Shown: piece after piece, positions 1-64,000 of the stretch | Layout of the letters: every line of letters begins with the position of its first letter | Position numbering within the stretch: position 1 is the stretch's first letter | Assembly (NCBI GenBank): GCA_903896045.1 | Contig: CAITWD010000022.1 | Span: forward strand, 4,398-68,397 | Source of the DNA: an uncultured Actinomycetes bacterium | GTDB taxonomy: Bacteria; Actinomycetota; Thermoleophilia; Miltoncostaeales; Miltoncostaeaceae | Direction of reading: 5' to 3' | Length of the DNA stretch: 64,000 nucleotides | The notes under the pieces: model-generated | Told to the model about the DNA's origin: nothing | Seen by the model: only the letters and a program-made list of their open reading frames with translations | Databases searched by the model: none | Made by a program: the position numbers and the translations under genes

Positions 1-87
1 GAGATCACCCTCGACGGCGTGTCTGACGCACTACGCGCGGGTGGGGTCAAGCGCATCGTGCGCCCGACCCGCACCCGAACGAGCTAA
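1..87 (+). CDS. 3' end of an unidentified ORF (partial; continues upstream of the window)
   Basis: Frame 1 is open from the window edge to TAA at 85-87 (...VKRIVRPTRTRTS*). Too short to classify. Confidence 0.25.
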   Translation, partial: EITLDGVSDALRAGGVKRIVRPTRTRTS

Positions 88-464
88 TCCCTTAAGAGCG
101 CCCGCAGCTTGTCGATTTGGGCAACCTTGGCCGAGAGCTGATCGAGTTCACGGCGTTGCGTGCGCACCAGAGATGCAAGCTCATTGATTGATGCAGTCGC
201 ACGCGCGAGGACGGCGTCAACATCACTTGTTGTCGCTGCCGACTTACGTGGACGTGGGGTCACGCTTGAGTCACTCCGCAGGCGTGCGATGCGGTAATAG
301 TTCGCCGCAACCGTCCCAGCGCGACGAGGGGGCTTACTCGCATCTGAGATGCGCTGGAAGGCCTCGGTCCGAGTGATCTTCTCCGCAGCAACCATCTCTT
401 CAACCTGACGATAAATCCGCTCACCGATCTTTTCATTATCAGTTGCGCGGGGTGCAGCACTCAT
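84..464 (-). CDS. Hypothetical protein with coiled-coil-like C-terminus
   Basis: ORF track 84-536. Internal ATG at 464 has AGGAG 8 nt upstream. The C-terminus ELASLVRTQRRELDQLSAKVAQIDKLRALL is heptad-like. No family recognised. Confidence 0.6.
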   Translation of the reverse strand: MSAAPRATDNEKIGERIYRQVEEMVAAEKITRTEAFQRISDASKPPRRAGTVAANYYRIARLRSDSSVTPRPRKSAATTSDVDAVLARATASINELASLVRTQRRELDQLSAKVAQIDKLRALLRD

Positions 465-570
465 ATGTAGGACTCCTATGAAGTTTGGTGTTACGCGAAT
501 GGTAACGCAAATGCGATGAAGACTTGCGGACGACACGTCATAAATTACGTTTTATAAAAATACGCACTAT

Positions 571-1779
571 TTATGATGATGGAGATCCAAAGATGGCGAT
601 TGTTGCAGTGAAGCCATGTATGAAGTTGCGTCCGCCAACGGGTCCAATCTCACCATTACAAAAGAGCCCGGCAAGTGGTGGGTTATCGAGTTCCTCTGCG
701 ATCACGCTCGCATCATGGTGCGGAGCATTGAACATGTTCAGACCCCGACCGTTACATGAGAACACCAACGCGCCGAGTGGTGCTCCGTGAATCTGCACAC
801 GAGCGTCGCGGAGTGTGTCATGAAGATCGGTATCAGCCGATGTTGCATCACGTACATGGAGGCGCAACGTTTGACCGATCCGCACATGTTCGCCGATGTG
901 AATATCCCCCGTATCGGGATGTGCGCCGAGCAGCCCGCGCATTAAATAATCACCGCGTCCATAGTCCGGCTGGTTTTCATTTATGACAATGCCCAATGTC
1001 AGCCCGGTATGAGCAAGTGCGAGATCAGTGTCATCGAGGTGATCGAGAACCTCTTGCAGCTTCGTCAATGCAGGTTGCCCCGCGAGTTGATGCAGACGAC
1101 CAAAACCATCGGTATCGGTGACGACCATTTCTGGACCAATTGGCGAGCACCCTTGCGACACTGCAGTCGTGACCGGGAATCCCCCAATGCTGACGCCCAC
1201 GAGTCCGTCGGTTGCGATGAGCTGATTACTAAACAGGGTGTGTTCACCGGGGCGCGTTCCGCCGGATGCGAGCCCGCCGACAAGTTGTGGTTGCCATCCC
1301 GACATATTGGTCTGGGTGAGTAACTGATCAATGGGAAGTGAGAATGGGTCTGCCAACACGATTGCGACATCATCTGGTCCGGGGAGATGGGTGTCGCCTG
1401 TTGCCGCCGCTGCACTGGTCGGCCATCCCGCGATCTCGACGCTGCCATCTGGCATCGGCCATGCAGCTGCACGCAGATCGGTGATGCGCGCACCCGGGAG
1501 TACCGCGCCCCACACCACGATCGCCGGCGTTCCCTCGATTTCCTGACCCGTGCCGATAATGGTCTCGCCCGTGCAGCCGATGAAGTGGCGTGGCGAAAGG
1601 GTGTGCATGATCTCGTCACGAAGAATCTCGGGATCCGTGCACAGGGTTGGGTGCACACACATCACCACCAGGTCGGCGGGTTGCCCGAGCACTGCAGCCA
1701 CCTGGCGGGCCGCGTCGGCGACCGCGGACCGCGCATCGGGACCGGTAATGAGCCGTGCACAGATCGTGGGTGCGCTCAT
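571..1779 (-). CDS. FIST (N+C) sensory domain protein
   Basis: 402-aa ORF. The C-terminal region GALVFSCNGRGLNMF...LAGLFCNGEIGPVGG is typical of FIST_C. Its ATG overlaps the upstream ORF stop (ATGA). Confidence 0.85.
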   Translation of the reverse strand: MSAPTICARLITGPDARSAVADAARQVAAVLGQPADLVVMCVHPTLCTDPEILRDEIMHTLSPRHFIGCTGETIIGTGQEIEGTPAIVVWGAVLPGARITDLRAAAWPMPDGSVEIAGWPTSAAAATGDTHLPGPDDVAIVLADPFSLPIDQLLTQTNMSGWQPQLVGGLASGGTRPGEHTLFSNQLIATDGLVGVSIGGFPVTTAVSQGCSPIGPEMVVTDTDGFGRLHQLAGQPALTKLQEVLDHLDDTDLALAHTGLTLGIVINENQPDYGRGDYLMRGLLGAHPDTGDIHIGEHVRIGQTLRLHVRDATSADTDLHDTLRDARVQIHGAPLGALVFSCNGRGLNMFNAPHHDASVIAEELDNPPLAGLFCNGEIGPVGGRNFIHGFTATIAIFGSPSS

Positions 1780-2039
1780 GCCGCCTGCCCATCGTCGGGA
1801 CGCGGATCAAGGAGTGCGCGCGCTTCGAGTTCGCATCGGGCCGGGACGAGAATTTCTCGAGCGCCGCCGGCCATCATGTTGGGGTTGTCGAATTGCGAGC
1901 GGCGTTGCATTGCGGGGATTCCTGCATCCTCAAGCAATCCGATCAGCAACTGCGCCTCTGGTTCATGGAGCGCAATCGCGACTCGCACCGGCCGAGGCGG
2001 CGGCGGCGGGCGGTCTGTGCGGTGTCGACGCCATCTCAT
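1776..2039 (-). CDS. DUF2007-like small putative signal-transducing protein
   Basis: Last 87 codons of ORF 1776-2654. VRVAIALHEPEAQLLIGLLEDAGIPA...REILVPARCELEARALL resembles DUF2007. There are ATGA overlaps with the rhomboid stop (2036-2039) and the FIST start (1776-1779). Confidence 0.6.
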   Translation of the reverse strand: MRWRRHRTDRPPPPPRPVRVAIALHEPEAQLLIGLLEDAGIPAMQRRSQFDNPNMMAGGAREILVPARCELEARALLDPRPDDGQAA

Positions 2040-2794
2040 GATGACATCCATGGTACGTGCAGGTGCCGTGCGACATGTGGCACTTCGGGGCGTCGCCATG
2101 CAACGGCGCGAATGGTGAGTGCGCCGATAATGAGTCCCGAGAGGTGGGCAACCGTGGCGATGCCCATGCTCCCGGCCGATTGTGGCTGCGTGATGTCGAG
2201 GAGCTGGAGCCCAATGAAAATGCATCCCCACAGCCACGCGGGGACCTTCATCGGAATGAAAAAGAAGACCAGAGTCCAGATGCCATTGCGCGGGAATAAC
2301 ACCAGGTAGGCGCCAAGAATCACTGCGATCGCACCCGATGCGCCAATGACGACATCGGTGCTGGAGGGTTGTGAGAGCGCCTGTATTCCACCCGCACCCA
2401 TCCCGCCAACGAGCACAAATGGGAGAAATCGCAGGCGACCGAGGCGGTCTTCCAGGTTGGCGCCGAAAACCCACAAAAAGAACATGTTGCCGATGAGGTG
2501 CCACCAGCCGGCATGCAAAAAGATGCTGGTCAGAAGGCTCAAAAACCGAGGGTGCTGTGCGTTCAGCCCTTGACAGGTCAGCGCCGGTGCACCGGCGTCG
2601 GTGGGGGCGGGTGCCCCATGCACGGTGACCGCGGGGACAATTCCATAACTGCATTCAAATGCTTGCACGCTTCCCACCTGGCGATTGGTGGAAAGCGATT
2701 GCTGATATCCGAAGATTGCGCAGCAGATCACGATCAACGCGATCGTCAGGATCGGAAGACGGCGCGGTGCATATTCGTCAAGAAGCGGGAGCAT
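2036..2794 (-). CDS. Rhomboid-family intramembrane serine protease
   Basis: 252-aa multi-TM ORF. Motifs FLHAGWWHLIGNMFFLWVFG and catalytic-Ser GASGAI are present. AAGGAG SD lies upstream of the ATG. Confidence 0.9.
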   Translation of the reverse strand: MLPLLDEYAPRRLPILTIALIVICCAIFGYQQSLSTNRQVGSVQAFECSYGIVPAVTVHGAPAPTDAGAPALTCQGLNAQHPRFLSLLTSIFLHAGWWHLIGNMFFLWVFGANLEDRLGRLRFLPFVLVGGMGAGGIQALSQPSSTDVVIGASGAIAVILGAYLVLFPRNGIWTLVFFFIPMKVPAWLWGCIFIGLQLLDITQPQSAGSMGIATVAHLSGLIIGALTIRAVAWRRPEVPHVARHLHVPWMSS

Positions 2795-2817
2795 GTGCTC
2801 CTTTGTGCCAGGTGGGC

Positions 2818-3789
2818 CTAGGCCAGGATATGGCCCAAGAGCGCCGCTTGGGCATAGATCCGATTCTCTGCCTGATCCCAGACCGCTGATTGCGGTCCGT
2901 GGAGCACCTCGTAGGTAATTTCCTCGCCGTGATGGGCGGGAAGGCAGTGGAGCACAATGGCATCCGGCCGTGCCAACCCAACCAGGGCAGCATCCACCCG
3001 GTATGGGTCAAGATCTTTGCGTCTGCGGTCGGCTTCCTGCTCATCACCCATCGAGATCCACGTGTCGGTGTAGATGGCGTGACAACCCTCAACCCCAGAT
3101 TGAGGGTTGTCGGTGACCGATGCACCTCCGCCAGTGCTCGTGCCCATCTGGTTACACCAGGCAACGATTTCTGGGTCGGGCGTGTAGCCGGGCGGGCATG
3201 CCGCGACCACATGCATTCCGGTCAGCGCACCGACAATCATGAGCGATGCACAGCAGTTGTTGCCATCGCCGACATATGCGACCCGCAGACCGCGCAGCGT
3301 GCCAAACCGTTGGATGAGTGTGAGCGCATCGGCAAGAGCCTGACAGGGGTGGTGTGCATGGCTCAAGCTATTGATCACCGGCACCGTTGCATGGCGATCG
3401 AGCTCTTCAAGCGTTGCATGTGGGCCTGTGCGCAGCACGATGGCGTCGACCATTCGGCTGAGAACGAGCGCGGTGTCTTCAATGGTTTCTCCGCGGCCCA
3501 TCTGCATGTCTCGTCCCGCCAGGACCACTGCGTGCCCACCAAGATGGGTAATTCCCACTTCAAAGCTGACGCGGGTGCGCGTCGACGGTCGTTCAAAGAT
3601 GAGGGCGATCATGCGCCCTGTCAGCAGCTGGGGCCACTCGGCGCGAGGGGTCGCTGCGAGGATCCCCGCGCTTTGCAGGATGGCATCGACCGCGTCGGGG
3701 CGATGCTCCATCAGGCTGAGGACCGATGCGCCCGCAAGCGACGGTGCGAAGGGGCCAAATCCGGGGGCGTGCGAAGCGGGAGGGGTCAT
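2818..3789 (-). CDS. argF: Ornithine carbamoyltransferase
   Basis: STRTR carbamoyl-phosphate motif, HPCQ and HCLP motifs, 323 aa. 4-nt overlap with the upstream gene. Confidence 0.9.
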   Translation of the reverse strand: MTPPASHAPGFGPFAPSLAGASVLSLMEHRPDAVDAILQSAGILAATPRAEWPQLLTGRMIALIFERPSTRTRVSFEVGITHLGGHAVVLAGRDMQMGRGETIEDTALVLSRMVDAIVLRTGPHATLEELDRHATVPVINSLSHAHHPCQALADALTLIQRFGTLRGLRVAYVGDGNNCCASLMIVGALTGMHVVAACPPGYTPDPEIVAWCNQMGTSTGGGASVTDNPQSGVEGCHAIYTDTWISMGDEQEADRRRKDLDPYRVDAALVGLARPDAIVLHCLPAHHGEEITYEVLHGPQSAVWDQAENRIYAQAALLGHILA

Positions 3790-4937
3790 AGGTTCGGTTC
3801 CGGTGAAGGGGGCGCGTGATGCACCGCTTCCATGATGATCTCCTCGATGGGAATCGATCGGAGTACATCATCGGTTGCATCGGTGCGTGCTGAGAGTGTT
3901 CGCGCGATCTGGGCGACACCCTGCTCGCTGGCCCAGGAGAATGGCCCGATTTCCCATCCCGCGCCAAGGCGCATTGCCAGATCAATATCGCTGGGGGCCG
4001 CAATCTGTTCTGACGCGCACCGCAATGCCTCATCGAGGGCTGCGAGGTAATAGGTGTCGGCGGCATTGCGTGTCGGGGTCGCATGCGCTTGGGCGTGGTC
4101 GTCGGTCACAAACCCTGTGCCGTTTTTACGTCCGAGGCGTCCTGCACCAACCTGCGCTCCGAGTGCGCCGCCATCGTCAAAACGATCACCGTAGGCGACC
4201 GCGAGATCTCGCTGCAAGAGATCCATCGTGTCGAGTCCGATGAGATCGCCGAGTGCATAGGGTCCCATTGGAGCAGGGCCGCGCGTCGTAATTGCCGCAT
4301 CAATGTCGTGATAACTCGGAGTATCAGTCGCGCCCTCGCGGTAGCTGGCAACCATCGCGCGGACCAAGATCCGGTTCACGAGAAATCCGGGGCACTCGCG
4401 CACGCGGACCGGAGTTTTTCCAAGCGCGCGCGCGAGGTGCTCTGCGCGCGCCATGAATGCCGGGGAGCTTTCGGCGCCCTCGATCAGCTCGACCAGCTGC
4501 ATGACGACCGCGGGGTTGAAAAAGTGCATCCCCACGATGTGTGATGGGCGTTTGGTGAGTGCGGCCAAATGGCTGATGGAGAGCCCGGAGGTGTTTGAGG
4601 CAATCAGTGCATCGGGTTGGGCGATCTCATCAAGCGCGCGAAAGACAACTTCTTTGATGTCGAGGCGCTCGCTGACCGCTTCGATGATCACATCACAGAC
4701 GGCCAGATCGCCGAGCTGGTGAGTTGAGCGAATACGAGAGATCAGCTGGTCAGCAGATGCCGTATCAAGGTGGCCGCGCGTCAGTGCGCGGTCAATGAGT
4801 TGGGTGCGACGCAGGTGTCCGGCATCGAGCTGGGCGGGCGCAATGTCGTAGGCCAGGACCGCACATCCTGCCCGGGCGCACAGATAGGCGATATCGCTTC
4901 CCATGACACCTGCGCCAACAACTCCAATGGTGAGCAT
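3786..4937 (-). CDS. 3-hydroxyacyl-CoA dehydrogenase (NAD-binding, with extra C-terminal domain)
   Basis: Rossmann N-terminus MLTIGVVGAGVMGSDIA, plus 3HCDH_N/C-like sequence (FFNPAVVMQLVELI). Start placed at MLTIGVV rather than the ORF-track ATG at 5000. Confidence 0.85.
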   Translation of the reverse strand: MLTIGVVGAGVMGSDIAYLCARAGCAVLAYDIAPAQLDAGHLRRTQLIDRALTRGHLDTASADQLISRIRSTHQLGDLAVCDVIIEAVSERLDIKEVVFRALDEIAQPDALIASNTSGLSISHLAALTKRPSHIVGMHFFNPAVVMQLVELIEGAESSPAFMARAEHLARALGKTPVRVRECPGFLVNRILVRAMVASYREGATDTPSYHDIDAAITTRGPAPMGPYALGDLIGLDTMDLLQRDLAVAYGDRFDDGGALGAQVGAGRLGRKNGTGFVTDDHAQAHATPTRNAADTYYLAALDEALRCASEQIAAPSDIDLAMRLGAGWEIGPFSWASEQGVAQIARTLSARTDATDDVLRSIPIEEIIMEAVHHAPPSPEPNL

Positions 4938-5015
4938 TTCCACGAGGTCAGATCCTTGCTGTTGCGCGCCACGCCATCGCCGAGCGGAGTGTATCCCCAC
5001 CCGATGGGCGGCAGG

Positions 5016-5540
5016 TTAGGTCCGCAGCCAGCGACTCGGCGTTGCGATACGACCAACCGCGGTCACGATGCGTGCGACTGCTCCGCCAAGGACCGCTCCA
5101 CACACGATATCTGCAGGGTCATGATTGCCGGTGGTGACCCTGCCGATCAGACCGATGGTGGTGATGAGACCGAGCACCCCGGTGCGTCCGCGCGAGCGCG
5201 AGCTGAGGACCGTCGCGATTGCCACCGCGGCTGCAGCGTGACGTGATGGCAGGCCTGCATCGTGGCGAATCCCCGGTCGTGGCCGATCGATTGCATTGCG
5301 CAGTTGGGTCGAGATCACGGTCGAAAGCACTGCGGCGATGAGTGCTTCGATCCCACGGGCACGCGTTGGTCGCCACAAAATCAGGAGTGCGACCACAATG
5401 CGATAGCTCGGCGACATGACATTCGATGCGACCGAAAAGCATTCATCAAAGGGCGGATGTGTTGCCGAGAGCGCGCGCACTGACCGACCGAGTTCACGGT
5501 CGACGCGATTGAATGTGCCCTGCATGGAGATCTCTGTCAT
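5016..5540 (-). CDS. PAP2-family phosphatase (membrane)
   Basis: PAP2 motifs RNAIDRPRP, PSRH and GRVTTGNHDPADIV, with hydrophobic segments. Confidence 0.75.
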   Translation of the reverse strand: MTEISMQGTFNRVDRELGRSVRALSATHPPFDECFSVASNVMSPSYRIVVALLILWRPTRARGIEALIAAVLSTVISTQLRNAIDRPRPGIRHDAGLPSRHAAAAVAIATVLSSRSRGRTGVLGLITTIGLIGRVTTGNHDPADIVCGAVLGGAVARIVTAVGRIATPSRWLRT

Positions 5541-5572
5541 CTGGGTCCCCGCTCTGCGATAACGTCACAGTG

Positions 5573-6103
5573 ATGAACCGCATCTTTGCATTCGTCGCGG
5601 CCCTCGCGTGTGCCTGCCTGCTCGTTGCAGGCTGTGGAACCAGCACTTCGACCGCACCTCTCGCCGTCACACCGGTTGCTGGACGCCATGCCGCACCCCC
5701 GTTTTCGGTTCCCAACTTGGCAGGCGGGACACCGATTTCATTGGCGGCGCTGCACGGACACCCCGTACTCGTGAGCTTTTGGGCGTCGTGGTGCAATCCC
5801 TGCCGCACGGAGATGCCAACCCTCGAGCAGTTCGCACGCACGCACCCTGCCCTCGACGTGATCGGCCTCGCGACTCTTGATCAAAATGGCGCGAGCCGTG
5901 CATTTGCACAATCGGTCGGAGTGACCTATCCCCTGGGCGTCGATGCAGATGGATCGATCTTGGCTCGATATGGGGCGGCGGCACTTCCCGCGACGGCGGT
6001 CATCGATACGCAGGGGCGTCTGATCTCGACGGTCTATGGTCCATTGACCTCGGCGGACCTCACCGCGATTGCCCGGCAATTTGGGGTCGCATCGGGTGCG
6101 TAG
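5573..6103 (+). CDS. TlpA/ResA-like thiol-disulfide oxidoreductase lipoprotein
   Basis: Lipobox-like LLVAGC after MNRIFAFVAAL. Thioredoxin motif WCNPC. Start taken at the internal ATG 5573. Confidence 0.85.
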   Translation: MNRIFAFVAALACACLLVAGCGTSTSTAPLAVTPVAGRHAAPPFSVPNLAGGTPISLAALHGHPVLVSFWASWCNPCRTEMPTLEQFARTHPALDVIGLATLDQNGASRAFAQSVGVTYPLGVDADGSILARYGAAALPATAVIDTQGRLISTVYGPLTSADLTAIARQFGVASGA

Positions 6104-6105
6104 TT

Positions 6106-7449
6106 GTGCGCGGTGGCATTGCGTCCTCAAGACTTCGGTCCATACTTGACCTCGTGACCGACCCGATCTTTTCTCGTATTGCCGAGTATCTCGACGCGCA
6201 TGACGCGTGTGTGCCGGGCGAGCGAGTGCTGGTCATGGTGTCGGGCGGTGCGGACTCGGTGTGTCTGTTGCATGCCCTGGTCGCGCTGCACGATGGCCCA
6301 ATCGGCGTGGTGACGATGGATCACGGCCTGCGGGGAGAAAGCGCCGATGAAGTGCGTGCAGTCGCCGCGATGGCAGCCGGTCTTGGGCTGCCCTGCGAGA
6401 CGGTGCGCTTGCAGATTGCCGCTGGTTCAGGGGTCCAAGCCCGTGCACGTGAGGCACGGTATGCCGCAGCCCGAGCCCACGCGACGCGCGATGGCTGGGA
6501 TGTTATTGCGGTGGGCCATACCGCCTCCGATCAGGCCGAGACCGTGTTGATGCGGCTCGCGCGCGGTGTCGGAGGAGCGGGGGCAGGTGCAATGCCGGTG
6601 CGACGCGATGACCTGGTGCGCCCACTCCTTGGCGTCACCCGCGATGAGACTGCCGCCTGGTGCGCGGCGCATGAGGTCTGGGTTGCCAAGGACCCGTCAA
6701 ATGATGATGCGCACTACACCCGCGTGCGTGCGCGCTCACTCGTTGCGACATTCGACACGCTCTCGCCGGATGCGACCCGACACCTCGCGCAGTTCGCCGA
6801 TCGCATGCGTGATGAGGCTGAGGTGATTGACGAGGTTGTCGATCTCGCATGGCAGCGTGCGTGGACCGGCGCGGGACTTGATGTGACAGAAATCGCCATG
6901 GCGTCGAGCGCCGTGCAGCGACTGCTGGTGCGCCGAATGCTCGTGCATGCCGGGGTGCCCGCCGATGGGCGCGATGCCCGAACGGTGCGCCGGGTCTGCG
7001 CCATTGCACGCGAGGGCGGCCGCATTGATATCCCCGGCGGAACGGCGGTGCGGGCTGGTGGGGCGCTGTATGTCCAGTCGGCGGCGGTCCGAGATCCGGT
7101 GAGTGCCGTACTCGTTGTTCCTGGTGCGGTGCAGTTCGGGGCGCGCGTGATTCGCGGTGCCCATGGGATCGCACAGGCCCCAACGCGCACGCAAGTGTCA
7201 TTGCGTGTGCGCGGCGAAATATGGGTACGGGGGCCGCGTGATGGTGATCGCATCGCACTGCCATCGGGCGGACATGCACGTGTGGGCCGTATCTTGCAGT
7301 CGGACGGTGTCCCTGCGGTGTTACGCCCTCATGTTCCCGTTGTCGTCGTCGATGATGTCCCTGTCTGGGTTGCCGGGCACCGTGTGGATCACGGTGCACT
7401 CGCGCCTCCTGGAGAATCCGCAGTTGTGTTGGAGGTCGTGCCCGCGTGA
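6106..7449 (+). CDS. tilS: tRNA(Ile)-lysidine synthetase
   Basis: PP-loop [10 protein letters not shown]. Conserved tilS-hpt-ftsH order. GTG start. Confidence 0.85.
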
Positions 7450-7994
7450 GTGGTGTGAAGATTGGCGAAGTGCTGGTCAGCAAAGAGCAGCTTGAGGCCC
7501 GTGTCGCGGAACTCGCCGCACAAATCTCGATGGACTATGCGGGGCGTGATCTGCTGGTCGTCGGTGTCTTGAAGGGCGCAGTGTTTTTCATCGCCGATCT
7601 TGTGCGCCAGATGAAGACCCCGTGTGAATTGGATTTCATGGCGGTGTCGTCGTATGGATCAACGACCCATTCCTCGGGGGTTGTGCGGATTTTGAAGGAT
7701 CTCGATTCTCCGATCGCGGGACGACACGTTCTGGTGATCGAGGATGTCATCGACTCAGGGCTCACCCTGTCGTATCTCCTGCGTAATCTCGCCTCACGTG
7801 ATCCCGCCTCGTTGGAGGTATGCACCCTCTTGACCAAGCCCGGCCACAGGCGCCGCGGTCTGGTGACCCGATACGTCGGTTTCGACCTCGAGGATGTCTT
7901 TGTGATCGGGTACGGACTCGACCATGCCGAACGCTTCCGCAACCTGCCGTATATCGCTGTGCTCGACGAACACACCGACCCTCCACAAGGCTGA
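7446..7994 (+). CDS. hpt: Hypoxanthine phosphoribosyltransferase
   Basis: PRPP-binding motif [14 protein letters not shown], 182 aa. GTGA overlap with tilS. Confidence 0.95.
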
Positions 7995-8113
7995 GCTCAG
8001 ACGCTGCTATTCTCGGCGCAGTCGTTGAGCAAACTCTGGGCGTTCGCGCAGAGTGACCTCATGACCGATGTCGGTTTGACGATGCAGTGTCCTGGTCGCA
8101 ACACGGGGGCGAA

Positions 8114-10051
8114 GTGAATCGGTTTTTTAAAAGTGCGGCATTCCCGATCCTGATCGTGCTGCTGCTCGCCTTTGTTGCCCAGCGCTTGGTGGTGTCGAGT
8201 TCGTCTGGACCACCGGCACCGACCTTCTCGCAGATCGTCACGATGATCAAAGCGCATGAGATCAAGTCGGCCAGCATCAATCTGCCCGACCAGTCCATGA
8301 GCGTGACCACGACCGCGGGCAAGAGCTACACGACGGGCTACCCAGACAGTTACCCCCAGCTCACCGCAGCGTTGGATTCGTCGGGAACGCCGTACACCGT
8401 CGGGAGTCGTGCATCGAATCCATGGTGGAGCTTTCTGATCACGCTGGCACCGTTCGTGCTGTTCATCGTGTTCTGGATCTACTTGATGAATCGCATGCAG
8501 GGCGGCGGTTCAAAGGTAATGAGCTTTGGAAAATCGCGGGCCAAACGCATGGCAGTCGATGCACCGAAGGTCACGTTTGGCGATGTTGCGGGTGCCGATG
8601 AGGCCGTCGAAGAACTGCACGAAATCAAAGAGTTTCTCGAGAATCCAAAGAAGTTCCAGGCCCTGGGCGCGCGGATTCCCAAGGGTGTGTTGCTCTTCGG
8701 CCCTCCCGGAACCGGAAAGACCCTGCTTGCCCGTGCCGTGGCCGGGGAAGCTGGCGTGCCTTTTTTCTCGATCTCGGGCTCCGATTTTGTGGAGATGTTT
8801 GTGGGCGTGGGTGCGAGTCGCGTGCGCGATTTGTTCGAGCAGGCCAAGCAAAACTCCCCATGCATCATCTTCGTGGATGAGATTGACGCCGTCGGTCGTC
8901 ATCGTGGGGCAGGCCTCGGCGGCGGGCACGATGAGCGTGAGCAGACGCTGAATCAGCTGCTGGTCGAGATGGATGGCTTTGAGGGCAAAGACAACATCAT
9001 CTTGATCGCCGCAACGAACCGTCCCGACATTCTCGACCCGGCCTTGTTACGCCCTGGACGCTTTGACCGACAAATTGTCGTTGACCGTCCAGATCGTTCT
9101 GGTCGTGCGGCAATTCTCCGTGTGCATACCAAGGGCAAACCGATTGCCAAGGACATCGATCTCGATGCGCTTGCGGGGCAAACGCCAGGGTTTACTGGGG
9201 CAGATCTCTCCAATCTGATTAACGAAGCGGCTCTGCTCGCCGCGCGTAAGGGCAAGCGCGTGATCGAGCAGACCGAGCTTGAAGAGGGCATCATGCGCGT
9301 GATCGCTGGCCCGGAGAAGAAGAGCCGCCTGCTGACCGAGAAGGAGCGCCGGATTACCGCGTTCCACGAGATGGGTCACGCATTGGTCGGCCACTTCATG
9401 CCAAATGCCGATCCGGTGCACAAGATCAGCATCGTGTCGCGTGGCCAGGCGCTCGGTGTCACGATTTCCATGCCATCTGAGGACAAGTTCAACGCCACCA
9501 AGGCCGAACTTGAGGATCGCATGGCGATGATGCTGGGTGGTCGTGCCGCAGAGGAGATCGTCTTTAACGATGTCACCACGGGTGCCTCCAACGACTTAGA
9601 GCGCGTGACATCCACCGCCAAGGCGTTGACGATGCGGTTCGGTATGAGCCAAGCCCTCGGCTTGCGTGTCCTCGGCCACGACCAGGGCGAGCCATTTTTG
9701 GGACGCAGTTTCCAGACCGAATCGGATTATTCTGACCGCACCGCACGTGCGATCGATGTGGAAATCAGCCGGATCATCCGCACCGCCTACGAGCGTGCCA
9801 AGAGCCTGTTGGTTGAGCACCGCAGCGAATTGGACCTGATTTCCGAGGTGCTTCTGCGTCGCGAGACAATTGATCGCGAAGAGTTCCTGGCGCTGCTGGC
9901 CGGGGCATCAGAGGAAGACGTGTTTCGGGTGAAAGACGATGAGGCGCGACGTCAGCGGGCGATCGATGAGGGTGCCAAGCAGGCATCTGATTCACCACTG
10001 CGGATGCCATACCCTTCGGCGATTCCCGGTCCGCCGATTCCTGAAGCCTAG
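8114..10051 (+). CDS. ftsH: ATP-dependent zinc metalloprotease FtsH
   Basis: Two N-terminal TM segments, Walker A GPPGTGKT, zinc motif HEMGH. Start set at GTG 8114 (VNRFFKSA); the ORF track allows 8087. Confidence 0.97.
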
Positions 10052-10062
10052 GTCTGCGCGCC

Positions 10063-10896
10063 ATGGGCGATCGGCCCTTGGAGTGGTTACGCCCACCGTG
10101 CGTGATGGGTGTTGTCAATGTCACCCCGGATTCCTTTTCTGACGGGGGCGCCCACCTCGCAACGACTGCTGCGCGGCTGACGATTGATCGTATGGCCCAT
10201 GATGGCGCCGCGATCGTGGACATTGGCGCAGAGAGCACTCGGCCAGGGGCTGAACGCGTTGATGCATCTGAGCAGCTCCGTCGCCTGGCGCCGCTGTTTG
10301 ATGATCTCGCGAACCGCCCACCCGAGGTTGCGCTGTCGATTGATTCCACGCGCAGTGTGGTCGCTGCGGCAGCCATCGATGCGGGCGCGGTGCTGGTCAA
10401 CGACGTGAGTGCCGGCCGCGACGACGATGAAATGTTCTCTCTTGTTGCCGAACGCGGAGTGGCAATCTGTGTGATGCATATGCGTGGCCAGCCGCGCGAT
10501 ATGCAAATCGATCCCCGCTATGAGGATGTTGTTGCCGAAGTCTGTGATTTCTTGAGCGCCCGTGTCGATGCCGCCATGGCGGCCGGAATACCGCGGGCAC
10601 ATATTCTCGTTGATCCAGGGATTGGTTTCGGGAAAACCCTTGCACACAATCTGTCGTTATTGTCGCGCATGCAGGATGTTGTCGGCCTCGGGCAGGCAGT
10701 GGTCGTCGGTGTCTCGCGTAAAGGGGTGATCGGGCTTGTGACCGGTCGACCCGTTGAGGGGCGCGCCGCGGGCAGCATCGGTGGCGCGCTGGCGGCAATT
10801 GCGGGCGGCGCCCATGTTGTGCGGGTGCATGATGTGCAGGACACCGTGGATGCGGTGCAGGTATGGAACGCAATTTCCGGAGGTCAGGGTGAGTGA
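10063..10896 (+). CDS. folP: Dihydropteroate synthase
   Basis: Pterin-binding domain: VMGVVNVTPDSFSDGG, DIGAESTRPG, DPGIGFGK. Confidence 0.95.
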   Translation: MGDRPLEWLRPPCVMGVVNVTPDSFSDGGAHLATTAARLTIDRMAHDGAAIVDIGAESTRPGAERVDASEQLRRLAPLFDDLANRPPEVALSIDSTRSVVAAAAIDAGAVLVNDVSAGRDDDEMFSLVAERGVAICVMHMRGQPRDMQIDPRYEDVVAEVCDFLSARVDAAMAAGIPRAHILVDPGIGFGKTLAHNLSLLSRMQDVVGLGQAVVVGVSRKGVIGLVTGRPVEGRAAGSIGGALAAIAGGAHVVRVHDVQDTVDAVQVWNAISGGQGE

Positions 10897-11752
10897 TGTG
10901 GTGACCGTGGTCATTCGCGGACTTGAGGTCTTCGGCCGACATGGGGTCTTTGCTGCAGAGCAGGAGCTCGGGCAGCGTTTTATCGTCGATGTGGAACTTG
11001 TCCTTTTATCGTGTCCAGGTGTGACAAGCGATGCACTTGCCGACACCGTTGACTACGGGACCTTGAGTGCCGACATCGCCGAGATTGTCGCTGGTCCGAG
11101 CCGTCAACTACTTGAGTACCTCGCCGGCGCGATTGCGGATCGCGCTCTTGGTGAGTCGTATGCCCACCGTGTCACGGTTGAGGTCCGCAAGCCACACGTT
11201 GCGCTTCCCTACACCTTGACCGAAACCGCAGTGCGCCTTGAGCGCACGCGCGAGATGACCTATTGGCTTGGAATTGGATCGAACCTTGGGGATCGCTTCG
11301 CGCACCTACAGGGAATTGTTGATGCGGTTCGCGATGCAGGCGTCGAGATCGACGCGTTGAGTCCGATCTACGACACCGCACCACGCGAAATCACCGATCA
11401 ACCCTCATTTTTAAATGCAGCACTGCGGGTGCGTACGACGAAGACGCCCCGCGAGATGCTGACGATTGCAAAGGGCGTCGAACGCCAACTCGGGCGCACT
11501 GGCGGCGGGGTGCGATTCGGCCCTCGTCCTGCCGATTGCGACATTCTCGTCTGGGATGGTGGCCATTGGGAGGATGCACATCTGGAAATTCCGCATCCGC
11601 GGATGCTGGAGCGGCGTTTTGTGCTCGTGCCCTTGTGCGATGTGGCCCCTGGTGCAACCGATGCGACAGGGCGTCTGTTGACGGACGTGCTGGGCGCACT
11701 TCACCCAGAGGAGCAGCCTGTCAATCTCTGGCCCGATGGTGAGCTGGGCTAA
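10889..11752 (+). CDS. folB-folK: Fused dihydroneopterin aldolase / HPPK (FolB-FolK)
   Basis: A single frame carries a FolB-like N-terminal half (VVIRGLEVFGRHGVFAAEQELGQRF) and a FolK half (YWLGIGSNLGDR...IPHPRMLERRFVLVPL), with no stop between them. GTG 10889 overlaps the folP end. Confidence 0.85.
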   Translation: MSDVVTVVIRGLEVFGRHGVFAAEQELGQRFIVDVELVLLSCPGVTSDALADTVDYGTLSADIAEIVAGPSRQLLEYLAGAIADRALGESYAHRVTVEVRKPHVALPYTLTETAVRLERTREMTYWLGIGSNLGDRFAHLQGIVDAVRDAGVEIDALSPIYDTAPREITDQPSFLNAALRVRTTKTPREMLTIAKGVERQLGRTGGGVRFGPRPADCDILVWDGGHWEDAHLEIPHPRMLERRFVLVPLCDVAPGATDATGRLLTDVLGALHPEEQPVNLWPDGELG

Positions 11753-11787
11753 GATCTTGACAATGAGCGCCAGCGAAGGGTGGGTGC

Positions 11788-12099
11788 GTGTCACATACCG
11801 AAGAGCTTGAAGAGTTTGATGCGGAGCTTGAGCTCAGGCTCAAGCGTGAATATTCCGATGTCTATCCGTTGTTTGGGTACTGCGTATGCACGCAAGAGGC
11901 CACCTACCTGTGCAATACCTTTTCGCGCGAGATCATCCCTCAAGCAGCGTATCCCTTGTTTCATGTGGTGATGGATGATGTGTGGGTGTGGGATAAGAGC
12001 CGCCCGTCACGAATCATTCCCCGTGTGGAGATCTATACGACCCAGGATTTGACGATCGAGATTTTGAAGTCGTCAAATGTGGGGAAGGCGGAGGAGTAG
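11788..12099 (+). CDS. DUF2469 family protein (Rv2901c-like)
   Basis: EELEEFDAELELRLKREYSDVY...DDVWVWDKSRPSR matches my recollection of the actinobacterial DUF2469 family. Confidence 0.8.
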   Translation: MSHTEELEEFDAELELRLKREYSDVYPLFGYCVCTQEATYLCNTFSREIIPQAAYPLFHVVMDDVWVWDKSRPSRIIPRVEIYTTQDLTIEILKSSNVGKAEE

Positions 12100-12103
12100 C
12101 GCA

Positions 12104-12919
12104 ATGATGGGTCCCGCGCTCTTGGCGATTGATGTGGGCAATACCAATACCTTGGCGGGGGTCTACCAGGGCGATGAGCTCTTGCATGAGTGGCGCATCT
12201 CCACCGAGCGCGCCGCGACTGCGGATGAGCTTGCGGCCTATCACGATCAGATCTTGCGTCTGCGTGGCGGCAGCCTCGATGAGCTCGACGCGATGATCGT
12301 CTCGTCGGTGGTGCCGACGTTGACCAACGGCTACCGCCAACTCGCACTCAAATATCTCGACCGCCCGGCAATCGTGATTGGGCCTGGTATTCGCACCGGG
12401 ATGTCATTGGCGATTGATAACCCTCTGGAGCTCGGTGCCGATCGTCTGGTGAATGCGGTTGCCGCCTATCGCCGCTATGGGGGGCCGTGTGTGGTTGTGG
12501 ATCTCGGGACCGCGACCACCCTTGATGTGGTCTCCGGCAGTGGGGTGTACCTGGGGGGTGTGATCGCGCCGGGGATTGAGACCTCGCTTGATGCCCTGAC
12601 AACGCGTGCTGCGCGCCTGGTCAAGGTCGATCTGATACCGCCAGAGCGCGTGATTGGCCGCTCGACGGTGGAAAGCATGCGATCCGGTCTTATCCTCGGA
12701 ACGGTCGCAATGATCGATGGACTCTGTCAGCAAATCCGCGATCAGCTCGAAGGCGAGGCGACAATTATCGCCACCGGTGGGCTGTCTCCGATGGTGGCAA
12801 GCCTGTCCACGCAGATTGATCAGACCGATGCGATGCTCACCCTTGATGGACTCCGCATGATCTATGAGATGAATATGCCCACCGCATCGCGACATGATTT
12901 GGTCGAGGAAGAGACGTGA
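12104..12919 (+). CDS. coaX: Type III pantothenate kinase
   Basis: N-terminal LLAIDVGNTNT and an ASKHA fold pattern. Start at ATG 12104, just after the DUF2469 stop. Confidence 0.9.
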   Translation: MMGPALLAIDVGNTNTLAGVYQGDELLHEWRISTERAATADELAAYHDQILRLRGGSLDELDAMIVSSVVPTLTNGYRQLALKYLDRPAIVIGPGIRTGMSLAIDNPLELGADRLVNAVAAYRRYGGPCVVVDLGTATTLDVVSGSGVYLGGVIAPGIETSLDALTTRAARLVKVDLIPPERVIGRSTVESMRSGLILGTVAMIDGLCQQIRDQLEGEATIIATGGLSPMVASLSTQIDQTDAMLTLDGLRMIYEMNMPTASRHDLVEEET

Positions 12920-13986
12920 AAAAAAGGATGAAGGGTGCCGTTGCCGATCGGGCAGCGCATCACGGTGATCATGTCGAGATCAATGGCCCATGGCCGCTGG
13001 ATACTCCATTTCGCATCGGCGATCTCGAAATCCCCAATCGCGTCATCCAGGCGCCACTGGCGGGCATTGCCAATGCACCATTTCGCGTGCAAGCCCAACG
13101 GCATGGTGCGGGGTTATCGGTCTCGGAGATGGTGGCCAGTATGGGCGTCCATCACGGGAACGCGCGTACCGTGGACATGTTGCGCTTAGATCCGCAGGAG
13201 GCGCTCACCGGAATCCAACTCTTTGGCGCGGACCCCGCCGCGATGGCCGAGGCCGCGCGCGTTGCCGAGGCCAATGGGGCGTCACTGATCGATATCAATA
13301 TGGGCTGCCCCGTGCCGAAAATTTGTAAAACCGGTGCTGGAGCTGCGCTCCTTGCGGATCCTGTACACGGGGCATCGCTTGTGGCGGCATGTGTGGACGC
13401 GGTCAAGGTGCCCGTCACCGTGAAGATTCGTCGGGGACTCACCCCGGGTGAATCGCAACCGGTCGAGGTCGCAAAGCGCCTTGTTGACGCGGGAGCAGCG
13501 GCGGTCACTATTCATCCCCGGGCAGCTGCTGAGGAATATCGCGGCAGCGCCGACCACCGGATTACCGCCGAACTTGTTGCCGCGCTTGATGTGCCGGTGA
13601 TCGCTAGCGGGGACATCAACACACCGCGTCGCGCCTATGAGGTGTTTACTGATACCGGTGCCGCTGCCGTAATGATCGGTCGCGCCGGCTTGGGTGATCC
13701 ATGGATCTATGGCGCGATGGCGAGTGGGCATTCGTCTGCGCGACCGGACCTCGAGGGAGTCATCGATGAGGTCATTGCATTTGTGCATCTCAACATCGCG
13801 CTGATGGGTGAGCGCAGGGGCGTGCATTACCTGCGCAAGTTCTACCCGTGGTACTTCGTTGGCGAGAACGTGGCACAATCTCAAATAGCGAAACTGCTGG
13901 TGACCGAGGAAGTTGATGGCGTTCTCGCACAGCTTTCTGACATTGCGCACGCGTCAGCGCTTGCAACCGCATCGGGGCTGAATTAG
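12916..13986 (+). CDS. dus: tRNA-dihydrouridine synthase
   Basis: Dus family: NRVIQAPLAGIANAPFR, INMGCPVPKI, TIHPRAAAEEY. GTGA overlap with coaX. Confidence 0.9.
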   Translation: MKKRMKGAVADRAAHHGDHVEINGPWPLDTPFRIGDLEIPNRVIQAPLAGIANAPFRVQAQRHGAGLSVSEMVASMGVHHGNARTVDMLRLDPQEALTGIQLFGADPAAMAEAARVAEANGASLIDINMGCPVPKICKTGAGAALLADPVHGASLVAACVDAVKVPVTVKIRRGLTPGESQPVEVAKRLVDAGAAAVTIHPRAAAEEYRGSADHRITAELVAALDVPVIASGDINTPRRAYEVFTDTGAAAVMIGRAGLGDPWIYGAMASGHSSARPDLEGVIDEVIAFVHLNIALMGERRGVHYLRKFYPWYFVGENVAQSQIAKLLVTEEVDGVLAQLSDIAHASALATASGLN

Positions 13987-14058
13987 CCTTCGGCGCCGCA
14001 TGATCGGGTTCTGCCCGTTATATAGCGAACGTGCATATCGCTCCAGACCAACGGAGAA

Positions 14059-14556
14059 GTGAAGACTATGGATCGCGAAGTCATCCTCACTGAAGAGGGA
14101 TATCGGAAACTCCGTGATGAGATCGAATATCTCTCCACGACCAAGCGCCGGGAGGTTGCTGCCCGGATCAAAGAGGCGCGCGAGTTTGGTGACATCTCCG
14201 AAAACTCCGAGTACGACGACGCCAAAAATGAGCAGGCGCAGGTCGAAAGCCGGATTCAGGTCCTCGAGCAGAAGCTGCGGAACGCCCGCGTGGTGGATAC
14301 CGTGCACATTGCGACCGACACTGTTGCGATTGGTGCCCACGTGACACTCAAGAATCTCAAGACCAAGGAAACCGTCGAATACGCAATCGTCGGGTCCGCA
14401 GAGGCCGACCCACGTAACCACCGTCTCTCAAACGAGAGCCCTGTGGCCAAAGCGATTCTTGGTCACAAAAAGGGCGAGAAGGTTCCCGTGCCGATGCCAC
14501 GCGGAGTCCTTGAGTTCCAGATTATGAAGATTGAGGCGGGTGGCTCCGCAAGCTGA
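14059..14556 (+). CDS. greA: Transcription elongation factor GreA
   Basis: LTEEGYRKLRDEIEYL...FGDISENSEYDDAKNEQ. Start may be ATG 14068. Confidence 0.95.
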   Translation: MKTMDREVILTEEGYRKLRDEIEYLSTTKRREVAARIKEAREFGDISENSEYDDAKNEQAQVESRIQVLEQKLRNARVVDTVHIATDTVAIGAHVTLKNLKTKETVEYAIVGSAEADPRNHRLSNESPVAKAILGHKKGEKVPVPMPRGVLEFQIMKIEAGGSAS

Positions 14557-16060
14557 TGAACCGGACGCGACGGATCAGTCTGACCTTTCCGGGTCGGGCC
14601 TGGAACGTCTCGTTGCGGAGCGGCGGGCAAAAGCCGCCGCCTTTCGTGCCCGTGGCATTGACCCATTCCCGAGGGAGTTTCCGGGCCGTGTGGGAATCGC
14701 CGACGTGCGCGCGGATTACGACAGCCTCACACCGGGTGAGGAGTCTGATGTTGTGGTGCGGGTTGCGGGTCGCCTGAGCGCCCGTCGTGGCCAGGGCAAG
14801 ATCGCATTTCTCGATCTCGAGGATCGGGATGGGAAAATCCAGTTATGGGCGTCGCTTGAGCAGTTAGGCGATGAGGTCATGGGCGCCCTTCTCGATATGG
14901 ATTTGGGCGACCTGCTCGGTGCCGAGGGGCGCGTCGCTCGTACCAAGCGCGGCGAGATGTCGATCGTGCTCGAGAAGGTGCAGTTATTGGCGAAGTCGCT
15001 GCGACCGCCACCTGATAAGCATGCAGGGTTGCGTGATCCGGAGACGCGCTATCGCCAGCGGTATTTGGATTTGATGAGTAATGAGGAGGTGCGTCAGGCC
15101 TTTGTCGTGCGTGCGCGGGCGATTGCCGGTGTGCGTAGCTTCCTTGATACCCAGGGGTTTATCGAGGTCGAGACCCCATGCCTGCAGCCGATGTATGGCG
15201 GTGCAGCTGCGCGCCCATTTATTACGCATCACAACCAGCTCGATCGAGATCTGTACCTGCGAATCGCGCCTGAGCTCTATCTCAAGCGCTGCATCGTCGG
15301 CGGACTCGAGAAGGTCTATGAGCTCGGGAAAGATTTTCGTAACGAGGGTGTCAGCTACAAGCACAATCCTGAGTTCACCATGGTCGAGACCTACGAGGCA
15401 TATGTCGATTACCGGCACGTTGCGCAGATGCTCGAGCAGATGGTTGCCCACGCGGCGATTGCGGCAACCGGTGGATCGGTGGTGACCTGGAAAGAGCACA
15501 CGATTGATCTGACGCCACCATGGCGCCGAGTTGATCTACGCACTGCGTTGTTCGAGACAAGTGGGGTCGATGTGCGGATGCATGCTGATCAGGCGAGTCT
15601 GCGTGATGCCATGCGTGCCGCCGGCTACGACGCCCCCGAATCCGATACGTGGGCAAAGCTGGTTGATGGCCTCTTGACCCAAGCGCTCGAGCCCACACTG
15701 ATTCAGCCGACGATCTTGATGGATTACCCCTTGGAGCTCTCACCATTCGCCAAGCGCACTCCTCATGATCCCGGGACGGTGGAACGGTTTGAGGCATTTG
15801 CCGGCGGCATGGAGATTGCGAACGCCTTCACCGAGCTCAACGATCCCGATGATCAGCTGGAGCGGTTTGAAATGCAACAGCGCGATCGTGCGGCGGGCGA
15901 TGATGAAGCGCAGCCAATGGATGAAGATTTCTTGATTGCACTTGAGCATGGAATGCCTCCCACAGGGGGGCTTGGCCTGGGAATTGATCGTTTGGTCATG
16001 TTGTTGACGGGCGCGTCGTCAATTCGGGAAGTGGTGTTGTTCCCTGCGATGCGCACATGA
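14531..16060 (+). CDS. lysS: Lysine--tRNA ligase (class II)
   Basis: OB-fold N-domain plus class II core (FRNEGVSYKHNPEFTMVE, GLGLGIDRLVMLL). Start TTG 14531 or GTG 14540; overlaps the greA end. Confidence 0.95.
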   Translation: MRRVAPQADEPDATDQSDLSGSGLERLVAERRAKAAAFRARGIDPFPREFPGRVGIADVRADYDSLTPGEESDVVVRVAGRLSARRGQGKIAFLDLEDRDGKIQLWASLEQLGDEVMGALLDMDLGDLLGAEGRVARTKRGEMSIVLEKVQLLAKSLRPPPDKHAGLRDPETRYRQRYLDLMSNEEVRQAFVVRARAIAGVRSFLDTQGFIEVETPCLQPMYGGAAARPFITHHNQLDRDLYLRIAPELYLKRCIVGGLEKVYELGKDFRNEGVSYKHNPEFTMVETYEAYVDYRHVAQMLEQMVAHAAIAATGGSVVTWKEHTIDLTPPWRRVDLRTALFETSGVDVRMHADQASLRDAMRAAGYDAPESDTWAKLVDGLLTQALEPTLIQPTILMDYPLELSPFAKRTPHDPGTVERFEAFAGGMEIANAFTELNDPDDQLERFEMQQRDRAAGDDEAQPMDEDFLIALEHGMPPTGGLGLGIDRLVMLLTGASSIREVVLFPAMRT

Positions 16061-16138
16061 CATTGGGCAAGGTTGCCCACAACGGGAAATGTCCTGCTAA
16101 CATCGACGGCCGTCAGTCGCACGATATATGGGGAATTG

Positions 16139-16414
16139 ATGGCTAAGCCACGGGCCCGCGGTCGGTCCAATAAGAAGGGGAAGGGCGCAGTTGTTGCGCA
16201 ACGCAAGCGTCGTCCAGTGTTGCCACTGGAGGATCTTGATTGGAAGAACTTCCCATCGCTGCGTCGCTTTGTGAGCGAACGCGGAAAAATTCGTTCACGC
16301 CGGATCACCGGTTTGTCACGTCGCCAGCAGGCGATTGTCAGCAAGTCTGTGCGTCGCGCTCGTGAAATGGGCCTGTTGGCCTACCCTGACCAGGACCGCA
16401 AAGTCCGCCACTAG
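16139..16414 (+). CDS. rpsR: 30S ribosomal protein S18
   Basis: LDWKNFPSLRRFVSERGKIRSRRITGLSRRQQAIVSKSVRRAREMGLLAY is the S18 signature region. ATG 16139 lies within ORF 16073-16414. Confidence 0.85.
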   Translation: MAKPRARGRSNKKGKGAVVAQRKRRPVLPLEDLDWKNFPSLRRFVSERGKIRSRRITGLSRRQQAIVSKSVRRAREMGLLAYPDQDRKVRH

Positions 16415-16436
16415 TCAGGTCGTCTGGATGTGAGCG

Positions 16437-16465
16437 TGGCAGCGGTCCGTCAGAGGCCGCTGCCA
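16437..16465 (+). terminator. Hairpin downstream of rpsR (terminator-like, no U-tract)
   Basis: TGGCAGCGG-11 nt-CCGCTGCCA inverted repeat read directly, 23 nt after the rpsR stop. Confidence 0.4.
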
Positions 16466-16475
16466 TACTCGATTC

Positions 16476-16694
16476 ATGGGTCCGTGTCCGATCTGCACCG
16501 CCACGCTCGTGTGGCGTCACAATGGTGCATGGTGTGACCGCTGCCATCGCAAGGTTGAGACCTGTTGCGAAGGGGCGCCACAGTCTGCGTCCGGCGTTTC
16601 GTGCCGCCCCGTTGCCGCGATCGGACGACGTGCCGAAAACCCGCATGGGGACTACGTAACCGCACCCCATGTGGCTGACGTTCGTCCCTGCTAG
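16476..16694 (+). CDS. Possible small zinc-ribbon protein (uncertain)
   Basis: 72-aa ORF MGPCPICTATLVWRHNGAWCDRCHRK... with CxxC-X13-CxxC. Third-position GC looks coding-like, but there is no clear SD. It lies in the clpC leader region. Confidence 0.3.
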   Translation: MGPCPICTATLVWRHNGAWCDRCHRKVETCCEGAPQSASGVSCRPVAAIGRRAENPHGDYVTAPHVADVRPC

Positions 16695-16849
16695 AATCTG
16701 GTTCCCGCTGCAATAGGAGCACCGGGATAACGGGCCCCGTATTGGGGGCGTTATGGGGACCTCAGGCGGCACGTTCACCTGGGGGTAGGGCCCGGTCGGC
16801 GCGGCGGGTGCACAGGGTGCATGTGTCGCTTTGCGAAGAGGAGATCTCG

Positions 16850-19366
16850 TTGTTCGAGAGGTTCACCGAGCGGGCGCGCCAAGTGGTCGTATTGGCCCAA
16901 GAAGAGGCGCGTACCCTCAAGCACAATTACATTGGGACCGAGCACATCCTCCTCGGCCTGTTGCGCGAAGAAGAAGGTCTCGCCGCACGGGTCCTTGAGG
17001 GGCTTGAGATCACCGTAGAAGAGGTCCGGGCGCAGGTTATCCGGATCGTTGGCTCGGGTGAAGAGGTGACTTCGGGACAAATCCCGTTCACCCCACGTGC
17101 CAAAAAGGTGCTCGAGCTTGCATTGCGTGAAGCACTATCGCTGGGCCACAACTACATCGGCACTGAGCACATCCTGCTCGGATTGGTGCGCGAGAACGAA
17201 GGCGTTGCGGCACGCATTTTGGCCGACTTCGATGCCGACTCAGAAAAGATTCGCAACGAGATCATTCGCATGCTCTCGGGGCCGGGTCGTCGCCAGCAGG
17301 GGCAACCCGCCGGGACCGCTCCCGCCGATAAGAAATCGAGCAAGCTCCTGGAGCAGTTTGGTCGCAACCTCACCAAGCTCGCTGCAGATGGAAAGCTCGA
17401 TCCTGTCGTGGGCCGCGCAAATGAGATTGAACGCGTGATGCAGATCCTCTCGCGCCGAACCAAAAACAACCCTGTGCTCATCGGTGAGCCCGGTGTGGGA
17501 AAGACCGCGGTCGTCGAGGGATTGGCACAGCGTATTGCCAACAACCAGGTGCCTGACCTGCTGAAAAACAAGCAGATCTACACCTTGGACTTGGCCGCGT
17601 TGGTTGCCGGATCAAAGTACCGCGGTGAGTTTGAGGAGCGCCTCAAGAAGGTGATGAAAGAGATCACCCAACGCGGCGACATCATCCTCTTTATCGATGA
17701 GCTCCATAACCTCGTTGGCGCGGGTGCCGCCGAAGGTGCAATTGACGCCGCAAGCATTCTCAAGCCAGCACTCGCTCGTGGCGAATTGCAAACCGTGGGC
17801 GCGACAACCCTTGATGAGTACCGCAAGTACGTCGAAAAGGATTCCGCGCTCGAGCGGCGGTTCCAGCAGATCAAGGTTGATGAGCCATCGCAGGAAGAGA
17901 CCGTGCAGATTCTGCGCGGTCTGCGTGAGCGCTACGAGTCACATCACCGCTGCACCATCACCGATGAGGCACTCGAGGCTGCCGCAAATCTGGCGGATCG
18001 CTACATCTCGGAGCGCTTCTTGCCAGATAAGGCCATCGACTTGATCGATGAGGCAGGTAGTCGCATGCGCATTCGCACGATGACCTCGCCGCCGTCATAT
18101 CGCGAACTTGAGGACGAGATTGAAACCGTCCGCAAGGAGAAGGAAGCAGCCATTGAGGCGCAGGAGTTTGAGAAGGCCGCAAACTTGCGTGACAAGGAAC
18201 GCCGCCTGACCAACAAAAAGCGCGAGGCCGAGGACGAATGGAAAGCCGAAGATGGCGGACCGAAGCCCGAGATCGGCGAAGAAGAGATTGCCGACATCGT
18301 GTCGATGTGGACCGGTATCCCGGTGTTCAAACTCACCGAAGCGGAATCGCGCAAGCTCCTTCGGATGGAGGATGAACTCCATAAGCGCGTGATCGGCCAA
18401 GAGCAGGCAATTGCTGCGGTGAGTCGTGCGATTCGTCGTGCGCGTGCCGGGATCAAGGATCCCAAGCGCCCTGCCGGAAGCTTCATCTTCCTCGGGCCCT
18501 CGGGTGTGGGAAAGACTGAGCTTGCAAAGACGCTTGCCGAGTTCTTGTTTGGCGACGATCAGGCGTTGATCCAGGTCGACATGTCCGAGTACATGGAAAA
18601 GCACGCGGTGAGTCGTTTGGTTGGCTCTCCTCCCGGATATGTCGGGTATGACGAGGGTGGACAGCTGACCGAGCAGGTTCGGCGTAAGCCCTACTCGGTC
18701 ATCCTGCTCGATGAGGTCGAGAAGGCGCACCCCGAGGTCTTCAACATTCTGTTGCAGATCCTCGAGGATGGTCGTCTGACCGATGCGCAGGGTCGCTCCG
18801 TCGACTTTCGGAACGCGATCGTGATCATGACTTCCAACATCGGGGCCGCGGCGATTAGTCGTGACACCCCATTGGGATTTTCGACCACCGAAGATTCGGG
18901 TCTCTCGTACGCCGACATGAAGTCGCGTGTGATGAGTGAGCTCAAGCGTGTGTTCCGCCCTGAGCTGATCAACCGTATTGACGAGATCATCGTCTTCCAC
19001 AAGTTGACCCGCGATGAGATCACACAAATCGTGGAGCTCTTGTTGGTGCGCCTCAAGCAGCAGATGGCCGATCATGGCCTCGCAATGCAGCTGACAGAAG
19101 AGGCCAAGGATCTTCTCGTGGCGGAAGGGTATGACCCCGCCATGGGTGCACGACCACTGCGTCGTGCGATCCAGCGTTTGATTGAAGACCCGCTGGCCGA
19201 TGAGGTCCTCAAGGGCAATCTGCCTGAAGGCACCATCATCGTTGTCGATCGAGACGGGGATCACATGAAGCTTGTTCCGACATTGCCAGATGAACCGACA
19301 ACTGTCGGTATCGCGGCTGGCGAGGCCCCTGCAGAGGGTGCTACGACGGAGCTGGCAGAGTCCTAA
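16850..19366 (+). CDS. clpC: ATP-dependent Clp protease ATPase subunit ClpC
   Basis: TTG start ([11 protein letters not shown]) with GAAGAGGAG SD. Two Clp_N repeats, Walker A GEPGVGKT and [11 protein letters not shown]-like linker. Confidence 0.95.
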
Positions 19367-19391
19367 TTGCGAATGTGCGGGGAGGGGCGTC

Positions 19392-20795
19392 GTGACGACG
19401 GCCCTCCCCGCACCCCCCCCGGGTGAGAGTTTGGTTCGAGCGCGCGCACAAAGCGTCCACGTGTGTTCAGAGTGCGGTTCCGTCCATGCACGATGGGTGG
19501 GGCGCTGCTCGGGGTGCGGCGCGTGGGGATCCATTCAAGAAGAGGCACGTAGCGCTGGTGCGCCGACCTTGGTTGGCGTCGAGCCTGCGGTACGCCCAGT
19601 GCTCTTGGGCGAGCTCGTGCTCACCACGACAGCGCGCCTTGCGACCGGGGTCGAAGAACTCGACCGCGTGCTCGGCGGAGGACTTGTCCCTGGGTCATTA
19701 GTGCTGATCGGAGGCGAGCCGGGCATAGGGAAAAGCACCCTTGTGCTGCAGGCCCTTGCCGGTATTTCTGGTTCTGGAAAAGCGCTTTTGGTGACAGGCG
19801 AGGAATCGCTTGCCCAGGTGCATGGGCGCAGTACCCGATTGACGACACCCACCGACAATGTGGCGATTCTGGCCGAGTCGCAACTTGAGCGGGTGATTGA
19901 CGCCATCATCGAACACAACCCACAGGTGTGCGCGATTGATTCGGTGCAGACCCTTGTCTCGGATGCGGTTGAGGGTGGCGTGGGCTCTGTGTCGCAGGTT
20001 CGCCAGGCAACTGGGGCATTGTTGCGACTTGCCAAGGAGCGCAACATCGTGATCATTTTGGTGGGCCAGGTGACCAAGGATGGCGGCCTTGCGGGGCCGC
20101 GGATGCTTGAGCATATGGTCGATTGCGTGGTGACTTTTGAGGGCGAGGAAATGCGCGCCCATCGCATTCTTCGTGCCACCAAGAACCGATTTGGGTCGAT
20201 TAATGAGACCGGAATTCTTGAGATGCGCCAAGAGGGTCTTGTGTCGGTCCCAGACCCAACGGGTTTATTTCTTGCAGAAGTCGGCGAACGTGTCGGTTCA
20301 TGCATCTTCCCGGTGATTCAGGGAAGTCGTGCGATGCTTGTCGAAATTCAGGCCTTGGTGGGATCGACCGAGATTGTGCCGCCCCGGCGTGTTGCCGTGG
20401 GTGTTGATCGCACTCGCTTGGCCCAAGTCATCGCCGTGCTCTCACGCCATGCGGGATTTCGCTTTGGCGATCAGGATGTGTTTGTCAGTGTTGCCGGGGG
20501 TGCCCGCGCAATTGATCCCGCTGCCGATCTTGCGATGGCGCTGGCGATTGCAAGTGCCCACCGGGGGACGCCGCTTGCTCCCGGGTCCGCGGCATTTGGC
20601 GAAATTGGTTTGACCGGCGGGATTCGTCCCACGGGTCATTGGAGTCGTCGCCTGCAGGCGATGGGTGCGCATGGCCTCACGTTGGCAGTTGCACCCACGA
20701 TGACCGGCGATGGCGCCGAGCAGACACCTCAGGGGCTTGAGGTGTCGTCGGTTGGTGATATCACGCAGGCCCTTGCGGTTGCGTGTCCGCGGTAA
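19392..20795 (+). CDS. radA: DNA repair protein RadA
   Basis: Zinc ribbon CSECGSVHARWVGRCSGCG, Walker A GEPGIGKST, KNRFG motif, Lon-like C-domain. GTG 19392 after GGGGAGGGG. Confidence 0.95.
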   Translation: MTTALPAPPPGESLVRARAQSVHVCSECGSVHARWVGRCSGCGAWGSIQEEARSAGAPTLVGVEPAVRPVLLGELVLTTTARLATGVEELDRVLGGGLVPGSLVLIGGEPGIGKSTLVLQALAGISGSGKALLVTGEESLAQVHGRSTRLTTPTDNVAILAESQLERVIDAIIEHNPQVCAIDSVQTLVSDAVEGGVGSVSQVRQATGALLRLAKERNIVIILVGQVTKDGGLAGPRMLEHMVDCVVTFEGEEMRAHRILRATKNRFGSINETGILEMRQEGLVSVPDPTGLFLAEVGERVGSCIFPVIQGSRAMLVEIQALVGSTEIVPPRRVAVGVDRTRLAQVIAVLSRHAGFRFGDQDVFVSVAGGARAIDPAADLAMALAIASAHRGTPLAPGSAAFGEIGLTGGIRPTGHWSRRLQAMGAHGLTLAVAPTMTGDGAEQTPQGLEVSSVGDITQALAVACPR

Positions 20796-20840
20796 ATGTT
20801 GATGTTCATGGCAGTGCTATCCCACACGTAGGGGGGACGA

Positions 20841-21395
20841 GTGTTCGAAGTCGGAGACAAAGTGGTGTACCCACACCACGGCGCTGGAGTCGTTGAAAAG
20901 AAAGAGCATCGCGAGGTGCTTGGACAAAAGCGCGAATACTTGACGATTACCATCTTGTACAACGAGATGACCGTCATGGTTCCGGCGGAGAACGCCGAAG
21001 CAGCGGGTTTACGCCCGGTGATCGACGAGAAGACGGTCAAAGAAGTGCTTGCGGTGTTGAAGGACGACGGCACCCAGATGCCCAAGAACTGGAACCGCCG
21101 TTTTAAGCACAACCGCGACAAGATCAAGACCGGGGACGTCTTTGAGCTAGCCGAGGTCGTGCGCAATCTCTCGATTCGGGACCTTGATAAGGGACTGTCG
21201 ACCGGCGAGAAGCAGATGTTTGGACGCGCGAAGAAAATTCTCGCGAGCGAATTAATGTACGCCTGCGACATGGAAGAGCAGGAAGCCATCGACTTCCTGG
21301 AGAATCTTCTTGAGAACATCAGTGGTGACCGCGGCGAGGCCCGCGTGAACGCTGGTGGGACGTCGGACTTTGATGAGGACGACGACCAAGAGTAA
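20841..21395 (+). CDS. carD: CarD/CdnL-family RNA polymerase-binding regulator
   Basis: FEVGDKVVYPHHGAGVVEKKEHREVLGQKREYLTI (CarD_TRCF domain). Acidic C-terminal tail. Confidence 0.9.
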   Translation: MFEVGDKVVYPHHGAGVVEKKEHREVLGQKREYLTITILYNEMTVMVPAENAEAAGLRPVIDEKTVKEVLAVLKDDGTQMPKNWNRRFKHNRDKIKTGDVFELAEVVRNLSIRDLDKGLSTGEKQMFGRAKKILASELMYACDMEEQEAIDFLENLLENISGDRGEARVNAGGTSDFDEDDDQE

Positions 21396-21617
21396 TTGCT
21401 GGCGTAGGTCGTACCGGGATTGCGTAGAAACCGCGCTACCATCCCTTCACGCATGCAATATGCATGACAGGCATGTCATGCGTTGTGCTCTCGCTATTTT
21501 CTGAGGAGTCGCTGCACTCATGATCTGGAACTCCACACCACCTGCAGGATGCATGGCAGGTTGGTGGGGTGGTTCTGGCGTGCGCAACGTGACAGCGCCA
21601 GGTCGCAGAGGTCGGGC

Positions 21618-22658
21618 ATGAACGTGGTGACACGCATCACGTTGGCGCTACTTGGCGCCCTTGCTGCAATCGAAGTCGCACTCAAACTGCCGATCGCCGC
21701 GCACTTTAGTGGGATCACCCACTTCGCCATCATCGTCGCGATCGGAGTCGTTGGCGGCGCGGTGGGCTATGTGGTGGGTGGGCTTATCGCCGGATGGCTT
21801 CGTGACCACCTGCGGGCAATTGAGCGCGCTGCTGATCGGCGCTCCGCGGGGGAGTTGATCATTGGTGCATTGGGGCTCGTGGTTGGTCTGATCGCTGCAG
21901 CGCTTGCCGGGATTGCCGTCAAGCAATTGCCGATCGTCGGTGTCTATCTCTTTATCCCCATGATGATCTTTGTGGCATACATCTTTAGTCGCGTGGCTGC
22001 TCGCAAGCACCGCGACATCTTGCGTCTTGTGGGCCTGCGCTCTCGGTCTGCACAGGCGCGTGTCATTGATACCTCAGCGATTATTGATGGGCGACTCGTC
22101 GCGGTCCTGCGCACCCGGTTTCTGTCTGGGGCACTCATTGTTCCCGACTTTGTGCTTGTCGAATTGCAGCAGGTCGCCGATTCTGCAGATCCACTCAAGC
22201 GTGCCCGCGGGCGTCGTGGACTCGAGATTATTGAGGAGATCAAGACGTCGGTGAATGGCGGCTTTTCGGTACGCAACACCGATCGAGGCGATGCTGATCC
22301 TGTCGATAGTCGCCTCGTGCGCCTTGCGCGTGAGTTGGGTGCATCGATTGTCACCACCGACTACAACTTGAATAAGGTCGCCCAAATCCAGGGCATTGAG
22401 GTCCTCAACATCAACGAGCTCGCCAATGCCCTCAAGCCTGCGGTCTTGCCGGGAGAGCCCCTATCGATCAAGGTGATTCGTGAAGGTCGTGAATACGATC
22501 AAGGGGTGGGCTACCTCGATGACGGCACCATGATCGTGGTGGAGGGGGGCCGTCGCTTGCTGGGCCAGAGGATTGATGTGGAGGTCACCTCCATCCTGCA
22601 GAGCCCATCGGGAAAGATGATCTTTACGCGCCCAATTGCCAACGAGGTCTCGGCGTAA
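21618..22658 (+). CDS. PIN/TRAM domain membrane protein (YacL-like)
   Basis: N-terminal TM helices, a PIN-like core (VIDTSAIIDGRL) and a C-terminal TRAM-like domain. Same position as B. subtilis yacL before ispD. Confidence 0.85.
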   Translation: MNVVTRITLALLGALAAIEVALKLPIAAHFSGITHFAIIVAIGVVGGAVGYVVGGLIAGWLRDHLRAIERAADRRSAGELIIGALGLVVGLIAAALAGIAVKQLPIVGVYLFIPMMIFVAYIFSRVAARKHRDILRLVGLRSRSAQARVIDTSAIIDGRLVAVLRTRFLSGALIVPDFVLVELQQVADSADPLKRARGRRGLEIIEEIKTSVNGGFSVRNTDRGDADPVDSRLVRLARELGASIVTTDYNLNKVAQIQGIEVLNINELANALKPAVLPGEPLSIKVIREGREYDQGVGYLDDGTMIVVEGGRRLLGQRIDVEVTSILQSPSGKMIFTRPIANEVSA

Positions 22659-22697
22659 CCGCGCGTGAACTCGATAGCTGTGAACGGACGGTGAGCT

Positions 22698-23414
22698 GTG
22701 TCGGATAGCGCGCCACGTCGATGCGCGGCAATCGTCGTCGCCGGGGGGATCGGCGTGCGCATGGGCGCCGGAGTCCCAAAGGCGTTGATGCCAATCGCCG
22801 GTCGTGCACTCGCTGCATGGTGCCTTGATGGGTTCAGGCGTTCTGAGCGCATATCGCGTCTGATCGTTGTCGTGCCGGCGGGATACGAATCGCAGTGTGT
22901 CGATGCCCTTGGCCTTGCCCCGGGCGATGTGGTTGCGGGTGGCGCAACCCGTGCCGAATCGGTTGCCTGCGGACTCAACTATCTCGGGGATGCCCATGAG
23001 CTTGTCCTTGTCCACGATGCCGCACGGCCTCTTCTTGACCCCGATCTGGTGTGCGCGGTCATCGATGGGGTGGGCGATGCAGCTGGAGCAATCGCTGCGG
23101 CACCGATGGTCGATACGCCAAAGCGCGTTGGACACGATCATTTGATCGCCGAAACATTGGTGCGTGATGGGCTGTGGCTCGCGCAAACGCCCCAGGTATT
23201 TGATCGCGCAGTCCTGCAGGCCGCCATCGATGCCGCAGTCGCCGAAGGGCGGCTCGATCAGGCAACCGACTGCGCATCACTGGTGGAGATGATGGGTGGC
23301 AGTGTCGCCGTAGTGCCGTCGTTGCGACCAAATCTCAAGGTCACCACGCCCGCAGATGTGCATCTTGCCGAGATCCTTCTCGCCGACCCTGATCGCTTCG
23401 GTCCGGTAACGTGA
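22698..23414 (+). CDS. ispD: 2-C-methyl-D-erythritol 4-phosphate cytidylyltransferase
   Basis: AAIVVAGGIGVRMGAGVPKALMPIAGRAL...VLVHDAARPL. Confidence 0.9.
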   Translation: MSDSAPRRCAAIVVAGGIGVRMGAGVPKALMPIAGRALAAWCLDGFRRSERISRLIVVVPAGYESQCVDALGLAPGDVVAGGATRAESVACGLNYLGDAHELVLVHDAARPLLDPDLVCAVIDGVGDAAGAIAAAPMVDTPKRVGHDHLIAETLVRDGLWLAQTPQVFDRAVLQAAIDAAVAEGRLDQATDCASLVEMMGGSVAVVPSLRPNLKVTTPADVHLAEILLADPDRFGPVT

Positions 23415-23424
23415 CGACGCCGCA

Positions 23425-24288
23425 ATGTTGACCGATTACCACATCCACCTGCAGCCCGATGGCCCTGAGGCGCGCGCAGAAAATGCATCGCGGTGGCAGG
23501 AGCATGGCGGCCATCTGTCCGAAGGCTGGATTGGCACCTATGTTGCGCGGGCGCGGTCCCGAGGGGTCGCAGAGATCGCCTTTACCGAGCACGTGCATCG
23601 GTTCTCACACGCGCGTGAGTGGCATCCGAACCCGTGGTGGCAGGGCGAGGCGACAGAGGATGTTGACCTCTACTGCCAGTCGCTTGCCGCGGCTCGCGTC
23701 GCTGGTGCGCCAATTTTGATCGGCGTTGAAATGGATTGGCTCCCGCATCGCGTGGACGAGATTCGCGCGTTTTTGGCCGATCGCCCCTTCGACATCGTGT
23801 TGGGATCGGTGCATTGGCTCGCCGATCACGCCGTCGATCATCCCGAGTATTTGGCGTGGGATTCCTTGGACGCCGAAGAGGTCTGGGAGCGCTATCTCGA
23901 TGAACTGGTTGCGGCGGCCCAGTCGGGACTCTTCGATGTCTTGGCGCATATTGATCTGCCAAAGGTATTCGGACATGTTCCGCCCGCCTCTGCCCGCGAT
24001 CGATGGCCGCAGGTGATCGCGCAAATTGCCCAGACCGGCGTCGCAATTGAATGCTCAACTGCGGGACTGCGCAAACCGGTGGGTGAGATGTACCCCCAGA
24101 CCGATCTTTTGGCGCAGTGCGCCGCAGCGGGGATTCCCGTGACCCTTGCAAGTGATGCGCACCGCCCAGAGGATGTTGCCGCCGACTATCCAACGGCGGT
24201 GTCGGTGCTCCAAGGGGCGGGCTACACCCATTTGACGCGATTTATGCAACGGGTTCCATCAGCGCATCTGATTGCGGAGTGGGGATGA
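23425..24288 (+). CDS. PHP-family histidinol-phosphatase-like protein (HisJ/HisK type)
   Basis: MLTDYHIHLQPDG, FTEHV, GSVHWL and HIDL metal-binding His/Asp pattern of the PHP HolPase family. Confidence 0.75.
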   Translation: MLTDYHIHLQPDGPEARAENASRWQEHGGHLSEGWIGTYVARARSRGVAEIAFTEHVHRFSHAREWHPNPWWQGEATEDVDLYCQSLAAARVAGAPILIGVEMDWLPHRVDEIRAFLADRPFDIVLGSVHWLADHAVDHPEYLAWDSLDAEEVWERYLDELVAAAQSGLFDVLAHIDLPKVFGHVPPASARDRWPQVIAQIAQTGVAIECSTAGLRKPVGEMYPQTDLLAQCAAAGIPVTLASDAHRPEDVAADYPTAVSVLQGAGYTHLTRFMQRVPSAHLIAEWG

Positions 24289-24764
24289 GCGTCGGGCTCG
24301 GGGTTGATGCCCACCGATTTGGCCCCGGGCGTCCATTGATGCTGGGTACCGTCGAGATTGATCACCCAGAGGGGCTTGTCGGCCATAGTGATGGCGATGT
24401 GGTTGCCCACGCGGTGTGTGACGCAGTGCTCTCTGCCTGTGGCCTGCCGGATATCGGGTCATTTTTCCCACCGAATGATCCTGCGTGGAGCGGCGTATCT
24501 GGGGCAGTGCTCTTGGGCCACGTCGCAGCACATGTTGCCCGCGAGGGGCTACGCGTCGTGAATGCTCATGCCGTGGTCATCTGTGAGGCCCCGCGCATCG
24601 GGCCACATCGAGAGGCCATGCAGGCAGGAATGACGCGTGCCCTTGGTGCGCCAGTGAGCGTGCACGCCACCACCACAGAAACAATGGGTTTTACCGGGCG
24701 CGGCGAAGGTATTGCCTGTCAAGCAGTCGCAATGGTGACGCCGATCGCCGCGGAGGATGTGTGA
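24285..24764 (+). CDS. ispF: 2-C-methyl-D-erythritol 2,4-cyclodiphosphate synthase
   Basis: GLGVDAHRF...GHSDGDVVAHAVCDA. ATG 24285 overlaps the PHP stop (ATGA). Confidence 0.95.
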   Translation: MSVGLGVDAHRFGPGRPLMLGTVEIDHPEGLVGHSDGDVVAHAVCDAVLSACGLPDIGSFFPPNDPAWSGVSGAVLLGHVAAHVAREGLRVVNAHAVVICEAPRIGPHREAMQAGMTRALGAPVSVHATTTETMGFTGRGEGIACQAVAMVTPIAAEDV

Positions 24765-26167
24765 GCACGACCGAACAAGGGCCGTATCTGTATTCGACGC
24801 TCTCGCGTCAACTGGAGCCATTGACGCCTGGCCCAGATGGGTTTGTGCGGATGTATGTGTGTGGGCCGACCGTCTATGGACCTATTCATGTGGGAAATGC
24901 ACGCCCATTTGTGGTGTTTTCGGTCCTCAAGCGGTATCTGAATCGGCGCGGCTACGCCGTGCGTTTTGTCAGCAATGTGACCGACATCAACGACAAGATC
25001 TATGTCGCAGCAGCGCGTGAAGGTGTGCGGTCGGATGAGTTGGCTGCGCGCTATCTCAACGAATATGTGCGCGATACCGATCGCCTTGAGCTTGGTCGAC
25101 CCGATATCGAGCCGACCGTGACCGATCACATGCCCGAGATCATCGAATTCATTGCACGCTTGATCGAAAAAGGCCTCGCCTATCCAAGTCATGGCGATGT
25201 CTATTACCGCGTCGAGCAATTTCCCGGCTACGGCAAGCTTTCCGGACGGCGCACCGACGAGCTGCGCGTCACCGAGCCCGGTGAGGCAAAGGAGCACCCG
25301 CTCGATTTTGCGCTCTGGAAGGGGCATAAGCCCGGTGAGGACACCTTTTGGGAATCCCCATGGGGAAATGGCCGCCCGGGATGGCACATTGAATGTTCGG
25401 CGATGGCACAGGCCGCGCTTGGTCCTTCATTTGAGATTCATGGTGGTGGAATCGACCTTGCTTTTCCTCATCACGAAAACGAGATTGCGCAAAGCGAAGG
25501 CGTCAATGGCGTGCCGATGGCCAGCATCTGGGCGCACAACGAGATGCTTGAGCTCGGCGGGAAAATGAGTAAAAGCGAAGGCAATATCGTGCTCTTGCGC
25601 GACGCACTTGATCGTTGGGGACGCGATGTCCTGGTTGCCTTCTTTTTGCGCACGCACTATCGCTCCAAGCTGCCATACGGCGATGCAACGCTTGAGGACA
25701 CCGCTCGGCAGCTCGACACAATTCGCAATGCCGCATTGGCGCTTGATCGTGCCGAATCTGCTCCGGGTGAGGGGATTCACCGTGAACTCGCCGATACCCT
25801 GGTGTCCGCGCGCAACGACTTTTTCGATGCACTCGATGATGATTTTCATACCCCGCGGGCATTCGCGTCGTTGTTCGAGGTGGTCCATGCAATTAATCGT
25901 GCCGTTGAGGGGGAGTATCGCCCTGGGCGCGCGCAGCTGCAGGCAACCCGGTCAGAGTTTGTCGCGCTTTTGGATGTCGTCGGACTTTCGGGGTTAGCGA
26001 CACCCCAAGAACGCGCTCCCCGAGAGGTGATTGCCCTTGCCAAGGCCCGTGAGGACGCCCGCGCTGCACGTGATTTCGCCCGTGCTGATGGGCTTCGGGA
26101 TGAGATTGCAGCCCTCGGATTCGACGTACGCGATACGCCAGAAGGGCCACAGGTGACACCTCGGTGA
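24761..26167 (+). CDS. cysS: Cysteine--tRNA ligase
   Basis: HIGH-type HVGNARP and KMSKS motifs. GTGA overlap with ispF. Confidence 0.95.
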   Translation: MSTTEQGPYLYSTLSRQLEPLTPGPDGFVRMYVCGPTVYGPIHVGNARPFVVFSVLKRYLNRRGYAVRFVSNVTDINDKIYVAAAREGVRSDELAARYLNEYVRDTDRLELGRPDIEPTVTDHMPEIIEFIARLIEKGLAYPSHGDVYYRVEQFPGYGKLSGRRTDELRVTEPGEAKEHPLDFALWKGHKPGEDTFWESPWGNGRPGWHIECSAMAQAALGPSFEIHGGGIDLAFPHHENEIAQSEGVNGVPMASIWAHNEMLELGGKMSKSEGNIVLLRDALDRWGRDVLVAFFLRTHYRSKLPYGDATLEDTARQLDTIRNAALALDRAESAPGEGIHRELADTLVSARNDFFDALDDDFHTPRAFASLFEVVHAINRAVEGEYRPGRAQLQATRSEFVALLDVVGLSGLATPQERAPREVIALAKAREDARAARDFARADGLRDEIAALGFDVRDTPEGPQVTPR

Positions 26168-26868
26168 ACGACGATGAATTTATTTACGGGCGAAATCCTG
26201 TTCGCGAGGCAATCGCTGCAGGGCGTCGCACCATTGACGAGGTGTGGGTGTTGCCACAGCTCGCCGAGACGGAGTGGCTGACCGGTGTCAAGGTAAAGAT
26301 CCGCTCCAAGGCCGAAATTGGCCACATGGCGGGAACCGGCGACCATCAAGGCATCATGGCCTTCACCGATGCCTACCCATATGCATCTGAGCGCGAGATG
26401 TTGCGCGCCCCGAAACCCATCGTGGTGCTCGACGGCGCGCAAGACCCCCGCAATTTTGGTGCCATTTGCCGGGTGGCCGATGCCGCCGGCGCAATTGGCA
26501 TCGTGATGCCACGACGGGGTTCGCCGGGGGTGACAGCGACGGTCTGCAAGACATCGGCGGGCGCAGTTGAGCATCTACTGGTCGCACGCGTAGATAGCAT
26601 CGCGGGGTTCCTCAGCGAGGCTGCCGATATCGGTCGGCTCATCGTCGGATCTGACGCAGAGGCCCCAACCGACTTTCGTTCTGTGACGTGGACGCCGAAT
26701 TCGGTGATTGTCATGGGAAGCGAAGGGGCGGGACTGCGTCCGAAGGTTGCGGCAGGATGTACACACATGGTTTCCATACCTATGCAGGGAAAAGTTGCCT
26801 CGTTGAATCTCTCGGTGGCCTGCGCCTTGTTGTTGTTTGAAGCGGTTCGCGGAGATATTTCAACCTAA
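26164..26868 (+). CDS. rlmB: 23S rRNA 2'-O-ribose G2251 methyltransferase (SpoU/TrmH family)
   Basis: IYGRNPVREAI N-domain plus SpoU methylase C-domain (GSEGAGLR, SLNLSVA). GTGA overlap with cysS. Confidence 0.9.
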   Translation: MNDDEFIYGRNPVREAIAAGRRTIDEVWVLPQLAETEWLTGVKVKIRSKAEIGHMAGTGDHQGIMAFTDAYPYASEREMLRAPKPIVVLDGAQDPRNFGAICRVADAAGAIGIVMPRRGSPGVTATVCKTSAGAVEHLLVARVDSIAGFLSEAADIGRLIVGSDAEAPTDFRSVTWTPNSVIVMGSEGAGLRPKVAAGCTHMVSIPMQGKVASLNLSVACALLLFEAVRGDIST

Positions 26869-26971
26869 ATCTCACCTTGAGCCTTCCCAAACGGCTCTCA
26901 GTCACATAACATCCGCCGAAGAGGGGATTTCGAACCCTCTACTTCAGGATCAGACTTGATGAGGAAATGCC

Positions 26972-27676
26972 GTGGCACTGGGAATCTCAGCAGTCAAGAA
27001 CGCAGAAAACGCGAATCGGCGTATTCGCGGAAGCTATGAACCTCAGACTGAGAATGAGATCACCGATCGTGGGCTGATCGAGCGTGCACGTCGCGGTGAT
27101 TCGGTCGCAATGGACAAAATTGTCGATCGTTACAGGGGTTTTGTACGGCTCCGGGCGAGTTCGTACTTCCTCGCAGGTGGCGAGGGCGAAGATCTGATCC
27201 AGGAAGGGCTAATTGGCCTCTACAAGGCCGTGCGCGATTATCGGTACGACCGTGAGGCATCGTTCCGGTCATTTGCCGAGCTGTGCGTGACCCGTCAGAT
27301 CATCACCGCAATCAAGACCGCGGCCCGTAACAAGCACACACCGCTCAACACCTATGTCTCGTTCAGCCACTCGCGTGCGGGCGCCTCGTCAGACCAAGAG
27401 ATGTCGCTTGCAGAAATTCTTCCCGATGACCCCGCATGGGATCCGGTCAACCAGGCAATCTCCTCCGAAGAGCTGCGTTCATTGATCGGCTGCCTTGGTG
27501 AGACATTGTCCCCACTCGAGAGCGGCGTGTTGACGATGTACCTCGAGGGTCGGTCGTATGAGGAGATCGCTGGACGGATGAGTTGTACCCCCAAGACCGT
27601 CGATAACGCACTGCAGCGGGTCAAGCGCAAGGTGATTGTGCACTTGCGCTCTCGTGAGGTCGCAGACCTGCGCTAA
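26972..27676 (+). CDS. sigH: RNA polymerase sigma factor, SigH/Spo0H-type
   Basis: FVRLRASSYFLAGGEGEDLIQEGLIGLYKAVRDY...FAELCVTRQIITAIKTAARNKHTPLN closely parallels Bacillus sigma-H. It sits after rlmB, as in Firmicutes. Confidence 0.85.
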   Translation: MALGISAVKNAENANRRIRGSYEPQTENEITDRGLIERARRGDSVAMDKIVDRYRGFVRLRASSYFLAGGEGEDLIQEGLIGLYKAVRDYRYDREASFRSFAELCVTRQIITAIKTAARNKHTPLNTYVSFSHSRAGASSDQEMSLAEILPDDPAWDPVNQAISSEELRSLIGCLGETLSPLESGVLTMYLEGRSYEEIAGRMSCTPKTVDNALQRVKRKVIVHLRSREVADLR

Positions 27677-27702
27677 GCGTCTGTCGGGGTAGGCTTTCGG
27701 GG

Positions 27703-28092
27703 ATGGACACATTTCCCATGCCGCGCTCCAAGTGGGCCTTTCTTTTTCTCGCGCTGTTCGCCCCACGGGGTGGATCGGTGATCTTGCGCGATGAGTCGCT
27801 CATCGTCCGGATGGGTGCACTGGGGCGGGCAGAGGTGCCGATCGCAATGATCTCGCGGGTGTCGATTGCCAACTGGTCCTGGTGGCAAGGGCTCGGAGTA
27901 CGCATTCACCGCGGGGAAGTGGGATTTATTGCCCAAAGCGGCCGTGTCGTCGCCCTCGATCTTTCGGCCCCGCTCGCGGTGCGTGCCCCGTTTCGATGGA
28001 TGGCCGATCGCGTCAGTGTGCGAGTGAGCGATCCCGAGGAGCTGGTGTTGGCGATTGCGGTCCGTCGGGAGCATCTGTCGGCACCGGAGTGA
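27703..28092 (+). CDS. Hypothetical protein (possibly bacterial PH-like fold)
   Basis: 129-aa ORF with a hydrophobic N-terminus followed by a beta-rich pattern. No motif recognised. Confidence 0.55.
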   Translation: MDTFPMPRSKWAFLFLALFAPRGGSVILRDESLIVRMGALGRAEVPIAMISRVSIANWSWWQGLGVRIHRGEVGFIAQSGRVVALDLSAPLAVRAPFRWMADRVSVRVSDPEELVLAIAVRREHLSAPE

Positions 28093-28264
28093 TGTGTCCT
28101 GGAGGCGTGTGATTGTCATGCGGTGGTGCAGGAAGACGCCGACTCCCGTCATTGGGATGATCAGATGGAGGCTCGTTCTCGCGCAATTCCCACCAGACAT
28201 GCGCAAGAAAGCCGGCGGCGACAACGACCGCGTAGATCACACCGAGAATGGCGACCAGAGGCAT
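28013..28264 (-). CDS. Possible small single-pass membrane protein (uncertain)
   Basis: MPLVAILGVIYAVVVAAGFLAHVWW TM helix followed by a Pro-rich tail. No SD. The 3' end overlaps the convergent ORF by 80 nt. Confidence 0.3.
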   Translation of the reverse strand: MPLVAILGVIYAVVVAAGFLAHVWWELRENEPPSDHPNDGSRRLPAPPHDNHTPPGHITPVPTDAPDGPQSPTPAPRDRSLAH

Positions 28265-28318
28265 GTCGTGAGACTACGCCAGATTCATCGTCCAGCAGCA
28301 TCCATTGGTCGTGATCCG

Positions 28319-28348
28319 ACCACGGGGCTTCCTGAGCAACCCCGTGGT
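28319..28348 (-). terminator. Hairpin after the secreted-protein gene
   Basis: ACCACGGGG-12 nt-CCCCGTGGT inverted repeat read directly, 14 nt downstream of the stop at 28362. Confidence 0.4.
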
Positions 28349-28361
28349 GATGATCGCGTCC

Positions 28362-28964
28362 TTATGAGCTTCTGAATTCGAGAGTTTGTGAATACGAGCC
28401 ATTTGCGTGACGCACCGTCACGAGCTGGCCATGGGCAAATCGATACTTGCCCGTCCCACCGATGATTGCTCGATATTGGGCAACGCCGACCGAAAGAAGC
28501 GGGTCGGGATTGAGCGGGTAGACCGCATCACCCTGAACCAGAATGCTGTCGGCGTGTGAGAAGTGAAAGTCGTAGCTGATATCCCAAAGCGCGAGGGACT
28601 GCCCGATACGTGCACCAGGGATATGGTCCGTCACGGTCCAGTTCACGTTTGATCCAAGTTCCACAAGTGTGCGTTCGCCGCTGACAACACCGATGACTCG
28701 GCCCGCATGTCTGAGGCGAGCAATAAATGTGTTGTAGTCACCGACGGTGCTCGTGCCTGGTACCTGGAGGTGGGGAGTAAGGGTCGGTGGATCTTGGGTG
28801 AGCGACATGATCTGCACCGGCGGCGATTGGAGATCCTTTACCACTGCCGGTGAGATTTGCGAGGTATTGGTGATGATGTATCTGCCTGCGGCAATGCCTG
28901 TGCCGGCCATGGCACAGCAGAGCGCGGCAGTGGCGATGAGCGTCGCTGGGGAAGGTAGTTTCAT
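28362..28964 (-). CDS. Secreted protein, allene-oxide-cyclase/dirigent-like barrel (tentative)
   Basis: Signal peptide MKLPSPATLIATAALCCAMAGTGIAA. C-terminal AIIGGTGKYRFAHGQ resembles the GGTGxFxxARG motif of the dirigent/AOC-barrel family. Confidence 0.65.
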   Translation of the reverse strand: MKLPSPATLIATAALCCAMAGTGIAAGRYIITNTSQISPAVVKDLQSPPVQIMSLTQDPPTLTPHLQVPGTSTVGDYNTFIARLRHAGRVIGVVSGERTLVELGSNVNWTVTDHIPGARIGQSLALWDISYDFHFSHADSILVQGDAVYPLNPDPLLSVGVAQYRAIIGGTGKYRFAHGQLVTVRHANGSYSQTLEFRSS

Positions 28965-29059
28965 GCGCTGAACTCGATCATCTAGAGGGCGCCCCGTGGC
29001 CGAGATCGGTCGCATATGCGCAGGCCTTCGGAGATCTGTACACGGCTTCTGAAGTATGG

Positions 29060-29090
29060 TCCGGCGCGCCACATCGATCGGTGCGCCGGA
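29060..29090 (-). terminator. Hairpin after the VOC gene
   Basis: TCCGGCGC-15 nt-GCGCCGGA inverted repeat, 16 nt after the stop at 29106. Confidence 0.35.
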
Positions 29091-29105
29091 GTCGTCTCGA
29101 GCGTG

Positions 29106-29462
29106 TTAGGCCGTGGCCTCTTCGATCACGACAAGCTCATTGCCGTCGGGGTCGTAGATGTCGAGTGAACGACCGCCGCCGATGTCTTGGACCTTCCCGA
29201 CGACGGTGCCTGCGGCATTGAGGGCCACAATCAGATCATCGAGCTGCGTCGTTGCGAACACGACAGTGGCGCCGCCCTTCTGGGGCGCGACCGCAAGTTC
29301 ACCGGTGAGGGTCAAGTTGATTGCTCCAGCGGACAAGAGCGCATAGTCACCGCCTTCGCGATGAAGGAGGTCGAGTCCCAGGGTGTCGCGATAGAAGCCC
29401 AATGCGCGCTCCATATTGCAGACCTGGTAGAAGACCGTGTCAATTCCAGCAATCAAGCCCAT
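29106..29462 (-). CDS. VOC/glyoxalase-bleomycin resistance family protein
   Basis: 118 aa. VFYQVCNMERALGFYRDTLGL...DPDGNELVV matches the typical VOC pattern. GGGAGA SD. Confidence 0.85.
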   Translation of the reverse strand: MGLIAGIDTVFYQVCNMERALGFYRDTLGLDLLHREGGDYALLSAGAINLTLTGELAVAPQKGGATVVFATTQLDDLIVALNAAGTVVGKVQDIGGGRSLDIYDPDGNELVVIEEATA

Positions 29463-29590
29463 GTCATCTCCCGATAGCGAATCCTGTCGAGAAGTTTAGG
29501 CGACGAGTCACGATTGTGTTTCGCACGGCGCCAGGAATTCATTTCTTGCGCGTATGCGGGGACATCGGGGGGCGTCGTTACCATCGATCC

Positions 29591-31510
29591 GTGACTGTAT
29601 CCGGGCAACTTGATCTCTTGATTGCGACGCCCCCCGCGGGCGGCGAACCGGTCATGTCAGATCGGCTCTGCGCACTGCTTGTGCGCCGCGGCCGACCGCT
29701 TGAGATTGGGCAAGTTGTGGCCCAGGTGCTCCGCCTGCGCGGGTGTCCACAGCATCTGCAACGCCGACTTGTGGGCGAGCTCATCGAGGCCGATGGCCGC
29801 TTGGCATGGCATGGCAAAGATTTGGTCGGACTCGCTCCGCAGCGTTGGGCGACCGAGCATGTCAATGACGCAACCTTCTGCATCGTCGACCTTGAGACCA
29901 CTGGAGGGAGCCCTGGCTCCTCCAAAATCACTGAAATTGGCGCGGTGCGGGTCTCGGGTCTTCGTATTGTCGAGCGATTCTCGTTGCTGGTTGATCCCGA
30001 GCGCCCGATTCCTGAGTCCATTACCCGCCTGACGGGCATCACCAATGAGATGGTGGCTGGTCAGCCGGAGATCGGTGCGGCGCTCGAGCAATTTGTTGCC
30101 TTCGCGCGCAATGACGTTTTGGTCGCACACAACGCGCCATTTGATTTGCGCTTTTTGACCTATGAGCGGCGGCGCACGCAGAGCCGGTATTTCACCCAGC
30201 CATGGCTCGATACCTTGACGCTTGCGCGCCGTCTGTTGGCCGGGAAAGTGGCGCGGAATGATCTGGGGACCCTTGCGGCATGGGCTGATACCGATGTGCG
30301 ACCAAACCACCGTGCGCTTCCTGACGCAGAGGCGACCGCAGAACTGCTGATTCGCTTTCTTGAGATGTTGCGCGAGCAAGGCGTGGATACCGTCGAACGG
30401 GTCGTGGCGATGGGTGCGCCCGGGGGAACACGCCATTCTTGGAAGCTGGCCCTTGCTGATGAGTTGCCGGCTGCTCCTGGGATTTACTTAATGCGCAATC
30501 GTCGGGGTGACGTGCTGTACGTCGGCAAGGCGCGTGACCTGCGCCGCAGGGTGCGTTCGTACTTTGGTCCTGGGGGACGTCATGGTCGGCTCATCGGACG
30601 AGCGCTTGAGCAGCTTGAGCGCATCGATTATGAGTGCTGCGCATCAGAACTCGATGCCCTTCTTGCCGAGCACCGGGTGCTCAGAGACCTGCGCCCTCCA
30701 TGCAATCAGCGGGGCCTTGCGTCGCCGATGTGGCGAGTGGTGCTTACGGGTGAGGATGTTCCGCGGTTGCGTGTGCTTCGTGGGATGCCCGTCGCCCAGG
30801 ATGGAACCCTCTTGTGTGTGCGCAGCGAACGTCGCGCACGCGGGGTGCGTGACACCTTGCTTGCGCTGTACCCGTTGCAGTCTGCACATCAGTTGCCCTA
30901 TCCGGGGTGGAATGAATCCGAGGAGGAGCCGTCGCCGCTCTTTGCCGACGATGACGTGACGCGGGCACGCGAGTTGCAGGAGCTGTGTGGACCGAGTCCT
31001 GCACGCGCCCTCGGGCAACTCGCGCTTCGTTGTGCGCAGGCCGTGCGCGGGGGGCGAGTGGTGATGGATGCGGCGGGCCAACAGCACATTCAGGCACTCC
31101 TGGCGGAGCTGCAAATCGGTTGGCGTGCGCACGGGGTGCGCCAACATCGAATGCTGGTGGTTGAGGTGGCAGCGACCCCGGGGCAGGCGGTGGTGTTCGG
31201 CGTCGTCGGGGGCGAAATTGTCGGCCGCGCTGAAGTTGATGCCCAGACATGGCCACTGTCGATTGAGCGCATTGTTGGTGCAGTGCAGTCGGCGCGTTCG
31301 GCGTCGGACCGTGAGCCCCTTGATCCAGAGGCACTGATCATTGACGCCCGCGCCCGCGTCCGTGGCCGTCAGGGGGTTGTCAATGTGCCGATTGATCTGC
31401 GCATCGATGAGGTCCTATTGCGCGTTGCGCCGCTGATTGAGCAGGCCTGCGCACCTCGACGCCCAGCACGACGTGTCGCGGATGGCAACGCGGCACTGCG
31501 GGCCGCATAG
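29591..31510 (+). CDS. DEDDh 3'-5' exonuclease / GIY-YIG nuclease fusion protein (Rv2191-like)
   Basis: Exo motifs FCIVDLETTG and VAHNAPFDLRFL, then GIY-YIG (PGIYLMRNRRGDVLYVGKARDLRRRVRSYF). Start is GTG 29591 or ATG 29654. Confidence 0.85.
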   Translation: MTVSGQLDLLIATPPAGGEPVMSDRLCALLVRRGRPLEIGQVVAQVLRLRGCPQHLQRRLVGELIEADGRLAWHGKDLVGLAPQRWATEHVNDATFCIVDLETTGGSPGSSKITEIGAVRVSGLRIVERFSLLVDPERPIPESITRLTGITNEMVAGQPEIGAALEQFVAFARNDVLVAHNAPFDLRFLTYERRRTQSRYFTQPWLDTLTLARRLLAGKVARNDLGTLAAWADTDVRPNHRALPDAEATAELLIRFLEMLREQGVDTVERVVAMGAPGGTRHSWKLALADELPAAPGIYLMRNRRGDVLYVGKARDLRRRVRSYFGPGGRHGRLIGRALEQLERIDYECCASELDALLAEHRVLRDLRPPCNQRGLASPMWRVVLTGEDVPRLRVLRGMPVAQDGTLLCVRSERRARGVRDTLLALYPLQSAHQLPYPGWNESEEEPSPLFADDDVTRARELQELCGPSPARALGQLALRCAQAVRGGRVVMDAAGQQHIQALLAELQIGWRAHGVRQHRMLVVEVAATPGQAVVFGVVGGEIVGRAEVDAQTWPLSIERIVGAVQSARSASDREPLDPEALIIDARARVRGRQGVVNVPIDLRIDEVLLRVAPLIEQACAPRRPARRVADGNAALRAA

Positions 31511-31539
31511 TATCTCAACCTTTACTTGAGGTTGAGATA
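31511..31539 (+). terminator. Hairpin between the nuclease gene and mutY
   Basis: TATCTCAACC-9 nt-GGTTGAGATA, a perfect 10-bp inverted repeat starting 1 nt after the TAG at 31508-31510. Confidence 0.45.
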
Positions 31540-31549
31540 TCTCAGTGGG

Positions 31550-32374
31550 ATGGTCCCCGTGTCAGACTGCGACGCAATGATCGATTCTGCGTCCACAACT
31601 GACCCGGCAGTCGCGGTGCTTATCGCCTGGTTTTCCGATCAGGGTGCGGATTTTCCCTGGCGGCAATCTCGCGATCGCTATGCCGTGCTCGTGGCAGAAG
31701 TGCAGCTGCAGTCCACTCAAGTGGCACGGGTTGTGCCCTACTTTGAGCGTTGGATGGCGCGTTGGCCAACAGTGGATACGCTGGCCAATGCTCCCCTGGC
31801 TGAGGTGTTGTCGGCATGGCAGGGACTGGGATACCCCCGGCGCGCCCGCAATTTGCATCGCGCCGCACAGATGATTTGCACCGAAGGGTGGCCTCCCGCA
31901 GATCGGTTGACCGATTTACCTGGAGTTGGCCCGTATACGGCAGCGGCATTGCGGTGCTTTGCCGATGAAGAGCCGGTGTTGCCCATAGATGTCAATGTTG
32001 CGCGGGTGCTGGCACGTCGATTCCCTGATGGATGGCCGGGAACCCCAGATGGTGATGGATGGACGATTGGTCAGGCACTGATGGATGTGGGGCGTGAGTG
32101 GTGTACCCAGCGAGCCCCGCGTTGCGGATCAGGCTGCCCATTGCGCGATGGGTGTGTGGCAGCGGAGTCTGGGCATCCGGAGTTGCTCGCACCGACGCGG
32201 CGGCGTCAATCCGCCTTTGCGGGTTCGATGCGCCAGCGCCGTGGTGTGCTGATGCGCGCGATGACCTCAGATGGGAGCGTGCCGATCGTCCAGGACATTG
32301 ATGCGGCCGTGTCATTGGTTGCCGATGGGTTGGCCCGCGAGGATGGCGACCTTCTTCGACTTCCCGTCGACTGA
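31550..32374 (+). CDS. mutY: A/G-specific adenine DNA glycosylase (short MutY, no NUDIX-like C-domain)
   Basis: HhH-GPD (LPGVGPYTAAA) and 4Fe-4S cluster loop CTQRAPRCGSGCPLRDGC. Start placed after the hairpin (ATG 31550). Confidence 0.85.
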   Translation: MVPVSDCDAMIDSASTTDPAVAVLIAWFSDQGADFPWRQSRDRYAVLVAEVQLQSTQVARVVPYFERWMARWPTVDTLANAPLAEVLSAWQGLGYPRRARNLHRAAQMICTEGWPPADRLTDLPGVGPYTAAALRCFADEEPVLPIDVNVARVLARRFPDGWPGTPDGDGWTIGQALMDVGREWCTQRAPRCGSGCPLRDGCVAAESGHPELLAPTRRRQSAFAGSMRQRRGVLMRAMTSDGSVPIVQDIDAAVSLVADGLAREDGDLLRLPVD

Positions 32375-32805
32375 TGCGTTCCGATACGCGCCAAATCGTC
32401 GTTGCCGCACTGATTGCCCGCGGTGGCCGGATGCTGATCAGCCAACGTCGCCCCAACACCGGCCATCCGGGGTTTTGGGAGTTTCCGGGGGGGAAAGTTG
32501 AGCCGGGAGAGGATGACCGCACTGCATTGCGTCGCGAACTCGATGAGGAACTCGGCATTTCTTTGGAGGTTGGCGCGTGCGCGTGGACGACGATCTCAGG
32601 CCCACTGGAATTGCGGTTTTATTGGTGCGAGTGGGCGCCCTATTTGCAACCGCGTGCACGTGAGGTGGTGCAGTTTCGGTGGATCGAGTTCCCGCGCCTT
32701 GGGGACTACACATTCCCGCCTGCCGATCAGGGGTTGGTCGACGCCCTTGTCGGGGGCCGTCTGGTGCCCAAGATGGGTGGCATCGGGCGGACCGCGGTAG
32801 AATAG
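32374..32805 (+). CDS. mutT: NUDIX hydrolase, MutT-like (8-oxo-dGTP diphosphatase type)
   Basis: NUDIX box GGKVEPGEDDRTALRRELDEELGI. The ATG shares one base with the mutY TGA (TGATG). Confidence 0.85.
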   Translation: MRSDTRQIVVAALIARGGRMLISQRRPNTGHPGFWEFPGGKVEPGEDDRTALRRELDEELGISLEVGACAWTTISGPLELRFYWCEWAPYLQPRAREVVQFRWIEFPRLGDYTFPPADQGLVDALVGGRLVPKMGGIGRTAVE

Positions 32806-32829
32806 ATTCTCGACGCAAGGGAGGCGTGG

Positions 32830-33009
32830 ATGGCTAAGGCAAAGCGAGAACGACGTACGAGCTTTCGCACAATGGACGGCGATTCAGCATTTGATGCCCT
32901 CGAGCGCATCGCCGAGATGGAACGTCAGGAGCAGTTGGCCAATCCCGCCATGCACCCAGATCCCTCAGTTGCTGTCGATACGACCGAGGACGATTCCGAC
33001 ACCCAATAG
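32830..33009 (+). CDS. Small 59-aa ORF (below the ORF-track cutoff)
   Basis: Hand-translated: MAKAKRERRTSFRTMDGDSAFDALERIAEMERQEQLANPAMHPDPSVAVDTTEDDSDTQ*. AAGGGAGG SD lies 5 nt upstream of the ATG. Confidence 0.4.
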   Translation: MAKAKRERRTSFRTMDGDSAFDALERIAEMERQEQLANPAMHPDPSVAVDTTEDDSDTQ

Positions 33010-33030
33010 TGCCGGGTTGTCCTGAGTGAA

Positions 33031-33708
33031 CTAGTCGGTTGCGGTGCTTGCGGCGCGGCGAAATGGTTCGCCGGTGACAATAAAGTTCACGCGACCGCCG
33101 AGTTCGGCGCCGTTGTTGGCAACCCGCTCAAGGTGTCGACCCACCAGCACCGCGGCGGCCATCCACGCGGGATCACCCCCGCCGGCGTTTGCCGCTGCAA
33201 CTGCGGAGGGAAGTTCGATGAGCATCTGCCGAACCGCGTGGGCTTGACCCCGTGCCCGTTCCCCGAGTTCTGCATCGCTGCGGGCGATGGCTTGCACGGC
33301 GATCGCCAACGTGTCGACCGCTTGGGCACTCATACGTGACAGTGTTGCTTGAATCTCCGGGTTCGCATCACTTGGGCGAATTGATCTGGTGAGCTCTGCA
33401 ATCGCGACGGCAAGATCTCCGACGCGCTCGAGTGCGACGACGGCGATCAGACCGACGTGCAACAGGCGCAGGTCGCTGGCGACCGGTGCCTGCAAAAGCT
33501 GGGTGCGGTAGATCGCGTAGTCGAGATCTGCACACGCCTCATCGATGCGCTCATCGTCGGCGATAATTTGATCGACGCCCGAGGCATCGCCATTTTCCCA
33601 TGCAAGCGTTGCGCGTTCGATTTGGTTGAGCACGTTGCTCGCCATCTCCACAATGCGCATCCGGAGATCCTGCATTTCACTTTGAAAATGGGTTCGCGCA
33701 GTTGCCAT
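33031..33708 (-). CDS. phoU: Phosphate signalling regulator PhoU
   Basis: Two PhoU repeats (DDERIDEACADLDYAIYRTQLLQAPVASDLR; HLERVANNGAELG). Start at ATG 33708. Confidence 0.9.
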   Translation of the reverse strand: MATARTHFQSEMQDLRMRIVEMASNVLNQIERATLAWENGDASGVDQIIADDERIDEACADLDYAIYRTQLLQAPVASDLRLLHVGLIAVVALERVGDLAVAIAELTRSIRPSDANPEIQATLSRMSAQAVDTLAIAVQAIARSDAELGERARGQAHAVRQMLIELPSAVAAANAGGGDPAWMAAAVLVGRHLERVANNGAELGGRVNFIVTGEPFRRAASTATD

Positions 33709-33771
33709 ATCTGTAAGTCTAGGACGAATTACAGACGCCAACTCCGATATCAGTGCGATTTCGACAAAAAA

Positions 33772-33788
33772 ATCACCATTTTGGTGAT
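33772..33788. promoter_or_regulatory. Palindrome ATCACCA-TTT-TGGTGAT in the divergent phoU/membrane-protein intergenic region
   Basis: Perfect 7-bp inverted repeat read directly, flanked by an A-tract and a TTGACA hexamer (33794-33799). Confidence 0.3.
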
Positions 33789-33855
33789 CGAAATTGACAC
33801 ACATCCATAACGGTCATCGGCCAGATGGTCGTCGGCGATCTTTAGGGTATGTGCT

Positions 33856-34635
33856 GTGTCTGATCCGTTTGCGAATGCGCCGATGCGGGTGTGCGTCTTC
33901 ATCTTTGCCGTGACGGCGATGGGCTTGGCGCTTGACAAGATTGTGGGCATCCCCGGACAAGTGCTCTTGGGTGGATGCTGCTGGCTGATCTTGGGTGTGG
34001 TGTTGCGCTCGGCGACGCGAGTGGAGCGTATGCAGACATTGGTCGTCATTGTGGTCGCGACCTGTTTTGAGGTCATCGGCTCAATTATTTGGGGCGCATA
34101 TATCTATCGCCATCACAACCTGCCGATGTTTGTGCCGCCCGGTCATGGCCTTGTGTATCTCTTTGGTTTGCGTCTCACTCAAACGCGATGGGTGACCGCG
34201 CACGCGACCCTGTGGGTGCGTTGTGCATTTGTGGGCGTCGTCGGGTGGGGGATTATCGGCCTGACAGTCCTTCCAAACACTGATGTGGGTGGCCTCATCG
34301 GCGTCGTGGTGTTGGGGATCTTTTTACTGCGCGGCAGGAACGCAGGGGTATACGCGAGCGTGTTTGCGTTCGTCGCGTTTCTCGAGATCTACGGTGTCTC
34401 GATGGGGACCTGGCGTTGGGAGGCAATTATTCCGGGGACAGGAATTCCCAACGGAAATCCTCCATCGGGTATTGCGGCGGGGTACGTCTTTTTCGATATC
34501 GCTGCGATTGCACTGGCCCCGCGTCTTTTGACCCTCTGGGGGCGCTGGCGTGGCGGCGAGGACCTCGTGCCGGCGCATCACGCCGATGTGCCTGACGCGG
34601 CAGCATCGACTGCCTCGGTGATCTCGGGCCAGTAG
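33856..34635 (+). CDS. Integral membrane protein, unknown family
   Basis: 259 aa with about 7 hydrophobic segments. GTG start. No motif recognised. Confidence 0.65.
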   Translation: MSDPFANAPMRVCVFIFAVTAMGLALDKIVGIPGQVLLGGCCWLILGVVLRSATRVERMQTLVVIVVATCFEVIGSIIWGAYIYRHHNLPMFVPPGHGLVYLFGLRLTQTRWVTAHATLWVRCAFVGVVGWGIIGLTVLPNTDVGGLIGVVVLGIFLLRGRNAGVYASVFAFVAFLEIYGVSMGTWRWEAIIPGTGIPNGNPPSGIAAGYVFFDIAAIALAPRLLTLWGRWRGGEDLVPAHHADVPDAAASTASVISGQ

Positions 34636-34650
34636 GTGCATCTGACGCCG

Positions 34651-34902
34651 CTAGCTGCCAGGAGCCCCAAAGTGGTTGTGGCAGGCGTCTTCGTGGTCGA
34701 TTGAGCTCACGCGCGCAAGGGTGATCTCTGCTGGCCACAACGGCGGGGTATGTGCGGGATCGCCTTCGGGGGATGAAATCACTGCCTGCCAACGAAAGAC
34801 GGTGCACCTCCAACCGATCTCCTCGAAATCGAGGATCAGGTCATGCAGGAGATCTGGCGGGCCAATCAGGGAATAGTTCGTTGGTGCAGGTGTGGGTGTC
34901 AT
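34651..34902 (-). CDS. Hypothetical 83-aa protein (uncertain)
   Basis: C-terminal part of ORF 34651-35454, from ATG 34902. Third-position GC is coding-like. The upstream part of that ORF runs through the tRNA and is discarded. Confidence 0.35.
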   Translation of the reverse strand: MTPTPAPTNYSLIGPPDLLHDLILDFEEIGWRCTVFRWQAVISSPEGDPAHTPPLWPAEITLARVSSIDHEDACHNHFGAPGS

Positions 34903-34959
34903 GGATGTAGAGTTTGCACCCAAGTGAGCACTCGTGTGGCATTTACCGGCGAAATTTCG

Positions 34960-35217
34960 ATGCTGTGGCATACCGTCGATCGGTATCGCGGCAATGTGAT
35001 CCAGTTCACCATTGATCCGGATCAGATGCTCGATATGGACACATTCGAGCTTACGGGCGCACTTGCTGATGCATATATCGACGGCGTGCTCGCCGAGGGA
35101 ATGCGCGTACGCATCGAGTGCATGATCGATACAATTGAGGTCGTCAACTTCGATACTGGCGAAACTTCTGACGAGGAGCGCCCAGTCGTAATCGACGTGA
35201 TGGTCCTGGGATCGTGA
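34960..35217 (+). CDS. Hypothetical acidic 85-aa protein (uncertain)
   Basis: Part of ORF 34843-35217 from MLWHTVDRY. Coding-like codon bias, no SD, start ambiguous. Confidence 0.35.
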   Translation: MLWHTVDRYRGNVIQFTIDPDQMLDMDTFELTGALADAYIDGVLAEGMRVRIECMIDTIEVVNFDTGETSDEERPVVIDVMVLGS

Positions 35218-35272
35218 CGGATCGACGAGGGCGTCGAGTGCGACCCATATACTCGCGGTGGGCTGTACGCAT

Positions 35273-35347
35273 TGGGGCGTAGCCAAGTGGTAAGGCAGCG
35301 GGTTTTGGTCCCGCCATTCGGGGGTTCGAATCCTCCCGCCCCAACCA
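35273..35347 (+). tRNA. tRNA-Gln (anticodon UUG), CCA encoded
   Basis: Hand-folded cloverleaf: acceptor TGGGGCG/CGCCCCA (U1-A72), anticodon arm GCGGG-TTTTGGT-CCCGC, T-arm GGGGG-TTCGAAT-CCTCC, 3' ACCA. 75 nt. Confidence 0.9.
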
Positions 35348-35379
35348 ATTTTGCTGGGCGTGCCAGAGGGGGCATTTAG

Positions 35380-36777
35380 ATGAGTCTCGGCGCTGTGGTG
35401 CTTGCCGCGGGGCAGGGCACGCGAATGAAGTCGGCAACGCCGAAGGTGTTGCACCGTCTGGCAGGCCGCATGATGGTTGAGTGGGTGTTGGCCGCGCTAC
35501 GTGATGTTGAGGTGGCGCACACTGTCGTCGTTGTCGGACACGGAGCGGATGCCGTTGCCACCGCGCTCCCCGAGAGTGTCGCCACCCAAATCCAGGGAAG
35601 TCAGCACGGCACGGGGCATGCCACCGCAGTTGGTCTCGAGGGGCTTGATGGTGGGTGCGACTCGGTCCTGGTGCTGTGCGGCGATACGCCGCTCTTGACT
35701 CCCGAGATCATCACCACGCTCGTTGCCGCGCATCGTGCGGAGGGAGACCTCGCCACCATGCTGACGACCATGCTCGAGGATGCGGGCACATATGGACGCG
35801 TCCTCCGTGACGCTGAAGGCGCCGTGGTGGGGGTCGTTGAAGCGCGCGATGCCTCACCTGCGCAGTTGGCGGTCCGCGAGATTAATGCCGGGATCTTTGT
35901 CTTTGATCGCGCAGCGCTTTCCGATGCGCTTGCAAAAATTGGGACCGACAATGCCCAGGGTGAGCTGTATCTGCCAGATGTCCTCGGTCTGATGTCGGGT
36001 CGGGTTGGTGCGGTGATCAGTGCCGACAGCGATGTGGTGCATGGGGTCAATACCCGTGTGGATCTCGCCGAGTGTGAAGCGGTACTGCAAACGCGCCTGC
36101 GTACAGCCTTGATGCACGCCGGGGTGACGATGACCGATCCCGCCCAGGTCTATCTCGACGCGGATGTCTGCGTTGGTGCCGACACCCATCTGCTGCCCGG
36201 GGTGCATCTGCGGACCGGGACGGTGATTGGCGAGCGTTGCGTCATTGGTCCGAATTGCGTGATTGAGGCCAGTCACGTGGGCGATGACGCGCAGATCATC
36301 AATGCGGTTGTCCGCGAGAGCGTGGTCGGGTCGAAGACCAGTGTGGGGCCCTTCGCCTTTTTGCGCCCAGGAACTGACTTGGCCGAGAGCGCCAAAATTG
36401 GCACCTTCGTGGAAACCAAGAACGCGCGCATCGGTGCGCGTGCGAAGGTTCCTCATTTGTCCTACATCGGTGACGCCGAAATTGGGGAAGAGACCAATAT
36501 CGGCGCCGGCAATATCACCGCCAATTACGACGGCTTTCGCAAACACCGCACAATCGTGGGTGCGCGGGTCAAAACCGGATCCGATTGTGTCCTTGTGGCG
36601 CCGGTGACGATCGGCGACGATGCCATGACGGGCGCTGGTTCGATCATCACCGAAGATGTGCCGAATGGCGCGCTCGGGATTGCTCGGTCTCGGCAACGTG
36701 TCATTGAGGATTTCACGAGGCGGGCTGCTGCAAAGGCGCGCGCTGCATCGAACGACCCCGGGGGGCACACCGCATGA
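35380..36777 (+). CDS. glmU: Bifunctional GlcNAc-1-P uridyltransferase / GlcN-1-P acetyltransferase
   Basis: LAAGQGTRMKS N-terminal motif plus a C-terminal left-handed beta-helix hexapeptide region. Confidence 0.95.
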   Translation: MSLGAVVLAAGQGTRMKSATPKVLHRLAGRMMVEWVLAALRDVEVAHTVVVVGHGADAVATALPESVATQIQGSQHGTGHATAVGLEGLDGGCDSVLVLCGDTPLLTPEIITTLVAAHRAEGDLATMLTTMLEDAGTYGRVLRDAEGAVVGVVEARDASPAQLAVREINAGIFVFDRAALSDALAKIGTDNAQGELYLPDVLGLMSGRVGAVISADSDVVHGVNTRVDLAECEAVLQTRLRTALMHAGVTMTDPAQVYLDADVCVGADTHLLPGVHLRTGTVIGERCVIGPNCVIEASHVGDDAQIINAVVRESVVGSKTSVGPFAFLRPGTDLAESAKIGTFVETKNARIGARAKVPHLSYIGDAEIGEETNIGAGNITANYDGFRKHRTIVGARVKTGSDCVLVAPVTIGDDAMTGAGSIITEDVPNGALGIARSRQRVIEDFTRRAAAKARAASNDPGGHTA

Positions 36778-37769
36778 CCAGAACGAGCATCGATCGAGAT
36801 GACTCCAAGCGCTTGATGTTGTTTGCGGGTCGTACAAGCCGCGTGCTCGGAGAAACGATCGCCGAAAAGCTCGGTATGGAGCTGGGCGATGTGACGCTCA
36901 AGACCTTTGCAAACGGCGAAATCTACGTGCGCTTTGAAGAGAGCATCCGTGGTGCCGATGTCTTCTTGATCCAATCGACGAGCCGTCCTGCAAACGATGC
37001 ACTGATGGAATTGTTGATCATGATTGACGCGGCCAAGCTGGCCTCGGCGCATCGGATCAATGCGGTGATCCCGTGGTATGGCTACTCGCGCCAAGACAAG
37101 AAGTCTGCGCCGCGTGAGCCCATTACCGCCAAACTCGTTGCCGAGCTTTTACAGGCCGCAGGCGTTGATCGCGTGTTGACGATGGATTTGCACGCCGGCC
37201 AGGTACAGGGATTTTTCCGCATTCCCGTCGACCATATGACCGCGATTCCATTGCTTGTGGATCATTTCCTGGAGCGTCAGCGCACAGGTGAGCTCGACAA
37301 TCTTGTGGTGGTCTCACCAGATGCTGGTCGCGCAAAGCTGGCAAACCATGTCGCCGAGAAACTCGGTGCGTCTCTCGCCGTCTTGACCAAGCAACGCCCA
37401 GAGCACAATGCCGCCGAAATCACCCTGCTGGTGGGTGACGTGAAGGGGCGCGACGCAATTCTCATCGATGACATGATCGACACTGCTGGCACGCTTGTCG
37501 CCGGTGCCGACACAATTCGTAAGGCGGGTGCGCGGCGCATTTATGCCGCCGCTGTCCACGGATTATTCTCCCCGCCGGCCTTTGAGCGATTGGCGGGATC
37601 GGCAATCGAAGAGATTGTTGTCACCGATACGGTGCCCCTTACGCCTGACGCTCCGACCGATCTCATCAAGGTTGTCTCGGTCGCGCGGATCCTTGCTGAT
37701 TCGGTGCATAACGTCTTCTGCGATGAGTCGGTGAGTGAGATTTTCGCAGGAGAAAACCAGCTCTTTTAA
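36774..37769 (+). CDS. prs: Ribose-phosphate pyrophosphokinase
   Basis: PRPP synthetase motifs (VVSPDAGRAK, ILIDDMIDTAGT). ATGA overlap with glmU. Confidence 0.95.
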   Translation: MTRTSIDRDDSKRLMLFAGRTSRVLGETIAEKLGMELGDVTLKTFANGEIYVRFEESIRGADVFLIQSTSRPANDALMELLIMIDAAKLASAHRINAVIPWYGYSRQDKKSAPREPITAKLVAELLQAAGVDRVLTMDLHAGQVQGFFRIPVDHMTAIPLLVDHFLERQRTGELDNLVVVSPDAGRAKLANHVAEKLGASLAVLTKQRPEHNAAEITLLVGDVKGRDAILIDDMIDTAGTLVAGADTIRKAGARRIYAAAVHGLFSPPAFERLAGSAIEEIVVTDTVPLTPDAPTDLIKVVSVARILADSVHNVFCDESVSEIFAGENQLF

Positions 37770-37782
37770 AAAGTTTTTCGAT

Positions 37783-37808
37783 CATTTGGGGCGGAATTCG
37801 CCCAAATG
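37783..37808 (+). terminator. Hairpin after prs (terminator-like)
   Basis: CATTTGGGGCG-GAATT-CGCCCAAATG, 10 bp with one bulge, 14 nt after the TAA. Confidence 0.45.
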
Positions 37809-37871
37809 GGGGCGCGTCGGCTATCATCCGCGGTCGCCCGAGAACTGCACGAATGAGGACACGAGACCGGC

Positions 37872-38384
37872 ATGGCTAAACACACCGTAGAGGCAGAACC
37901 ACGTCACGAGTTTGGAAACGGACCGTCGCGTCGTCTTCGCGCACAAGGACGTGTGCCTGGCGTGATGTACCAACCGGCTGGTGATGCGCTCCCAATCTCC
38001 GTGAACGAACGCGAATTGCGTCGCGTCTTGTTTTCTGCGGATGGACGCACGAGCGTCATCGAGCTCTCGATTGGTGGAGCCCCTGCACAGCCTGCAGTAT
38101 TGACCGACTGGCAGCTGGATCACGTTCGCGGCAACATCCGTCACGTGGACTTCCGTCCCGCTGGCGCAGAAGAGCTCGCGAGTGGCGTCGTTGAGCGCGC
38201 GCCCGAGCACATCGAGGTGTTTGTCGATGAGAAGGTGCGCCGCGCCGCAGTTGTCCCGAACTCGGTTGCCGCCACTGCTGACGATGGCACCGTCGCTGCG
38301 GCTCCTGTTGATGAGATTGATGATGCGCCCCAGGCCGATGAGGCACCTGCTGGCGATGACGCCGGTGAGGACGAATCCGAGTAG
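37872..38384 (+). CDS. rplY: 50S ribosomal protein L25 / general stress protein Ctc
   Basis: RRLRAQGRVPGVMY...HVDF L25 N-domain. Acidic C-terminal tail. Confidence 0.9.
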   Translation: MAKHTVEAEPRHEFGNGPSRRLRAQGRVPGVMYQPAGDALPISVNERELRRVLFSADGRTSVIELSIGGAPAQPAVLTDWQLDHVRGNIRHVDFRPAGAEELASGVVERAPEHIEVFVDEKVRRAAVVPNSVAATADDGTVAAAPVDEIDDAPQADEAPAGDDAGEDESE

Positions 38385-38391
38385 TCGCCGA

Positions 38392-38416
38392 CGCGCCGAG
38401 TCGTACTGTCGGCGCG
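38392..38416 (+). terminator. Hairpin after rplY
   Basis: CGCGCCGA-9 nt-TCGGCGCG inverted repeat, 8 nt after the TAG. Confidence 0.4.
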
Positions 38417-38458
38417 GCAAAGGTGTCCTCCTCGCGAGGATTGCGTCGTGCGTTGGGA

Positions 38459-39163
38459 ATGGCGATGACCGAACCCGAGACGCCCCCGGATGCACAGATC
38501 AAGCTGATTGTCGGGCTGGGAAATCCTGGCCCGAAATACGCGCGTACGCGTCACAACATCGGGTTCATGGTGCTCGATGCCCTCGCCGCTCGGCTTGATG
38601 CAGGTCGCCCATCCACAAAATTCGCCGGTGTGTGGCGTGATGCCCGCGGGCCGCATGGTCCAATTGTGCTTCTTGCGCCACAGACCTTTATGAATGAATC
38701 GGGGCGATCGGTTGGGCCGGCCGCCGGAAGCCTGCATCTTGTCCCGTCGCAGATCTTGGTACTGCACGATGAAATTGATGTCCCATTCGGGGATGTGCGC
38801 GGCAAGCACGGAGGCGGGTCGGGAGGCCACAATGGGCTGCGCTCACTCGAGCAGGGCATCGGTGGGCGTGACTTCTCCCGGATTCGCATCGGGGTGGGGC
38901 GACAGTCACCGGATTTTCGTGGAGATGAGGCTGCGTGGGTACTCGCGAACTTTTCCGAGCCTCAAGCGGATGTGGAGTCCTTAATTGCGGCTGCGGTGAC
39001 AATGGCCGAAACCGCGCTGGTCGATGGCATCACTGCCGCGATAGCGCGCCATCACGCACGTCCACCAGGTGCGAGTGCGCGGGAGCGCGCCGCACGCCGA
39101 GAGGATAATCCTGCGCCCGAAGGCGATTCGAGTTCGTCAACCGATGGGAGGGTGAGTGAGTAA
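38459..39163 (+). CDS. pth: Peptidyl-tRNA hydrolase
   Basis: LIVGLGNPGPKYARTRHNIGF. About 45-aa low-complexity C-terminal extension. Start at ATG 38459 or 38465. Confidence 0.9.
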   Translation: MAMTEPETPPDAQIKLIVGLGNPGPKYARTRHNIGFMVLDALAARLDAGRPSTKFAGVWRDARGPHGPIVLLAPQTFMNESGRSVGPAAGSLHLVPSQILVLHDEIDVPFGDVRGKHGGGSGGHNGLRSLEQGIGGRDFSRIRIGVGRQSPDFRGDEAAWVLANFSEPQADVESLIAAAVTMAETALVDGITAAIARHHARPPGASARERAARREDNPAPEGDSSSSTDGRVSE

Positions 39164-42100
39164 CCGCCCATCTGTGGCGACTACCCTCGATGGACTGCTC
39201 CTTGGCGTTCCTGAGATCGCACAGGCGTGTGCGCTCCGGGACGTGGGCGCCCGCGCCCACGATCTTCGGCTCGCGCGTCCAGCCTGGAGTTTTGTGATTG
39301 CGGCCTTGAGCCGATCTGCCGAGCGGCCACTGTTGGTGATCTGCGCAGAGGATGATGAGGCGCGCGATCTTGCCGTCGATCTCGAAGCCCTTGTTGGTCG
39401 TGCTGCGGTGGCGTTATTTCCTTCGCGAAGTGTTCCACTCGATGGTCCGGTTGGCGCCTCGCCTCATCTGGTTGGCCAGCGGGCACGTGCCTTGGCCTCT
39501 GCGGACCGACCCGGCACAATCGTTGTGTCGGGCGCTCCGGCGCTCGCTGAGTTGATTGCGCCCCCCGACGCGTGGCCAGAACCATTTCGCGTGGGCGTTG
39601 GCCAGCAGGTCGACCTCGACGCGCTGATCGATCAATTGATCGCGCGTGGCTATGAACGCACAAGTCAGGTTGAGGAGCGCGGGGAAATCGCGGTGCGTGG
39701 CGGACTTGTCGATGTCTATCCCACAAGTGCAGATCTGCCAATTCGCATTGAATTTTTTGGCGATGAGATCGAAAGCATTCGTGCCTTCTCGCCCTTTACC
39801 CAGCGCACAATTCGCCCCATTACGCGCACGGTGATTTGGGCTGCGGCGGAACCCGTGGTCACCGACGGGCTCGTCGATCCGCTTTCTGGCGGAGGGCTGC
39901 ACGCAATCGATGTGATTCGGCTTGATCCCAATGCCCACCCAGGGGCGTTGCGCGATGCACGTGAACGCTTTGCCGATGAAGCGATTGCGGGAGCGCTGCG
40001 CGATATCGAGCCGTTGCTTGTCGTGTGCGCAGAGCGCAGCCTCATGGATATTTTGCCACCGACCGGCCCCGACGCGGTCGTGGATGCGGTCCAGGCGAAA
40101 TTTGCAACGCGCGGATACGCAGAAGCCGAGGGTGAGCTTGCGCGACTTGCCCGAAATGGCCATCGGGTGGTGGTGGGCTTTACTCGACGCGGCGACATGG
40201 AGCGAGCTGCACTGCGTTGTACCAAAATCACGCCAACGATCCTCGGTTCGGGTGAGCTTCCTGCACCCGGAGCAGTGGGATTCAGCCCGCTTGATATTCG
40301 CGAAGGAATGATCTCGCATGCGCTCTCGGTCGCGATCATTCCCGAGGCCAATATCTTCAGGCGCCGGCGCGCGGCTGCCGAGACAGGCCCCGTCGTTGGC
40401 CGTCGTCTGGCGAGTTTCATGGATCTGCGGATTGGCGATTACGTCGTGCATGAGGATCACGGCATTGGCCGCCTGATTGGGTTTGAGACGCGCACCGTTG
40501 CGAATGTGACCCGCGATTACCTCGCGCTCGCGTTTTCCGGCAGCGACCGGGTCTTCGTGCCGCATGATCAGCTCGAGAAGGTCACGCGCTATGTCGGGGC
40601 CGATGGCTCCGAGCCCACGCTTTCCAAGCTCGGCGGCAAGGCATGGGACAAGATCAAGGCGCGCGCGCGAGCGGCGGTGCGTGAGATGGCAGGCGAATTG
40701 ATTTCACTCTACGAGGCCCGACAACGTGTCGAGGGATTCGCATTTCCGCCGAATGATGAGTGGGTGATGGAGCTCGAGCAGCGCTTTGCGCATCGTGAGA
40801 CCCCCGACCAGCAGCGTGCAATCGACGCGGTATATGACGACATGGAACGCCCGCGCCCCATGGACCGCCTGATTTGTGGCGACGTGGGATTCGGCAAGAC
40901 CGAGATCGCTATGCGCGCGGCGTTTAAGGCCGCCGTTGCAGGCAAGCAGGTCATGGTGTTGGTGCCGACAACTATTTTGGCCCAGCAACACGCATCGACA
41001 TTTCGTGAGCGCTTCGCAGATCTACCCGTCTCTATCGACATGGTGAATCGGTTCAGAACGCAGGCTGAAACCCGTGATGTGCTCGAGCGCTTTCGCACTG
41101 GGGCGCTCGACATCTTGGTTGGGACCCATCGATTGCTGTCGATGGATGTACAGCCTGCGGATCTGGGATTGGTGATCGTCGATGAGGAGCAACGCTTCGG
41201 AGTCGCCCAAAAAGAGGCACTGCGCCAATTGCGGGTGCGCGTTGATGTACTCGCCTTGAGTGCGACGCCAATTCCGCGGACATTGCAGATCTCCATGTCG
41301 GGATTACGTGAGATCAGCGTGATTGAAACACCGCCGCGCGGACGGCGTCCGATTGCGACCCATGTTGGCGAGTTTCAAGAGGATCTTGTGCAGCAGGCAT
41401 TGCGCACCGAAAAGGAGCGCGGAGGCCAAAGCTTTTTCCTGCACAATCGCGTCGAGACAATTCAGAACGCCGCCGAGCGCATTACCGCATTGGTTCCGGA
41501 GTTGCGCGTATTGGTCGCGCATGGGCAGATGCCCGAGCATCAGCTTGAAGAGGTCATGATCACCTTCATTCGCGGTGATGCAGATGTGCTTGTGGCGACC
41601 AGCATTATTGAGAGTGGCCTCGATATTCCTCAAGCCAACACCTTGATCGTCGAGCGTGCGGACCAGCTGGGTCTGTCGCAGCTCTACCAAATTCGTGGAC
41701 GCGTCGGGCGCAGCAATGTGACTGCGCATGCATATCTGCTCTATTCCGATGAGTCAGGGCTGACGCGTGAGGCCGCCGCACGCCTGCGGGCATTGGCGGA
41801 CTACACCGAGCTTGGCAGCGGGTTACGTATTGCCATGCGCGATCTTGAAATTCGCGGTGCGGGAAATCTCCTCGGCGATGAGCAAACCGGACATGTCGCG
41901 GCGATTGGATTTGAGCTCTATGTGGAAATGCTCCAAGAAGCCGTCGCGCTCGGGCAGGGTGCACCCATCCCTGACCGAGATGTACGGATCGATATTCCCA
42001 TCTCCGCCTACATCCCGGCAGAGTACGTCCCGTTTGAGGCCGCAAAAATTGAGTTGCATCGTCGTATTTCGCTCACGCAGGATCTTGAGGCGATCGCAAC

Positions 42101-42419
42101 GCTTGCTGAGGAAATCGGCGATCGCTTCGGTCCGTTACCCGATGGGGTCCAGTCGCTGATCGCGGTGCAGCGATTGCGGCTGCGTCTGCGCGCGCTTGGC
42201 GCGGGGCAGGTGAGCGTCCGCTCCAGCAGGGTCGTTGCCGGCCCATTGAGTTTGACCAGCCAGCAACTGCGTGCACTGCGGCAAGTGCATCCTCGAGCAA
42301 TGTATGAGTCGCGCGAAGGAATTGTGTCAGTGCCGTTGAGTTCATCGGTTCCGAGGGAGCGGATTGCCATCGCCGACGACATGCTTGCCGCCATTGCCGG
42401 GGCAGTCGCCCAGGCCTAG
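39156..42419 (+). CDS. mfd: Transcription-repair coupling factor
   Basis: CarD/TRCF RNAP-interaction domain (GDYVVHEDHGIG), SF2 helicase motifs (GDVGFGKTE, DEEQRFG), TRCF C-domain. 1087 aa. Confidence 0.95.
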   Translation: MSNRPSVATTLDGLLLGVPEIAQACALRDVGARAHDLRLARPAWSFVIAALSRSAERPLLVICAEDDEARDLAVDLEALVGRAAVALFPSRSVPLDGPVGASPHLVGQRARALASADRPGTIVVSGAPALAELIAPPDAWPEPFRVGVGQQVDLDALIDQLIARGYERTSQVEERGEIAVRGGLVDVYPTSADLPIRIEFFGDEIESIRAFSPFTQRTIRPITRTVIWAAAEPVVTDGLVDPLSGGGLHAIDVIRLDPNAHPGALRDARERFADEAIAGALRDIEPLLVVCAERSLMDILPPTGPDAVVDAVQAKFATRGYAEAEGELARLARNGHRVVVGFTRRGDMERAALRCTKITPTILGSGELPAPGAVGFSPLDIREGMISHALSVAIIPEANIFRRRRAAAETGPVVGRRLASFMDLRIGDYVVHEDHGIGRLIGFETRTVANVTRDYLALAFSGSDRVFVPHDQLEKVTRYVGADGSEPTLSKLGGKAWDKIKARARAAVREMAGELISLYEARQRVEGFAFPPNDEWVMELEQRFAHRETPDQQRAIDAVYDDMERPRPMDRLICGDVGFGKTEIAMRAAFKAAVAGKQVMVLVPTTILAQQHASTFRERFADLPVSIDMVNRFRTQAETRDVLERFRTGALDILVGTHRLLSMDVQPADLGLVIVDEEQRFGVAQKEALRQLRVRVDVLALSATPIPRTLQISMSGLREISVIETPPRGRRPIATHVGEFQEDLVQQALRTEKERGGQSFFLHNRVETIQNAAERITALVPELRVLVAHGQMPEHQLEEVMITFIRGDADVLVATSIIESGLDIPQANTLIVERADQLGLSQLYQIRGRVGRSNVTAHAYLLYSDESGLTREAAARLRALADYTELGSGLRIAMRDLEIRGAGNLLGDEQTGHVAAIGFELYVEMLQEAVALGQGAPIPDRDVRIDIPISAYIPAEYVPFEAAKIELHRRISLTQDLEAIATLAEEIGDRFGPLPDGVQSLIAVQRLRLRLRALGAGQVSVRSSRVVAGPLSLTSQQLRALRQVHPRAMYESREGIVSVPLSSSVPRERIAIADDMLAAIAGAVAQA

Positions 42420-42439
42420 CACTGCCGGATGGGGAGTGT

Positions 42440-43552
42440 GTGACCCGTCACATCGCTAGTACCGAGGAGTTTGCGTGCCGTGCTACCCTCCATGACGCTG
42501 TGCGCCCATCTCTCTTTTCACGCCTCCGGTTTCGCCTCTGTGCGATTGCGATTCTTGTCGCTATCGGTGCGATTGCGCTGAGTGCGTGTGGGTCAACGTC
42601 GCTTCCAAGCGGGGTCGTTGCACAGGTTGGCGATGCACAGATCACCCAGCAGCAGCTCGATCGCTACCTCTCACAAGTTGCCGCGAACGCGACCTTGAAT
42701 GGGCAGCGCTTTCCTGCGGCAGGGACGGCCGCCTACACCAGCGCAGTGCAGCAGGCAGTTCAGCAGCTCATCCAGATCCAGATCGTGCACGCTGAGGCAG
42801 TCAAGTGCGGAGCGCCATGTACGGTGACCGATGCAGAGGTGACCGCACAGATCAAGAAGCTTGCCAAGCAGCAGTACGGTGGATCCGTCGCCAAGTTCTA
42901 TGCATATGCCGCGAAGCTGCAGTTCTCGATTCCTGAGGCGCGCGCAGAGGTGCAGGCCGGCCTCGAGCAGCAAAAGATTCAAACGCATGTCGAGAACAGT
43001 GCGACGTATACGCCTGCGCAAGCCAAGGCCTACTACCACGCCAATAGCGCCCAGTTTAATCTGCCCGAAACCCGAGTTGTCTCGCACATTTTGGTCAAGA
43101 CGAAGTCGCTCGCGCAGACGATTCGTGCCCAGGTGACACCGGCAAACTTCGCGACACTCGCCAAGAAGTACAGCATCGACACTGGTAGCAAGAATTTGGG
43201 TGGGAACTTGGGTGCAATTCAAGAAGCCCAGGTTGTCGCAGCATTCGGCAAGGCCGCCTTCGGTTTGAAGCTCGGCGAGATTTCAACGCCCGTGTCCACG
43301 CAGTTTGGTTGGCACATCATTTATGTGACCAAGATCACTCCGCCCCACACGGTGACTGAGGCGCAAGCGATTCCGCAGATCATCACCGCCCAGACGAAGG
43401 CAAAGCGTTCTGCTGCCTACCAGGCCTGGGTGCAGAGCACCCTGAAATATTGGCAAGGTCAGACGACCTACTCCTCCTCGCAGTACGGACCGATTCCGAC
43501 GCCAAAGAGCACGACCACAACTCCCGCAACCGGAGCGTCGTCGGCAGGGTGA
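42440..43552 (+). CDS. Parvulin-type peptidyl-prolyl isomerase lipoprotein (PrsA/SurA-like)
   Basis: Lipobox-like LSAC after a TM segment. Rotamase motif SHILV...FGWHIIYV. Confidence 0.8.
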   Translation: MTRHIASTEEFACRATLHDAVRPSLFSRLRFRLCAIAILVAIGAIALSACGSTSLPSGVVAQVGDAQITQQQLDRYLSQVAANATLNGQRFPAAGTAAYTSAVQQAVQQLIQIQIVHAEAVKCGAPCTVTDAEVTAQIKKLAKQQYGGSVAKFYAYAAKLQFSIPEARAEVQAGLEQQKIQTHVENSATYTPAQAKAYYHANSAQFNLPETRVVSHILVKTKSLAQTIRAQVTPANFATLAKKYSIDTGSKNLGGNLGAIQEAQVVAAFGKAAFGLKLGEISTPVSTQFGWHIIYVTKITPPHTVTEAQAIPQIITAQTKAKRSAAYQAWVQSTLKYWQGQTTYSSSQYGPIPTPKSTTTTPATGASSAG

Positions 43553-44565
43553 TCCGGATTGTCGGCCTTGGACCCGGGGACGCCGCGTCGATCCCGGCGA
43601 GTGCGCTTGAGGTGCTGAGATCGGCGGGTGTTGTCGTCCTGCATGATCCCTCTGGATCGTTTTCCGACGTCTTTGCTGAGTTGGTGACGATGCCGTTTGT
43701 CACCGCGAGCGACCTTGACCCGGATGCGGTCATTGCCGCTGCCGATCCAGATGCCTATCGGATCGCGACCGACGATCTTGTCGGCGCACAGACCATTCCC
43801 GATCGTGCGCGTCTTCGCCAGCGTGCCATTGGCGCGCAGGTTGCACGCCTGGTCGAAGTGGGAGAGCGCCTACGACGCGATTGTCCATGGGATCGCGTGC
43901 AGACGATTCAGTCGATCGTTCCGTACACGATCGAGGAGGCATTCGAAGTCGCGGATGCGGTGGAATCAGGCGACCCTGTCAAGCAGCTCGATGAAATCGG
44001 CGACCTGCTCTTTCAGTCGGTGTTTCTGGCACAACTTCTCGAGGAGGAGCAGCTCGGTGATCTCGGAACGATCGCCCGTGACCAGGCCGACAAGTTGATT
44101 CATCGCCACCCGCATGTCTACGGCGAGGTCGCAGCTACCGATGCCGCCGAGGTGCTTGATGTATGGGAAGCGACAAAGCGTGCTGAGCGTGCCGACCAAG
44201 GCATCTTCCACGACCTGCCACTGGGTTTGCCTGCGCTTGCGTTTGCGACGAAGGCGCAAAAGCGCGCGGGATCAATCGGATTCTCTTTCGCATCAATCGA
44301 TCATGCGCTTGAGGCACTGCGTGAGGAGGTCGCTGAGTTGACCGAGGCGCCATCCCCGGATGAGCTCGGTGATGTGTTGTTTGCGGCTGTTGCGGTTGCG
44401 CGCCAGCTCGCCGCCGATCCCGAGGTTGCCTTACGTGCGACCGCGCAGCGTTTTCGCCGTCGCGTTGAGCGCGCAGCCGAGGCTGCAGCCGCTCACGGTG
44501 AGCAGTTCGCCCAGCTGGATCCCGCTGCCCAGCTGCGCTGGTACGAGTCGGTCGGGCGACAGTAG
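43549..44565 (+). CDS. mazG: Nucleoside triphosphate pyrophosphohydrolase MazG with short N-terminal methylase-like remnant
   Basis: N-terminal IRIVGLGPGD (tetrapyrrole-methylase-like beginning), then two MazG repeats (EEAFEVADAVE..., ELTEAPSPDELGDVLFA). GTGA overlap with the PPIase gene. Confidence 0.85.
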   Translation: MIRIVGLGPGDAASIPASALEVLRSAGVVVLHDPSGSFSDVFAELVTMPFVTASDLDPDAVIAAADPDAYRIATDDLVGAQTIPDRARLRQRAIGAQVARLVEVGERLRRDCPWDRVQTIQSIVPYTIEEAFEVADAVESGDPVKQLDEIGDLLFQSVFLAQLLEEEQLGDLGTIARDQADKLIHRHPHVYGEVAATDAAEVLDVWEATKRAERADQGIFHDLPLGLPALAFATKAQKRAGSIGFSFASIDHALEALREEVAELTEAPSPDELGDVLFAAVAVARQLAADPEVALRATAQRFRRRVERAAEAAAAHGEQFAQLDPAAQLRWYESVGRQ

Positions 44566-45990
<1,425 letters not shown>

Positions 45991-46145
45991 CTCGTGGGGT
46001 GCGTTGCGCCGGTGCATCCTGATGATGATGTTGTCGCGACGGGCTGAAGGAGTTCACGTCGACAGCGCGTATATCTGCTCTATCGGTTGCCGACGGTGTT
46101 GGCATCTATCTCCGGAGCAGTGCGACGCTTTCTCCACGCAGACTC

Positions 46146-46454
46146 GTGTTGGCAGGGCTCTTTTTCGCCGTCGGTGTTGCCTACATCGGCCCGGTGAGCG
46201 CCTATCTGTCGCAAAAGAGCTCCCTCCGGGCGCAAGAGCTCACATTGATGTCCTTGCAGAGCAAACGCGCCCAGCTCGAGGGGCAGCTCACCCAGATTCA
46301 ACAGCCCGCCGTGCTCGAAACGCGCGCGCGCGAGATTGGCATGCTGCGTCCGGGCGAAGCGGGATTTGTGATCAATTTTGTGACGCCGGCCGCGCGTCCA
46401 ACTGCGGCGATGACGGGCAATGAGCTCCTGCGCCGACTCACGCAACACCGCTGA
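46146..46454 (+). CDS. divIC: Septum formation initiator FtsB/DivIC family protein
   Basis: N-terminal TM helix followed by a coiled coil (SLRAQELTLMSLQSKRAQLEGQL...IGMLRPGE). eno-ftsB-DUF501 order. Start uncertain. Confidence 0.75.
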   Translation: MLAGLFFAVGVAYIGPVSAYLSQKSSLRAQELTLMSLQSKRAQLEGQLTQIQQPAVLETRAREIGMLRPGEAGFVINFVTPAARPTAAMTGNELLRRLTQHR

Positions 46455-46896
46455 CCCGGAGGTTGTTGCGCGCCTTTTGGGGCGCACCCCATTTACGGTG
46501 TTCTCCGCTGCGGTAACGTGCCCGGGTGGCGGGCCCGCCGTGCTTGCCAACGAGCCAATTGACCAACATGGACGCCCGTTTCCCACGCGCTATTGGTTGG
46601 CATGCCGTGCGCTCGGCGAGGCGGTGAGTCGGCTTGAGGCAGCCGGCGGGGTACGGATGCTCGAGTCTGACCCGGAGATGTCGCAGCATCTTGCGGATGC
46701 GCACGCACGCCATCGGGCTGCGCATGCTGGGCGCAACATTGGCGGCGTGCGAGATCCTGCGCGCGTGAAATGCTTGCATGCCCATTTGGCATTCGCGCTC
46801 GCCGAGGGTGGGAGCCCAATTGGCGACTGGATTGCCGCGCGCACCGACCTACGGTGGCCAGATGTGTGCTGCGCCACTGTGAGCGAGGGGGTGTGA
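46420..46896 (+). CDS. DUF501 domain protein
   Basis: PFPTRYWLACRAL...VKCLHAHLAFALA pattern. Same position as Rv1025-like genes after ftsB. Confidence 0.8.
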   Translation: MSSCADSRNTADPEVVARLLGRTPFTVFSAAVTCPGGGPAVLANEPIDQHGRPFPTRYWLACRALGEAVSRLEAAGGVRMLESDPEMSQHLADAHARHRAAHAGRNIGGVRDPARVKCLHAHLAFALAEGGSPIGDWIAARTDLRWPDVCCATVSEGV

Positions 46897-47222
46897 CCCC
46901 GGGTGATGCAGAGATTGCGTCGGCCCGCTTTGAGTGGGATGAGGGATTGCGCCGCATCGGAGCTGATGACTCGTCCTCGCGGGCGGCGCGTGTGGAGTTG
47001 TCGTTTGCGGTGGGTGATGAATTGCGCCGCCGACTCGGGATCACCTTCAATATTGCGCAACTGACCGGGGCCTATCAAACCTCGCATGAGTGGTACTTCG
47101 CGCTTGCCGCACGTCTTGCGCCAGGAGACCCGGAGGCATGGGAGCCGTCGATCGCCCTTGATGCCGGGTTTGCGCGGATGGCGCGCCTGGCGACCGACGC
47201 GCCCGGTCGGGGTCGCGGCTAG
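46893..47222 (+). CDS. Hypothetical 109-aa protein translationally coupled to DUF501
   Basis: GTG 46893 overlaps the DUF501 TGA (GTGA). Protein-like composition. No family recognised. Confidence 0.5.
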   Translation: MTPGDAEIASARFEWDEGLRRIGADDSSSRAARVELSFAVGDELRRRLGITFNIAQLTGAYQTSHEWYFALAARLAPGDPEAWEPSIALDAGFARMARLATDAPGRGRG

Positions 47223-48238
47223 TCGCGCAACTGGGGTGGGGCAGGCGCAGTCCAGATCGCAGCAAGAATGGGGTCACTGGTGATCCCGCGGGTCATCAGG
47301 GCGTGAATATCCGGGAGTGCATCTCGGCGCAGAAAAATATGGCGCTGGCCGACGTTCCTTTTTTCTCCCAGCAGCCCAGCACGTAGGAGTGCTTCGATCA
47401 CCATGAGTGCGTCATGGCGTTGATCGGCAGGAACGCCCCGTGAGAGATGGTCAATTGCGGTGTGGTAATTCCTTCCGACCTTTCCCATCCGGAGCAGACG
47501 CTGCAGCATCCGTCGCGCATGCCGCCGCCGCGGGCATGGGTCATCGTCGATTCCGTTTCCGAGCTCATCATCATCGTCGGGAAGCGGATCCCCGGAGAGA
47601 CCCCAATTGCGCAGGTTGCGTTCCATATCTGGGTCACGTGCGTCGATGTCGAGTGGTTGGCCGTGGGCGGCAAGCGCGATTGCCACCTCGACCGGATGCG
47701 CACCGACCGCATGTCCGAGGACCGCGATGCCACTCTGCCCGCGGGCACGCCCAAGATCAATCTCAGCGACCTCTTGGAGTGGATGCGGCAGTGGGGTGAT
47801 GGCAATTCGCGCGGCATCTGGGAGACGTTCGCCAAGCGCGAGCCCGAAGAGATCGGGATCGGCGCCTCGGGCGATCAGCACCGTCCATCCATGCCAATCC
47901 CCACACATCAGCATCTCTGAGTCGGCGCCGACATCAACTGCTGCACCAATTGCCATCACCAGCACACGTGCGGGAGCGGGGGGTGAAAAGCTTTGTGCAT
48001 GCGCGGTTGTGATTGGCAGGATCCATGCCGGGGTGCCATCAACTGTCGCGCCGCTCCACGCCCAGAGCGTCATTGCCCGCCCATGTGTCTCCCGTGCGCT
48101 TGCGGCAAGTGTTTGCGCGATCGCATCATCGTGGTCGCCGCGCTGCCATGCCACGAGGTCGTGGGCGACCTCATCGGGACGACGGGCAAGATCTGCGAAG
48201 GTGACCTCTCGTTGACCCATGCATGCAATGTCGCACAT
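47219..48238 (-). CDS. Hypothetical 339-aa protein, unknown family
   Basis: Long ORF with genome-typical codon bias. Acidic linker DDDDELGNGIDDD, then basic RRRHARRMLQRLLRMGK and a possible winged-helix-like C-terminus. Confidence 0.65.
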   Translation of the reverse strand: MCDIACMGQREVTFADLARRPDEVAHDLVAWQRGDHDDAIAQTLAASARETHGRAMTLWAWSGATVDGTPAWILPITTAHAQSFSPPAPARVLVMAIGAAVDVGADSEMLMCGDWHGWTVLIARGADPDLFGLALGERLPDAARIAITPLPHPLQEVAEIDLGRARGQSGIAVLGHAVGAHPVEVAIALAAHGQPLDIDARDPDMERNLRNWGLSGDPLPDDDDELGNGIDDDPCPRRRHARRMLQRLLRMGKVGRNYHTAIDHLSRGVPADQRHDALMVIEALLRAGLLGEKRNVGQRHIFLRRDALPDIHALMTRGITSDPILAAIWTAPAPPQLRD

Positions 48239-48299
48239 TACGACGCGTTTCGGTGTGCGTCAGTGTCCGTGTAATCTCGCGATCGATATCGATTGCGCG

Positions 48300-48542
48300 T
48301 TACTTCGGCAGTAGCGGCTCGCCACGTTCGTATCGTCGCGCCAGCCAGTCGCGCAACTGCGTGCGCTGTTGTTCATCAAGCCAGTGCGTCAGCACGTGCC
48401 GCAGACGCGTCAGCGCATCTCCGGCACCCGCAAGGGCCTGATTGCGCCCAGTACGCCATGCGATCCATCCCACCAGGTGCTGCGCATCCTCTTCGCTCAA
48501 ATAGAGGCCGCAGAATCGCTCGATGTCGTCAATGGTGGACAT
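48300..48542 (-). CDS. Hypothetical 80-aa helical protein, candidate SOS-regulated
   Basis: ORF MSTIDDIERF...RDWLARRYERGEPLLPK. The LexA-type box ends 16 nt upstream of its ATG. Confidence 0.6.
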   Translation of the reverse strand: MSTIDDIERFCGLYLSEEDAQHLVGWIAWRTGRNQALAGAGDALTRLRHVLTHWLDEQQRTQLRDWLARRYERGEPLLPK

Positions 48543-48558
48543 AGAGCGGTCAGTGTAG

Positions 48559-48572
48559 CGAACATATGTTCG
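48559..48572. promoter_or_regulatory. LexA operator (Cheo/SOS box) CGAACATATGTTCG
   Basis: Exact 14-bp palindrome matching the Gram-positive consensus CGAAC-N4-GTTCG. It overlaps the putative promoter (TACACT -10) of the 80-aa gene. Confidence 0.7.
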
Positions 48573-48606
48573 TCTATGCCTGGATGGGCACTCTCCCCGA
48601 AACGAA

Positions 48607-48634
48607 CTTCACCGCGCCGATGGGCGCGGTGAAG
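48607..48634 (-). terminator. rpoZ terminator hairpin
   Basis: CTTCACCGCGCC-GATG-GGCGCGGTGAAG, a 12-bp perfect stem. On the minus strand it is followed by GTTCGTTTC. It lies 30 nt after the rpoZ stop. Confidence 0.6.
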
Positions 48635-48663
48635 GAACTCCAGGGAACCAGAATCGCGTCGGG

Positions 48664-49197
48664 CTAGGACTCGTCTTCTTCGTCGTCTTCAGCTTCTTGC
48701 TCGGCCAATCCCTCAAGGCTGACATCCAAGAGGTCGTCGCCATCGGCGGTTTCTTCTTCTTCAGCGTCGTCGATGTCGTCGTCGACTGCAGTATCGCCCT
48801 CGAGCACCTGAGCCAGCGCAGGGGTGAGATCGCTGTCGTCGTCTGCGCTGAGCTCGGTTTCATCGTCATCTTCGGTCAAGCTCTCGAGCAAGAGCGTGTC
48901 CTCGAGTGGATCGACGATTGTTGCCGACACGGGCTCCGGCTCGATGTCTTGTCCCTCTGGGTCCCAATGCACGATGACCTCGCCAGCGAGGATCTCTGCT
49001 TCGGCAAGTGCGACCGGGTCACGAGTGATGAGCTCGCCTGCTGCCGGAGGCGGAGCGGACTCCGCGCGCAGCTCCGCCGGGTCGGCGGTCAACCAGAGGG
49101 TGATTTGCCGTGCACGCTTCGAGACCGCGTGAACCAGCGCATACCGTGACCCATCAACGTGTTCCAACGCTTGATCGAGTCGACGTCCGTACAGCAT
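48664..49197 (-). CDS. rpoZ: DNA-directed RNA polymerase subunit omega with long acidic C-terminal tail
   Basis: MLYGRRLDQALEHVDGSRYALVHAVSKRARQI omega core. GGAGGG SD before ATG 49197. About 85-aa D/E-rich tail. Confidence 0.8.
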   Translation of the reverse strand: MLYGRRLDQALEHVDGSRYALVHAVSKRARQITLWLTADPAELRAESAPPPAAGELITRDPVALAEAEILAGEVIVHWDPEGQDIEPEPVSATIVDPLEDTLLLESLTEDDDETELSADDDSDLTPALAQVLEGDTAVDDDIDDAEEEETADGDDLLDVSLEGLAEQEAEDDEEDES

Positions 49198-49298
49198 AGA
49201 AACCCTCCGTCGGTTCAATATCGGGAACAGCCCCGACACGGCATACTAGCTGACATGCAGAGCACCTCTGCATTCGGAGTGCATGGAGGCCTCTGCTA

Positions 49299-49517
49299 AT
49301 GCTCGTACTGACTCGCAAGAAGCATCAGAGCATCATTATCGGAAGTGAAATTGAGATTTCCATTCTTGAGGTGACAGGCGACAAGGTTCGTCTCGGTATT
49401 CAGGCTCCTCGGGACGTGTCGGTGTTTCGCAAAGAGGTGCTGATTGCAATTGGCCTTGACGGGGACGGCAACCTCGCAATTAAGGATGTCACCCAAACCG
49501 ATTCTGAGGCCGCCTAG
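49299..49517 (+). CDS. csrA: Carbon storage regulator CsrA
   Basis: [47 protein letters not shown] is the CsrA signature. GGAGG SD. Confidence 0.9.
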
Positions 49518-49609
49518 TTCCCTGATGGCGTTGCATGTCGCGCCTGGCATGGCGCACACACCGCAGATGATCTGACGCATATGCGGCGAGGGCGTTAGGC
49601 TGACGCCAT

Positions 49610-50263
49610 ATGTCGTCGATTCAACATCTTCTGCTCGGTCACGGTGGCGTGGTCGCCTACCTGATCATATTCGGTGTGGTCTTTGCCGAAGATGCACTGT
49701 TTATCGGATTTGTGATTCCCGGTGAAACCGCGGCCGTATTGGGTGGTGTGTTGGCGAGCCGTGGCTCCGTGAGCCTGACGATTATGACCCTCGTGGTGGT
49801 GTTCGCCGCAATTTTGGGAGATACCGTTGGGTATCTCATCGGTCGTGCACTTGGGCCGCGGATTTTGCAGATTCGCCCATTGCGAAACCATCAGCACCGT
49901 CTGGCCGATGCACAAGCCTTTGTCCGTGATCGTGGGGCGCCCGCAGTATTTTTGGGGCGTTTTGTGGCCTTCTTCCGCGCGACGGTGCCGGGGCTTGCCG
50001 GTATGAGCCACATGCACTACCGGCGATTTTTGGTGTGGAATGTCGCCGGGGGGATCGTGTGGGGTGTGGGCGCGGTCCTGATCGGATGGTTTGCCGGTAA
50101 CTCATTTGCCCGTGTTGAGCAGACTGCAGGACTTGCGAGTGCGATCATTGTCGGGGCGATCGTGGTGGCTGCCGCCGTGTCATGGATCGTGATTCGCCGT
50201 CGTCGTGAGGCGCGCGAGGAAGATACACCGCGCTCGCCGCACGACGACGGCGAATCAGCCTAA
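49610..50263 (+). CDS. dedA: DedA/SNARE-associated family membrane protein
   Basis: FAEDALFIGFVIPGETAAVLGG...GRFVAFFRATVPGLAG. Confidence 0.9.
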   Translation: MSSIQHLLLGHGGVVAYLIIFGVVFAEDALFIGFVIPGETAAVLGGVLASRGSVSLTIMTLVVVFAAILGDTVGYLIGRALGPRILQIRPLRNHQHRLADAQAFVRDRGAPAVFLGRFVAFFRATVPGLAGMSHMHYRRFLVWNVAGGIVWGVGAVLIGWFAGNSFARVEQTAGLASAIIVGAIVVAAAVSWIVIRRRREAREEDTPRSPHDDGESA

Positions 50264-50298
50264 GCACCATCGCCATGGCGCCGTGGTTGCCCCGGTCG

Positions 50299-50724
50299 TT
50301 ATTCGGCAGTCGCCAGACGCCGTAATTCGATGATCGGGATGACACGAGTCGTGTTCTTTGTGTAATGAGCAAATTGCGCCGAGCGGGCCATCTGGGCGGC
50401 GTAGATGCGCTCGCGCTCTGGGCCGGTGACCTCGATTGCCTGGGCGGTAAAGGTTTCCGAACCAACTTCGACGGTCACCTCAGGGTGCGCGCGCAGATTG
50501 AAGTACCAGTCAGGGTGTATCGGCGCGCCACCATATGCGGCGAAGACGTAGTAGCTGCCGTTGTCGTCAAGGTAGGCCAACGGATTGACGCGGGTCGCGT
50601 GAGTTTTTGCGCCAGTCGTGTGCAAGAGCAGTAGCGCTACTCCGGCGAACTGACCGCCCACAATACCTGCATTCGCGCGGAACTCCGCGGCGATCGCAGC
50701 GTTCCAGTCGTTGATCTCACTCAT
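50299..50724 (-). CDS. Deazaflavin (F420)-dependent nitroreductase/quinone reductase family protein (DDN-like)
   Basis: NAAIAAEFRANAG...LLLHTTGAKTHATRVNPLAY...HPDWYFNLRAHPEV pattern of PF04075-type proteins. Confidence 0.85.
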   Translation of the reverse strand: MSEINDWNAAIAAEFRANAGIVGGQFAGVALLLLHTTGAKTHATRVNPLAYLDDNGSYYVFAAYGGAPIHPDWYFNLRAHPEVTVEVGSETFTAQAIEVTGPERERIYAAQMARSAQFAHYTKNTTRVIPIIELRRLATAE

Positions 50725-50853
50725 GTCGGTCCTTATGTTGATGCAATACGCCGGTGTGGGCATCAGTCTGCCAATCTCGGCATGGGCGCGCCTGCTGCCA
50801 CACTATTTAAGGTTGATATGGGGGCTGCCGACATTTGATGTAGGCGCACACGT

Positions 50854-51267
50854 GTGCCATTCCCATCCCCCCGTCCCAATGGTGAAAACGTGCGTGATGA
50901 ACAGTGCTCCGATATCGACGAGCTCTCACACCGAAGTGCCCATATCTCGGCGATCTTTGATGGCGCACTGCAGTTTGCCCGCGAAGCGCTGCGTGCATCG
51001 GAGTCCGGTCACCTCGAGGATGTGGCGCGTCGGCACACATGGATTCGCGCGGTCCTTGTCGATCTCACCGTTGCGGTGCGCTGGGGAACGGGCGCACCCG
51101 GCACCCATCTCGGGGCAATGCTTTGGTATCTCATCGACCGCATGGAAAGCGACACATTCGGTCGCGAGGAGATCATCTGTCTGTGTGAGGACCTCGCAGT
51201 ACTGTCGGATTTCTGGGCGGTGCTGGCAGGCGAAATTCCGACTGCGCGCGCGGTCGCATCTTCGTAG
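50854..51267 (+). CDS. FliS-like flagellar export chaperone (tentative)
   Basis: ISAIFDGALQFAREALRASESGHLEDV...IRAVLVDL...GTHLGAMLWYLIDRM...LSDFWAVL follows the four-helix FliS pattern (LYDGAIRFL...A). GTG start uncertain. Confidence 0.45.
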   Translation: MPFPSPRPNGENVRDEQCSDIDELSHRSAHISAIFDGALQFAREALRASESGHLEDVARRHTWIRAVLVDLTVAVRWGTGAPGTHLGAMLWYLIDRMESDTFGREEIICLCEDLAVLSDFWAVLAGEIPTARAVASS

Positions 51268-51318
51268 CGATGCCCCTGTGCGACCCCTGCCTGAGGCCGC
51301 AGATCGGATCGGTCCCTG

Positions 51319-51909
51319 CTAGGCGGTCATGAGCGCCTCGAGCGCATCGAGCGCACGTGGGCGTTCGATGAGCCGCAGTGCGTGCATGCAGCCGATTCCA
51401 ATCGTCTTTGCCAGAGTTTGGACGATGTACAGCCGGGTACTCTGAAGTACATGGGCTTCAATTCCGCCCGAGGCCGCATTGACTGTCGCGGTAATCGACA
51501 CATCGCCGATCTGTCCCAGATTTTTCCCGACGCCATGGCCCGGCCTGAGGCCGACTTTGTGCAGCGAGATCATGCCCACCTCGTGATGGACGCCAAGTGC
51601 GGCATCGATTGCAACGACGATGGGGCGGTCGTCTTCGCTGAGGATATGTGTTGTGCGGTCATGGAGATTGACCGCATGCAGTGGATATTCCAGCGTGCCG
51701 AGCACTGTGTCGGGATCGCATCCAGAGCGGACAAGCCATTGTCCGACGAGCGGCCCGAGTGCATCACCGGTTGAGCGATCGGTTCCGATGCAGGCAAAGA
51801 GCACCGGCCGTTTGGGCGCTCCATGGTGGGTCAGCGCCGTGACCAGCTCAGATGCGAGTCGCGTTGCCGCGTTGGGATCACTCCCGATGACGTGAAAATC
51901 GTGTGGCAT
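51319..51909 (-). CDS. YyaC-family (spore-protease-like, DUF1256) protein
   Basis: VLFACIGTDRSTGDALGPLVG...AIDAALG...RPGHGVGKNLGQIGDVSITATVN...VLQSTRL matches B. subtilis YyaC as I recall it. Confidence 0.8.
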   Translation of the reverse strand: MPHDFHVIGSDPNAATRLASELVTALTHHGAPKRPVLFACIGTDRSTGDALGPLVGQWLVRSGCDPDTVLGTLEYPLHAVNLHDRTTHILSEDDRPIVVAIDAALGVHHEVGMISLHKVGLRPGHGVGKNLGQIGDVSITATVNAASGGIEAHVLQSTRLYIVQTLAKTIGIGCMHALRLIERPRALDALEALMTA

Positions 51910-52035
51910 AGCTGGGTCCGATACCGTTCGTTGTGCGATGTACCGGCAGGTTATGCCTGTTGGGTATCGGTCCTGCCACGCGTGGGAAGGGTCTGGCACT
52001 AGCCGATATGGCAGGTGCATCCTGACCTTGGATAC

Positions 52036-52356
52036 TCAGTCGGTGCGTGTCTGACTGGCGGATCGCCGACGGCTGCGCATGATGCGCCGTGGGGCATCCT
52101 CAACATCTCGACGCAGCTCGAGTCGCCGCTCTGGTGTGACATCGATCCAATCGGTGTCGGTGAGTGCGCCCTCGAGCGCCCATAAGACAATGAGCTCTGC
52201 ATCCCAGGGGCGCCATGCGCGCAGCCTTCGGTATGCCTGGGCTGCCCCGACGGCTTTGAGCTGCTCCGGGTGATCGATGCCGATCTCATGGAGCCACTGA
52301 GTCAACGCGGGATCAATGTTGCGCATCTCCAGCAGAGCGAGAGGGGGTTCGGTCAT
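52036..52356 (-). CDS. TfoX C-terminal domain protein
   Basis: NIDPALTQWLHEIGIDHPEQLKAVGAAQAYRRLRA...LWALEGAL is TfoX_C (HhH-like). ATGA overlap with the hflX stop. Confidence 0.75.
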   Translation of the reverse strand: MTEPPLALLEMRNIDPALTQWLHEIGIDHPEQLKAVGAAQAYRRLRAWRPWDAELIVLWALEGALTDTDWIDVTPERRLELRRDVEDAPRRIMRSRRRSASQTRTD

Positions 52357-53831
52357 CGAACGCCGTGTCCCGCAAGCGCAGTACGCAGTCGCGATGCTGC
52401 AGCAGGGGGCATCATGGCGGTCACCCGCAGCCCTTCATCGGTGTGATCCTCGGTGATGTCGCGACCGACACGATAGATATCTGAGAGCAGCACGCCAGCG
52501 CTCCATGGGATGACGACATCGAGATGGGTGAAGCGTGCACGTGCAATATCGATGAGCCGGTTGCGCAGATCCTCGAGCCCTTCGTCGCTCGTCGCCGACA
52601 CCAAGACCGCGTCAGGGTGACGCGCGATGAGCGCGGCGCGCTCATCGAGGGGGACCAGATCAATTTTGTTGAGCACACGCAGGCGAGGGATCTCGCTCGC
52701 CCCGATCTCCTCAAGCACCTCTTCGACGGCAATTGCCTGCGTGAGGCGTCGGTGTTCGGGTTCTGAAGCGTCGGCGACATGGAGAATCAGGTCGGCATCG
52801 TGCACTTCATTCAGTGTTGACTGAAACGCCTCAACGAGCTGATGCGGGAGGGCGCGGATGAACCCCACAGTGTCGGAGAGCAGAATTTCGTAGCCACGTG
52901 CCTCAAGTGCGCGGGTAGTGGGGTCGAGCGTCTCAAACAGCGCGTCATTGACCGAGACCTCGGCTCCTGAGAGTGCATTCATCAGGCTCGATTTGCCGGC
53001 ATTTGTATAGCCGGTGAGTGCCACCCGAGGAGCCCCTGATCCAAGTCGTCGCTCGCGCATGGTGGCTCGGGAGCGGTCGAGCTCGCGCAGACGCTTACGC
53101 AAGACCCCCATGCGATTGCGCAACAAGCGGCGATCGGATTCGAGTTGGCTTTCACCGGGCCCTCGGGTACCAACACCACCCCCGAGCCGCTCAAGGTGCT
53201 GCCACAGCCCCTCTTGGCGTTGATAGGAGTATTCGAGCTGGGCGAGCTCGACCTGCAGCTTCCCTTCAGCGGTTGTTGCATGGAGCGCGAAGATATCGAG
53301 GATGACCGCGGTGCGATCTACGACGCGGATCGAGAGCCGGTCCTCAAGCGCGCGCTGCTGACCAGCGCTGAGCTCACCGTTAATTGCGACGAGGTCGGGC
53401 TTCTGCTCGTCCAAGAGCTCCTTGAGCTCGTCGAGCTTTCCTTTTCCGAGGTATGTCTTGGCGTCAGGGCGTGTGCGCTGTTGCACCATTTGGGCGATCG
53501 TCAGCGCGCCACCCGTCTGCAGGAGCTCGACAAGCTCGCGCAGGGAATCTTCAGCGTCCTCGTCAAAACGGTTGACCGAACTGATGACAATGGCCGTTTC
53601 TGGACCCTTGTCGATGAGGTTCTCGTCGTCCTCGTCGCGCTCCGCCCGCCCTCGGTAGGTGCGTTGGAGTTGGCGATCCTTGCCATGATCGAGATAGCGG
53701 TCTTTGCCCACACTGGCAATATTGCACCTTCGGCGGCGGATCGTGTCGTTGGGTGGCGATTCCGAGAGACTTTTGCCACACCACGGATTCGCGTCCTGCT
53801 CGGCTAGATTCGAGGTAGCCACATGTGGCAC
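52353..53831 (-). CDS. hflX: GTPase HflX
   Basis: HflX N-domain (DRTAVILDIFALHATTAEGKLQVELAQL) and G-domain GYTNAGKSSLMNAL. Start uncertain: GTG 53831 or GTG 53711. Confidence 0.9.
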   Translation of the reverse strand: MPHVATSNLAEQDANPWCGKSLSESPPNDTIRRRRCNIASVGKDRYLDHGKDRQLQRTYRGRAERDEDDENLIDKGPETAIVISSVNRFDEDAEDSLRELVELLQTGGALTIAQMVQQRTRPDAKTYLGKGKLDELKELLDEQKPDLVAINGELSAGQQRALEDRLSIRVVDRTAVILDIFALHATTAEGKLQVELAQLEYSYQRQEGLWQHLERLGGGVGTRGPGESQLESDRRLLRNRMGVLRKRLRELDRSRATMRERRLGSGAPRVALTGYTNAGKSSLMNALSGAEVSVNDALFETLDPTTRALEARGYEILLSDTVGFIRALPHQLVEAFQSTLNEVHDADLILHVADASEPEHRRLTQAIAVEEVLEEIGASEIPRLRVLNKIDLVPLDERAALIARHPDAVLVSATSDEGLEDLRNRLIDIARARFTHLDVVIPWSAGVLLSDIYRVGRDITEDHTDEGLRVTAMMPPAAASRLRTALAGHGVR

Positions 53832-53854
53832 CCCCCCCGATCGAAGGAGCCGTC

Positions 53855-54112
53855 ATGCCATTCGAGCGAGATGTTGATCACGCATTTTCGGGCCAATCGC
53901 CCATTCATCTACACATGGCCAAATACATCATCGATCAGGTTGCCGACGGTCGGCATCTCAGTGATGTGATGGAGGATGCGAATCTGACGAGTTCGCTGTC
54001 GGTGGTTGACCGTCGCGCAATGTTGGAAGACCCACGGGTCACCGCCGCAATACGGGCCGACATCATCACCGAAATGCGTCTGAAGCTGGATGCGATGCTC
54101 GGGCAATCATAA
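53855..54112 (+). CDS. Hypothetical 85-aa protein
   Basis: ATG 53855 preceded by GAAGGAG 5 nt upstream. No family recognised. Confidence 0.55.
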   Translation: MPFERDVDHAFSGQSPIHLHMAKYIIDQVADGRHLSDVMEDANLTSSLSVVDRRAMLEDPRVTAAIRADIITEMRLKLDAMLGQS

Positions 54113-54231
54113 GTCCACACACCTCGCCAATGACGTCGGTCTGCGCAGTATCGACGACGTTGTCGTACTCCTCTCGTTGGGAGCGCGCTATCGTCATGGC
54201 GATGGCGCAGATCCACGCGAGGCACTGAGTA

Positions 54232-55677
54232 ATGCAGCAGTTCTTTTCACAGAACCAAACTATCGTCGTCTTCGCGCATGGTTTGGTGTTTTTCTCGCTG
54301 GGTCTTGCCGTGTGGCTGCAGCGCCGTCGGGCAAGTCGCCTTGTCTTGACCAATGCGCTGATCTGGCTCGCCGCCTTTGCAACTGCGGAAGCGTTCGCCA
54401 CGTGGGGCAACGTCTTTATCCCCATTCAGCAGAGCTATATGGATGCCACGCTGATTAGCGGGCTCCAAATTTTACAGGGACTCCTCGAGGCCGCGACCTA
54501 TGTGCTGATGGTGCAGTTCGGATTGCGCCTTCTCGAACTCGATCGAGGGCTCCGGCGGTGGCTCACCGCTGCGTCGATTGGGATATGGGGTCTTATTATT
54601 GGCGCCGGGATCGTGGTGGGGCACGCACAGCACTGGACCGCGATTGAGTGGGAACACTCAGTCGACAACGTTGCGGCACTTTGCCTGCTGGTGACAGGAT
54701 GTGTCCTTGCGGCGATTGGCATGTGGCGTCAACGCGGCGCGCTGTCCGCTGCCGGAATGAGGGGTATTCGTCCCTATGCCGCCGCGACCGCCGCGGTGCT
54801 CGTCTTTTATGCGCTCATCTCGGCAGTGATTGTCATCGGTGCCCCATGGGCGCCTGGCGTAATCACCCAAGCGCATTGGCTCTCGCTGACAGGCATTCCT
54901 GTGGATGTCGTGCAGGGGCTTGCGGGTCTTGTGTTGTGCGTGCTCGCCGCCAAGCTCTTGGAAATTTTTGAGTTCGAGGCAAAACAACGCGTTGACGCTC
55001 TGGAGCGGTCGCGCGCGATTGCCGAGGAACGTGCGCGTTTTGGCCGGGACCTGCATGACGGAACGATTCAGTCGATCTATGCCGCAGCGCTGCGTCTTGA
55101 GGCAATTGCACTGCGCAGTGATGATGACCCGATGTGCGCAGAAGTGCGGGGCGTCGTTGGCGATCTCAACCACGTCACCGACGATATCCGTTCCTACATC
55201 ACCGACCTTGCCCAAACTCCCGACACCGCATCGGGGATTGCAGATCGGTTGCGTGAACTCGGTGCCGAGTTCGACGCGGAATCGCAGTTGCGCGTACGGG
55301 TCCATGTTGCGGGTATCGCTGCCTCTGGCCCAATCCCCCAGGGTGCGGGGAAGCACCTTAAGCAAATCGTGCGTGAGGCACTCTCGAATGCAGCCCGTCA
55401 TGCCGGTCGCTGCAGCGTCGATGTACGACTCGCGTTTGCCACCGATGAGATCGAGCTGGTGGTGAGTGACAACGGGCGCGGTATTGTCCACGACGACGAT
55501 CCCTCTGCCGGCCTTGGATTGCGCAATATGCATGAGCGTGCGCGCCGTATGGGAGGGCGTCTCGAGGTCACATCACTCTCCCCTGGGACCCGCATTACGG
55601 TCTCGATCCCCCTCGATAGCGACCTTCCGGATTCGACACCAATCCCTCAATACTCCTCTGCAAAGGTGATGCCCTAG
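54232..55677 (+). CDS. Sensor histidine kinase (multi-TM sensor, HisKA_3 + HATPase_c)
   Basis: About 7 TM helices, then RFGRDLHDGTIQSIYAA (HisKA_3) and DNGRGI...GLGLRNMHERA. Confidence 0.9.
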   Translation: MQQFFSQNQTIVVFAHGLVFFSLGLAVWLQRRRASRLVLTNALIWLAAFATAEAFATWGNVFIPIQQSYMDATLISGLQILQGLLEAATYVLMVQFGLRLLELDRGLRRWLTAASIGIWGLIIGAGIVVGHAQHWTAIEWEHSVDNVAALCLLVTGCVLAAIGMWRQRGALSAAGMRGIRPYAAATAAVLVFYALISAVIVIGAPWAPGVITQAHWLSLTGIPVDVVQGLAGLVLCVLAAKLLEIFEFEAKQRVDALERSRAIAEERARFGRDLHDGTIQSIYAAALRLEAIALRSDDDPMCAEVRGVVGDLNHVTDDIRSYITDLAQTPDTASGIADRLRELGAEFDAESQLRVRVHVAGIAASGPIPQGAGKHLKQIVREALSNAARHAGRCSVDVRLAFATDEIELVVSDNGRGIVHDDDPSAGLGLRNMHERARRMGGRLEVTSLSPGTRITVSIPLDSDLPDSTPIPQYSSAKVMP

Positions 55678-56349
55678 ATGACGACCACGCCGACTGACGC
55701 AATCCGCATTCTGATCGTCGACGACCACGCGGTGGTCCGAATCGGTTTGAAGACCGTCCTCACAAATGCGACGGGCTTTCGCGTGGTTGGTGAGGCGGGC
55801 ACGGTCGCCGAGTCGATCACCTTGGCATCGCAGATTCGCCCTGACGTGGTACTGATGGACGTGCGTCTTCCCGATGGCTCAGGCGTCGAGGCCTGTCGTC
55901 GCATCAAAGCCGATCAGCCTGATGTGCGCGTCGTGATGCTGACCTCGTATCAAGACGAGGAGGCGATTGTGGGGGCCGTGATGGCAGGCGCATCGGGATA
56001 TCTGCTCAAGCAGGCGGATGCGGAGCGCCTGATTCAGGCAATTCGCGACGCCGCCGCAGGTGAGTCATCGCTCGATCCGCGCGCCGCAGGCACCCTTCTT
56101 ACGCAATTTCGCGAATTGTCGGCCAAGCAGGCAGAAGCCGAGCTCGCCGGCCTGACCGATCGTGAGCGTCGCATGCTTGCGTTGATCGCGGAGGGGTATA
56201 CCAATCGTGCGATCGGCGAGGTGCTGCACCTTTCGGAGAAAACCGTCCGAAACCATGTCAGCCAGCTCTTGCGCAAGCTGGGCTTCCAACGCCGCTCGCA
56301 GGCGGCCGCGTGGGCTGGTCAGCGCCGCTTGGAGCTTCCGCCTGCCTAG
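55678..56349 (+). CDS. NarL/LuxR-family response regulator
   Basis: REC domain (ILIVDDH...VVLMDVRLPDGSG) plus LuxR HTH (LTDRERRMLALIAEGYTNRAIGEVLHLSEKTVRNHV). Confidence 0.95.
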   Translation: MTTTPTDAIRILIVDDHAVVRIGLKTVLTNATGFRVVGEAGTVAESITLASQIRPDVVLMDVRLPDGSGVEACRRIKADQPDVRVVMLTSYQDEEAIVGAVMAGASGYLLKQADAERLIQAIRDAAAGESSLDPRAAGTLLTQFRELSAKQAEAELAGLTDRERRMLALIAEGYTNRAIGEVLHLSEKTVRNHVSQLLRKLGFQRRSQAAAWAGQRRLELPPA

Positions 56350-56395
56350 ACCAGTGCGCGGTGTGGTGCTCTGGGATTGGCCCACAGGGTGACGT

Positions 56396-56407
56396 GAAAC
56401 CGGTTTC
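56396..56407. promoter_or_regulatory. Palindrome GAAACCGGTTTC upstream of parA-ftsZ
   Basis: Perfect 12-bp palindrome read directly. A related copy AACGGTGTTCTGG (10/13 match to AACCGGTTTCTGG) lies 10 nt downstream of the first copy (starts offset by 23 nt). Confidence 0.3.
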
Positions 56408-56503
56408 TGGGAACCGAGTAACGGTGTTCTGGCCGATAGGACTTCTATTGTCAGTGTCGAACCCCTGACACCAGGATCCTGCTGTCCGGCTGAGGCGCAC
56501 ACG

Positions 56504-57295
56504 ATGTCACGCACTGCACGAGTTTTGGCACTTGCCAATCAAAAAGGTGGCGTTGCGAAGACGACCACGACGATCAACATGGGCGTTGCCCTGAAGGGCA
56601 TGGGATATCGCGTGCTCGCGATCGATCTCGACCCGCAAAGCAACCTTTCGATGAGTCAAGGCATCGACGTCGAGAATCTGACGTTGACGATGTATGACGT
56701 GCTGGTCCGCGAAACCCCGCTGGCCAATCTCATCCACGCGCGTGAGATTGACATTGCCCCTGCGGGGATCGAGCTTGCCGGGGCGGAACTTGCCCTGACT
56801 GCCACGATGGGGCGCGAGCGCGCCCTGCAGCGTGCACTCCGTCCGATGTTGGATCTCTATGACGTGATCTTGATCGACACTCCGCCGTCGTTGGGTTTGT
56901 TGACCATCAACGCGATGGTCGCCTCGCATGGGGTGATCGTGCCGGTGCAGTGCGAGTACCTTTCGCTGCGCGGACTTGCGCAATTGCAGTCCACGCTTGA
57001 GCAGGTGCGCGAGCACTTGAATCCCGACATCGCGATCGCAGGAATACTTCCGACGATGTACGACGGGCGGACATTGCATGCGCGTGAGGCCGTCGATGTC
57101 TTGACCCAGAGTTTCGGTGACATTGTCTATCCAGTGCGGATCGGGAAAACGATTCGGTTTGCTGAGGCTCCTGTGAGTGGACAAAGCGTCCTGTCGTATG
57201 ACCCAGATGGGCAGGCCGCGCGGTGGTACCGCCAGCTTGCGCGTCTTGTGGCTGAGCGCGAATTACGCCCGGTGCCCGAGGAGGTAGGTGCATGA
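56504..57295 (+). CDS. parA: ParA/Soj-family ATPase (orphan; no parB adjacent)
   Basis: Deviant Walker A NQKGGVAKTT, LAIDLDPQSN, ILIDTPPSLG. Confidence 0.9.
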   Translation: MSRTARVLALANQKGGVAKTTTTINMGVALKGMGYRVLAIDLDPQSNLSMSQGIDVENLTLTMYDVLVRETPLANLIHAREIDIAPAGIELAGAELALTATMGRERALQRALRPMLDLYDVILIDTPPSLGLLTINAMVASHGVIVPVQCEYLSLRGLAQLQSTLEQVREHLNPDIAIAGILPTMYDGRTLHAREAVDVLTQSFGDIVYPVRIGKTIRFAEAPVSGQSVLSYDPDGQAARWYRQLARLVAERELRPVPEEVGA

Positions 57296-58551
57296 CAACT
57301 GGCCGTCCAGGACGCACAAGCATGCGGGAAGGACCGCTGTCGGATTTGTTCCGCAGTACCGATCCACCGCGTTCAAATGCGGGGACCGAACAGCTCTTTA
57401 CCCCGACAGATGCCGCTCCGACGCCAGATGTCAACAGCTATGTCGCACTGATCCGTGTTGTCGGCGTCGGTGGTGCTGGCTGTAATGCGATCAACCGCAT
57501 GGTGGAAGCTGGTCTGCGGGGTGTGGAGTTCATCGCGATCAATACCGATCGTCAGGCGCTCGACGCCTGTCGGGCAGATGTGCATATTCCCGTCGGCCTC
57601 GAGCTGACCAAGGGGCGGGGCACAGGCGGCGACCCCTTTAAGGGCGAGCAGTCCATCCGTGATGCGGAGGATCAGATTCGCCGCGCCTTGCGGGGCAGCG
57701 ACCTTGTCTTTATTGCCTCCGGCCAGGGCGGGGGGATGGGCAGCGGTGGCGCACCGATGGTGGCGCGAATCGCCCGCGAAGTCGGTGCCCTCGCAGTTGC
57801 CGTCGTCACGAAGCCATTTCAGTTCGAGGGGAAGCGACGGGTGCAGGTCGCCGATGAAGGAATTGCGCGCCTGCATGACACCGCCGATACGGTCATCGTG
57901 ATTCCGAACGACCGATTGATGACGGTGCTCGAGCGCGGGACATCGATGGTGAGCGCTTTTCAAGTCACCGATGATTTGTTGCGCCAAGGGGTGCAGGGCA
58001 TCTGCGACATGATCACCCTGCCTGGATTGATCAATCTCGACTTTGCCGATGTGCGCACCGTGATCCGCGATGCGGGCGAGGCGCTGTTGGGTATTGGGTA
58101 TGCGGGCGGCGGTAATCGCGCCGCCGAAGCAGCACAGGCAGCGATTTCCTCCGCGTTCTTGGAGACTCCAATCGATGGTGCCCGTGGGGTGCTCCTCGGG
58201 ATCACCGGTGGCCCAGACCTCTCATTGCTCGAGGTATCAGAGGCGGCAGAAATCGTTGCTGCGGCTGCCGACCCAGATGCCAACATTATCTTTGGTGCAG
58301 CAATTGATCCCGAGCTGTCGGGCCAGGTGTGGGTGACAGTCGTTGCCGCAAGCTTTAGTGGGGTGCGGGCTGCGCCATCATCAAACCCTGAAGCGGAAGA
58401 ACGCGCGGGCCGTTTGATTCCGCGTGCGATTGGTCGCTCAGTTGCATCGGTGAGTGGGGCTGTGCCGCGCAGTGCGCTCGAGAGTGCTGCGCATGAGCAG
58501 ACCAGCCTTGATGTGTCAGACCACGTGCACGCAATCGACACCGAGGAGTAG
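57292..58551 (+). CDS. ftsZ: FtsZ-family tubulin-like GTPase (atypical context and termini)
   Basis: IRVVGVGGAGCNAINRM, GQGGGMGSGGAP, T7 loop NLDFADV. GAGGAGG SD and ATGA overlap with parA. Confidence 0.9.
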   Translation: MTTGRPGRTSMREGPLSDLFRSTDPPRSNAGTEQLFTPTDAAPTPDVNSYVALIRVVGVGGAGCNAINRMVEAGLRGVEFIAINTDRQALDACRADVHIPVGLELTKGRGTGGDPFKGEQSIRDAEDQIRRALRGSDLVFIASGQGGGMGSGGAPMVARIAREVGALAVAVVTKPFQFEGKRRVQVADEGIARLHDTADTVIVIPNDRLMTVLERGTSMVSAFQVTDDLLRQGVQGICDMITLPGLINLDFADVRTVIRDAGEALLGIGYAGGGNRAAEAAQAAISSAFLETPIDGARGVLLGITGGPDLSLLEVSEAAEIVAAAADPDANIIFGAAIDPELSGQVWVTVVAASFSGVRAAPSSNPEAEERAGRLIPRAIGRSVASVSGAVPRSALESAAHEQTSLDVSDHVHAIDTEE

Positions 58552-58565
58552 TCGCGTCCCGTCGG

Positions 58566-60137
58566 GTGCGCTCGGTTGTCGCTGCAGGACATCGTGCGTC
58601 GGCAGCAGCCGGCGCACGCATTCTTTCGTTGGGTGGGAATGCGGTCGATGCCGCGGTGGCGACCGCCTGCGCTGCGGCGGTATGTGAAGGGCCGCTGACG
58701 GGCCCGGGCGCCGGGGGGTTCTGCCTGGTTGCACCGCCGAGTGCGCCACCGCAGCTTCTTGATTTCTTCGTCAACACTGCCGGGGGTGGCCCCGATGGGC
58801 GGGTGTGTGACCCGGACGAATTCGACAAATTTGTTGTCCCCTTCGGCGATGCGGAGCAGGTCTTTCATATTGGGCCCGCATCGGTTGCCGTGCCCGGGAT
58901 GCTGCAGGGGTTATGTGCTGTGTGGGAGCGGTTTGGCCGGCTTCCGCTTCCCGAATTAGTTGCCCCTGCCGTCGAGCTCGCGCGGGATGGAGTAGTGATT
59001 GGCCCGGAGTCGGCGTATCTGTTCGCGATTCTTGAGGGCATGCTGCGCTTTAGCCCCGATGCGGCACGTATCTATGCCCCCGATGGGCAACTACTCGGGA
59101 CCGGGGATCGATTTACGAATCCCGATTTGGCGACAACTCTTGAAGAGTTCGGGCGCACCGGGTCGGGCGCGATGGCGCCTGGTGGATGGCTCGCGACACG
59201 CATTGTGGAGGGATTGCAGGCAGTGGGTGGCTATGTCACCCATGATGATCTCGCCGGCTACGCCGTCATCGATCGCATCCCACTCGAGGTCGGGTTCCGC
59301 GGCCGGCGCGTCATCACAAATCCGCCTCCATCATCGGGCGGAATCTTGATCGCCGCCGCGCTCCATCAACTTGACAAACGGGCACCGGCGACCACTCTTG
59401 TCGCGCAGTATCAGCAGCTCATCGCCGCGGGGGAGTACGCCAACAGTCTCCGCACCGACGCATTCGCCCGAGCGCTCCATCAACCTGAGCTCCATGGACA
59501 AGGATGGGCATCGCTGTTTGCGCCAGGAGAGAGGGCGAACCCCTCTCGCGGACCAAATGGGACGACCCATATCAGTGTCATGGACGCTGAAGGGATGGTG
59601 GTCAGCATGACTAGCAGCAATGGGTCGGGCTCTGGGGTCATGCTTCCTGGGACAGGATTTCTGCTCAACAACATGGCGGGGGAGCAAGATCTCAATCCCG
59701 GTGGGTTTGGGACATTGCCCGCCGGTGTACGCATGACCTCGATGATGGCGCCAACCGTGGTGTTCGAGGACGGGCAGCCGGTGCTGGGGATCGGCTCGGC
59801 GGGGTCGAACCGATTGCGATCGGCAATTTTGCAGACGCTGGTTGGTATCGTCGATGAGCAATTGTCGGTCGAGGACGCGGTGGTGCGCGCCCGGGTGCAT
59901 CCTGAGTCGGGCGGCATTGATCTGGAAGGCGGTGTTCCTGATGAGGTTGCTGCCGCACTGCAGGACGGGCAGCATGTGATTCGGCAGTGGGGCGATCGGA
60001 ATCTGTTTTTCGGTGGCGTCAGTGCAGTTGGATGTTGGGGGGATGAACTCCAAGCAGCAGGTGATCCGCGCCGAGGTGGTGGGGCATTTGGGGTCTTGGA
60101 CACAATGGAGGTTGTGGAGCTATCGACACACGCATAG
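58566..60137 (+). CDS. ggt: Gamma-glutamyltranspeptidase family protein
   Basis: GGNAVDAAVA N-terminal region and autoprocessing site NGTTHISVMD...SNGSGSGV. Confidence 0.9.
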   Translation: MRSVVAAGHRASAAAGARILSLGGNAVDAAVATACAAAVCEGPLTGPGAGGFCLVAPPSAPPQLLDFFVNTAGGGPDGRVCDPDEFDKFVVPFGDAEQVFHIGPASVAVPGMLQGLCAVWERFGRLPLPELVAPAVELARDGVVIGPESAYLFAILEGMLRFSPDAARIYAPDGQLLGTGDRFTNPDLATTLEEFGRTGSGAMAPGGWLATRIVEGLQAVGGYVTHDDLAGYAVIDRIPLEVGFRGRRVITNPPPSSGGILIAAALHQLDKRAPATTLVAQYQQLIAAGEYANSLRTDAFARALHQPELHGQGWASLFAPGERANPSRGPNGTTHISVMDAEGMVVSMTSSNGSGSGVMLPGTGFLLNNMAGEQDLNPGGFGTLPAGVRMTSMMAPTVVFEDGQPVLGIGSAGSNRLRSAILQTLVGIVDEQLSVEDAVVRARVHPESGGIDLEGGVPDEVAAALQDGQHVIRQWGDRNLFFGGVSAVGCWGDELQAAGDPRRGGGAFGVLDTMEVVELSTHA

Positions 60138-60208
60138 TTGAACACGATGGTGTTGCCTACCGGATACAGCCGGAGGGTGTACGCGCATCCCTCTCGGATG
60201 GCCCGGCC

Positions 60209-60424
60209 ATGTTGTGGGGCTTTCAGGTCAAGGTCTTTCGCGACGATGAGCTGGTCTGCATCAAGACCTGCTTTGTTGGTCGGGTGACCCTGCAGGCACG
60301 TCACCCCGAGGCACTTGATGCCCCTGGGGAGATCTTGATTCCGGTCTTGCATGATGTCGCCTGCGAAAAGGTGGCCGCGGCGGTTGCCGACGGCAATCTT
60401 GAGGACGAGATCGTCTTTTCCTAA
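60209..60424 (+). CDS. Possible 71-aa ORF or truncated gene remnant (uncertain)
   Basis: The coding-like frame extends upstream of the first ATG to about 60140 with no canonical start. No SD. Confidence 0.25.
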   Translation: MLWGFQVKVFRDDELVCIKTCFVGRVTLQARHPEALDAPGEILIPVLHDVACEKVAAAVADGNLEDEIVFS

Positions 60425-60464
60425 TCCGTATTCGTGATCGCACAAGATCTGTTGAGCTGAGGCG

Positions 60465-60746
60465 CTAGCCGAGTGGCACATCTCCGAGCGGCCCCGCCCC
60501 CGGGCGATCTGATGGACCAAGCTCATTGATGATGATGGTCCCCTCGTGATGAGGCATGTGAATGACGAGCCGTCCAGGCGGGCTCAGGCGGGCAAAGGTA
60601 AAGGTCCACTCATCGGGTGTCCATGCAGACCAGGTCAGTTCAAGCTCGCCTGAGTCCGGGTGGGTTTCGGTGACGATATGCGTGGCGGATGCCAATACCG
60701 CAGCACCAACAGCGCCGAGCAGGTCGGTTGGGCGACGTCGGGACAT
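60465..60746 (-). CDS. Small protein with Tat-like signal
   Basis: MSRRRPTDLLGAVGAAVLASA twin-arginine-like leader. The start overlaps the ygfZ stop by 1 nt (TAATG). Confidence 0.5.
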   Translation of the reverse strand: MSRRRPTDLLGAVGAAVLASATHIVTETHPDSGELELTWSAWTPDEWTFTFARLSPPGRLVIHMPHHEGTIIINELGPSDRPGAGPLGDVPLG

Positions 60747-61618
60747 TACGACCAGAAGGTGGTGAGCGTGGCGGCGAGTGCGTCGTCGCCCACGGTGACG
60801 TGCGTCCCATCGGGGGGCTCACGCCGGAGAATTCCTATGCCGACGGGACCCATCTGCGGATGTATCGCCACCGTGCTCACGACACCAATCGATGCTCCAT
60901 TGTAGTGGACCTCTGCGCCATGCGAGAGGGGGCCTGTGGCGGTGATCCCGCGTAGGACACGATGTACCTGCCCGCGATGCTGCGCCCGTGCGACCGTTTC
61001 CTGGCCGAGATAGCACCCCTTGGCGAAATCCACGACCCGGCCCTCAAGGCCTGCCTCTTGGACCAGTGTCTTCGGGCCCGTGTCGACTCCCGCCAATGGC
61101 ACCCCGTGAAGAATGCGCACGAGGGCAACCGCATCGGCCGGAGAGGGCGAACGTCCAATTTGGGAAAGCGCGCTCGCCGGATCATCGGTCACCAGATCGA
61201 TGGTTCCCGGGATCCATCCCGGTGCAATGAGCCCGTCGAGCGGAGGTATGTCGGTCGCCCGACAGGTGATGCATGCCGATTGCTCCGGGCCAATGATCTC
61301 GAGGTCCTCTGAAAAGTGGAACCGCTCCAGATCGGCGATGAGTTGATCGATTGCCGCAGGTGTGGTGATCAGCGTGAAACTCATCTGGGCATCACGCACG
61401 ATTTGCAGCTGTGTGACGATGTGGCCCTTGGCATCAAGTACGAGCGCGATGCGTCCCTCGCCAACCCCAATTCCCGCAATGTCGCAGGTCACCAAACCCT
61501 GCAAAAAGGATGCCGCGTCGGGCCCTTCGACCCATCCAAGACCACAGCGACCGACTGCAGCGAGATCGTCGATGAGCGCCTGATGTGTCGTGTGACCGGG
61601 GTGCGTTGGCGTGGTCAA
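60746..61618 (-). CDS. ygfZ: Folate-binding YgfZ/GcvT-like protein
   Basis: GcvT-like N-domain and the signature KGCYLGQETVAR. Confidence 0.85.
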   Translation of the reverse strand: MTTPTHPGHTTHQALIDDLAAVGRCGLGWVEGPDAASFLQGLVTCDIAGIGVGEGRIALVLDAKGHIVTQLQIVRDAQMSFTLITTPAAIDQLIADLERFHFSEDLEIIGPEQSACITCRATDIPPLDGLIAPGWIPGTIDLVTDDPASALSQIGRSPSPADAVALVRILHGVPLAGVDTGPKTLVQEAGLEGRVVDFAKGCYLGQETVARAQHRGQVHRVLRGITATGPLSHGAEVHYNGASIGVVSTVAIHPQMGPVGIGILRREPPDGTHVTVGDDALAATLTTFWS

Positions 61619-62238
61619 TCGTGTGGGACTTTCCCGTTTGTGGGCGCGCGTTCCGCCGCAAGTTCGGCGCGGCGTACGTGCGCAATCTCGGCATCGAGCG
61701 CGACGATCATCAACTCGAGCCGTGCGGACTCATCCCGGGTCGTCAGAAGTTCTTGTTTGATGTCAGGTGCAAGCTCAATGTGTGCGGCAAGCACATATGA
61801 CCACGGGATCTCATCGTCGTGGGCGGGGGATTGCGCGGTCCCGGTGACCGCCGCAGCAAGCTCCTCAAAGCGTTGGGTGGCACGCGCAGCAAGTGCGGGA
61901 TCAGATGGGCTGGGTGCGTCGATGAGTGTTGTGCACTGGGCACAGTCGTAGAGTCGTCCGTCGACCGCATCACCAATCTCCACAGCATTCACGCCCACGA
62001 TGACCACACTGATTCGTCCATCCTCGAAACGATCGAGGACCTCATCGAATCGGGCGGTGCAGCCGATGGGCGCGGGTCCTGATTCATCGGCAAACCGGAG
62101 CACAAACGGTGTGTTTTCCAGCACGCAGTCGGCAAATAATTGCCGATATCGCGGCTCGAAAAGATGCAAGGGAATACGTTCACCCGGAACGAGCACCATT
62201 CCAAGGGTAAATATTCCGTAGGTCGCGGTATCAGACAT
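61615..62238 (-). CDS. LON N-terminal (substrate-binding) domain protein
   Basis: FTLGMVLVPGERIPLHLFEPRYRQL typical LON_N start. Start at ATG 62238. 4-nt overlap with ygfZ. Confidence 0.8.
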   Translation of the reverse strand: MSDTATYGIFTLGMVLVPGERIPLHLFEPRYRQLFADCVLENTPFVLRFADESGPAPIGCTARFDEVLDRFEDGRISVVIVGVNAVEIGDAVDGRLYDCAQCTTLIDAPSPSDPALAARATQRFEELAAAVTGTAQSPAHDDEIPWSYVLAAHIELAPDIKQELLTTRDESARLELMIVALDAEIAHVRRAELAAERAPTNGKVPHD

Positions 62239-62267
62239 GCCGTGAGCATAGTCCCCGCGATGGTGGG

Positions 62268-63425
62268 ATGCCGCTGGTACCATCGCGTCCAATGAGCAGC
62301 TCATGGCAGATCCCCTCCGGTATTTCTCGGCCCGCAGTCGCCAAGGTGACCCCATATGAGCCGGGGCGGCCAATCGACGATGTCCGCCGTGAGCTCGGGC
62401 TGGAGCGGATTATCAAGCTGGCCTCGAATGAGGGGCCGTATCCGCCCTTTCCATCTGCGATTGCGGCAGTGGCCGCGGCCGCAGCAGGGCAACGGCTCTA
62501 TCCGGATCCGGGCGCGTGGGGCGTGCGAGATGCGCTCTGCTCGCATCTGGGCGTGCCCGCCAACACGATTCTTATCGGCAATGGGGTCGATAGCCTGATC
62601 AAGTTGATCTGCATGACACTCTTGGACCCGGGCGATGAGCTGGTCATGGGTGATCCCTCGTTTATCTCTTGGAAGCAGGGAGCGGCAATTCAGGGCGCGA
62701 CGATACGTACCGCCCAGCTGGCCGACGATGGTTCCTACGATCTCGATGCCCTTGCCGCACAGATCACGCCGTCGACAAAACTCGTCGTGGTGGTGAGCCC
62801 GAATAACCCAACCGGTGGCGCGGTGAGTGCATCTGCGCTGGCAGCCTTCGTGCGTGCGCTCCCCGATCATGTGATTCCGGTGCTCGATGAGGCCTATTTC
62901 GAATATTTGTCGGCCGGCGGCCACGACGGCGTGGCATTGATTCGCGAGGGTGCGCGTCTCGTGGTGACACGTACATTCTCAAAGGCCTACGCGCTTGCAG
63001 GCTTTCGGATCGGATACATGATTGCTCCTGCCGAATTGATCGGACTCATCGGGCGAGTGCGCAATGCATTTGATGTCAATGGCCTCGCACAAGTGGCTGC
63101 AGTTGCCAGTCTCAGCGATACTGATGGACATCTTGCCCATCGCGTGCGGGAAGTCACCGCGGAGCGCGCAATGGTCGATATGGGATTGCGGGCATTCGGT
63201 CTCGCGCCGTTGCCATCGCAGGCAAACTTTCTCTTGGTCCCAATGGGGAGCGCCGATCGCGCCAATCGACTCAACAGCGCGCTCCTTGCGCGGGGAATCA
63301 TTGTGCGTCCCGCCGGTGCGTTTGGCGCACCAGAGTGCATTCGCATTACGATCGGTCGTCCGGACGAAAATCTCGCAATGCTTGCCGTCATGGCAGAGGC
63401 GTTGCAGGAAATCGACGCGGTGTAG
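62268..63425 (+). CDS. hisC: Histidinol-phosphate aminotransferase
   Basis: PYEPGRP, LASNEGPYPP, NPNNPTGG and PLP-lysine motif TFSKAYALAGFRIGY. Start may be ATG 62292. Confidence 0.9.
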   Translation: MPLVPSRPMSSSWQIPSGISRPAVAKVTPYEPGRPIDDVRRELGLERIIKLASNEGPYPPFPSAIAAVAAAAAGQRLYPDPGAWGVRDALCSHLGVPANTILIGNGVDSLIKLICMTLLDPGDELVMGDPSFISWKQGAAIQGATIRTAQLADDGSYDLDALAAQITPSTKLVVVVSPNNPTGGAVSASALAAFVRALPDHVIPVLDEAYFEYLSAGGHDGVALIREGARLVVTRTFSKAYALAGFRIGYMIAPAELIGLIGRVRNAFDVNGLAQVAAVASLSDTDGHLAHRVREVTAERAMVDMGLRAFGLAPLPSQANFLLVPMGSADRANRLNSALLARGIIVRPAGAFGAPECIRITIGRPDENLAMLAVMAEALQEIDAV

Positions 63426-63463
63426 CAGCCCCGTCGCGGGTACTGCCACACCGCGCGTTGTGC

Positions 63464-64000
63464 CTAGGCCCGGTCGCTCAATTGTTCGGCAATCGCCAAC
63501 ATGAGCCCGACCCCAAAGCCGGTCCCCGCGCCACCGATCATCCCGGTGCCTGCGATATCAACATGGCACCATGGCAACCCGTCGGTGAATTCGCGCAAGA
63601 ACTGCGCCGCATAGACCGCGCCGGCCTGGCGCTTATTGGAGGCATTTGACAGGTCGGCGACCTTGCTGGAGATCAGCGGGGCGTATCCAGGGTGCAGTGG
63701 CATTGGCCAACAGATGTCACCCGATATCTCGCCTGCTGCCCGTACGGTGTCGGTCCATTCGGCCTCACTACCGAACAACCCCGCATAGACCTCTCCGAGC
63801 GCAACGACAATTGCCCCTGTGAGGGTCGCAAAGTCGACCAAGCGGGTGGCCTTGCCAATGCGCGCCGCATAGGTGAGCGCGTCAGCCAGAATCAGACGAC
63901 CTTCGGCATCGGTATTGATGACCTCGATGGTTTTGCCGTTCATCGCGGTCACGACATCACCCGGGCGTGTGGCGGTGCCACTTGGCATGTTTTCTGTGGA
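63464..64000 (-). CDS. pepA: Leucyl aminopeptidase (M17), C-terminal part; the gene continues beyond the window
   Basis: STENMPSGTATRPGDVV...NTDAEGRLILADAL M17 catalytic motifs. The frame is open to the window edge. Confidence 0.9.
   Translation of the reverse strand, partial: STENMPSGTATRPGDVVTAMNGKTIEVINTDAEGRLILADALTYAARIGKATRLVDFATLTGAIVVALGEVYAGLFGSEAEWTDTVRAAGEISGDICWPMPLHPGYAPLISSKVADLSNASNKRQAGAVYAAQFLREFTDGLPWCHVDIAGTGMIGGAGTGFGVGLMLAIAEQLSDRA

Follow-up and report, generated by a model that had tools for sequence, protein, structure and literature searches.

The window analyzed here, a continuous stretch of 64 kb, contains two adjacent open reading frames (ORFs) on the minus strand: a small ORF encoding 80 aa (48542..48300) and a large ORF encoding 339 aa (48238..47219). 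The two ORFs are separated by 61 nt, and the distance from the small to the large gene is 61–79 nt in this genome. The pair is flanked by csrA and rpoZ on one side and by a gene for a 109-aa protein, DUF501, DivIC/FtsB and enolase on the other. These positions, sizes and the gap agree with those in an earlier note on this DNA, as does its placement of the pair between the eno-ftsB-DUF501 block and rpoZ. A terminator scan identified an intrinsic terminator of rpoZ, with a 12-bp stem and a T-rich tail (48607..48634, minus strand), just upstream of the small-gene promoter, which would therefore be insulated from rpoZ. An Rfam scan of positions 46800–49400 returned nothing relevant. In comparison with the near relative L094, the small gene shows 19 synonymous and 2 non-synonymous codon differences, and the large gene shows 105 and 29, respectively. 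These differences show both ORFs to be genuine genes, with purifying selection acting on the small gene.

A LexA-type SOS box, CGAACATATGTTCG, is located ahead of the small gene at positions 48559..48572. It is a perfect palindrome and the single exact match to CGAAC-N4-GTTCG in the whole window; two boxes with one mismatch that occur elsewhere in the window are uninformative. The hexamer TACACT (48552..48557, minus strand), separated from the box by 1 nt and from the downstream ATG by 9 nt, is the probable −10 element of the small gene. The same arrangement, comprising the box, 1–2 nt, a TAnnnT-like hexamer, about 9 nt and the start codon, is common to all 26 exact-box sequences. Among 48 small-gene-anchored loci, the box is exact in 39 and has at most one mismatch in 47, with constant geometry. 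The GAAC-N4-GTTC core occurs at 77 sites in 1.42 Mb of related DNA, 74 of which are directly upstream of a small-gene homolog and 3 elsewhere; the association of the box with the small gene is far beyond chance. The box is also kept at an unlinked locus, namely that of the distant homolog P0173, which is separated from the large gene of its contig by about 628 genes and is preceded by GGAACACACGTTCG, CTACGGT, 9 nt and ATG. The LexA box that had been noticed ahead of the small gene is thereby seen to be genuine and conserved, and the sequences indicate that the box and the small gene form a conserved unit.

The SOS boxes of Mycobacterium tuberculosis recA and Rv3074 have served as operators in studies of LexA binding (PMC8607333, Table 1), and the window box shares the operator core CGAAC-N4-GTTCG with these promoters (PMC8607333). 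In both M. tuberculosis promoters, a −10-like element stands right after the box (GCTACTGT in recA and GACATT in Rv3074; PMC8607333, Table 1), and the window box likewise directly precedes a −10-like element. Unlike the M. tuberculosis operators, the window operator governs an unrelated gene and stands, with its −10 element, so close to the start codon that the mRNA of the small gene would be leaderless or nearly so. Two features of a LexA (SOS) regulon member are present: an exact consensus box abutting the −10 element within the promoter, and conservation of this operator before the orthologs. The small gene is probably repressed by LexA, which would bind to CGAACATATGTTCG according to a consensus that is derived from other Actinomycetota and Firmicutes.

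The small gene (48300..48542, minus strand) encodes a protein that is Trp/Arg-rich, as had been remarked previously, with 4 Trp and 10 Arg in its 80 residues, and that is predicted to be cytoplasmic: no membrane segment is present, and the maximum Kyte–Doolittle hydropathy over 19 residues is 0.42. It belongs to an undescribed family of approximately 48 clusters at 50% identity, and homolog searches found the gene conserved throughout Thermoleophilia behind the LexA-type operator. Searches of Pfam, NCBIfam, PADLOC, PHROGs and PDB sequences yielded no significant match for the small protein or for the large one, in keeping with the earlier impression that neither can be placed in a known family. 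Lineage-specific small effectors repressed by LexA include yneA in Bacillus subtilis, chiZ/Rv2719c in M. tuberculosis and divS in Corynebacterium glutamicum; further examples are sosA in Staphylococcus aureus, sidA in Caulobacter, and sulA and dinI in Escherichia coli. The small gene resembles these in being a small, lineage-limited gene that is kept together with its operator, a consensus SOS box over the promoter. Unlike YneA, ChiZ, DivS, SosA and SidA, its product has neither a membrane segment nor a LysM domain, and the reading as a membrane-anchored SOS division inhibitor of this kind was rejected because the protein lacks a transmembrane segment and matches neither LysM nor any other model in Pfam. 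The SulA, DinI, YebG and YnzC (DUF896) models of Pfam and NCBIfam gave no match at E ≤ 1 to the small protein of the window or to 14 aligned homologs, and no sequence relation to these or to the LysM models of Pfam is apparent. An imuA-imuB-dnaE2 cassette was rejected as well, because neither protein of the pair matches ImuA, ImuB or DnaE2 in Pfam or NCBIfam. The lack of likeness to imuA/imuB/dnaE2, to division inhibitors of the YneA/ChiZ/DivS type and to toxin-antitoxin pairs, which had been asserted from the letters of the sequence, is thus borne out by the Pfam, NCBIfam and PADLOC searches.

The large gene (47219..48238, minus strand) probably starts at the ATG at position 48220, which corresponds to Met7 of the 339-aa ORF and would give a protein of 333 aa. 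This start codon is conserved in sister lineages, and an ATG at the position equivalent to 48238 is absent from the loci L008, L009, L010 and L012. The family of the large protein is widespread in Thermoleophilia and extends over 425 species genomes, and its members were found only in metagenome-assembled genomes (MAGs) labeled as Thermoleophilia, Miltoncostaeales and related Actinomycetota, with a few labeled as Bifidobacterium. Profile searches of PDB were, like the sequence searches, without a significant match. The gene is preceded by a conserved block (48221..48262, minus strand) that holds GCGACATT and is kept in L094, whereas the remaining spacer is not. Within GCGACATT, GACATT (48227–48232, minus strand) is the probable −10 element of the large gene itself. 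GCGACATT followed by 5–9 nt and a start codon is seen at all eight sister-clade loci, and a −10-like element directly before the large-gene start at 52 of 80 loci. We infer that the large gene uses its own promoter just before the start codon, which fits the suggestion of the earlier note that it might be under separate transcriptional control.

The AlphaFold model of the large protein has a mean pLDDT of 92.7 and describes two domains. The N-terminal part (residues 1–228; 47555..48238, minus strand; pI 4.6) is modeled as an alpha/beta domain with a pLDDT of 92.5 and a pTM of 0.88. Foldseek comparison of this domain with PDB and BFVD gave best E values of about 0.1–0.2 and TM scores of 0.2–0.43, and hence no recognizable structural relative. 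The fold of the Prp/YsxB cysteine protease came top in both PDB and BFVD, yet at these same E values and TM scores and with an rmsd of 6–7 Å, and was not accepted; in addition, the N-terminal domains of the family have no invariant cysteine, which speaks against the His-Cys dyad of Prp/YsxB. An acidic, flexible linker, the sole low-confidence internal block of the model, and an invariant DDPCPRRRHARR motif lead into the C-terminal domain (residues ~236–317; 47288..47533, minus strand). Both this linker and the stretch of basic residues that had been described from the translation are present. The C-terminal domain has a pI of 11.2 and shows the highest conservation in the alignment; the model places helices at residues 236–250, 262–265 and 271–286 and a hairpin at 290–303, with a pLDDT above 90 in this region. 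A Foldseek search with the full model retrieved the winged helices of ArsR, AspA, TubR, Scc1-C and Z-alpha with a probability of 1.0 and target-normalized TM scores of 0.56–0.76, but with E values of 0.02–0.5, so that the fold can be assigned and the specific family cannot.

According to the model, therefore, the C-terminus of the large protein is a basic winged helix-turn-helix, a fold that the earlier note had offered as a weak guess and that now emerges from both AlphaFold and Foldseek. Its last ~80 residues resemble, in the predicted structure, the ArsR/SmtB, MarR, AspA, TubR and kleisin C-terminal domains in being winged-helix and strongly basic. The protein differs from ArsR/SmtB, MarR, AspA, TubR and the kleisins in that it has no sequence-level membership in these families and carries the winged helix at its C-terminus, after an acidic domain of 228 residues. 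The large protein most likely acts as a DNA-binding regulator or as a nucleoid-associated protein.

The large gene adjoins the eno block in all 80 loci and sits between rpoZ and this block with or without the small gene. Within the 8 kb upstream of the large gene, a co-directional small gene is found in 21 of these 80 loci, and in four the two are directly adjacent; many of the loci contain neither the small gene nor the box within 8 kb. Where both genes are present, they are usually apart: ogt lies between them in the closest relatives, an opposite-strand gene splits the pair in five loci, and 1.5–10 kb, including flagellar genes, intervene in others. At least 13 of the small-gene-anchored loci show no large gene over the 3 kb or more that follow; there the small gene forms a monocistronic unit in convergent orientation to fliW. 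The tight spacing is seen again in a distant lineage (L025–27, L085 and L098). In about 45% of the informative loci, the small gene precedes the large gene on one strand, and simple inheritance of gene order may not be the whole reason. Conserved adjacency, co-orientation and a shared promoter, by which a two-gene operon would be recognized, were not found across the relatives. The two-gene SOS module that had been proposed for this locus is accordingly replaced by a smaller conserved unit, the box and the small gene, given direct adjacency in 4 of 80 loci, the motif of the large gene itself and the at least 13 loci in which the small gene stands alone. A link to ogt/ada alkylation repair was also considered, since about 14 loci have ogt as the immediate upstream neighbor of the large gene; in many others, however, ogt lies beyond eno, so this link was not adopted and the arrangement was taken as neighborhood synteny. 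Neither family was found in the viral contigs of IMG/VR, and a phage origin was rejected on that account.

The spacer between the two genes contains a 12-bp palindrome, ATCGATATCGAT (48282..48293), which could form a weak hairpin and has no U tract. It had been suggested that this palindrome might attenuate co-transcription. The palindrome itself is present, but the signs of an attenuator are missing: the window contains 28 perfect 12-bp palindromes versus about 20 in shuffled sequences, ATCGATATCGAT is not kept in L094 although the small protein is 98% identical there, and no terminator-like site was called at the palindrome or anywhere between the two genes in the window. Its role as a regulatory element was rejected for these reasons.

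The arrangement is probably best explained by two independent transcription units, a LexA-controlled small gene and a separate winged-helix gene, that have become neighbors by chance. A LexA dimer would bind CGAACATATGTTCG, and RNA polymerase would be blocked because the palindrome occupies the promoter spacer and touches the −10 hexamer. Upon DNA damage, RecA-stimulated self-cleavage of LexA would free the small-gene promoter, and the (nearly) leaderless mRNA would then be translated into a small, soluble and probably helical protein. A perfect and strongly conserved operator palindrome suggests tight repression, as expected of checkpoint effectors by analogy; tight repression together with the absence of a membrane anchor would in turn point to a damage-checkpoint effector that binds a cytoplasmic target. 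It is tempting to speculate that the small protein is a new cytoplasmic SOS checkpoint effector of Thermoleophilia, for example a soluble inhibitor of division or replication unrelated to SulA and to the membrane-anchored inhibitors of Gram-positive bacteria, although this assignment is tentative. An inhibitor of cell division or of the cell cycle is the leading guess, and a modulator of RecA or LexA the second. The large gene would be transcribed from its own promoter immediately before its start codon. The two units would be adjacent in the window genome because ogt, or the flagellar cluster in other relatives, is missing between them. Since no terminator separates them, transcription from the SOS promoter may, after damage, run on to some extent into the large gene in this genome, which would be a lineage-specific by-product.

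The locus might instead house a true SOS two-gene system, in which the small protein would be a LexA-controlled partner (an anti-repressor or co-factor) of the winged-helix protein, both would be expressed from the SOS promoter in the window genome, and the damage signal would pass from LexA via the small protein to its large partner and a second regulon. The LexA-controlled Tum/Ant anti-repressors of prophages provide the model for such a system. Consistent with it are the same strand, short gap and absence of a terminator-like site in the window, the direct adjacency that appears again in the distant lineage, the same-strand upstream position of the small gene in 21 of 80 loci, and the fact that named members of both families come solely from Thermoleophilia and related MAGs. 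However, the large gene has a conserved promoter-like motif of its own, and in many genomes the pair is parted by a gene on the opposite strand or by some 10 kb of clustered genes. Many large-gene loci lack the small gene and the box within 8 kb, and the small gene, for its part, stands as a monocistronic unit well away from the large gene in at least 13 loci and, in one genome, at a distance of about 628 genes; moreover, neither family occurs in phage contigs. A two-gene system is thus an unlikely account of the locus, and the related variant in which the small protein relays the LexA signal to its winged-helix neighbor, as a second tier of the damage response, is less likely than a checkpoint effector.

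Two further explanations concern the operator and the nature of the cassette. That the palindrome serves some regulator other than LexA as its operator, with the small gene outside the SOS response, is improbable: the 14-bp box fits the CGAAC-N4-GTTCG consensus for the LexA of Actinomycetota and Firmicutes, relatives carry the variant CGAACACATGTTCG, which makes up the core of the SOS box of Rv3074, one of those listed for studies of LexA binding (PMC8607333), and the location of the box over the promoter is the classical position of a repressor operator. This explanation draws on the fact that the 1.4 Mb of fetched related DNA contained no RecA, LexA or UvrA motifs, and hence no lexA/recA locus against which the box could be matched, and that no paper bringing together Thermoleophilia, LexA and the SOS response was retrieved from the literature. 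A toxin-antitoxin, defense or mobile-element cassette under SOS control is more improbable still. The matches that could be cited for it are at chance level, namely DpdF (E = 0.011) and ZorC (E = 0.018) in PADLOC and a fusion of the large protein with a PemK domain in a single database entry (P0058). Against it, Pfam, PADLOC and PHROGs gave no significant match, the two genes are not conserved as a pair, both lie in stable core-genome synteny, and both families are absent from viral contigs; the question may be considered largely settled against this reading.

With two independent units as the preferred explanation, the finding amounts to a lineage-specific SOS gene of an undescribed family, which is a common outcome of regulon surveys. 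It corrects the picture of a two-gene module and sets apart the widespread winged-helix protein, the 228-residue N-terminal domain of which has no structural relative and merits a study of its own. For Thermoleophilia, the locus offers a concrete and conserved SOS target that consists of an operator, a promoter and an undescribed family of 80-residue proteins, and it is directly testable. Should the small protein indeed be the damage checkpoint effector of this class, the known effectors would be joined by a soluble type that is independent of SulA.

The two open reading frames at this locus lie on the minus strand at 48542..48300 (the small gene, 80 aa) and 48238..47219 (the large gene, 339 aa), separated by 61 nt, as the earlier note described. 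The neighboring genes confirm its placement of the pair between rpoZ and the eno-ftsB-DUF501 block: csrA and rpoZ lie on one flank, and the other flank comprises a convergent 109-aa gene, DUF501, DivIC/FtsB, enolase and MazG. On the coding strand, the strong intrinsic terminator of rpoZ (48634..48607, minus strand; a 12-bp stem with 9 GC pairs and a T-rich tail) is followed by a LexA-type box (CGAACATATGTTCG, 48559-48572), 1 nt, the -10 hexamer TACACT (48557..48552, minus strand), 9 nt and the ATG at 48542; the terminator, directly behind rpoZ, shields the small gene's SOS promoter from transcription coming out of rpoZ. The 109-aa gene (46893-47222, plus strand) has no Pfam match and is conserved alongside DUF501, ftsB and eno; its stop codon overlaps that of the large gene, the 3′ ends sharing 4 nt. 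RpoZ (omega; 48664-49239, minus strand) is unusually long (178-193 aa), likewise in the relatives' loci L086, L002 and L021, and its strongly acidic, low-complexity C-terminal extension with D/E runs is kept in relatives. The csrA gene (49299-49517, plus strand) lies beside rpoZ.

The box that the earlier note had recognized upstream of the small gene is exact and is the sole exact CGAAC-N4-GTTCG site in the window. Metagenome contigs were scanned reciprocally with the small protein as anchor, which gave 51 loci, 48 of them with enough upstream sequence; the box is exact in 39 of these 48 and has at most one mismatch in 47. In 1.42 Mb of related DNA, 74 of the 77 GAAC-N4-GTTC cores adjoin a small-gene homolog and 3 lie elsewhere. 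All 26 exact-box sequences share the same geometry (box, 1-2 nt, a TAnnnT-like hexamer, approximately 9 nt, start codon); such a layout, in which the operator abuts the -10, is that of a promoter giving leaderless or nearly leaderless transcripts. A distant homolog, P0173 (AB7V42_03365), located approximately 628 genes from the large-family member P0090 (AB7V42_00225) on the same 1.49-Mb contig, has kept the box upstream (GGAACACACGTTCG, CTACGGT, 9 nt, ATG). These comparisons point to the box plus the small gene as the conserved unit. The sequence that leads from the -10 to the small-gene start (GnCCGGCCC) is unusually conserved as well.

The box matches the SOS boxes used in LexA binding studies of M. 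tuberculosis, namely the Rv3074 core (CGAACACATGTTCG) and the recA box (CGAACAGGTGTTCG, then GCTACTGT) (PMC8607333, Table 1), and agrees with the SOS box of actinobacteria as examined in Streptomyces (PMC9380542). LexA is the putative binder by comparison with the M. tuberculosis and Streptomyces boxes, and the small gene is probably LexA-controlled; the related DNA examined contained no lexA or recA locus of the class, and no literature naming Thermoleophilia together with LexA and SOS was found. Elsewhere in the window, the palindrome TGAACATGTTCA (729-740) resembles an SOS half-site pair (GAAC-N2-GTTC), but is not a canonical LexA box because its spacer is 2 nt.

The small protein contains 4 Trp and 10 Arg residues, has a pI of 6.3 and lacks a membrane segment (19-residue hydropathy maximum, 0.42). 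Neither protein gave a significant match in Pfam, NCBIfam, PADLOC or PHROGs, or in the PDB by single-sequence or profile searches, which bears out the earlier failure to place either in a known family; a Pfam scan of 14 aligned small-protein homologs also returned nothing. Searched with a small-protein profile, 1.84 billion representative proteins gave only 48 clusters, all sharing one core of approximately 80 residues; the longer entries seem to result from wrongly called starts. Several of them carry a spurious N terminus that is a translation of the LexA box (EHMF, RTCVRY, ERVFVY), as seen among the database entries P0128-P0130, P0133, P0136 and P0179. Between the window and its near relative L094, whose small protein is 98% identical, codon differences in the small gene are 19 synonymous and 2 non-synonymous. 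Both reading frames are real genes, each of an undescribed family.

The large-gene family is present in 425 GTDB species genomes, the best 80 of which are MAGs labeled Thermoleophilia, Miltoncostaeales or unclassified Actinomycetota, with a few labeled Bifidobacterium. In these 80 loci the gene always adjoins the 109-aa gene/DUF501/ftsB/eno block, where the locus is long enough, and codon differences from L094 are 105 synonymous and 29 non-synonymous. Its linkage to the small gene is variable, with direct adjacency confined to L025-27, L085, L094, L098 and the window. The eight closest relatives (63-68% identity) have the order box, small gene, ogt, large gene; L013-15 and L020 have ada, ogt, large gene, the small gene of L013-15 lying some 20 genes off, beside rpoZ, with its own box. 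An opposite-strand 127-aa gene separates the two in five loci, and in approximately 20 others the large gene directly follows rpoZ, the small gene and box being absent. At least 13 small-gene-anchored loci with at least 3 kb of downstream sequence lack the large gene, and the six that were examined have a monocistronic small gene that converges on fliW and flagellin. Since ogt, ada, fliW, flagellin and flgL are all absent from the 64-kb window, the adjacency there is best accounted for by the lack of the genes that relatives have in between. Thus, when the co-occurrence of pair and box is followed through relatives, the box stays with the small gene, and the two-gene module proposed earlier is not borne out, given the variable linkage, the intervening genes and a separate promoter motif at the large gene, which is probably a separate, class-wide gene. 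The intervening ogt (O6-alkylguanine methyltransferase) occurs in L006-L012, L058, L088, L089 and L108, and is missing from the gap in the window (48239-48299) and from L094. Relatives also carry a fliW-flagellin-flgK cluster in this neighborhood, between the two genes, suggesting that the window's lineage lost or relocated these flagellar genes but kept csrA.

A conserved C-TA(C/G)nnT element (typically CGCGCTACCGTT) lies 5-10 nt ahead of the large-gene start codon in 44 of 80 loci; its equivalent in eight sister-clade loci is GCGACATT followed by 5-9 nt and ATG or GTG, and in the window TAATGTGCGACATT and GCATGC precede an ATG at 48220, this block being conserved in L094 and the rest of the spacer not. 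The large gene therefore appears to have its own predicted promoter. Because an ATG or GTG is kept at the Met7 position in all eight sister-clade loci, and the ATG equivalent to 48238 is missing in four (L008, L009, L010, L012), the true start is probably 48220, giving 333 aa, and the called gene is probably too long by 6 codons. An extended form of the motif, GCTA(C/G)nnT, recurs 5-10 nt ahead of the start codon at both genes (for the large gene in loci L013-L085, in the region about 20 nt before its start, and also at the small-gene promoters) and may be a general leaderless-promoter signature of the class. In one clade (L022, L023, L028-L031, L036, L042-L045, L049, L053, L059, L061, L066), the large gene starts with GTG right after a GC-rich hairpin behind the rpoZ stop and lacks a -10-like motif, suggesting co-transcription with rpoZ. 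A number of MAGs from this clade carry the label Bifidobacterium, apparently a taxonomic mislabel.

The earlier note also suggested that co-transcription might be attenuated or separately controlled, and of these the promoter motif favors separate control. The 12-bp palindrome that it reported (ATCGATATCGAT, 48282-48293) is present, but is treated as a chance feature without a regulatory role, because the window contains 28 perfect 12-bp palindromes versus approximately 20 in shuffled sequence and because the stretch is not conserved in L094, where the box, the -10 and approximately 45 nt preceding the large gene are. The region can form a hairpin, but one without a U tract, and no terminator-like site was found between the two genes in the window; transcription from the SOS promoter may therefore run on into the large gene in this genome.

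An AlphaFold2 model of the large protein, built on a 62-sequence alignment (mean pLDDT 92.7, pTM 0.77), dips internally only at the acidic linker (residues ~221-230). In a Foldseek search of the PDB, the full model found matches for its C-terminal ~75 residues only, these being winged-helix proteins (ArsR-like 3f6v, AspA, TubR, Scc1-C and Z-alpha; probability ~1.0, target-normalized TM 0.56-0.76, E at least 0.02). The model thus confirms the tentatively proposed C-terminal winged helix as a predicted fold, with no family assigned. The N-terminal 228 residues modeled alone (pLDDT 92.5, pTM 0.88) had no convincing relative by structure search of the PDB or BFVD; a Prp/YsxB-like protease fold ranked top in both, but was rejected (E 0.1-0.2, TM 0.2-0.43, rmsd 6-7 Å; no invariant cysteine in the domain). 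The two domains differ in charge, the N-terminal one being acidic (pI 4.6) and the C-terminal one very basic (pI 11.2). Conservation within the family peaks at DDPCPRRRHARR and the winged helix that follows it, and the family alignment has several invariant His residues and one invariant Cys. The large protein may most reasonably be read as a regulator that binds DNA or as a nucleoid-associated protein, with a domain for sensing or interaction.

The favored model is that the small gene is a classical SOS gene, in which LexA on the palindromic box would occlude the promoter until DNA damage leads to LexA cleavage, a leaderless mRNA and a soluble 80-aa protein; the winged-helix protein would be expressed from its own promoter. 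Tight repression of the small gene is suggested by its operator, a nearly perfect palindrome that has been preserved throughout the class. Control of this kind is typical for effectors that do harm if made in the absence of damage, and, to our knowledge, a damage checkpoint is needed by every lineage. Known Gram-positive SOS inhibitors are membrane-anchored, whereas the small protein has no anchor. On these considerations, our leading guess, a tentative one, is a cytoplasmic inhibitor of division or the cell cycle, and a modulator of RecA or LexA comes second. That the small protein might instead be an SOS-induced partner of the large protein seems rather improbable, since their linkage is variable and the large gene appears to have a separate promoter. 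No toxin-antitoxin or defense model in PADLOC matched, in line with the lack of resemblance to common toxin-antitoxin pairs noted earlier, and neither protein family was found in viral contigs.

The earlier reading is therefore borne out in part: the locus holds a real and conserved gene of an undescribed family, probably under LexA control, and no two-gene module. The analysis also brought out, as a by-product, a widespread winged-helix protein, for whose N-terminal domain no structural relative was found in the PDB or BFVD. The small gene itself would be a lineage-specific SOS effector gene, and such genes are already a known kind.

Follow-up and report, generated by a model that had tools for sequence, protein, structure and literature searches.

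The 14-bp perfect palindrome CGAACATATGTTCG (CGAAC-ATAT-GTTCG), located at positions 48559-48572 of the 64-kb stretch of DNA analysed in our study (hereafter the window), is most probably a high-affinity operator of the SOS repressor LexA, placed in the spacer between the -35 and -10 elements of the promoter of a monocistronic gene for a protein of 80 amino acids (aa). Judged by the comparison of homologous loci, this gene is very probably a new, tightly repressed gene inducible by DNA damage. It is the comparative evidence that decides the case, since about 95 lineages keep the box, a -10 hexamer of the TANNNT type and the gap between this hexamer and the start codon, while the flanks have diverged completely. 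In regard to the kind of system, the 80-aa gene would represent an additional gene of the SOS regulon, which is well known, with a product that appears to be new and clade-specific.

Thermoleophilia are abundant, almost uncultured Actinobacteria of soil and sediment, and to our knowledge nothing is known about the regulation of their response to DNA damage. The locus described here is the first clean and testable candidate for an SOS promoter in this class, in which the operator is perfect, the -10 hexamer defined and the start putatively leaderless. It also offers a candidate clade-specific SOS effector without a known fold, and the box itself could be used as a probe for defining the LexA regulon of the class.

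The box and its promoter in the window

The first-pass annotation of the window had described a perfect palindrome of 14 bp matching CGAAC-N4-GTTCG, just downstream of the rpoZ terminator on the minus strand, 16 nt before the ATG of an 80-aa ORF and adjoining a TACACT hexamer located 9 nt from this ATG. Position and sequence of the palindrome, which is not assigned to a strand, both hold on re-reading, and so does the arrangement around it. On the minus strand, the terminator hairpin is separated by 34 nt from the box, which is followed by a single C, the hexamer TACACT (48557-48552), the 9-nt stretch GACCGCTCT (48551-48543) and the ATG at 48542, so that the distance from the box to the ATG is indeed 16 nt. 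The ORF occupies positions 48300..48542 of the same strand. The claim that there is no second GAAC-N4-GTTC was borne out by a scan of the full 64 kb, in which the site at 48559-48572 is the sole CGAAC-N4-GTTCG and also the sole GAAC-N4-GTTC.

The chance expectation given together with these claims, about 2e-4, overstates the significance of the site, because the motif specifies 10 bases and not 14. In dinucleotide-preserving shuffles of the window, the mean number of sites was 0.12, and at least one site was present in 11 of 100 shuffles. Within the window alone, the box is suggestive, yet statistically not significant, and its significance derives from its position in a promoter and from its conservation between species, not from the statistics of the window. 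Two sites with one mismatch were considered as further operators and rejected as chance matches, both being located inside genes: one at 26191-26204 (CGAAATCCTGTTCG), within the coding region of a SpoU/TrmH methyltransferase, where it encodes the conserved YGRNPVREA motif, and another at 40237, within the coding region of mfd. As far as we know, radA, mfd and mutY are not expected to be LexA targets in Actinobacteria, and for this reason the lack of a box at these three genes is uninformative either way.

In regard to the promoter, the hexamer TACACT (48552..48557, minus strand) is of the TANNNT type, lies 1 nt 3′ of the box and is separated from the start codon by 9 nt (48543..48551) in which no Shine-Dalgarno sequence is present. 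Because of this stretch of 9 nt lacking a Shine-Dalgarno sequence, the mRNA would be leaderless, or its leader would not exceed about 3 nt. The promoter carrying the box can be classed, by its sequence, as leaderless-type, since it lacks a Shine-Dalgarno sequence and its -10 hexamer falls in the range of about 6-12 nt before the start codon, and for the predicted leader a length of 0 or of 2-3 nt is equally possible. It resembles leaderless actinobacterial promoters in the succession of TANNNT, 9 nt without a Shine-Dalgarno sequence and then ATG, GTG or TTG in the different members of the family. However, the gap of 9 nt exceeds the 6-7 nt expected for a transcript starting exactly on the start codon, while the gene p339 in its neighbourhood shows the classical version with a gap of 6 nt. 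The box fills the spacer directly 5′ of the -10 hexamer, and the predicted site thus overlaps or abuts the core promoter elements in the manner of SOS operators, with the promoter itself being assigned from sequence only.

Conservation of the box across the gene family

The 80-aa ORF belongs to a small Thermoleophilia-specific family, the homologues of which have about the same length and share 42-100% identity. Clustering at 90% identity divides the family into 14 clusters. When 1.84 billion representatives were searched exhaustively with an HMM, 48 clusters at 50% identity were obtained, which consist of short proteins throughout, with nothing found beyond the family itself. Its members were found in 42 species-level genomes and 51 metagenome contigs, and the named sources are nearly all Thermoleophilia or Miltoncostaeaceae metagenome-assembled genomes. 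The gene is carried by complete or near-complete assemblies of Miltoncostaeaceae, namely the chromosome OY969782.1 (2.87 Mb), CAVTPK010000011.1 (3.1 Mb) and CAWIOJ010000001.1 (1.9 Mb). There are 20 invariant residues in the family alignment, including the block LVGWIAWRTGRNQALAG. In pairwise comparison, the differences at the three codon positions amount to 0.32 (position 1), 0.26 (position 2) and 0.45 (position 3), with the order position 3 > position 1 > position 2, a pattern that points to a coding sequence under purifying selection. According to these comparisons, the ORF is a genuine conserved gene, with a family restricted to Miltoncostaeaceae and related Thermoleophilia.

Wherever the DNA preceding a homologue could be read, the box was present in it. 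In the first 11 loci, corresponding to 6 independent lineages, exactly one GAAC-N4-GTTC was found in each, always directly upstream of the homologue. The box was likewise present in all 42 GTDB species loci and in 47 of the 51 metagenome loci, the remaining 4 being cut upstream by the end of the contig; in one of these four (L089), the end of the -10 hexamer, with the discriminator, can still be recognized at the first bases. The DNA located 5′ of the box cannot be aligned between lineages. In 740 kb of non-redundant DNA of the clade, perfect 14-mers occur solely at the promoter of the 80-aa gene (46 of 46), and about 30 sites with one mismatch found elsewhere have GC-rich spacers and lie nearly all inside genes, their number being close to the estimated chance expectation of about 22. 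The full 14-mer is perfect in these 46 non-redundant sources, as it is in the majority of the 47 metagenome loci that bear the box, and the rare variants are GGAAC, AGAAC and GTTCT.

When 41 unique promoters are compared, the information content comes close to its maximum over the box and falls nearly to zero in the flanking DNA. The N4 spacers are dominated by ACAT (18), ATAT (6, the spacer of the window), ATGT (5) and GTGT (4), next to similar others, and the RNRY rule fits 39 of the 41. A TANNNT hexamer, most commonly TATCCT, follows the box after 1-2 nt in 40 of these promoters, and the start codon is then found 9 nt further (10-12 nt in one subgroup), again with no Shine-Dalgarno sequence. 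In several lineages, the 5′ edge of the box is adjoined by TTGAAT, TTGACT or TTGTAT, and the presence of such TTGNNT sequences directly at the box indicates that the operator would fill a -35/-10 spacer of 16-17 nt. On the other hand, the T and A that extend the mycobacterial consensus to 16 bp are not conserved among the promoters of the family. These comparisons show that strong purifying selection acts on the box, the -10 hexamer and the spacing throughout the family. Since a perfect consensus operator is present in essentially every lineage, the repression of the gene would be very tight. The proposal of the first-pass annotation, a Cheo-type LexA operator acting on the 80-aa ORF through a near-leaderless promoter, is thus supported by the evidence for a real gene, by the conservation in about 95 lineages and by the RNRY spacer.

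The box also exposes a recurrent error of annotation, with gene starts called upstream through the operator. The N-terminal over-extensions of mis-called homologues, containing EHMF or RTCVR, are the translated box, and such starts, placed too far upstream, were repeatedly assigned by gene callers (P0008, P0009, P0010, P0013 and P0136, as well as positions 2204-2497 of L003). The most divergent member of the family (42% identity; positions 1668-1935 of L053) was found on a contig labelled as Fimbriimonadaceae (Armatimonadota), where the box is degenerate, ending in GTTCT, and no TANNNT follows it. Such a copy could be a result of mis-binning, or of horizontal transfer accompanied by decay of the regulation.

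Genomic neighbourhood

The upstream neighbour of the gene, outside the regulated unit, is rpoZ, encoding the omega subunit of RNA polymerase (48664..49200, minus strand; Pfam RNA_pol_Rpb6), which is called as 177-179 aa in sister contigs and has its stop codon at 48664 in the window. The protein of about 178 aa carries an extremely acidic (D/E-rich) C-terminal extension of about 90 residues, and its length is kept in relatives (calls of 167-193 aa). A terminator scan placed the intrinsic terminator hairpin of rpoZ at 48607..48634 of the minus strand. It consists of 12 base pairs, of which 9 are G-C, is followed by a tail rich in T, and has a folding free energy of -39.3 kcal/mol (z = -3.65). 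By this structure, the promoter of the 80-aa gene may be insulated from the transcription of rpoZ.

Downstream, on the same strand, lies p339 (47219..48220), a conserved protein of Thermoleophilia with 302 homologues across the class and without a Pfam or NCBIfam family. Its AlphaFold2 model (pLDDT 90.6) contains a C-terminal winged-helix domain, resembling in Foldseek the DNA binders of ArsR, AspA and TubR type, while no structural match was obtained for the N-terminal alpha/beta domain. The promoter of p339 has the form GCGCTACCGT-N6-ATGGCG in most lineages, and in the group to which the window belongs it consists of GACATT (48232-48227), 6 nt and the ATG at 48220. This arrangement of the -10 hexamer, N6 and ATG is conserved whatever the neighbour, and the true start of p339 is probably the ATG at 48220 and not position 48238. 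No significant terminator was found between the 80-aa gene and p339 (z = -1.24), and read-through into p339 in the window is possible, as an incidental and not a required event.

In flagellated relatives, p339 is located about 9 kb away and is unlinked to the 80-aa gene. The ancestral order of genes is csrA(-) rpoZ(+) [ABM monooxygenase(-)] 80-aa gene(+) [fliW(-) flagellin(-) flgK(-) flgN…] p339(+), so that the CsrA-FliW module is an ancestral neighbour of the 80-aa gene. The flagellar block is absent from the lineage of the window and from several others, in which the 80-aa gene is followed by p339 on the same strand, and neither fliW nor flagellin nor flgK was found in the 64 kb of the window. 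A comparison with loci L014-L052 showed that csrA (49299-49517 of the window, plus strand) is kept next to rpoZ. It seems that the lineage of the window lost the flagellar block, leaving csrA as an orphan. Given the distance of about 9 kb in flagellated genomes and the promoter that p339 has of its own, the conserved regulated unit would be the 80-aa gene alone. A conserved operon partner of the 80-aa gene was also considered and rejected, as the downstream genes are usually convergent (fliW, rpoZ) and p339 has its own promoter.

In at least 8 lineages, the gene and its box were found in unrelated, non-syntenic contexts, referred to here as type-2 loci. As the box moves together with the gene into such contexts, the regulation appears to belong to the gene and not to the locus. 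All-against-all clustering of ORFs revealed no consistent partner at the type-2 loci, with the result being dominated by spurious ORFs of high GC content. In one of these contexts (positions 3968-5060 of L010 and 987-2078 of L011), a member of one subfamily bearing the box is located 146 nt upstream of a tyrosine recombinase of 221 aa that comprises the catalytic domain only, and HTH_17, PIN and RPA (plasmid replication) genes are present nearby. This suggests that the copy is carried on an integrative element.

The protein acting at the box and the possible role of the product

Winterling and colleagues reportedly described, in 1998, the consensus of B. subtilis LexA/DinR with an RNRY spacer, CGAAC-RNRY-GTTCG. 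Among other motifs of the damage or stress response in Actinobacteria, that of PafBC/RecA-NDp and that of ClgR, GTTCGC-N5-GCGAAC, differ from the box in the orientation or in the sequence of the half-sites. In M. tuberculosis, the LexA operator is TCGAAC-N4-GTTCGA and was described as similar to the site of B. subtilis (PMC3381160), and in Streptomyces venezuelae the LexA site, determined by ChIP-seq and SPR, is tCGAAC-N4-GNNCGa (PMC9380542). The box of the 80-aa gene is identical to the Cheo box of B. subtilis and Actinobacteria in the palindrome, the half-sites, the 4-bp spacing and the RNRY preference, and it shares with the sites of many SOS genes the overlap with the core promoter. It differs in that the flanking T and A of the 16-bp form of mycobacteria are not conserved, and in that neither a cognate LexA nor further members of a regulon were observed in the DNA of the clade covered here. 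In addition, the consensus is perfect here in nearly all lineages, while most natural SOS boxes contain mismatches, as seen in the table for S. venezuelae (PMC9380542).

A search with tblastn using LexA of E. coli, B. subtilis and M. tuberculosis gave no hit in the window or in 104 loci (about 1 Mb), and the outcome was the same for E. coli RecA, RuvA and RuvC, with the window and related loci of about 1 Mb covered. Core SOS genes such as lexA, recA, ruvC and dnaE2 were absent from this DNA. The flanks of the window, about 10 kb on the left and about 4.5 kb on the right, hold housekeeping genes only, with no LexA or S24 domains. A search of plasmid records gave LexA copies of Streptomyces, Firmicutes and Collinsella only, none of them phylogenetically close enough, and a search of the literature on LexA in Thermoleophilia found nothing relevant. 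Rubrobacter radiotolerans RSPS-4, a deep-branching actinobacterium of a sister class, is without lexA, and a plasmid copy of lexA in Rubrobacter is mentioned (PMC4148983). As LexA was not seen in about 1 Mb, and as lexA is missing from Rubrobacter radiotolerans RSPS-4, we infer the presence of LexA in the clade indirectly, and consider it quite likely on account of the exact match over 14 bp and the strength of selection.

According to the proposed mechanism, a LexA dimer bound to the box in undamaged cells would block RNA polymerase, and the 80-aa gene would be silent until DNA damage occurs. RecA bound to single-stranded DNA would then trigger the self-cleavage of LexA, and the promoter would fire. 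The resulting mRNA, leaderless or nearly so, would encode a small, soluble and all-helical protein. Both the inducibility of the gene by damage and the proposed start of the transcript are inferred. In a more radical variant, the clade would be without LexA, and another factor would have taken over the Cheo box.

This variant is related to an explanation that we regard as unlikely, namely that the box is the operator of another factor, either the 80-aa protein itself or p339, with its identity to the LexA box being a coincidence or a relic taken over in a clade without LexA. A dedicated local regulator would be expected from a perfect box present at one gene only in about 1 Mb of clade DNA, but the missing boxes elsewhere say little, because all of that DNA comes from one syntenic neighbourhood. 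Another factor would also be in line with the negative searches for LexA in about 1 Mb of clade DNA and with the absence of lexA from some deep-branching Actinobacteria. However, the box matches the LexA consensus exactly over 14 bp, including RNRY, and the prior chance that an unrelated factor would share the half-site and the spacing is estimated at about 1e-4. As for the two candidates, the model of the 80-aa protein matched no DNA-binding fold, helix-turn-helix included, and this speaks against autorepression. The winged-helix domain of p339 and its frequent occurrence as a neighbour would make it a plausible binder, but p339 is distant from the gene in flagellated genomes and absent near type-2 loci. 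The binding of p339 to the box is therefore rated unlikely, its linkage to the 80-aa gene being an accident of the flagellar deletion.

The context of the gene has also to be considered in relation to mobile elements. It is very unlikely that the 80-aa gene is an SOS-triggered switch of such an element, acting as an anti-repressor or as an activator of excision or transfer, with the chromosomal copies being domesticated remnants. The member that lies with its box upstream of the tyrosine recombinase, in the vicinity of HTH_17, PIN and RPA genes, would fit such an origin, as would the eight species loci in varied, non-syntenic contexts. Against it, the chromosomal surroundings of most copies (csrA-rpoZ-...-fliW or p339) are stable and contain no integrase, and the type-2 contexts share no mobile-element genes. 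Likewise, the family had no match in 50,697 phage genomes, 72,556 plasmids and 2.9 million IMG/VR viral contigs and none in PADLOC, and its matches in PHROGs, seen for 3 of the 14 members, were only marginal (best E = 1e-3). Finally, it is hardly conceivable that the palindrome is a chance occurrence, or a part of the rpoZ terminator region, without any regulatory role. One perfect site per 64 kb does arise in 11% of shuffles, and the site of the window lies close to the terminator, yet about 95 independent lineages have kept the box between diverging flanks, and it follows the gene where the upstream neighbour is not rpoZ but PadR, ABM, DUF6159 or others. Such a reading is effectively refuted by the comparative data, and binding by LexA is the explanation retained here.

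In regard to the product, an AlphaFold2 model built with the family alignment (pLDDT 83.5) contains four to five helices and no transmembrane segment, and the protein is predicted to be soluble and all-helical, with a novel fold. None of the 14 members had a match in Pfam or NCBIfam at E < 0.01, Foldseek detected no similar structure in PDB (best E = 5.3) or BFVD (best E = 1.9), and a sequence profile search of PDB gave nothing below E = 0.2. The protein was not found to belong, by sequence or fold, to the known families of small SOS proteins (SulA, DinI, YebG, the YneA/ChiZ LysM type and DUF3046). The 80-aa protein and p339 were both considered as relatives of LexA, and both were rejected by hhalign with a probability below 1% (0.2% for p339).

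Lineage-specific small effectors of the SOS response under the control of LexA include SulA in E. coli, YneA in B. subtilis and ChiZ/Rv2719c in M. tuberculosis, and DivS of C. glutamicum, SidA of Caulobacter and small proteins of the DinI/YebG type are likewise controlled by LexA. The 80-aa gene would resemble them in being small, clade-restricted, monocistronic and placed behind a strong box, and its tight repression suggests a product that is, in a similar way, kept off during normal growth. On the other hand, the 80-aa protein is without sequence or fold similarity to any of these effectors, it differs from YneA, ChiZ and SidA in having neither a transmembrane segment nor a LysM domain, and its gene is not divergent from lexA.

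By analogy with these systems, it may tentatively be proposed that the product is an SOS effector with a harmful action in normal growth rather than an enzyme of repair. It could serve as a checkpoint on growth or division, or be a protein-binding modulator of another kind. With similar reserve, the 80-aa protein could be viewed as a possible founder of a new class of SOS effectors, fully off until induced and then binding a cellular target and arresting growth, division or motility. In its function, such a protein would be a counterpart of SulA, YneA or SidA without being related to them. Candidate targets would be the division machinery, RecA or LexA, the omega subunit of RNA polymerase, or the CsrA-FliW module. 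If the protein is a checkpoint factor, it would represent an independent solution to halting the cell cycle during repair, and if it is not, the gene would be an SOS gene of the ordinary kind, supported exceptionally well by the comparison of lineages. As a separate observation on the window, positions 56504-58551 (plus strand) hold a pair of genes, one for a ParA/MipZ-like ATPase and, directly downstream of it and with an overlap of 4 nt, one of the FtsZ/tubulin family, and this pair is located downstream of a two-component system.

Follow-up and report, generated by a model that had tools for sequence, protein, structure and literature searches.

We found an overlapping parA-ftsZ gene pair that is conserved in Thermoleophilia outside the dcw cluster, and in which FtsZ itself may be the partner and cargo of ParA. 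On this reading, to which we assign a probability of roughly 0.55, the two genes would form a translationally coupled unit whose products act together as a division-site positioning module. The proposal is supported because parA co-occurs with a short N-terminal peptide (the tag) on FtsZ, because the tag is predicted to be disordered, and because the catalytic, DNA-binding and pocket residues of ParA are conserved.

The parA-ftsZ locus

All coordinates refer to the forward strand of the window, the 64,000-nucleotide stretch of DNA that was analysed. parA (56504..57295) encodes a Soj/ParA-type P-loop ATPase of 263 amino acids and has no adjoining ParB gene; ftsZ (57292..58551) encodes 419 amino acids, with a core closest to Mycobacterium tuberculosis FtsZ (1rlu, 354 bits). 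The parA stop codon (TGA, 57293-57295) overlaps the ftsZ start codon (ATG, 57292-57294) in the tetranucleotide ATGA (57292..57295), and a Shine-Dalgarno sequence, GAGGAGGT (57278..57285), lies within the last parA codons, 6 nt 5′ of the ftsZ ATG. Upstream of parA are genes for a HisKA_3 histidine kinase (54232..55677) and a NarL/LuxR response regulator (55678..56349), while a GGT-family gene (58566..60137; Pfam G_glu_transpept, 323 bits) begins 14 nt 3′ of ftsZ.

The original prediction had described most of this arrangement, and its description stands. The ATPase with Walker A sequence KGGVAKTT is the 56504-57295 reading frame, with NQKGGVAKTT at residues 12-21 and a match to AAA_31; the FtsZ-family gene is the 57292-58551 frame, matching Tubulin, FtsZ_C and TIGR00065; the ATGA overlap has the coordinates and frames that were claimed; the GAGGAGG placed inside the parA 3′ end is 57278-57284, part of the longer Shine-Dalgarno sequence above; and Pfam matches identify the flanks as the two-component system and ggt that had been named.

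Typically, though not by definition, ftsZ follows ftsQ or ftsA and closes the dcw cluster on its 3′ side. The prediction had noted that division-cluster neighbors and parB were missing here, and indeed the annotated genes of the window, and the 10 kb past each of its ends, yielded none of dcw, min or parB type; a region of about 85 kb around the window ftsZ is free of dcw genes. The window showed neither parS nor ParB, and its parA does not adjoin scpA/scpB.

A candidate promoter or regulator site, TAGGAC ... CGAACC (56437..56470), lies upstream of parA. An alignment of 10 upstream regions shows its counterpart in Miltoncostaeales relatives, an AGGA-N~17-GAAAC-G.G block conserved 5′ of parA, to which the element in the window itself is a weak match. 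A scan of positions 53700-60600 found no sigma-70 promoter consensus, and terminator-like matches were not above the shuffled expectation.

Conservation of the gene pair

Overlapping parA-ftsZ genes recur in Miltoncostaea marina and nine further Thermoleophilia genomes. The pair was also present in every metagenome contig with enough upstream DNA (76/76), including Gaiellaceae-like and Solirubrobacterales-labelled sequence types, and on a 2.79-Mb Gaiellaceae contig (ERZ25039533 contig_47379). The adjacency is thus kept across Miltoncostaeales, Gaiellaceae and Solirubrobacterales, as the genomes and contigs are labelled. Its bearers are a large group of Actinobacteria from soil and sediment, and sequences of the class Thermoleophilia turned up in many soil and sediment metagenomes. 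The stop and start codons overlap as RTGA in nine of the 10 related genome loci, and an overlap of 4-35 nt is found at 64 of the 66 measurable metagenome junctions; because of this recurrence, the arrangement is more than chance. The counterpart of the window Shine-Dalgarno sequence, AAGGAGGT, in the parA codons K-E-V, is nearly invariant (70+ metagenome junctions).

The GGT gene extends the conserved synteny to a third gene, being found 3′ of the ParA-linked ftsZ in 9/10 related genome loci and at 22 metagenome or Gaiellaceae loci. The kinase and response regulator pair is outside the invariant core; these genes adjoin parA in Miltoncostaeales-like relatives only, and are absent 5′ of parA in Gaiellaceae. 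The overlap and the embedded Shine-Dalgarno sequence are thus retained while the remaining neighbors differ between ParA-linked loci. No dcw gene was found in the flanks of the 10 related genome loci, at 80 metagenome loci or on the Gaiellaceae contig. With adjacency, overlap and parA-embedded Shine-Dalgarno sequence all conserved, support is gained for the prediction that parA and ftsZ form an operon of their own outside dcw, with coupled translation and possibly acting as a self-contained positioning module.

No natural ParA-FtsZ fusion protein was found among the best 150 cluster representatives. We found no description of the cassette in the literature searched on ftsZ of Miltoncostaea, Thermoleophilia and Gaiella or on dcw in basal Actinobacteria.

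FtsZ core, phylogeny and copy number

With 379.4 bits, the window FtsZ exceeds the 295.2-bit cut-off of the NCBIfam ftsZ equivalog TIGR00065, and it matches Pfam Tubulin (145 bits) and FtsZ_C (102 bits). Its GTPase core and C-terminal domain occupy residues 48-355 (57433..58356), where the T7 synergy loop NLDFADV (residues 248-254; 58033..58053) is intact and invariant in the alignment. The tubulin signature GGGTG[ST]G is replaced by GGGMGSG (57727..57747); the variant GGGMG[ST]G is confined to the subclade of the window, all other ParA-linked FtsZs having GGGTG[STA]G.

The extreme C-terminal peptide of FtsZ binds membrane anchors. Where a sequence of the form D/E-I/L-P-x-F-L is expected, the window FtsZ has LIPRAIGRS, within what appears, from by-eye comparison with the other ParA-linked types, to be a homologous and degenerate remnant of this peptide, LIPRAIGRSVASVS (58414..58455), from which the aromatic residue is gone and which is followed by a 31-residue tail. 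The corresponding peptide is FDLPYP in Miltoncostaea, and LEPPSFLR and IDVPEFLPG in the Gaiellaceae-like and Solirubrobacterales-labelled ParA-linked FtsZs; on the strength of this canonical peptide, the latter FtsZs look like working division proteins. The altered GTP-binding signature and the degenerate C-terminal peptide of the window FtsZ are points against our proposal.

In a distance tree with 100 bootstraps, the ParA-linked FtsZs formed one clade (100/100), suggesting that tag and linkage arose together, once. The clade has a long stem, and was sister to the dcw FtsZ of Solirubrobacteraceae in 0/100 bootstraps. ftsZ follows ftsQ in six other Actinomycetota loci; this order is seen in metagenome-assembled genomes (MAGs) labelled Solirubrobacteraceae or Solirubrobacterales, and untagged dcw FtsZ occurs in MAGs labelled Solirubrobacteraceae. 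ParA-linked FtsZ is likewise present in MAGs labelled Solirubrobacterales. Since such an untagged dcw FtsZ exists and is not sister to the ParA-linked clade, the ParA-linked gene may be a paralogue, another FtsZ dividing the cell; the tree is compatible with a duplication, which would explain the long stem and the lack of a sister relationship. The canonical ftsZ would then remain after ftsQ in dcw, and the ParA-linked pair would be accessory, serving division regulation, some other cytoskeletal task or stress- or stage-specific division rather than being the main division-site system.

We regard this as possible, though not as the account to be favored. It is in keeping with the relaxation of both the GTP signature and the C-terminal peptide in the window subclade, and with a survey of other phyla in which ftsZ copies outside dcw are usually duplicates (bioRxiv 10.1101/2025.09.29.679267). 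The extra copies of that survey are mostly truncated, whereas no FtsZ module, the C-terminal peptide included, is missing from the Gaiellaceae-like and Solirubrobacterales-labelled types, and the window gene itself scores as the equivalog. Also against a paralogue are the absence of dcw genes around the window ftsZ and the result of a genome scan: no second FtsZ locus was present among the matches listed for eight Miltoncostaeales-like genomes, four of them with contigs of 1.5-1.9 Mb, using peptide patterns that would probably, not certainly, have caught a dcw-type copy and that cannot detect the Solirubrobacterales-labelled ParA-linked type.

The N-terminal tag of FtsZ

Comparison of the FtsZ sequences supports the overlapping ATG, rather than the internal Met11, as the ftsZ start, giving the protein a conserved 47-residue N-terminal extension; on this point the original prediction needs amending. 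Its first part, MTTGRPGRT-SMREGPLSDLFRST (57292..57360), has a basic stretch followed by an invariant motif and is the proposed ParA-binding, ATPase-activating tag; the second, residues 24-47 (57361..57432), is a variable disordered linker between tag and GTPase core, which measures 100-170 residues in the Gaiellaceae-like and Solirubrobacterales-labelled types. The tag can be written as a basic cluster, with net charge of +3 to +5 over the first 9-12 residues, then S-M-R-E-G-P-L-x-x-L-F-R/K-x-T, of which R-E-G-P-L-x-x-L-F is identical across three sequence groups. NCBI gene models for the Solirubrobacterales-labelled FtsZs begin 100-130 residues too late, concealing the tag, a matter of consequence for annotation.

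The tag is found in all full-length sequences among the top 120 FtsZ homologues (two are N-terminally truncated), and in five of the best 150 FtsZ cluster representatives, being absent from the other 145. Among genome loci it occurs at 10 of the 11 that are ParA-linked, the exception being frameshifted, and at none of the 72 FtsZ loci without ParA. Nearly all complete tag-bearing metagenome ORFs (36/37) are FtsZ. AlphaFold2 predicts disorder for residues 1-47 (pLDDT below 50, and 37-41 for the tag), without packing on the FtsZ core.

Partners of ParA/MinD ATPases are encoded beside the ATPase and act through a short, positively charged, disordered N-terminus (PMC10241942; PMC7993993); in ParB the motif consists of spaced hydrophobic residues around a central arginine, namely L11, R13, L15, L18 and I19 (PMC12462528). 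The M, R and L-x-x-L-F of the tag have the same L-x-x-L-hydrophobic spacing as ParB, with the first hydrophobic residue and the arginine offset by one residue. Judged by its sequence, the tag has the hallmarks of the ATPase-activating partners of ParA/MinD proteins, such as ParB, PomX and McdB. A search of the PDB, by single sequence and by profile, gave no match to the tag at E <= 10, ParB proteins included.

An amphipathic helix for membrane binding, or a binding site for another protein, would account for the tag equally well. ParA and FtsZ would in that case still be co-expressed and related in function, with the tag a membrane-targeting helix, a polymerisation-modulating peptide or a docking site for another divisome protein, and with ParA acting indirectly or on the globular core of FtsZ, the latter being the mode reported for MipZ and MinD. 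[quoted passage not shown] It would also fit an AlphaFold2 model of ParA fused to FtsZ residues 1-51, computed as a monomer with only ParA homologues in the alignment and none for the peptide, which has a good ParA fold and an undocked peptide (pLDDT 30-38); the undocked peptide is uninformative because the published pocket requires a ParA dimer. Taken as a whole, we think this alternative unlikely. Membrane-targeting helices are rarely invariant, whereas the core motif is identical in all three groups, the pattern to be expected if the peptide fitted into a conserved pocket of a protein; the distribution of the tag follows that of parA exactly; and the lack of packing on the FtsZ core in the AlphaFold2 prediction speaks against it as well.

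The ParA ATPase

The window ParA matches Pfam AAA_31 (190 bits) and CbiA (86 bits) and falls below the cut-off of every NCBIfam family, including ParA_partition (102 bits against 180). Its closest solved structures are 5if9/4pfs (206 bits), which we take to be a Mycobacterium smegmatis protein, 8ray (197 bits) and Thermus Soj (1wcv, 183 bits). Orthologues in Thermoleophilia are 73-100% identical, with 73-80% identity among those listed and 58-68% to the metagenome types, and sequence comparison indicates that the orthogroup is under strong constraint. Lys14 and Lys19, the signature lysines of the deviant Walker A motif KGGVAKTT (56543..56566), are invariant in 105/105 orthologues. In the segment TIRFAEAP (57149..57172), R218 is equivalent, by residue mapping through the 8ray alignment, to the non-specific DNA-binding residue R238 of Myxococcus xanthus ParA, whose counterpart in Bacillus subtilis Soj is presumably the non-specific DNA-binding residue R189; position 218 is arginine or lysine in all 105 orthologues. 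The R238E change abolishes DNA binding by M. xanthus ParA (PMC12462528). The window protein also retains D43 and Y64 and, with M. xanthus ParA as reference, is hydrophobic at five of the six positions of the ParB-peptide pocket, the sixth being Q167 instead of leucine.

Other assignments were considered. Membership in MinD was rejected, since the protein scores 49 bits with minD_bact against a cut-off of 212.9 and its C-terminus, ...ERELRPVPEEVGA, is acidic and proline-rich, where a MinD would have an amphipathic membrane-targeting helix. For orthology with PldP, support goes no further than a common P-loop variant. The likeness to PldP suggested in the original prediction is only weakly borne out: the KGGVAKTT P-loop is common to the best structure match, 5if9/4pfs, and PldP/Rv1708 orthology is not established, because the 46.5% identity to 5if9 is no higher than the 46.4% to Thermus Soj. 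Pfam MipZ gives a partial match of 39 bits to positions 2-150 of 262, against the 190 bits of AAA_31.

It is highly improbable that the two genes adjoin through inherited synteny and are uncoupled in function, with ParA segregating the chromosome or some other cargo by means of a partner encoded elsewhere. Conserved synteny alone is no proof of function, and GGT, without known division link, is also kept beside ftsZ, but the overlapping frames and embedded Shine-Dalgarno sequence are retained while other neighbors change, a tag of ParA-partner type arose on FtsZ in the same clade, and the ParA orthogroup is strongly constrained.

Proposed mechanism and significance

With FtsZ as the partner of ParA, the system might work as follows. 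ParA would be a nucleoid-binding Soj-type ATPase, and the FtsZ of the ParA-linked clade would have acquired the disordered N-terminal tag, which would dock in the ParA pocket and stimulate ATP hydrolysis like the N-terminal peptides of ParB, PomX, McdB and MinE. Polymerised FtsZ, being multivalent, would be at once activator and cargo of ParA, and the distribution of ParA over the nucleoid would set the site of the Z-ring, either through a flux-based mechanism that brings it to mid-nucleoid, as PomXYZ does, or through exclusion of FtsZ from regions rich in ParA, in the manner of MipZ. We infer the binding of the tag to ParA, the stimulation of the ATPase, the direction of positioning and the identity of this FtsZ as the division FtsZ of the cell. 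In its fullest form the proposal holds that a ParB-like tag makes FtsZ the activating partner and cargo of ParA, and that these two genes are a complete self-organising system placing the ring without Min, Noc, MipZ/ParB or Pom scaffolds in Thermoleophilia labelled Gaiellaceae, Miltoncostaeales and Solirubrobacterales; on this fuller claim our judgement is evenly balanced.

To our knowledge, Actinobacteria are without Min and nucleoid-occlusion proteins, and for this reason their choice of division site is an open question. The cassette is a concrete, directly testable division-site candidate in Thermoleophilia, and experiments are feasible because Miltoncostaea marina is available in culture and its genome is complete (CP064655.1). 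If the proposal is true, this would be the first case of a cytoskeletal protein itself carrying a ParA ATPase "luggage tag", and the simplest ParA positioning system so far, consisting of one ATPase, one tagged polymer and the nucleoid; it would be useful for the study of ParA mechanics and for synthetic positioning modules.

Comparison with known systems

The cassette resembles ParABS in its Soj-type ATPase with deviant Walker A motif and conserved DNA-binding arginine, in having the partner encoded directly downstream, in the basic and spaced hydrophobic residues of that partner's disordered N-terminal peptide, and in a pocket that is hydrophobic at 5/6 positions. It differs in that the downstream gene encodes FtsZ and not a ParB/Srx CTPase, and in that the tag, M-R-E-G-P-L-x-x-L-F, has no detectable homology to the ParB L-G-R-G-L-x-x-L-I, from which it is offset by one residue. 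In PomXYZ of Myxococcus xanthus a nucleoid-bound ParA/MinD ATPase places the Z-ring positively, as the window ParA may do; there the scaffolds PomX and PomY activate the ATPase and recruit FtsZ, whereas in the cassette no scaffold is encoded and FtsZ itself bears the tag. MipZ of Caulobacter and other Alphaproteobacteria is likewise a ParA-like ATPase acting directly on FtsZ, and has a weak, partial Pfam match (39 bits) to the window protein, which scores far higher as a generic ParA. Unlike the proposed system, MipZ depends on ParB for activation and localisation and uses its globular part to inhibit FtsZ; the mipZ gene is unlinked to ftsZ, and Caulobacter FtsZ is untagged.

Corynebacterium PldP and mycobacterial Rv1708/MSMEG_3743 are ParA-like proteins with no adjacent parB and with division phenotypes (PMC10482377; bioRxiv 10.1101/2025.07.02.662783). 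They share with the window protein an actinobacterial origin, the lack of a neighboring parB and, in 5if9/4pfs, the KGGVAKTT P-loop; unlike it, PldP/Rv1708 genes adjoin scpA/scpB and not ftsZ (PMC10482377), and their FtsZ is untagged, the alignment to M. tuberculosis FtsZ beginning at chain residue 8. The N-terminal peptide of FtsZ from heterocyst-forming cyanobacteria is unrelated in sequence, has no linked ParA gene and has a reported role in polymerisation, but it too is a conserved N-terminal extension, specific to its clade, of an FtsZ that is canonical in other respects (PMC6175996).

Gene pair and surroundings

The window, from a Thermoleophilia MAG and 60.5% G+C, carries on the + strand parA (56504-57295), whose 263-aa product is a ParA/Soj-type ATPase with NQKGGVAKTT as its deviant Walker A motif, and ftsZ (57292-58551), whose product has 419 aa. 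The ftsZ start overlaps the parA stop as ATGA (57292-57295, +), and GAGGAGGT lies 5′ of this ATG (57278-57285, +). Pfam matches are AAA_31/CbiA for the first protein, and Tubulin and FtsZ_C for the second. FtsZ scores above the NCBIfam ftsZ equivalog cut-off (379 vs 295 bits); ParA falls below all curated NCBIfam ParA, MinD and RepA cut-offs. On the 5′ side lie HflX, encoded on the minus strand, an ORF of 85 aa, and genes for a HisKA_3 kinase and a NarL/LuxR regulator; on the 3′ side lie GGT-family, YgfZ-like, LON-N-domain and HisC genes. The remaining window genes are housekeeping (tilS-hpt-ftsH-folPBK-coaX-dus-lysS-clpC-radA...ispD-cysS...glmU-prs-pth-mfd-eno-divIC). [quoted passage not shown] The original prediction, of an ATGA-overlapping pair of a ParA-type ATPase and an FtsZ-family gene without dcw neighbours or parB and flanked by a two-component system and ggt, therefore described the locus correctly, down to the overlap coordinates.

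About 8-10 kb before the first position of the window (contig 462GGXBH), a DUF6687 gene is followed by two adjoining genes for P-loop ATPases of the ArsA_ATPase/CbiA type (321 and 378 aa), a further ParA/Get3-like pair.

Conservation of the pair

The nearest named relatives of both proteins carry the labels Thermoleophilia, Miltoncostaeaceae and Miltoncostaea marina. The kinase-regulator-ParA-FtsZ-GGT block with its 4-nt overlap recurs in GCA_003427375.1, on a 4.16-Mb contig, and in the complete M. marina genome (CP064655.1). When one genome per GTDB species was scanned, at least 80 FtsZ loci came out; among the matches listed, all of the eight closest (68-77% identity) have ParA (73-78%) directly 5′, vs none of the remaining 72. 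The junction overlap is RTGA in nine of ten related genomes, the exception being a frameshifted long-read assembly. The usual position of ftsZ, after ftsW-murC-(ddl)-ftsQ, is kept in two Solirubrobacterales/Solirubrobacteraceae MAGs and in four other Actinomycetota, and Pfam confirmed the FtsQ POTRA domain at ftsQ-ftsZ loci.

A metagenome search with a back-translated pattern of the FtsZ N-terminal motif (the tag) gave at least 80 loci. Among the matches listed, a ParA orthologue is directly 5′ in all 76 contigs with enough upstream DNA (58-68% identical, or 74% in the single Miltoncostaeales-like contig), and none of the contigs has dcw genes. The adjacency is thus conserved in M. marina, the related genomes and these metagenome contigs, as it should be if the pair were more than a local arrangement. 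The contigs represent two sequence types beyond that of the window. The first has FtsZ of the form MARRRASMREGPLAELFRATEAAQRQ...LEPPSFLR, with nearest database proteins labelled Gaiellaceae; the second has MSRRKRASMREGPLADLFRST...IDVPEFLPG, with cluster members labelled Solirubrobacterales or Actinomycetota bacterium. A 2.79-Mb Gaiellaceae contig, ERZ25039533 contig_47379, has AzlC/AzlD 5′, unrelated genes 3′, and neither kinase nor regulator; since these neighbours differ, ParA-FtsZ is the invariant core.

In the window, 14 nt separate the ftsZ stop from the start of the GGT-family gene (58566-60137), which has no evident signal peptide. A GGT gene is 3′ of ParA-linked ftsZ (that encoded directly after parA) in Miltoncostaeales-like, Gaiellaceae-like and Solirubrobacterales-labelled groups alike, so that by gene order parA-ftsZ-ggt is an old syntenic triad. 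Such loci are the window, related-genome loci L002-L011 except L005, and L087, L096, L102, L117, L128, L143, L146, L153, L155, L204 and others. The NarL/LuxR regulator next to parA is 82-88% identical across Miltoncostaeales-like genomes, a higher conservation than that of FtsZ (68-77%) or of the kinase paired with it (47-58%). The kinase-regulator pair (54232-56349) is not found 5′ of parA in Gaiellaceae.

The FtsZ N-terminal tag

Aligned against dcw-linked FtsZ, ParA-linked FtsZ has about 45 extra N-terminal residues, opening with a few basic residues and then the invariant tag S-M-R-E-G-P-L-S/A-E/D-L-F-R/K-x-T (basic stretch and motif together at 57292-57360 in the window). The tag is present in every full-length sequence of the top 120 homologues, and in 10 of 11 ParA-linked genome loci vs 0 of 72 other FtsZ loci. 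Conversely, 36 of 37 complete metagenome ORFs opening with the motif, among the matches listed, are FtsZ (49-63% identical to that of the window). For FtsZ clusters drawn at 50% identity from 1.84 billion proteins, the 150 best representatives include only five with the motif and none fused to a ParA domain. The first 9-12 residues carry a net charge of +3 to +5, and AlphaFold2 leaves FtsZ residues 1-47 unpacked against the core (pLDDT 37-41). The tag contains L-x-x-L-F with Arg and Gly before it. No PDB chain has significant similarity to the tag, so its likeness to the ParB motif is one of pattern, for which homology is not demonstrable.

The disordered linker carries further short conserved motifs (metagenome loci L084-L163; window 57382-57411), namely T-V-E-H-V-P-x-W/F in the Gaiellaceae type, PERLKRVFSEEP and PRYGREEP in the Solirubrobacterales-labelled type, and GTEQLF(T/A)PTD in the window's subclade; these may be extra partner-binding sites. 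Two cluster representatives (P0405 and P0406; 539 and 569 aa) combine long, non-canonical C-terminal tails with the variant tag MSEKKSSMREGPLSELFRPT; they may form a fourth tagged FtsZ lineage.

Start codon and expression

Going 5′ from the motif, the first in-frame start in both metagenome types yields M-A/S-R-R-(K)-R-A-S-M-R-E-G-P-L. It overlaps the parA reading frame by 29 nt at 42 of the loci listed and by 14 nt at 15, other overlapping junctions spanning 4-35 nt. An almost invariant AAGGAGGT stands 6-9 nt before it, there encoding parA codons K-E-V. JGI and ENA call the gene from the upstream overlapping start, no version beginning at the internal Met occurs in the protein collection, and that Met is Leu in two homologues. 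The overlapping start is therefore the real ftsZ start, and the basic residues are part of the protein. For ParA-linked FtsZ labelled Solirubrobacterales, NCBI models (P0362, P0380, P0385) are 345-371 aa and JGI/ENA models of the same type (P0361, P0379, P0383) 459-480 aa; the NCBI-annotated start is too far downstream, cutting off tag and linker.

The Miltoncostaeales loci L002-L011 share an AGGA-N~17-GAAAC-G.G block 40-70 nt upstream of parA (matched weakly at window 56437-56470), and the Gaiellaceae type has a TAGCAT/TAGCCT box upstream; these two elements suggest that parA-ftsZ has its own promoter. A simple scan of window 53700-60600 gave no sigma-70 promoter match. The AGGA-N~17-GAAAC-G.G block, which is kept even where other genes part regulator from parA, could be an alternative-sigma-factor promoter or a regulator site.

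Phylogeny and copy number

In a neighbour-joining tree of FtsZ cores (46 sequences, 308 columns, 100 bootstraps), ParA-linked FtsZs grouped together in 100/100 replicates, and within Actinomycetota sequences in 91/100. This single grouping indicates that parA linkage and tag probably arose once. The dcw-linked Solirubrobacteraceae FtsZ was sister to the ParA-linked clade in 0/100, and MAGs labelled Solirubrobacterales contain both kinds of FtsZ. Tree and labels fit a duplication after which different lineages lost one or the other copy or kept both; accelerated evolution together with loose taxonomic labels could also produce them.

A second, dcw-linked ftsZ in the same genome would agree with the GGGMG[ST]G of the window's FtsZ subclade in place of GGGTG[ST]G, and with that subclade's degenerate C-terminal peptide (LIPRAIGRS in the window) and extra tail. 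We consider it less likely than not. Against it, ParA-linked FtsZ of both metagenome types has all the FtsZ modules, a canonical C-terminal peptide among them, and Mb-scale Miltoncostaeales-like contigs have no second FtsZ locus among the genome-scan matches listed. The GGGMG[ST]G form (window 57727-57747) is specific to proteins P0001-P0028 and P0076, all other ParA-linked FtsZs keeping the canonical tubulin signature. The degenerate C-terminal peptide of this subclade (window 58414-58455) has lost the aromatic residue.

ParA

The best solved-structure match of ParA is 5if9/4pfs (273 aa, 206 bits, 46.5% identity), which we take to be a mycobacterial-type protein and which has the same KGGVAKTT. 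Thermus Soj (183 bits, 46.4% identity) and 8ray (197 bits, 40% identity) also match. When 8ray is numbered with an offset of 19, its residue 60 is Ala, from which we infer that it is probably the M. xanthus ParA(21-274) D60A construct (PMC12462528). Functional residues from that study were mapped onto the window ParA. DNA-binding R238 aligns with R218, a position where all 105 orthologues have R or K; Y81, adjoining the ParB-arginine binding site, corresponds to Y64; and pocket residues V116, L150, L152, L155, L187 and L192 correspond to L96, L130, L132, I135, Q167 and L172.

In the Gaiellaceae type an upstream in-frame ATG, left out by gene callers, would lengthen ParA by a conserved M-G-L-A/S/T-R-L-L-P-R-P that looks like a ParB-type motif (L204, about 9196-9258; equivalents in L094, L097, L098, L105, L107, L126, L138, L141, L144, L149, L150, L153 and L163).

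Proposed mechanism

ParA/MinD systems share a plan in which the gene beside that of the ATPase encodes a partner. This partner joins the ATPase to cargo, and its N-terminus, a short peptide that is disordered and positively charged, stimulates the ATPase (PMC10241942; PMC7993993). In ParB this peptide has spaced hydrophobics around a central Arg (L11, R13, L15, L18, I19) (PMC12462528). In its position and charge, and in being predicted as disordered, the FtsZ tag agrees with this plan. These features, with the L-x-x-L-F and preceding Arg and Gly, lead us to propose that FtsZ would itself be the direct partner and cargo of ParA, a specific mechanism that we put at roughly 55%. ParA may either draw FtsZ to mid-nucleoid (Pom-like) or keep it away (MipZ-like). 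When AlphaFold2 modelled ParA fused to FtsZ(1-51), the peptide was undocked, a result of little weight because the model was a monomer built with no peptide alignment.

Comparison with known systems

ParA-like ATPases that control FtsZ include MipZ, PomZ and MinD/MinC. MinD has a C-terminal amphipathic helix, and no helix of this type is found in the window ParA. Orphan actinobacterial ParA-like proteins with division phenotypes have been described (PldP and Rv1708/MSMEG_3743; PMC10482377; bioRxiv 10.1101/2025.07.02.662783), as has a clade-specific N-terminal peptide in cyanobacterial FtsZ (PMC6175996). Full-text literature searches on Miltoncostaea/Thermoleophilia/Gaiella ftsZ, and on dcw in basal Actinobacteria, gave no description of a parA-ftsZ cassette. 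What is new is the combination of a parA-ftsZ pair that lies outside dcw and whose reading frames overlap, the conservation of this pair across Miltoncostaeales-, Gaiellaceae- and Solirubrobacterales-labelled genomes and contigs, and a partner-type tag borne by FtsZ itself.

Follow-up and report, generated by a model that had tools for sequence, protein, structure and literature searches.

A second FtsZ in Thermoleophilia, encoded directly behind an orphan ParA-like ATPase and carrying a conserved N-terminal peptide that may link it to ParA positioning

Does an FtsZ gene that lies outside the dcw cluster, among genes for a two-component system, a ParA-like ATPase and a gamma-glutamyltranspeptidase, encode a canonical FtsZ that has drifted with its lineage or a distinct paralog, and what does its ParA-like neighbor have to do with it? 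An earlier reading of the sequence alone (the sequence-only reading below) had pointed to an altered G-box, a long N-terminus and a missing C-terminal peptide in the product. We analyzed this gene, denoted ftsZ2, within the window (the whole stretch of 64,000 nucleotides of DNA under study, from an uncultured member of the family Miltoncostaeaceae, family f1 below), and compared it with its counterparts in seven further Thermoleophilia families (f2–f8) and with canonical FtsZs. The locus has the following features.

54232 to 56349, plus strand: HisKA_3 histidine kinase and NarL/LuxR response regulator, upstream and co-directional (Pfam)
56504 to 57295, plus strand: orphan ParA-like ATPase, 263 aa, its stop overlapping the ftsZ2 start (Pfam, ParA tree)
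57278 to 57284, plus strand: Shine-Dalgarno-like GAGGAGG, 7 nt 5′ of the ftsZ2 ATG (sequence reading)
57292 to 58551, plus strand: ftsZ2, putatively ParA-coupled FtsZ paralog, 419 aa (family profiles; FtsZ2 clade, SH-aLRT 99)
58566 to 60137, plus strand: gamma-glutamyltranspeptidase, downstream (Pfam G_glu_transpept, 323 bits)

The product of ftsZ2 matched Pfam Tubulin (PF00091, 145 bits, residues 54–213) and FtsZ_C (PF12327, 102 bits, residues 262–355), reached 379.4 bits with the TIGR00065 ftsZ profile (cut-off 295.2), and aligned with M. tuberculosis FtsZ (1RLU) at 354 bits over residues 48–373. The T1 and T7 loops are preserved, as are nearly all residues invariant in FtsZ; the frame contains no stops or frameshifts, and dN/dS of the core is 0.058 within the genus (dS about 0.9). 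As judged from its sequence, FtsZ2 is a complete, strongly constrained FtsZ polymerizing GTPase core, with activity predicted, and a dN/dS of about 0.06 marks the gene as functional. The parts of the protein referred to below are as follows.

57316 to 57363, plus strand: conserved N-terminal peptide TSMREGPLSDLFRSTD, residues 9–24, proposed ParA-docking/activating tail (conservation in f1–f8)
57364 to 57438, plus strand: variable linker, residues 25–49, probably disordered (length variation, dN/dS 0.20, AF2)
57439 to 58359, plus strand: FtsZ GTPase domain and FtsZ C-terminal domain, residues 50–356 (1RLU match, dN/dS)
57613 to 57633, plus strand: altered T3 loop GRGTGGD, canonically GLGAG(A/S)(D/N) (alignment to canonical FtsZs)
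57727 to 57747, plus strand: altered G-box (T4 loop) GGGMGSG, with Met149 at 57736–57738 (sequence reading)
58033 to 58053, plus strand: intact T7 synergy loop NLDFADV, residues 248–254 (alignment, invariant there)
58414 to 58455, plus strand: genus-conserved block LIPRAIGRSVASVS in the C-terminal tail (alignment, dN/dS 0.16)
58456 to 58548, plus strand: variable acidic C-terminal tail without the D-(I/V)-P-x-F-L peptide (alignment, dN/dS 0.65)

Lineage drift, named in the sequence-only reading as the alternative to a paralog, is contradicted by a canonical FtsZ1 in the same genome: its gene lies on another contig (C36) with murB two genes upstream, its G-box is GGGTGTG, its C-terminal peptide is EIPDFLK, and it is 56% identical to FtsZ2. 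A 281-aa ORF at the FtsQ position before ftsZ1 had no Pfam match. Two FtsZ matches were found in 38 of 40 relatives, both exceptions being incomplete genomes (71% and 73%), and at least two in all 18 of the other class members in a sample of the phylum, nearly all other Actinomycetota having one. The FtsZ2 core shares about 55–60% identity with canonical FtsZ, and the changes that run through the whole class are only mild. FtsZ2 sequences form one clade (SH-aLRT 99), and the stem branch of the family in the FtsZ tree is long (0.88). In other actinomycetotal families with two FtsZs (f35, f56, and f63), the copies stand in tandem and stem from a separate duplication. On this phylogeny and distribution, the origin of FtsZ2 is placed no later than the base of the class Thermoleophilia.

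The G-box codons are GGC GGG GGG ATG GGC AGC GGT, and all of the 82 canonical FtsZs compared have the signature Thr in whose place FtsZ2 has Met. The altered G-box had thus been read correctly, as had the T7 loop, which is invariant in the alignment. Met is restricted to genus g1 (9/9) and genome G017; because the sister lineages of the Met-bearing FtsZ2s have ACC (Thr) at this position, the sequences imply two independent origins of the replacement. It is accompanied by changes in the T3 loop, L109R and A111T, at sites 100% and 94% conserved in the same 82 FtsZs. Lower GTPase activity has been reported for Ala substitutions in E. coli FtsZ (T108A, the first signature Thr) and B. subtilis FtsZ (T111A) (PMC3618327). 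By analogy, the changed gamma-phosphate loops probably slow GTP turnover in the genus, the effect of Met149 being extrapolated from Ala substitutions in other species.

The start ATG of ftsZ2 overlaps the stop codon of the upstream ParA gene (ATGA), and the GAGGAGG 7 nt before it supports the long N-terminus, in agreement with the sequence-only reading. A true start downstream, near 57440, had been offered as an objection; it is excluded because the N-terminal peptide is conserved in frame in eight Thermoleophilia families, with a dN/dS (0.06 within the genus) equal to that of the core. A second in-frame start is possible at Met11 (57322), from which the N-terminal motif would still be included. 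The extension is real, but its size is nearer 50 than the roughly 55 residues first given, the first core strand lying at about residue 50–52. In all eight sampled families (f1–f8) the peptide stands at the extreme N-terminus of FtsZ2, with the class-wide consensus (K/R)xSM(R/K)(E/D)G(P)L(S/A)xLFRxT and, in every family, a basic residue (Arg or Lys) at the position of Arg12. The linker that follows varies between families from about 25 to more than 150 residues. AF2 gave pLDDT < 50 for residues 1–50, with a tiny helix at residues 17–19; the model as a whole was poor (pLDDT 58, from a 17-sequence alignment) and shows only the disorder of both tails. Homologs of residues 1–52 recovered by a word-indexed search were genus-level FtsZ2 proteins only.

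At its other end FtsZ2 reads ...HVHAIDTEE, without a D-(I/V)-P-x-F-(L/M) motif, and the D-(I/V)-P-x-F-L peptide is absent from FtsZ2 throughout Miltoncostaeaceae, which bears out the reported lack of a canonical C-terminal peptide. A CTP-like peptide is kept in f2, f3, f5, f6, f7, and f8 (the families whose tails were read). From these sequences, loss of the peptide is specific to Miltoncostaeaceae, and most families keep the anchor peptide. The block LIPRAIGRSVASVS is invariant or nearly so in the genus sequences, and the tail after it varies freely; the block may be what is left, in degenerate form, of the C-terminal peptide. Comparison across the families indicates that the three unusual features of FtsZ2 differ in age, the N-terminal peptide being class-wide, the C-terminal loss family-wide, and Thr-to-Met genus-limited.

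The gene directly 5′ of ftsZ2 encodes a ParA-like protein with a deviant Walker A motif (KGGVAKT) and Pfam matches to AAA_31 (190 bits) and CbiA (86 bits). It is 42% identical to the ParB-linked ParA of the same genome (contig C2), and a complete canonical parA–parB operon lies elsewhere in the genome. Assignment to MipZ was rejected (PF09140, only 39 bits vs. 190 bits for AAA_31). In the ParA tree, the 17 FtsZ2-linked ParAs (support 98) are nested in an orphan superclade (SH-aLRT 99), and the ParB-linked Soj clade is separate (support 99). The FtsZ2-linked ParAs are sister to orphan clade B, in which the partner genes encode zinc-ribbon proteins that carry another N-motif, and not to the PldP-type clade A. 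Its place in this tree makes the ATPase a member of the actinobacterial orphan-ParA superclade, to which the PldP/Rv1708 type also belongs.

An orphan ParA-like gene was directly 5′ of ftsZ2 in every locus examined (about 45 Thermoleophilia loci from eight families), and such adjacency was found in none of 72 FtsZ loci from non-Thermoleophilia lineages. The spacing is an ATGA overlap or a gap of <20 nt in f1, f2, f4, and f6, the families where it was read. The regulator and/or kinase was found by tblastn 5′ of parA in 19 of 28 f1 loci, the rest mostly offering about 1.5 kb of flank only or a contig end, and neither gene was found by tblastn in f2–f6 loci with 4 kb of flank each; synteny of the two-component genes with parA is at family level only. 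The gamma-glutamyltranspeptidase gene is syntenic with ftsZ2 in f1, f3, and f5 (tblastn) and is probably functionally unrelated to it. The gene scpA directly follows ftsZ2 in f2 and lies within 1.5 kb of clade-A ParAs; in the present genome it is on contig C36, unlinked from ftsZ2. We detected no gene for MinC, MinE, a MinD-type protein or a second ParB-type protein (Noc) in this genome, which is 99.85% complete and has only one ParB and one SepF. An apparent FtsA match (PF14450) turned out to be MreB.

The sequence-only reading had loosely and speculatively likened the segment REGPLSDLFR to the N-terminal peptides by which ParB-type partners stimulate ParA ATPases. A profile of the ParB N-motif (G-L-G-R/K-G-L-x-A-L-L/I), built from 17 actinobacterial ParB motifs and run on the six-frame genome, ranked the genome's own ParB third, and the FtsZ2 peptide was absent from its 1286 matches. 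Homology to the ParB N-motif was accordingly dropped; a link between the peptide and ParA is favored nonetheless by the class-wide adjacency and by a like peptide encoded downstream of related orphan ParAs. The ORFs just after clade-A (PldP-type) ParAs start with (K/R)RASLPGA(D/E)ELFRxT. When 17 orphan-ParA loci were searched with a profile of the FtsZ2 peptide, six of the top 10 matches were the N-terminus of the ORF after a clade-A ParA. The corresponding sequence in FtsZ2 of f3, f5, f7, and f8 is KRASMREGPLA(E/D)LFRxT; nine clade-A loci have KRASLPGA(E/D)ELFRxT. Aligned to the clade-A peptide by Smith-Waterman, the N-termini of FtsZ2 from 7 of 10 lineages scored 34–42, and the maximum in a null set of 1325 N-termini from the present genome was 32. 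The weakest matches were the window's own peptide, which is borderline at 31 and below that maximum, and the f4 variant (21).

Only with the search confined to the N-termini of proteins does this similarity reach significance. Neither a clade-A peptide profile (on the six-frame genome studied here and five whole Thermoleophilia genomes) nor a Smith-Waterman search with the clade-A peptide (on the six-frame genome studied here) picked out FtsZ2, because an Arg/Ala/Ser/Pro-rich out-of-frame background swamps an 18-residue motif with an indel. The best whole-genome match (in G189) was discarded as an out-of-frame artefact. The clade-A partner proteins are about 115–175 aa long, and their C-terminal domain of about 65 residues matched no Pfam or PDB family in profile searches; a ribbon-helix-helix fold is our guess. 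Because the ORFs after PldP-type ParAs start with a similar peptide, the N-terminal peptide of FtsZ2 most probably serves, on sequence resemblance, as a portable tail for docking to ParA. PldP gathers in foci at nascent sites of division, and cells lacking it produce minicells, which are defects of division and not of segregation (PMC3989709). Rv1708/MSMEG_3743 complement an E. coli minD mutant, and Rv1708 has been reported to bind ScpA and ParB (PMC10482377); both PldP and Rv1708 have been implicated in division-site placement (PMC3989709; PMC10482377).

FtsZ2 shares its two-domain fold family and its T1/T7 loops with canonical FtsZ (TIGR00065, 1RLU, and the genome's own FtsZ1). It differs in lying directly behind a ParA gene outside dcw, in having the N-terminal peptide and linker, in lacking the C-terminal peptide (in the family), and in GGGMGSG and GRGTG (in the genus). 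The FtsZ2-linked ATPase falls in the same superclade (SH-aLRT 99) as PldP (C. glutamicum Cg1610), Rv1708, and MSMEG_3743, and f2 shares with PldP-type loci the layout parA–x–scpA, gene x having the N-terminus ...RAS(L/M)..P.A(D/E).LFRxT. Their partner, however, is a small protein of about 115–175 aa, whereas the partner here is a full FtsZ, and the FtsZ2-linked ParA is sister to clade B and not to the PldP-type clade A. ParA–ParB and type Ib ParF–ParG are alike in gene order (ATPase, then partner), in the deviant Walker A motif, and in an N-terminal peptide that is short and conserved, includes an invariant basic residue and sits on a flexible linker. Unlike in ParA–ParB, the FtsZ2 peptide has no match to the ParB N-motif (LGRGLxALL) profile, the partner is a cytoskeletal GTPase and not a centromere-binding protein, and the true ParAB pair is separate.

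ParB, ParG, MinE, PomX, and McdB, all partners of ParA/MinD ATPases, are typically encoded directly downstream of them and act via N-terminal basic tails; in PomXYZ a partner protein activates the ATPase by means of a peptide at its own N-terminus. The logic proposed here resembles that of MipZ (Caulobacter), PomXYZ (Myxococcus), and MinCDE in that a ParA/MinD ATPase would set the site of FtsZ assembly, but in those systems the ATPase acts on a single canonical FtsZ, directly or via adaptors, whereas the adaptor here would be an FtsZ paralog bearing a docking peptide. Extra FtsZs with altered termini are retained in Hyphomicrobiales (Agrobacterium FtsZ1 and FtsZ3; bioRxiv 10.1101/2025.09.29.679267), and Anabaena FtsZ has a lineage-conserved N-terminal peptide needed for normal function (PMC6175996). 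Most alphaproteobacterial paralogs lack what follows the GTPase domain; FtsZ2 here is full length, and neither the Hyphomicrobiales paralogs nor archaeal FtsZ1/FtsZ2 nor Anabaena FtsZ has been described as ParA-coupled. The literature searched contained no prior description or mention of Thermoleophilia FtsZ2.

We favor, at somewhat better than even confidence, the reading that FtsZ2 is a class-wide second FtsZ and the downstream partner of an orphan ParA/MinD-family ATPase, tied by its peptide to ParA positioning; the probable effect is to couple FtsZ filaments to a positioning system of the ParA type. Against this reading stand the missing match to the ParB N-motif profile, the confinement of the peptide similarity to searches of N-termini, the low scores of the window's own and f4 peptides, and the place of the FtsZ2-linked ParAs beside clade B instead of clade A. 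The peptide would allow docking on ParAs of this lineage and/or activate their ATPase. ParA with ATP bound, probably on the nucleoid, would tether or position the FtsZ2 filaments, and FtsZ2 would in turn bias the site of canonical FtsZ1/SepF ring formation. In Miltoncostaeaceae FtsZ2 would have lost its C-terminal anchor and, in the genus, its T3 loop would have gone from GLGAG to GRGTG and its T4 loop from Thr to Met; FtsZ2 of the genus would then probably be a more static, ParA-positioned landmark or modulator and not a membrane-anchored constriction filament. A wider proposition, to which we give a little less than an even chance, is that PldP/Rv1708-type ParAs are not orphans, each being paired with a downstream docking-peptide gene. 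In Thermoleophilia that peptide would have been grafted onto a duplicated FtsZ, making the filament the cargo of ParA and a self-positioning seed of the Z-ring without Min or Noc.

The peptide might instead bind a third factor (ScpA/SMC, SepF, or FtsZ1), ParA being co-expressed without direct contact. We think this unlikely, since the ParA gene alone accompanies the peptide-bearing gene without exception, scpA lies apart from it in this genome, and partners of ParA/MinD ATPases are typically encoded downstream with N-terminal basic tails. What speaks for a third factor is scpA, which adjoins ftsZ2 in f2 and lies near clade-A ParAs, together with the binding of Rv1708 to ScpA and ParB (PMC10482377) and the failure of the peptide to match the ParB N-motif profile. 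The f2 order parA–ftsZ2–scpA also suits a role of the pair in chromosome segregation or condensation, as a ParA-driven cytomotive filament with no part in division-site choice; the ParA family consists primarily of DNA-segregation ATPases, and f1 FtsZ2 lacks the peptide that ties FtsZ to the membrane divisome. Yet a canonical parA–parB operon is already present elsewhere in the genome, FtsZ2 of most families keeps the divisome-type C-terminal peptide on a core little changed from canonical FtsZ, and the PldP phenotypes are division defects (PMC3989709), which leaves segregation a distinctly unlikely function.

Could the peptide be an amphipathic membrane-targeting helix by which FtsZ2 anchors itself, mattering most after loss of the C-terminal peptide, with ParA adjacency an incidental co-regulation? 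The L-x-x-L-F spacing with flanking Arg could form a short amphipathic helix, AF2 placed its tiny helix there, and the SepF-type peptide is lost in the family. The motif, however, has only three hydrophobic residues along with conserved acidic ones, and the conservation is of the exact residues (M-R/K-E/D-G-(P)-L-S/A-x-L-F-R-x-T), not of a physicochemical pattern. Small cytoplasmic proteins beside PldP-type ParAs start with the same peptide, and it is equally conserved where FtsZ2 retains its C-terminal anchor; we regard self-anchoring as quite improbable. That FtsZ2 is a redundant or decaying duplicate, its G-box Met and lost C-terminal peptide reflecting loss of function, is strongly disfavored and in our view barely credible. 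The altered sites of the nucleotide loops are otherwise invariant, the anchor peptide is gone and the family stem is long (0.88), but the gene is kept across the sampled Thermoleophilia genomes and, in the Met-bearing genus itself, is held at dN/dS of 0.058 (core) and 0.06 (N-terminal peptide) at dS of about 0.9. Its frame is unbroken, the T7 loop is preserved along with every other invariant site, and Thr-to-Met arose twice.

The reading of FtsZ2 as a ParA-linked second FtsZ touches a long-standing question, namely how Actinomycetota place their septum without Min or nucleoid occlusion, and the locus bears on the targets of PldP and Rv1708. It provides a direct genomic link between an orphan-ParA lineage and FtsZ, conserved across a whole class, with the short N-terminal peptide as a testable candidate interface. 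Natural FtsZ variants without the anchor, or with the Thr-to-Met replacement, would serve well in studies of how the GTP turnover and the anchoring of FtsZ are tuned.

The ORF directly downstream of a ParA/MinD-family ATPase gene encodes an FtsZ, here FtsZ2. The features of this region are as follows:

56504-57295, plus strand, ParA/MinD-family ATPase gene with a deviant Walker A motif, directly 5′ of ftsZ2
7 nt 5′ of the ftsZ2 ATG, plus strand, GAGGAGG, read from the sequence
57292-58551, plus strand, ftsZ2, an ORF of 419 residues
57727-57747, plus strand, G-box GGGMGSG, with Met149 as ATG at 57736-57738
58033-58053, plus strand, intact T7 loop NLDFADV, read from the sequence

A Pfam search assigned residues 54-213 to Tubulin and residues 262-355 to FtsZ_C, and the protein reached 379 bits with the NCBIfam equivalog model TIGR00065 ftsZ (cut-off 295) and 354 bits with the FtsZ of M. 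tuberculosis (PDB 1RLU). We read the G-box and the T7 loop just as the sequence-only reading had, and agree that the C-terminal peptide is missing: the protein ends in ...HVHAIDTEE, with no D-(I/V)-P-x-F-L. The long N-terminus and the SD position that it had claimed also stand, with about 50 residues preceding the first core strand and the ATG overlapping the stop of the upstream gene as ATGA. The AF2 model is poor (pLDDT 58), and disorder is predicted for residues 1-50 and 355-419.

The host genome (1.67 Mb, 99.85% complete) holds a canonical FtsZ1 on contig C36 (GGGTGTG; C-terminus ...DDELEIPDFLK; 56% identity to FtsZ2), so the window gene is an extra copy and not, as had been considered, a product of lineage drift. 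The murB gene lies two genes 5′ of ftsZ1; a 281-aa ORF between them (2851-3696 of fetched locus L002, minus strand) occupies the usual FtsQ position, and a Pfam search of it at E ≤ 0.01 gave no match. Of 40 relatives, drawn from seven families within the class (those carrying names being Thermoleophilia, Miltoncostaeaceae, and Miltoncostaeales MAGs), 38 had two FtsZ matches; completeness is 71% and 73% for the remaining two. Among 250 Actinomycetota genomes, at least two matches were found in all 18 other class members, and one in nearly all others. In quick tree searches, with SH-aLRT as the only support measure, the FtsZ2 sequences among 120 FtsZ cores formed a single clade (99), and the FtsZ1 copies grouped amid ordinary bacterial FtsZs. 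The best tree placed all Thermoleophilia FtsZs on one side of a branch (support 84), which would allow the gene to have duplicated at the root of the class. The two-copy families elsewhere (f35, f56, and f63) have tandem copies with about 270-550 bp between them (loci L128-L137; genomes G083, G124, G164, G229, and G275), and theirs is a separate duplication.

The ATPase shares only 42% identity with the ParB-linked ParA of the genome, which has the usual operon neighbors (rsmG-parA-parB) on contig C2. By tblastn, all Thermoleophilia loci examined (about 45 in families f1-f8, genes being crude ORF calls) have a close homolog directly 5′ of FtsZ2, and none lies beside the 72 retrieved FtsZ genes of other lineages. 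Linkage to the two-component system 5′ of parA is confined to the window's own family; the GGT gene 3′ of ftsZ2 is also near ftsZ2 in f3 and f5.

In every family, the extreme N-terminus of FtsZ2 is (K/R)xSM(R/K)(E/D)G(P)L(S/A)xLF(R/Q)xT (KRASMREGPLAELFRAT in f3, SMKDGLSELFRRT in f2, SMKEGALSNLFQPT in f6, and MKDSGLSFLFRAG in f4), followed by a linker of about 25 to >150 residues. Within the genus (dS ∼0.9), the peptide and the core had dN/dS values of 0.06 and 0.058, compared with 0.20 in the linker and 0.65 in the C-terminal tail. The N-terminus is therefore translated and under constraint equal to that on the catalytic core; the true start near 57440 that had been raised as an alternative is thereby excluded. 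Some public gene calls (genus orthologs P0012 and P0013) take the SMREG Met (Met11 here) as initiator, a start that would drop the basic residues ahead of the motif; the candidate starts are 57292 or 57322. The proposed likeness of the REGPLSDLFR segment to ParB N-termini was not borne out: a profile built from 17 ParB motifs of actinobacteria ranked the ParB of this genome third and did not match the FtsZ2 peptide.

In a similarly quick tree of 64 actinobacterial ParA homologs, again with SH-aLRT support, the ParB-linked Soj proteins formed one clade (support 99), and all orphan ParAs together with the FtsZ2-linked ParAs formed the other (support 99). One orphan clade, clade A, has a PldP/Rv1708-type context (xerD or ald 5′, scpA ≤ 1.5 kb 3′); another, clade B, is sister to the FtsZ2-linked ParAs (support 95). 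When 17 orphan-ParA loci were searched with a profile of the FtsZ2 peptide, 6 of the 10 top matches shared one site: the N-terminal end of the ORF immediately 3′ of the clade-A ParA (nine ORFs, at about 2200-2700 in L142, L143, L146, L148, L150, L151, L153, L157, and L167). The encoded proteins, of about 115-175 residues, have (K/R)RASLPGA(D/E)ELFRxT at the start, then a linker that varies, and lastly a conserved ∼65-residue domain (HEEKxTFYCT..L.ALE.ARL.LR....DRGRIVREAL) that matched no Pfam or PDB family. They look like the missing partner of the PldP/Rv1708-type "orphan" ParAs found in other Actinomycetota families. Against the clade-A peptide, FtsZ2 N-termini scored 34-42 in 7 of 10 lineages, the maximum being 32 for a null built from the N-terminal 45 residues of 1325 crude gene calls in the window's genome, in a restricted-search-space test on mutually related and hence nonindependent sequences. 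The window's own, more diverged peptide scored 31, and that of f4 scored 21, indistinguishable from background. Compositional noise made whole-genome six-frame peptide searches uninformative. In f2, scpA lies directly 3′ of ftsZ2 in all four loci (L102:5230-6003 and equivalent positions in L104, L106, and L108), so that parA-ftsZ2-scpA is collinear with the PldP-type parA-partner-scpA order. In the window's genome, scpA is elsewhere (C36:91536-92204), about 7 kb from ftsZ1. Clade-B ParAs (L141, L169, L171, L173, L175, L177, and L182) always have directly 3′ a small protein with two CxxC pairs (..ECSxCxRE....CPxCGRRTW..), read as a putative double zinc ribbon; its N-motif differs, being DPLGK(A/R)ALFS or G(K/R)YALYSA.

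In f2, f3, f5, f6, f7, and f8, FtsZ2 ends in a canonical-like C-terminal peptide (FEIPSFV, LDVPGFL, ELPSFL, LDVPEF). FtsZ2 of f1 (Miltoncostaeaceae) has lost it; EVPEFV in one genus is among the remnants, and S(V/I)PRAIGRSVASVS, a block conserved in the window's genus, is probably another. The G-box Met is confined to the window's genus (9/9) and one other genus; the sister lineages have an ACC codon, which implies that the Met originated twice independently. Along with Met149, other near-invariant sites have changed (L109R and A111T in the T3 loop, T151S, M258I, N303G, and G354N/S). Purifying selection rules out a decaying gene. Replacing this Thr in E. coli (T108A) lowers GTPase activity, as does T111A in B. 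subtilis (PMC3618327), from which slowed GTP turnover in Met-bearing FtsZ2 may reasonably be inferred.

ParA/MinD ATPases are regulated by short N-terminal tails of partners usually encoded just downstream. The closest relatives of this ParA have unrelated partner genes on which the FtsZ2 peptide recurs; this, with the position and architecture of the peptide, makes docking to the neighboring ATPase its most likely role, and one we consider probable. If so, an orphan ParA would have FtsZ2 as its partner in the "ParB position." FtsZ paralogs and ParA-type FtsZ regulators are both already known. Literature searches on paralogous FtsZs of Thermoleophilia and of other Actinomycetota, and on ParA-linked FtsZ, yielded nothing relevant, and a ParA-linked FtsZ2 goes unmentioned in recent surveys of how FtsZ has evolved and duplicated. 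What is new is a class-wide FtsZ paralog, in partner-gene position, with a putative orphan-ParA docking peptide.

The host genome encodes one SepF, MreB, and MreC (L127:480-1391); no FtsA, MinC, MinD-type, or second ParB-type (Noc-like) protein was found in it. Its sole PF14450 match (G000:C39:3851-4978, or L127:1417-2544, minus strand) is MreB and not FtsA. PldP is found at septa as they form, and minicells appear when it is deleted (PMC3989709). An E. coli minD mutant is complemented by Rv1708 and MSMEG_3743, which are also reported to bind ParB and ScpA (PMC10482377). The main functional rival is that the ParA-FtsZ2 pair would act in chromosome organization. The most economical model, held tentatively and with a chance that we judge a little short of even, is that ParA-tethered FtsZ2 would interact with FtsZ1 and so position division.
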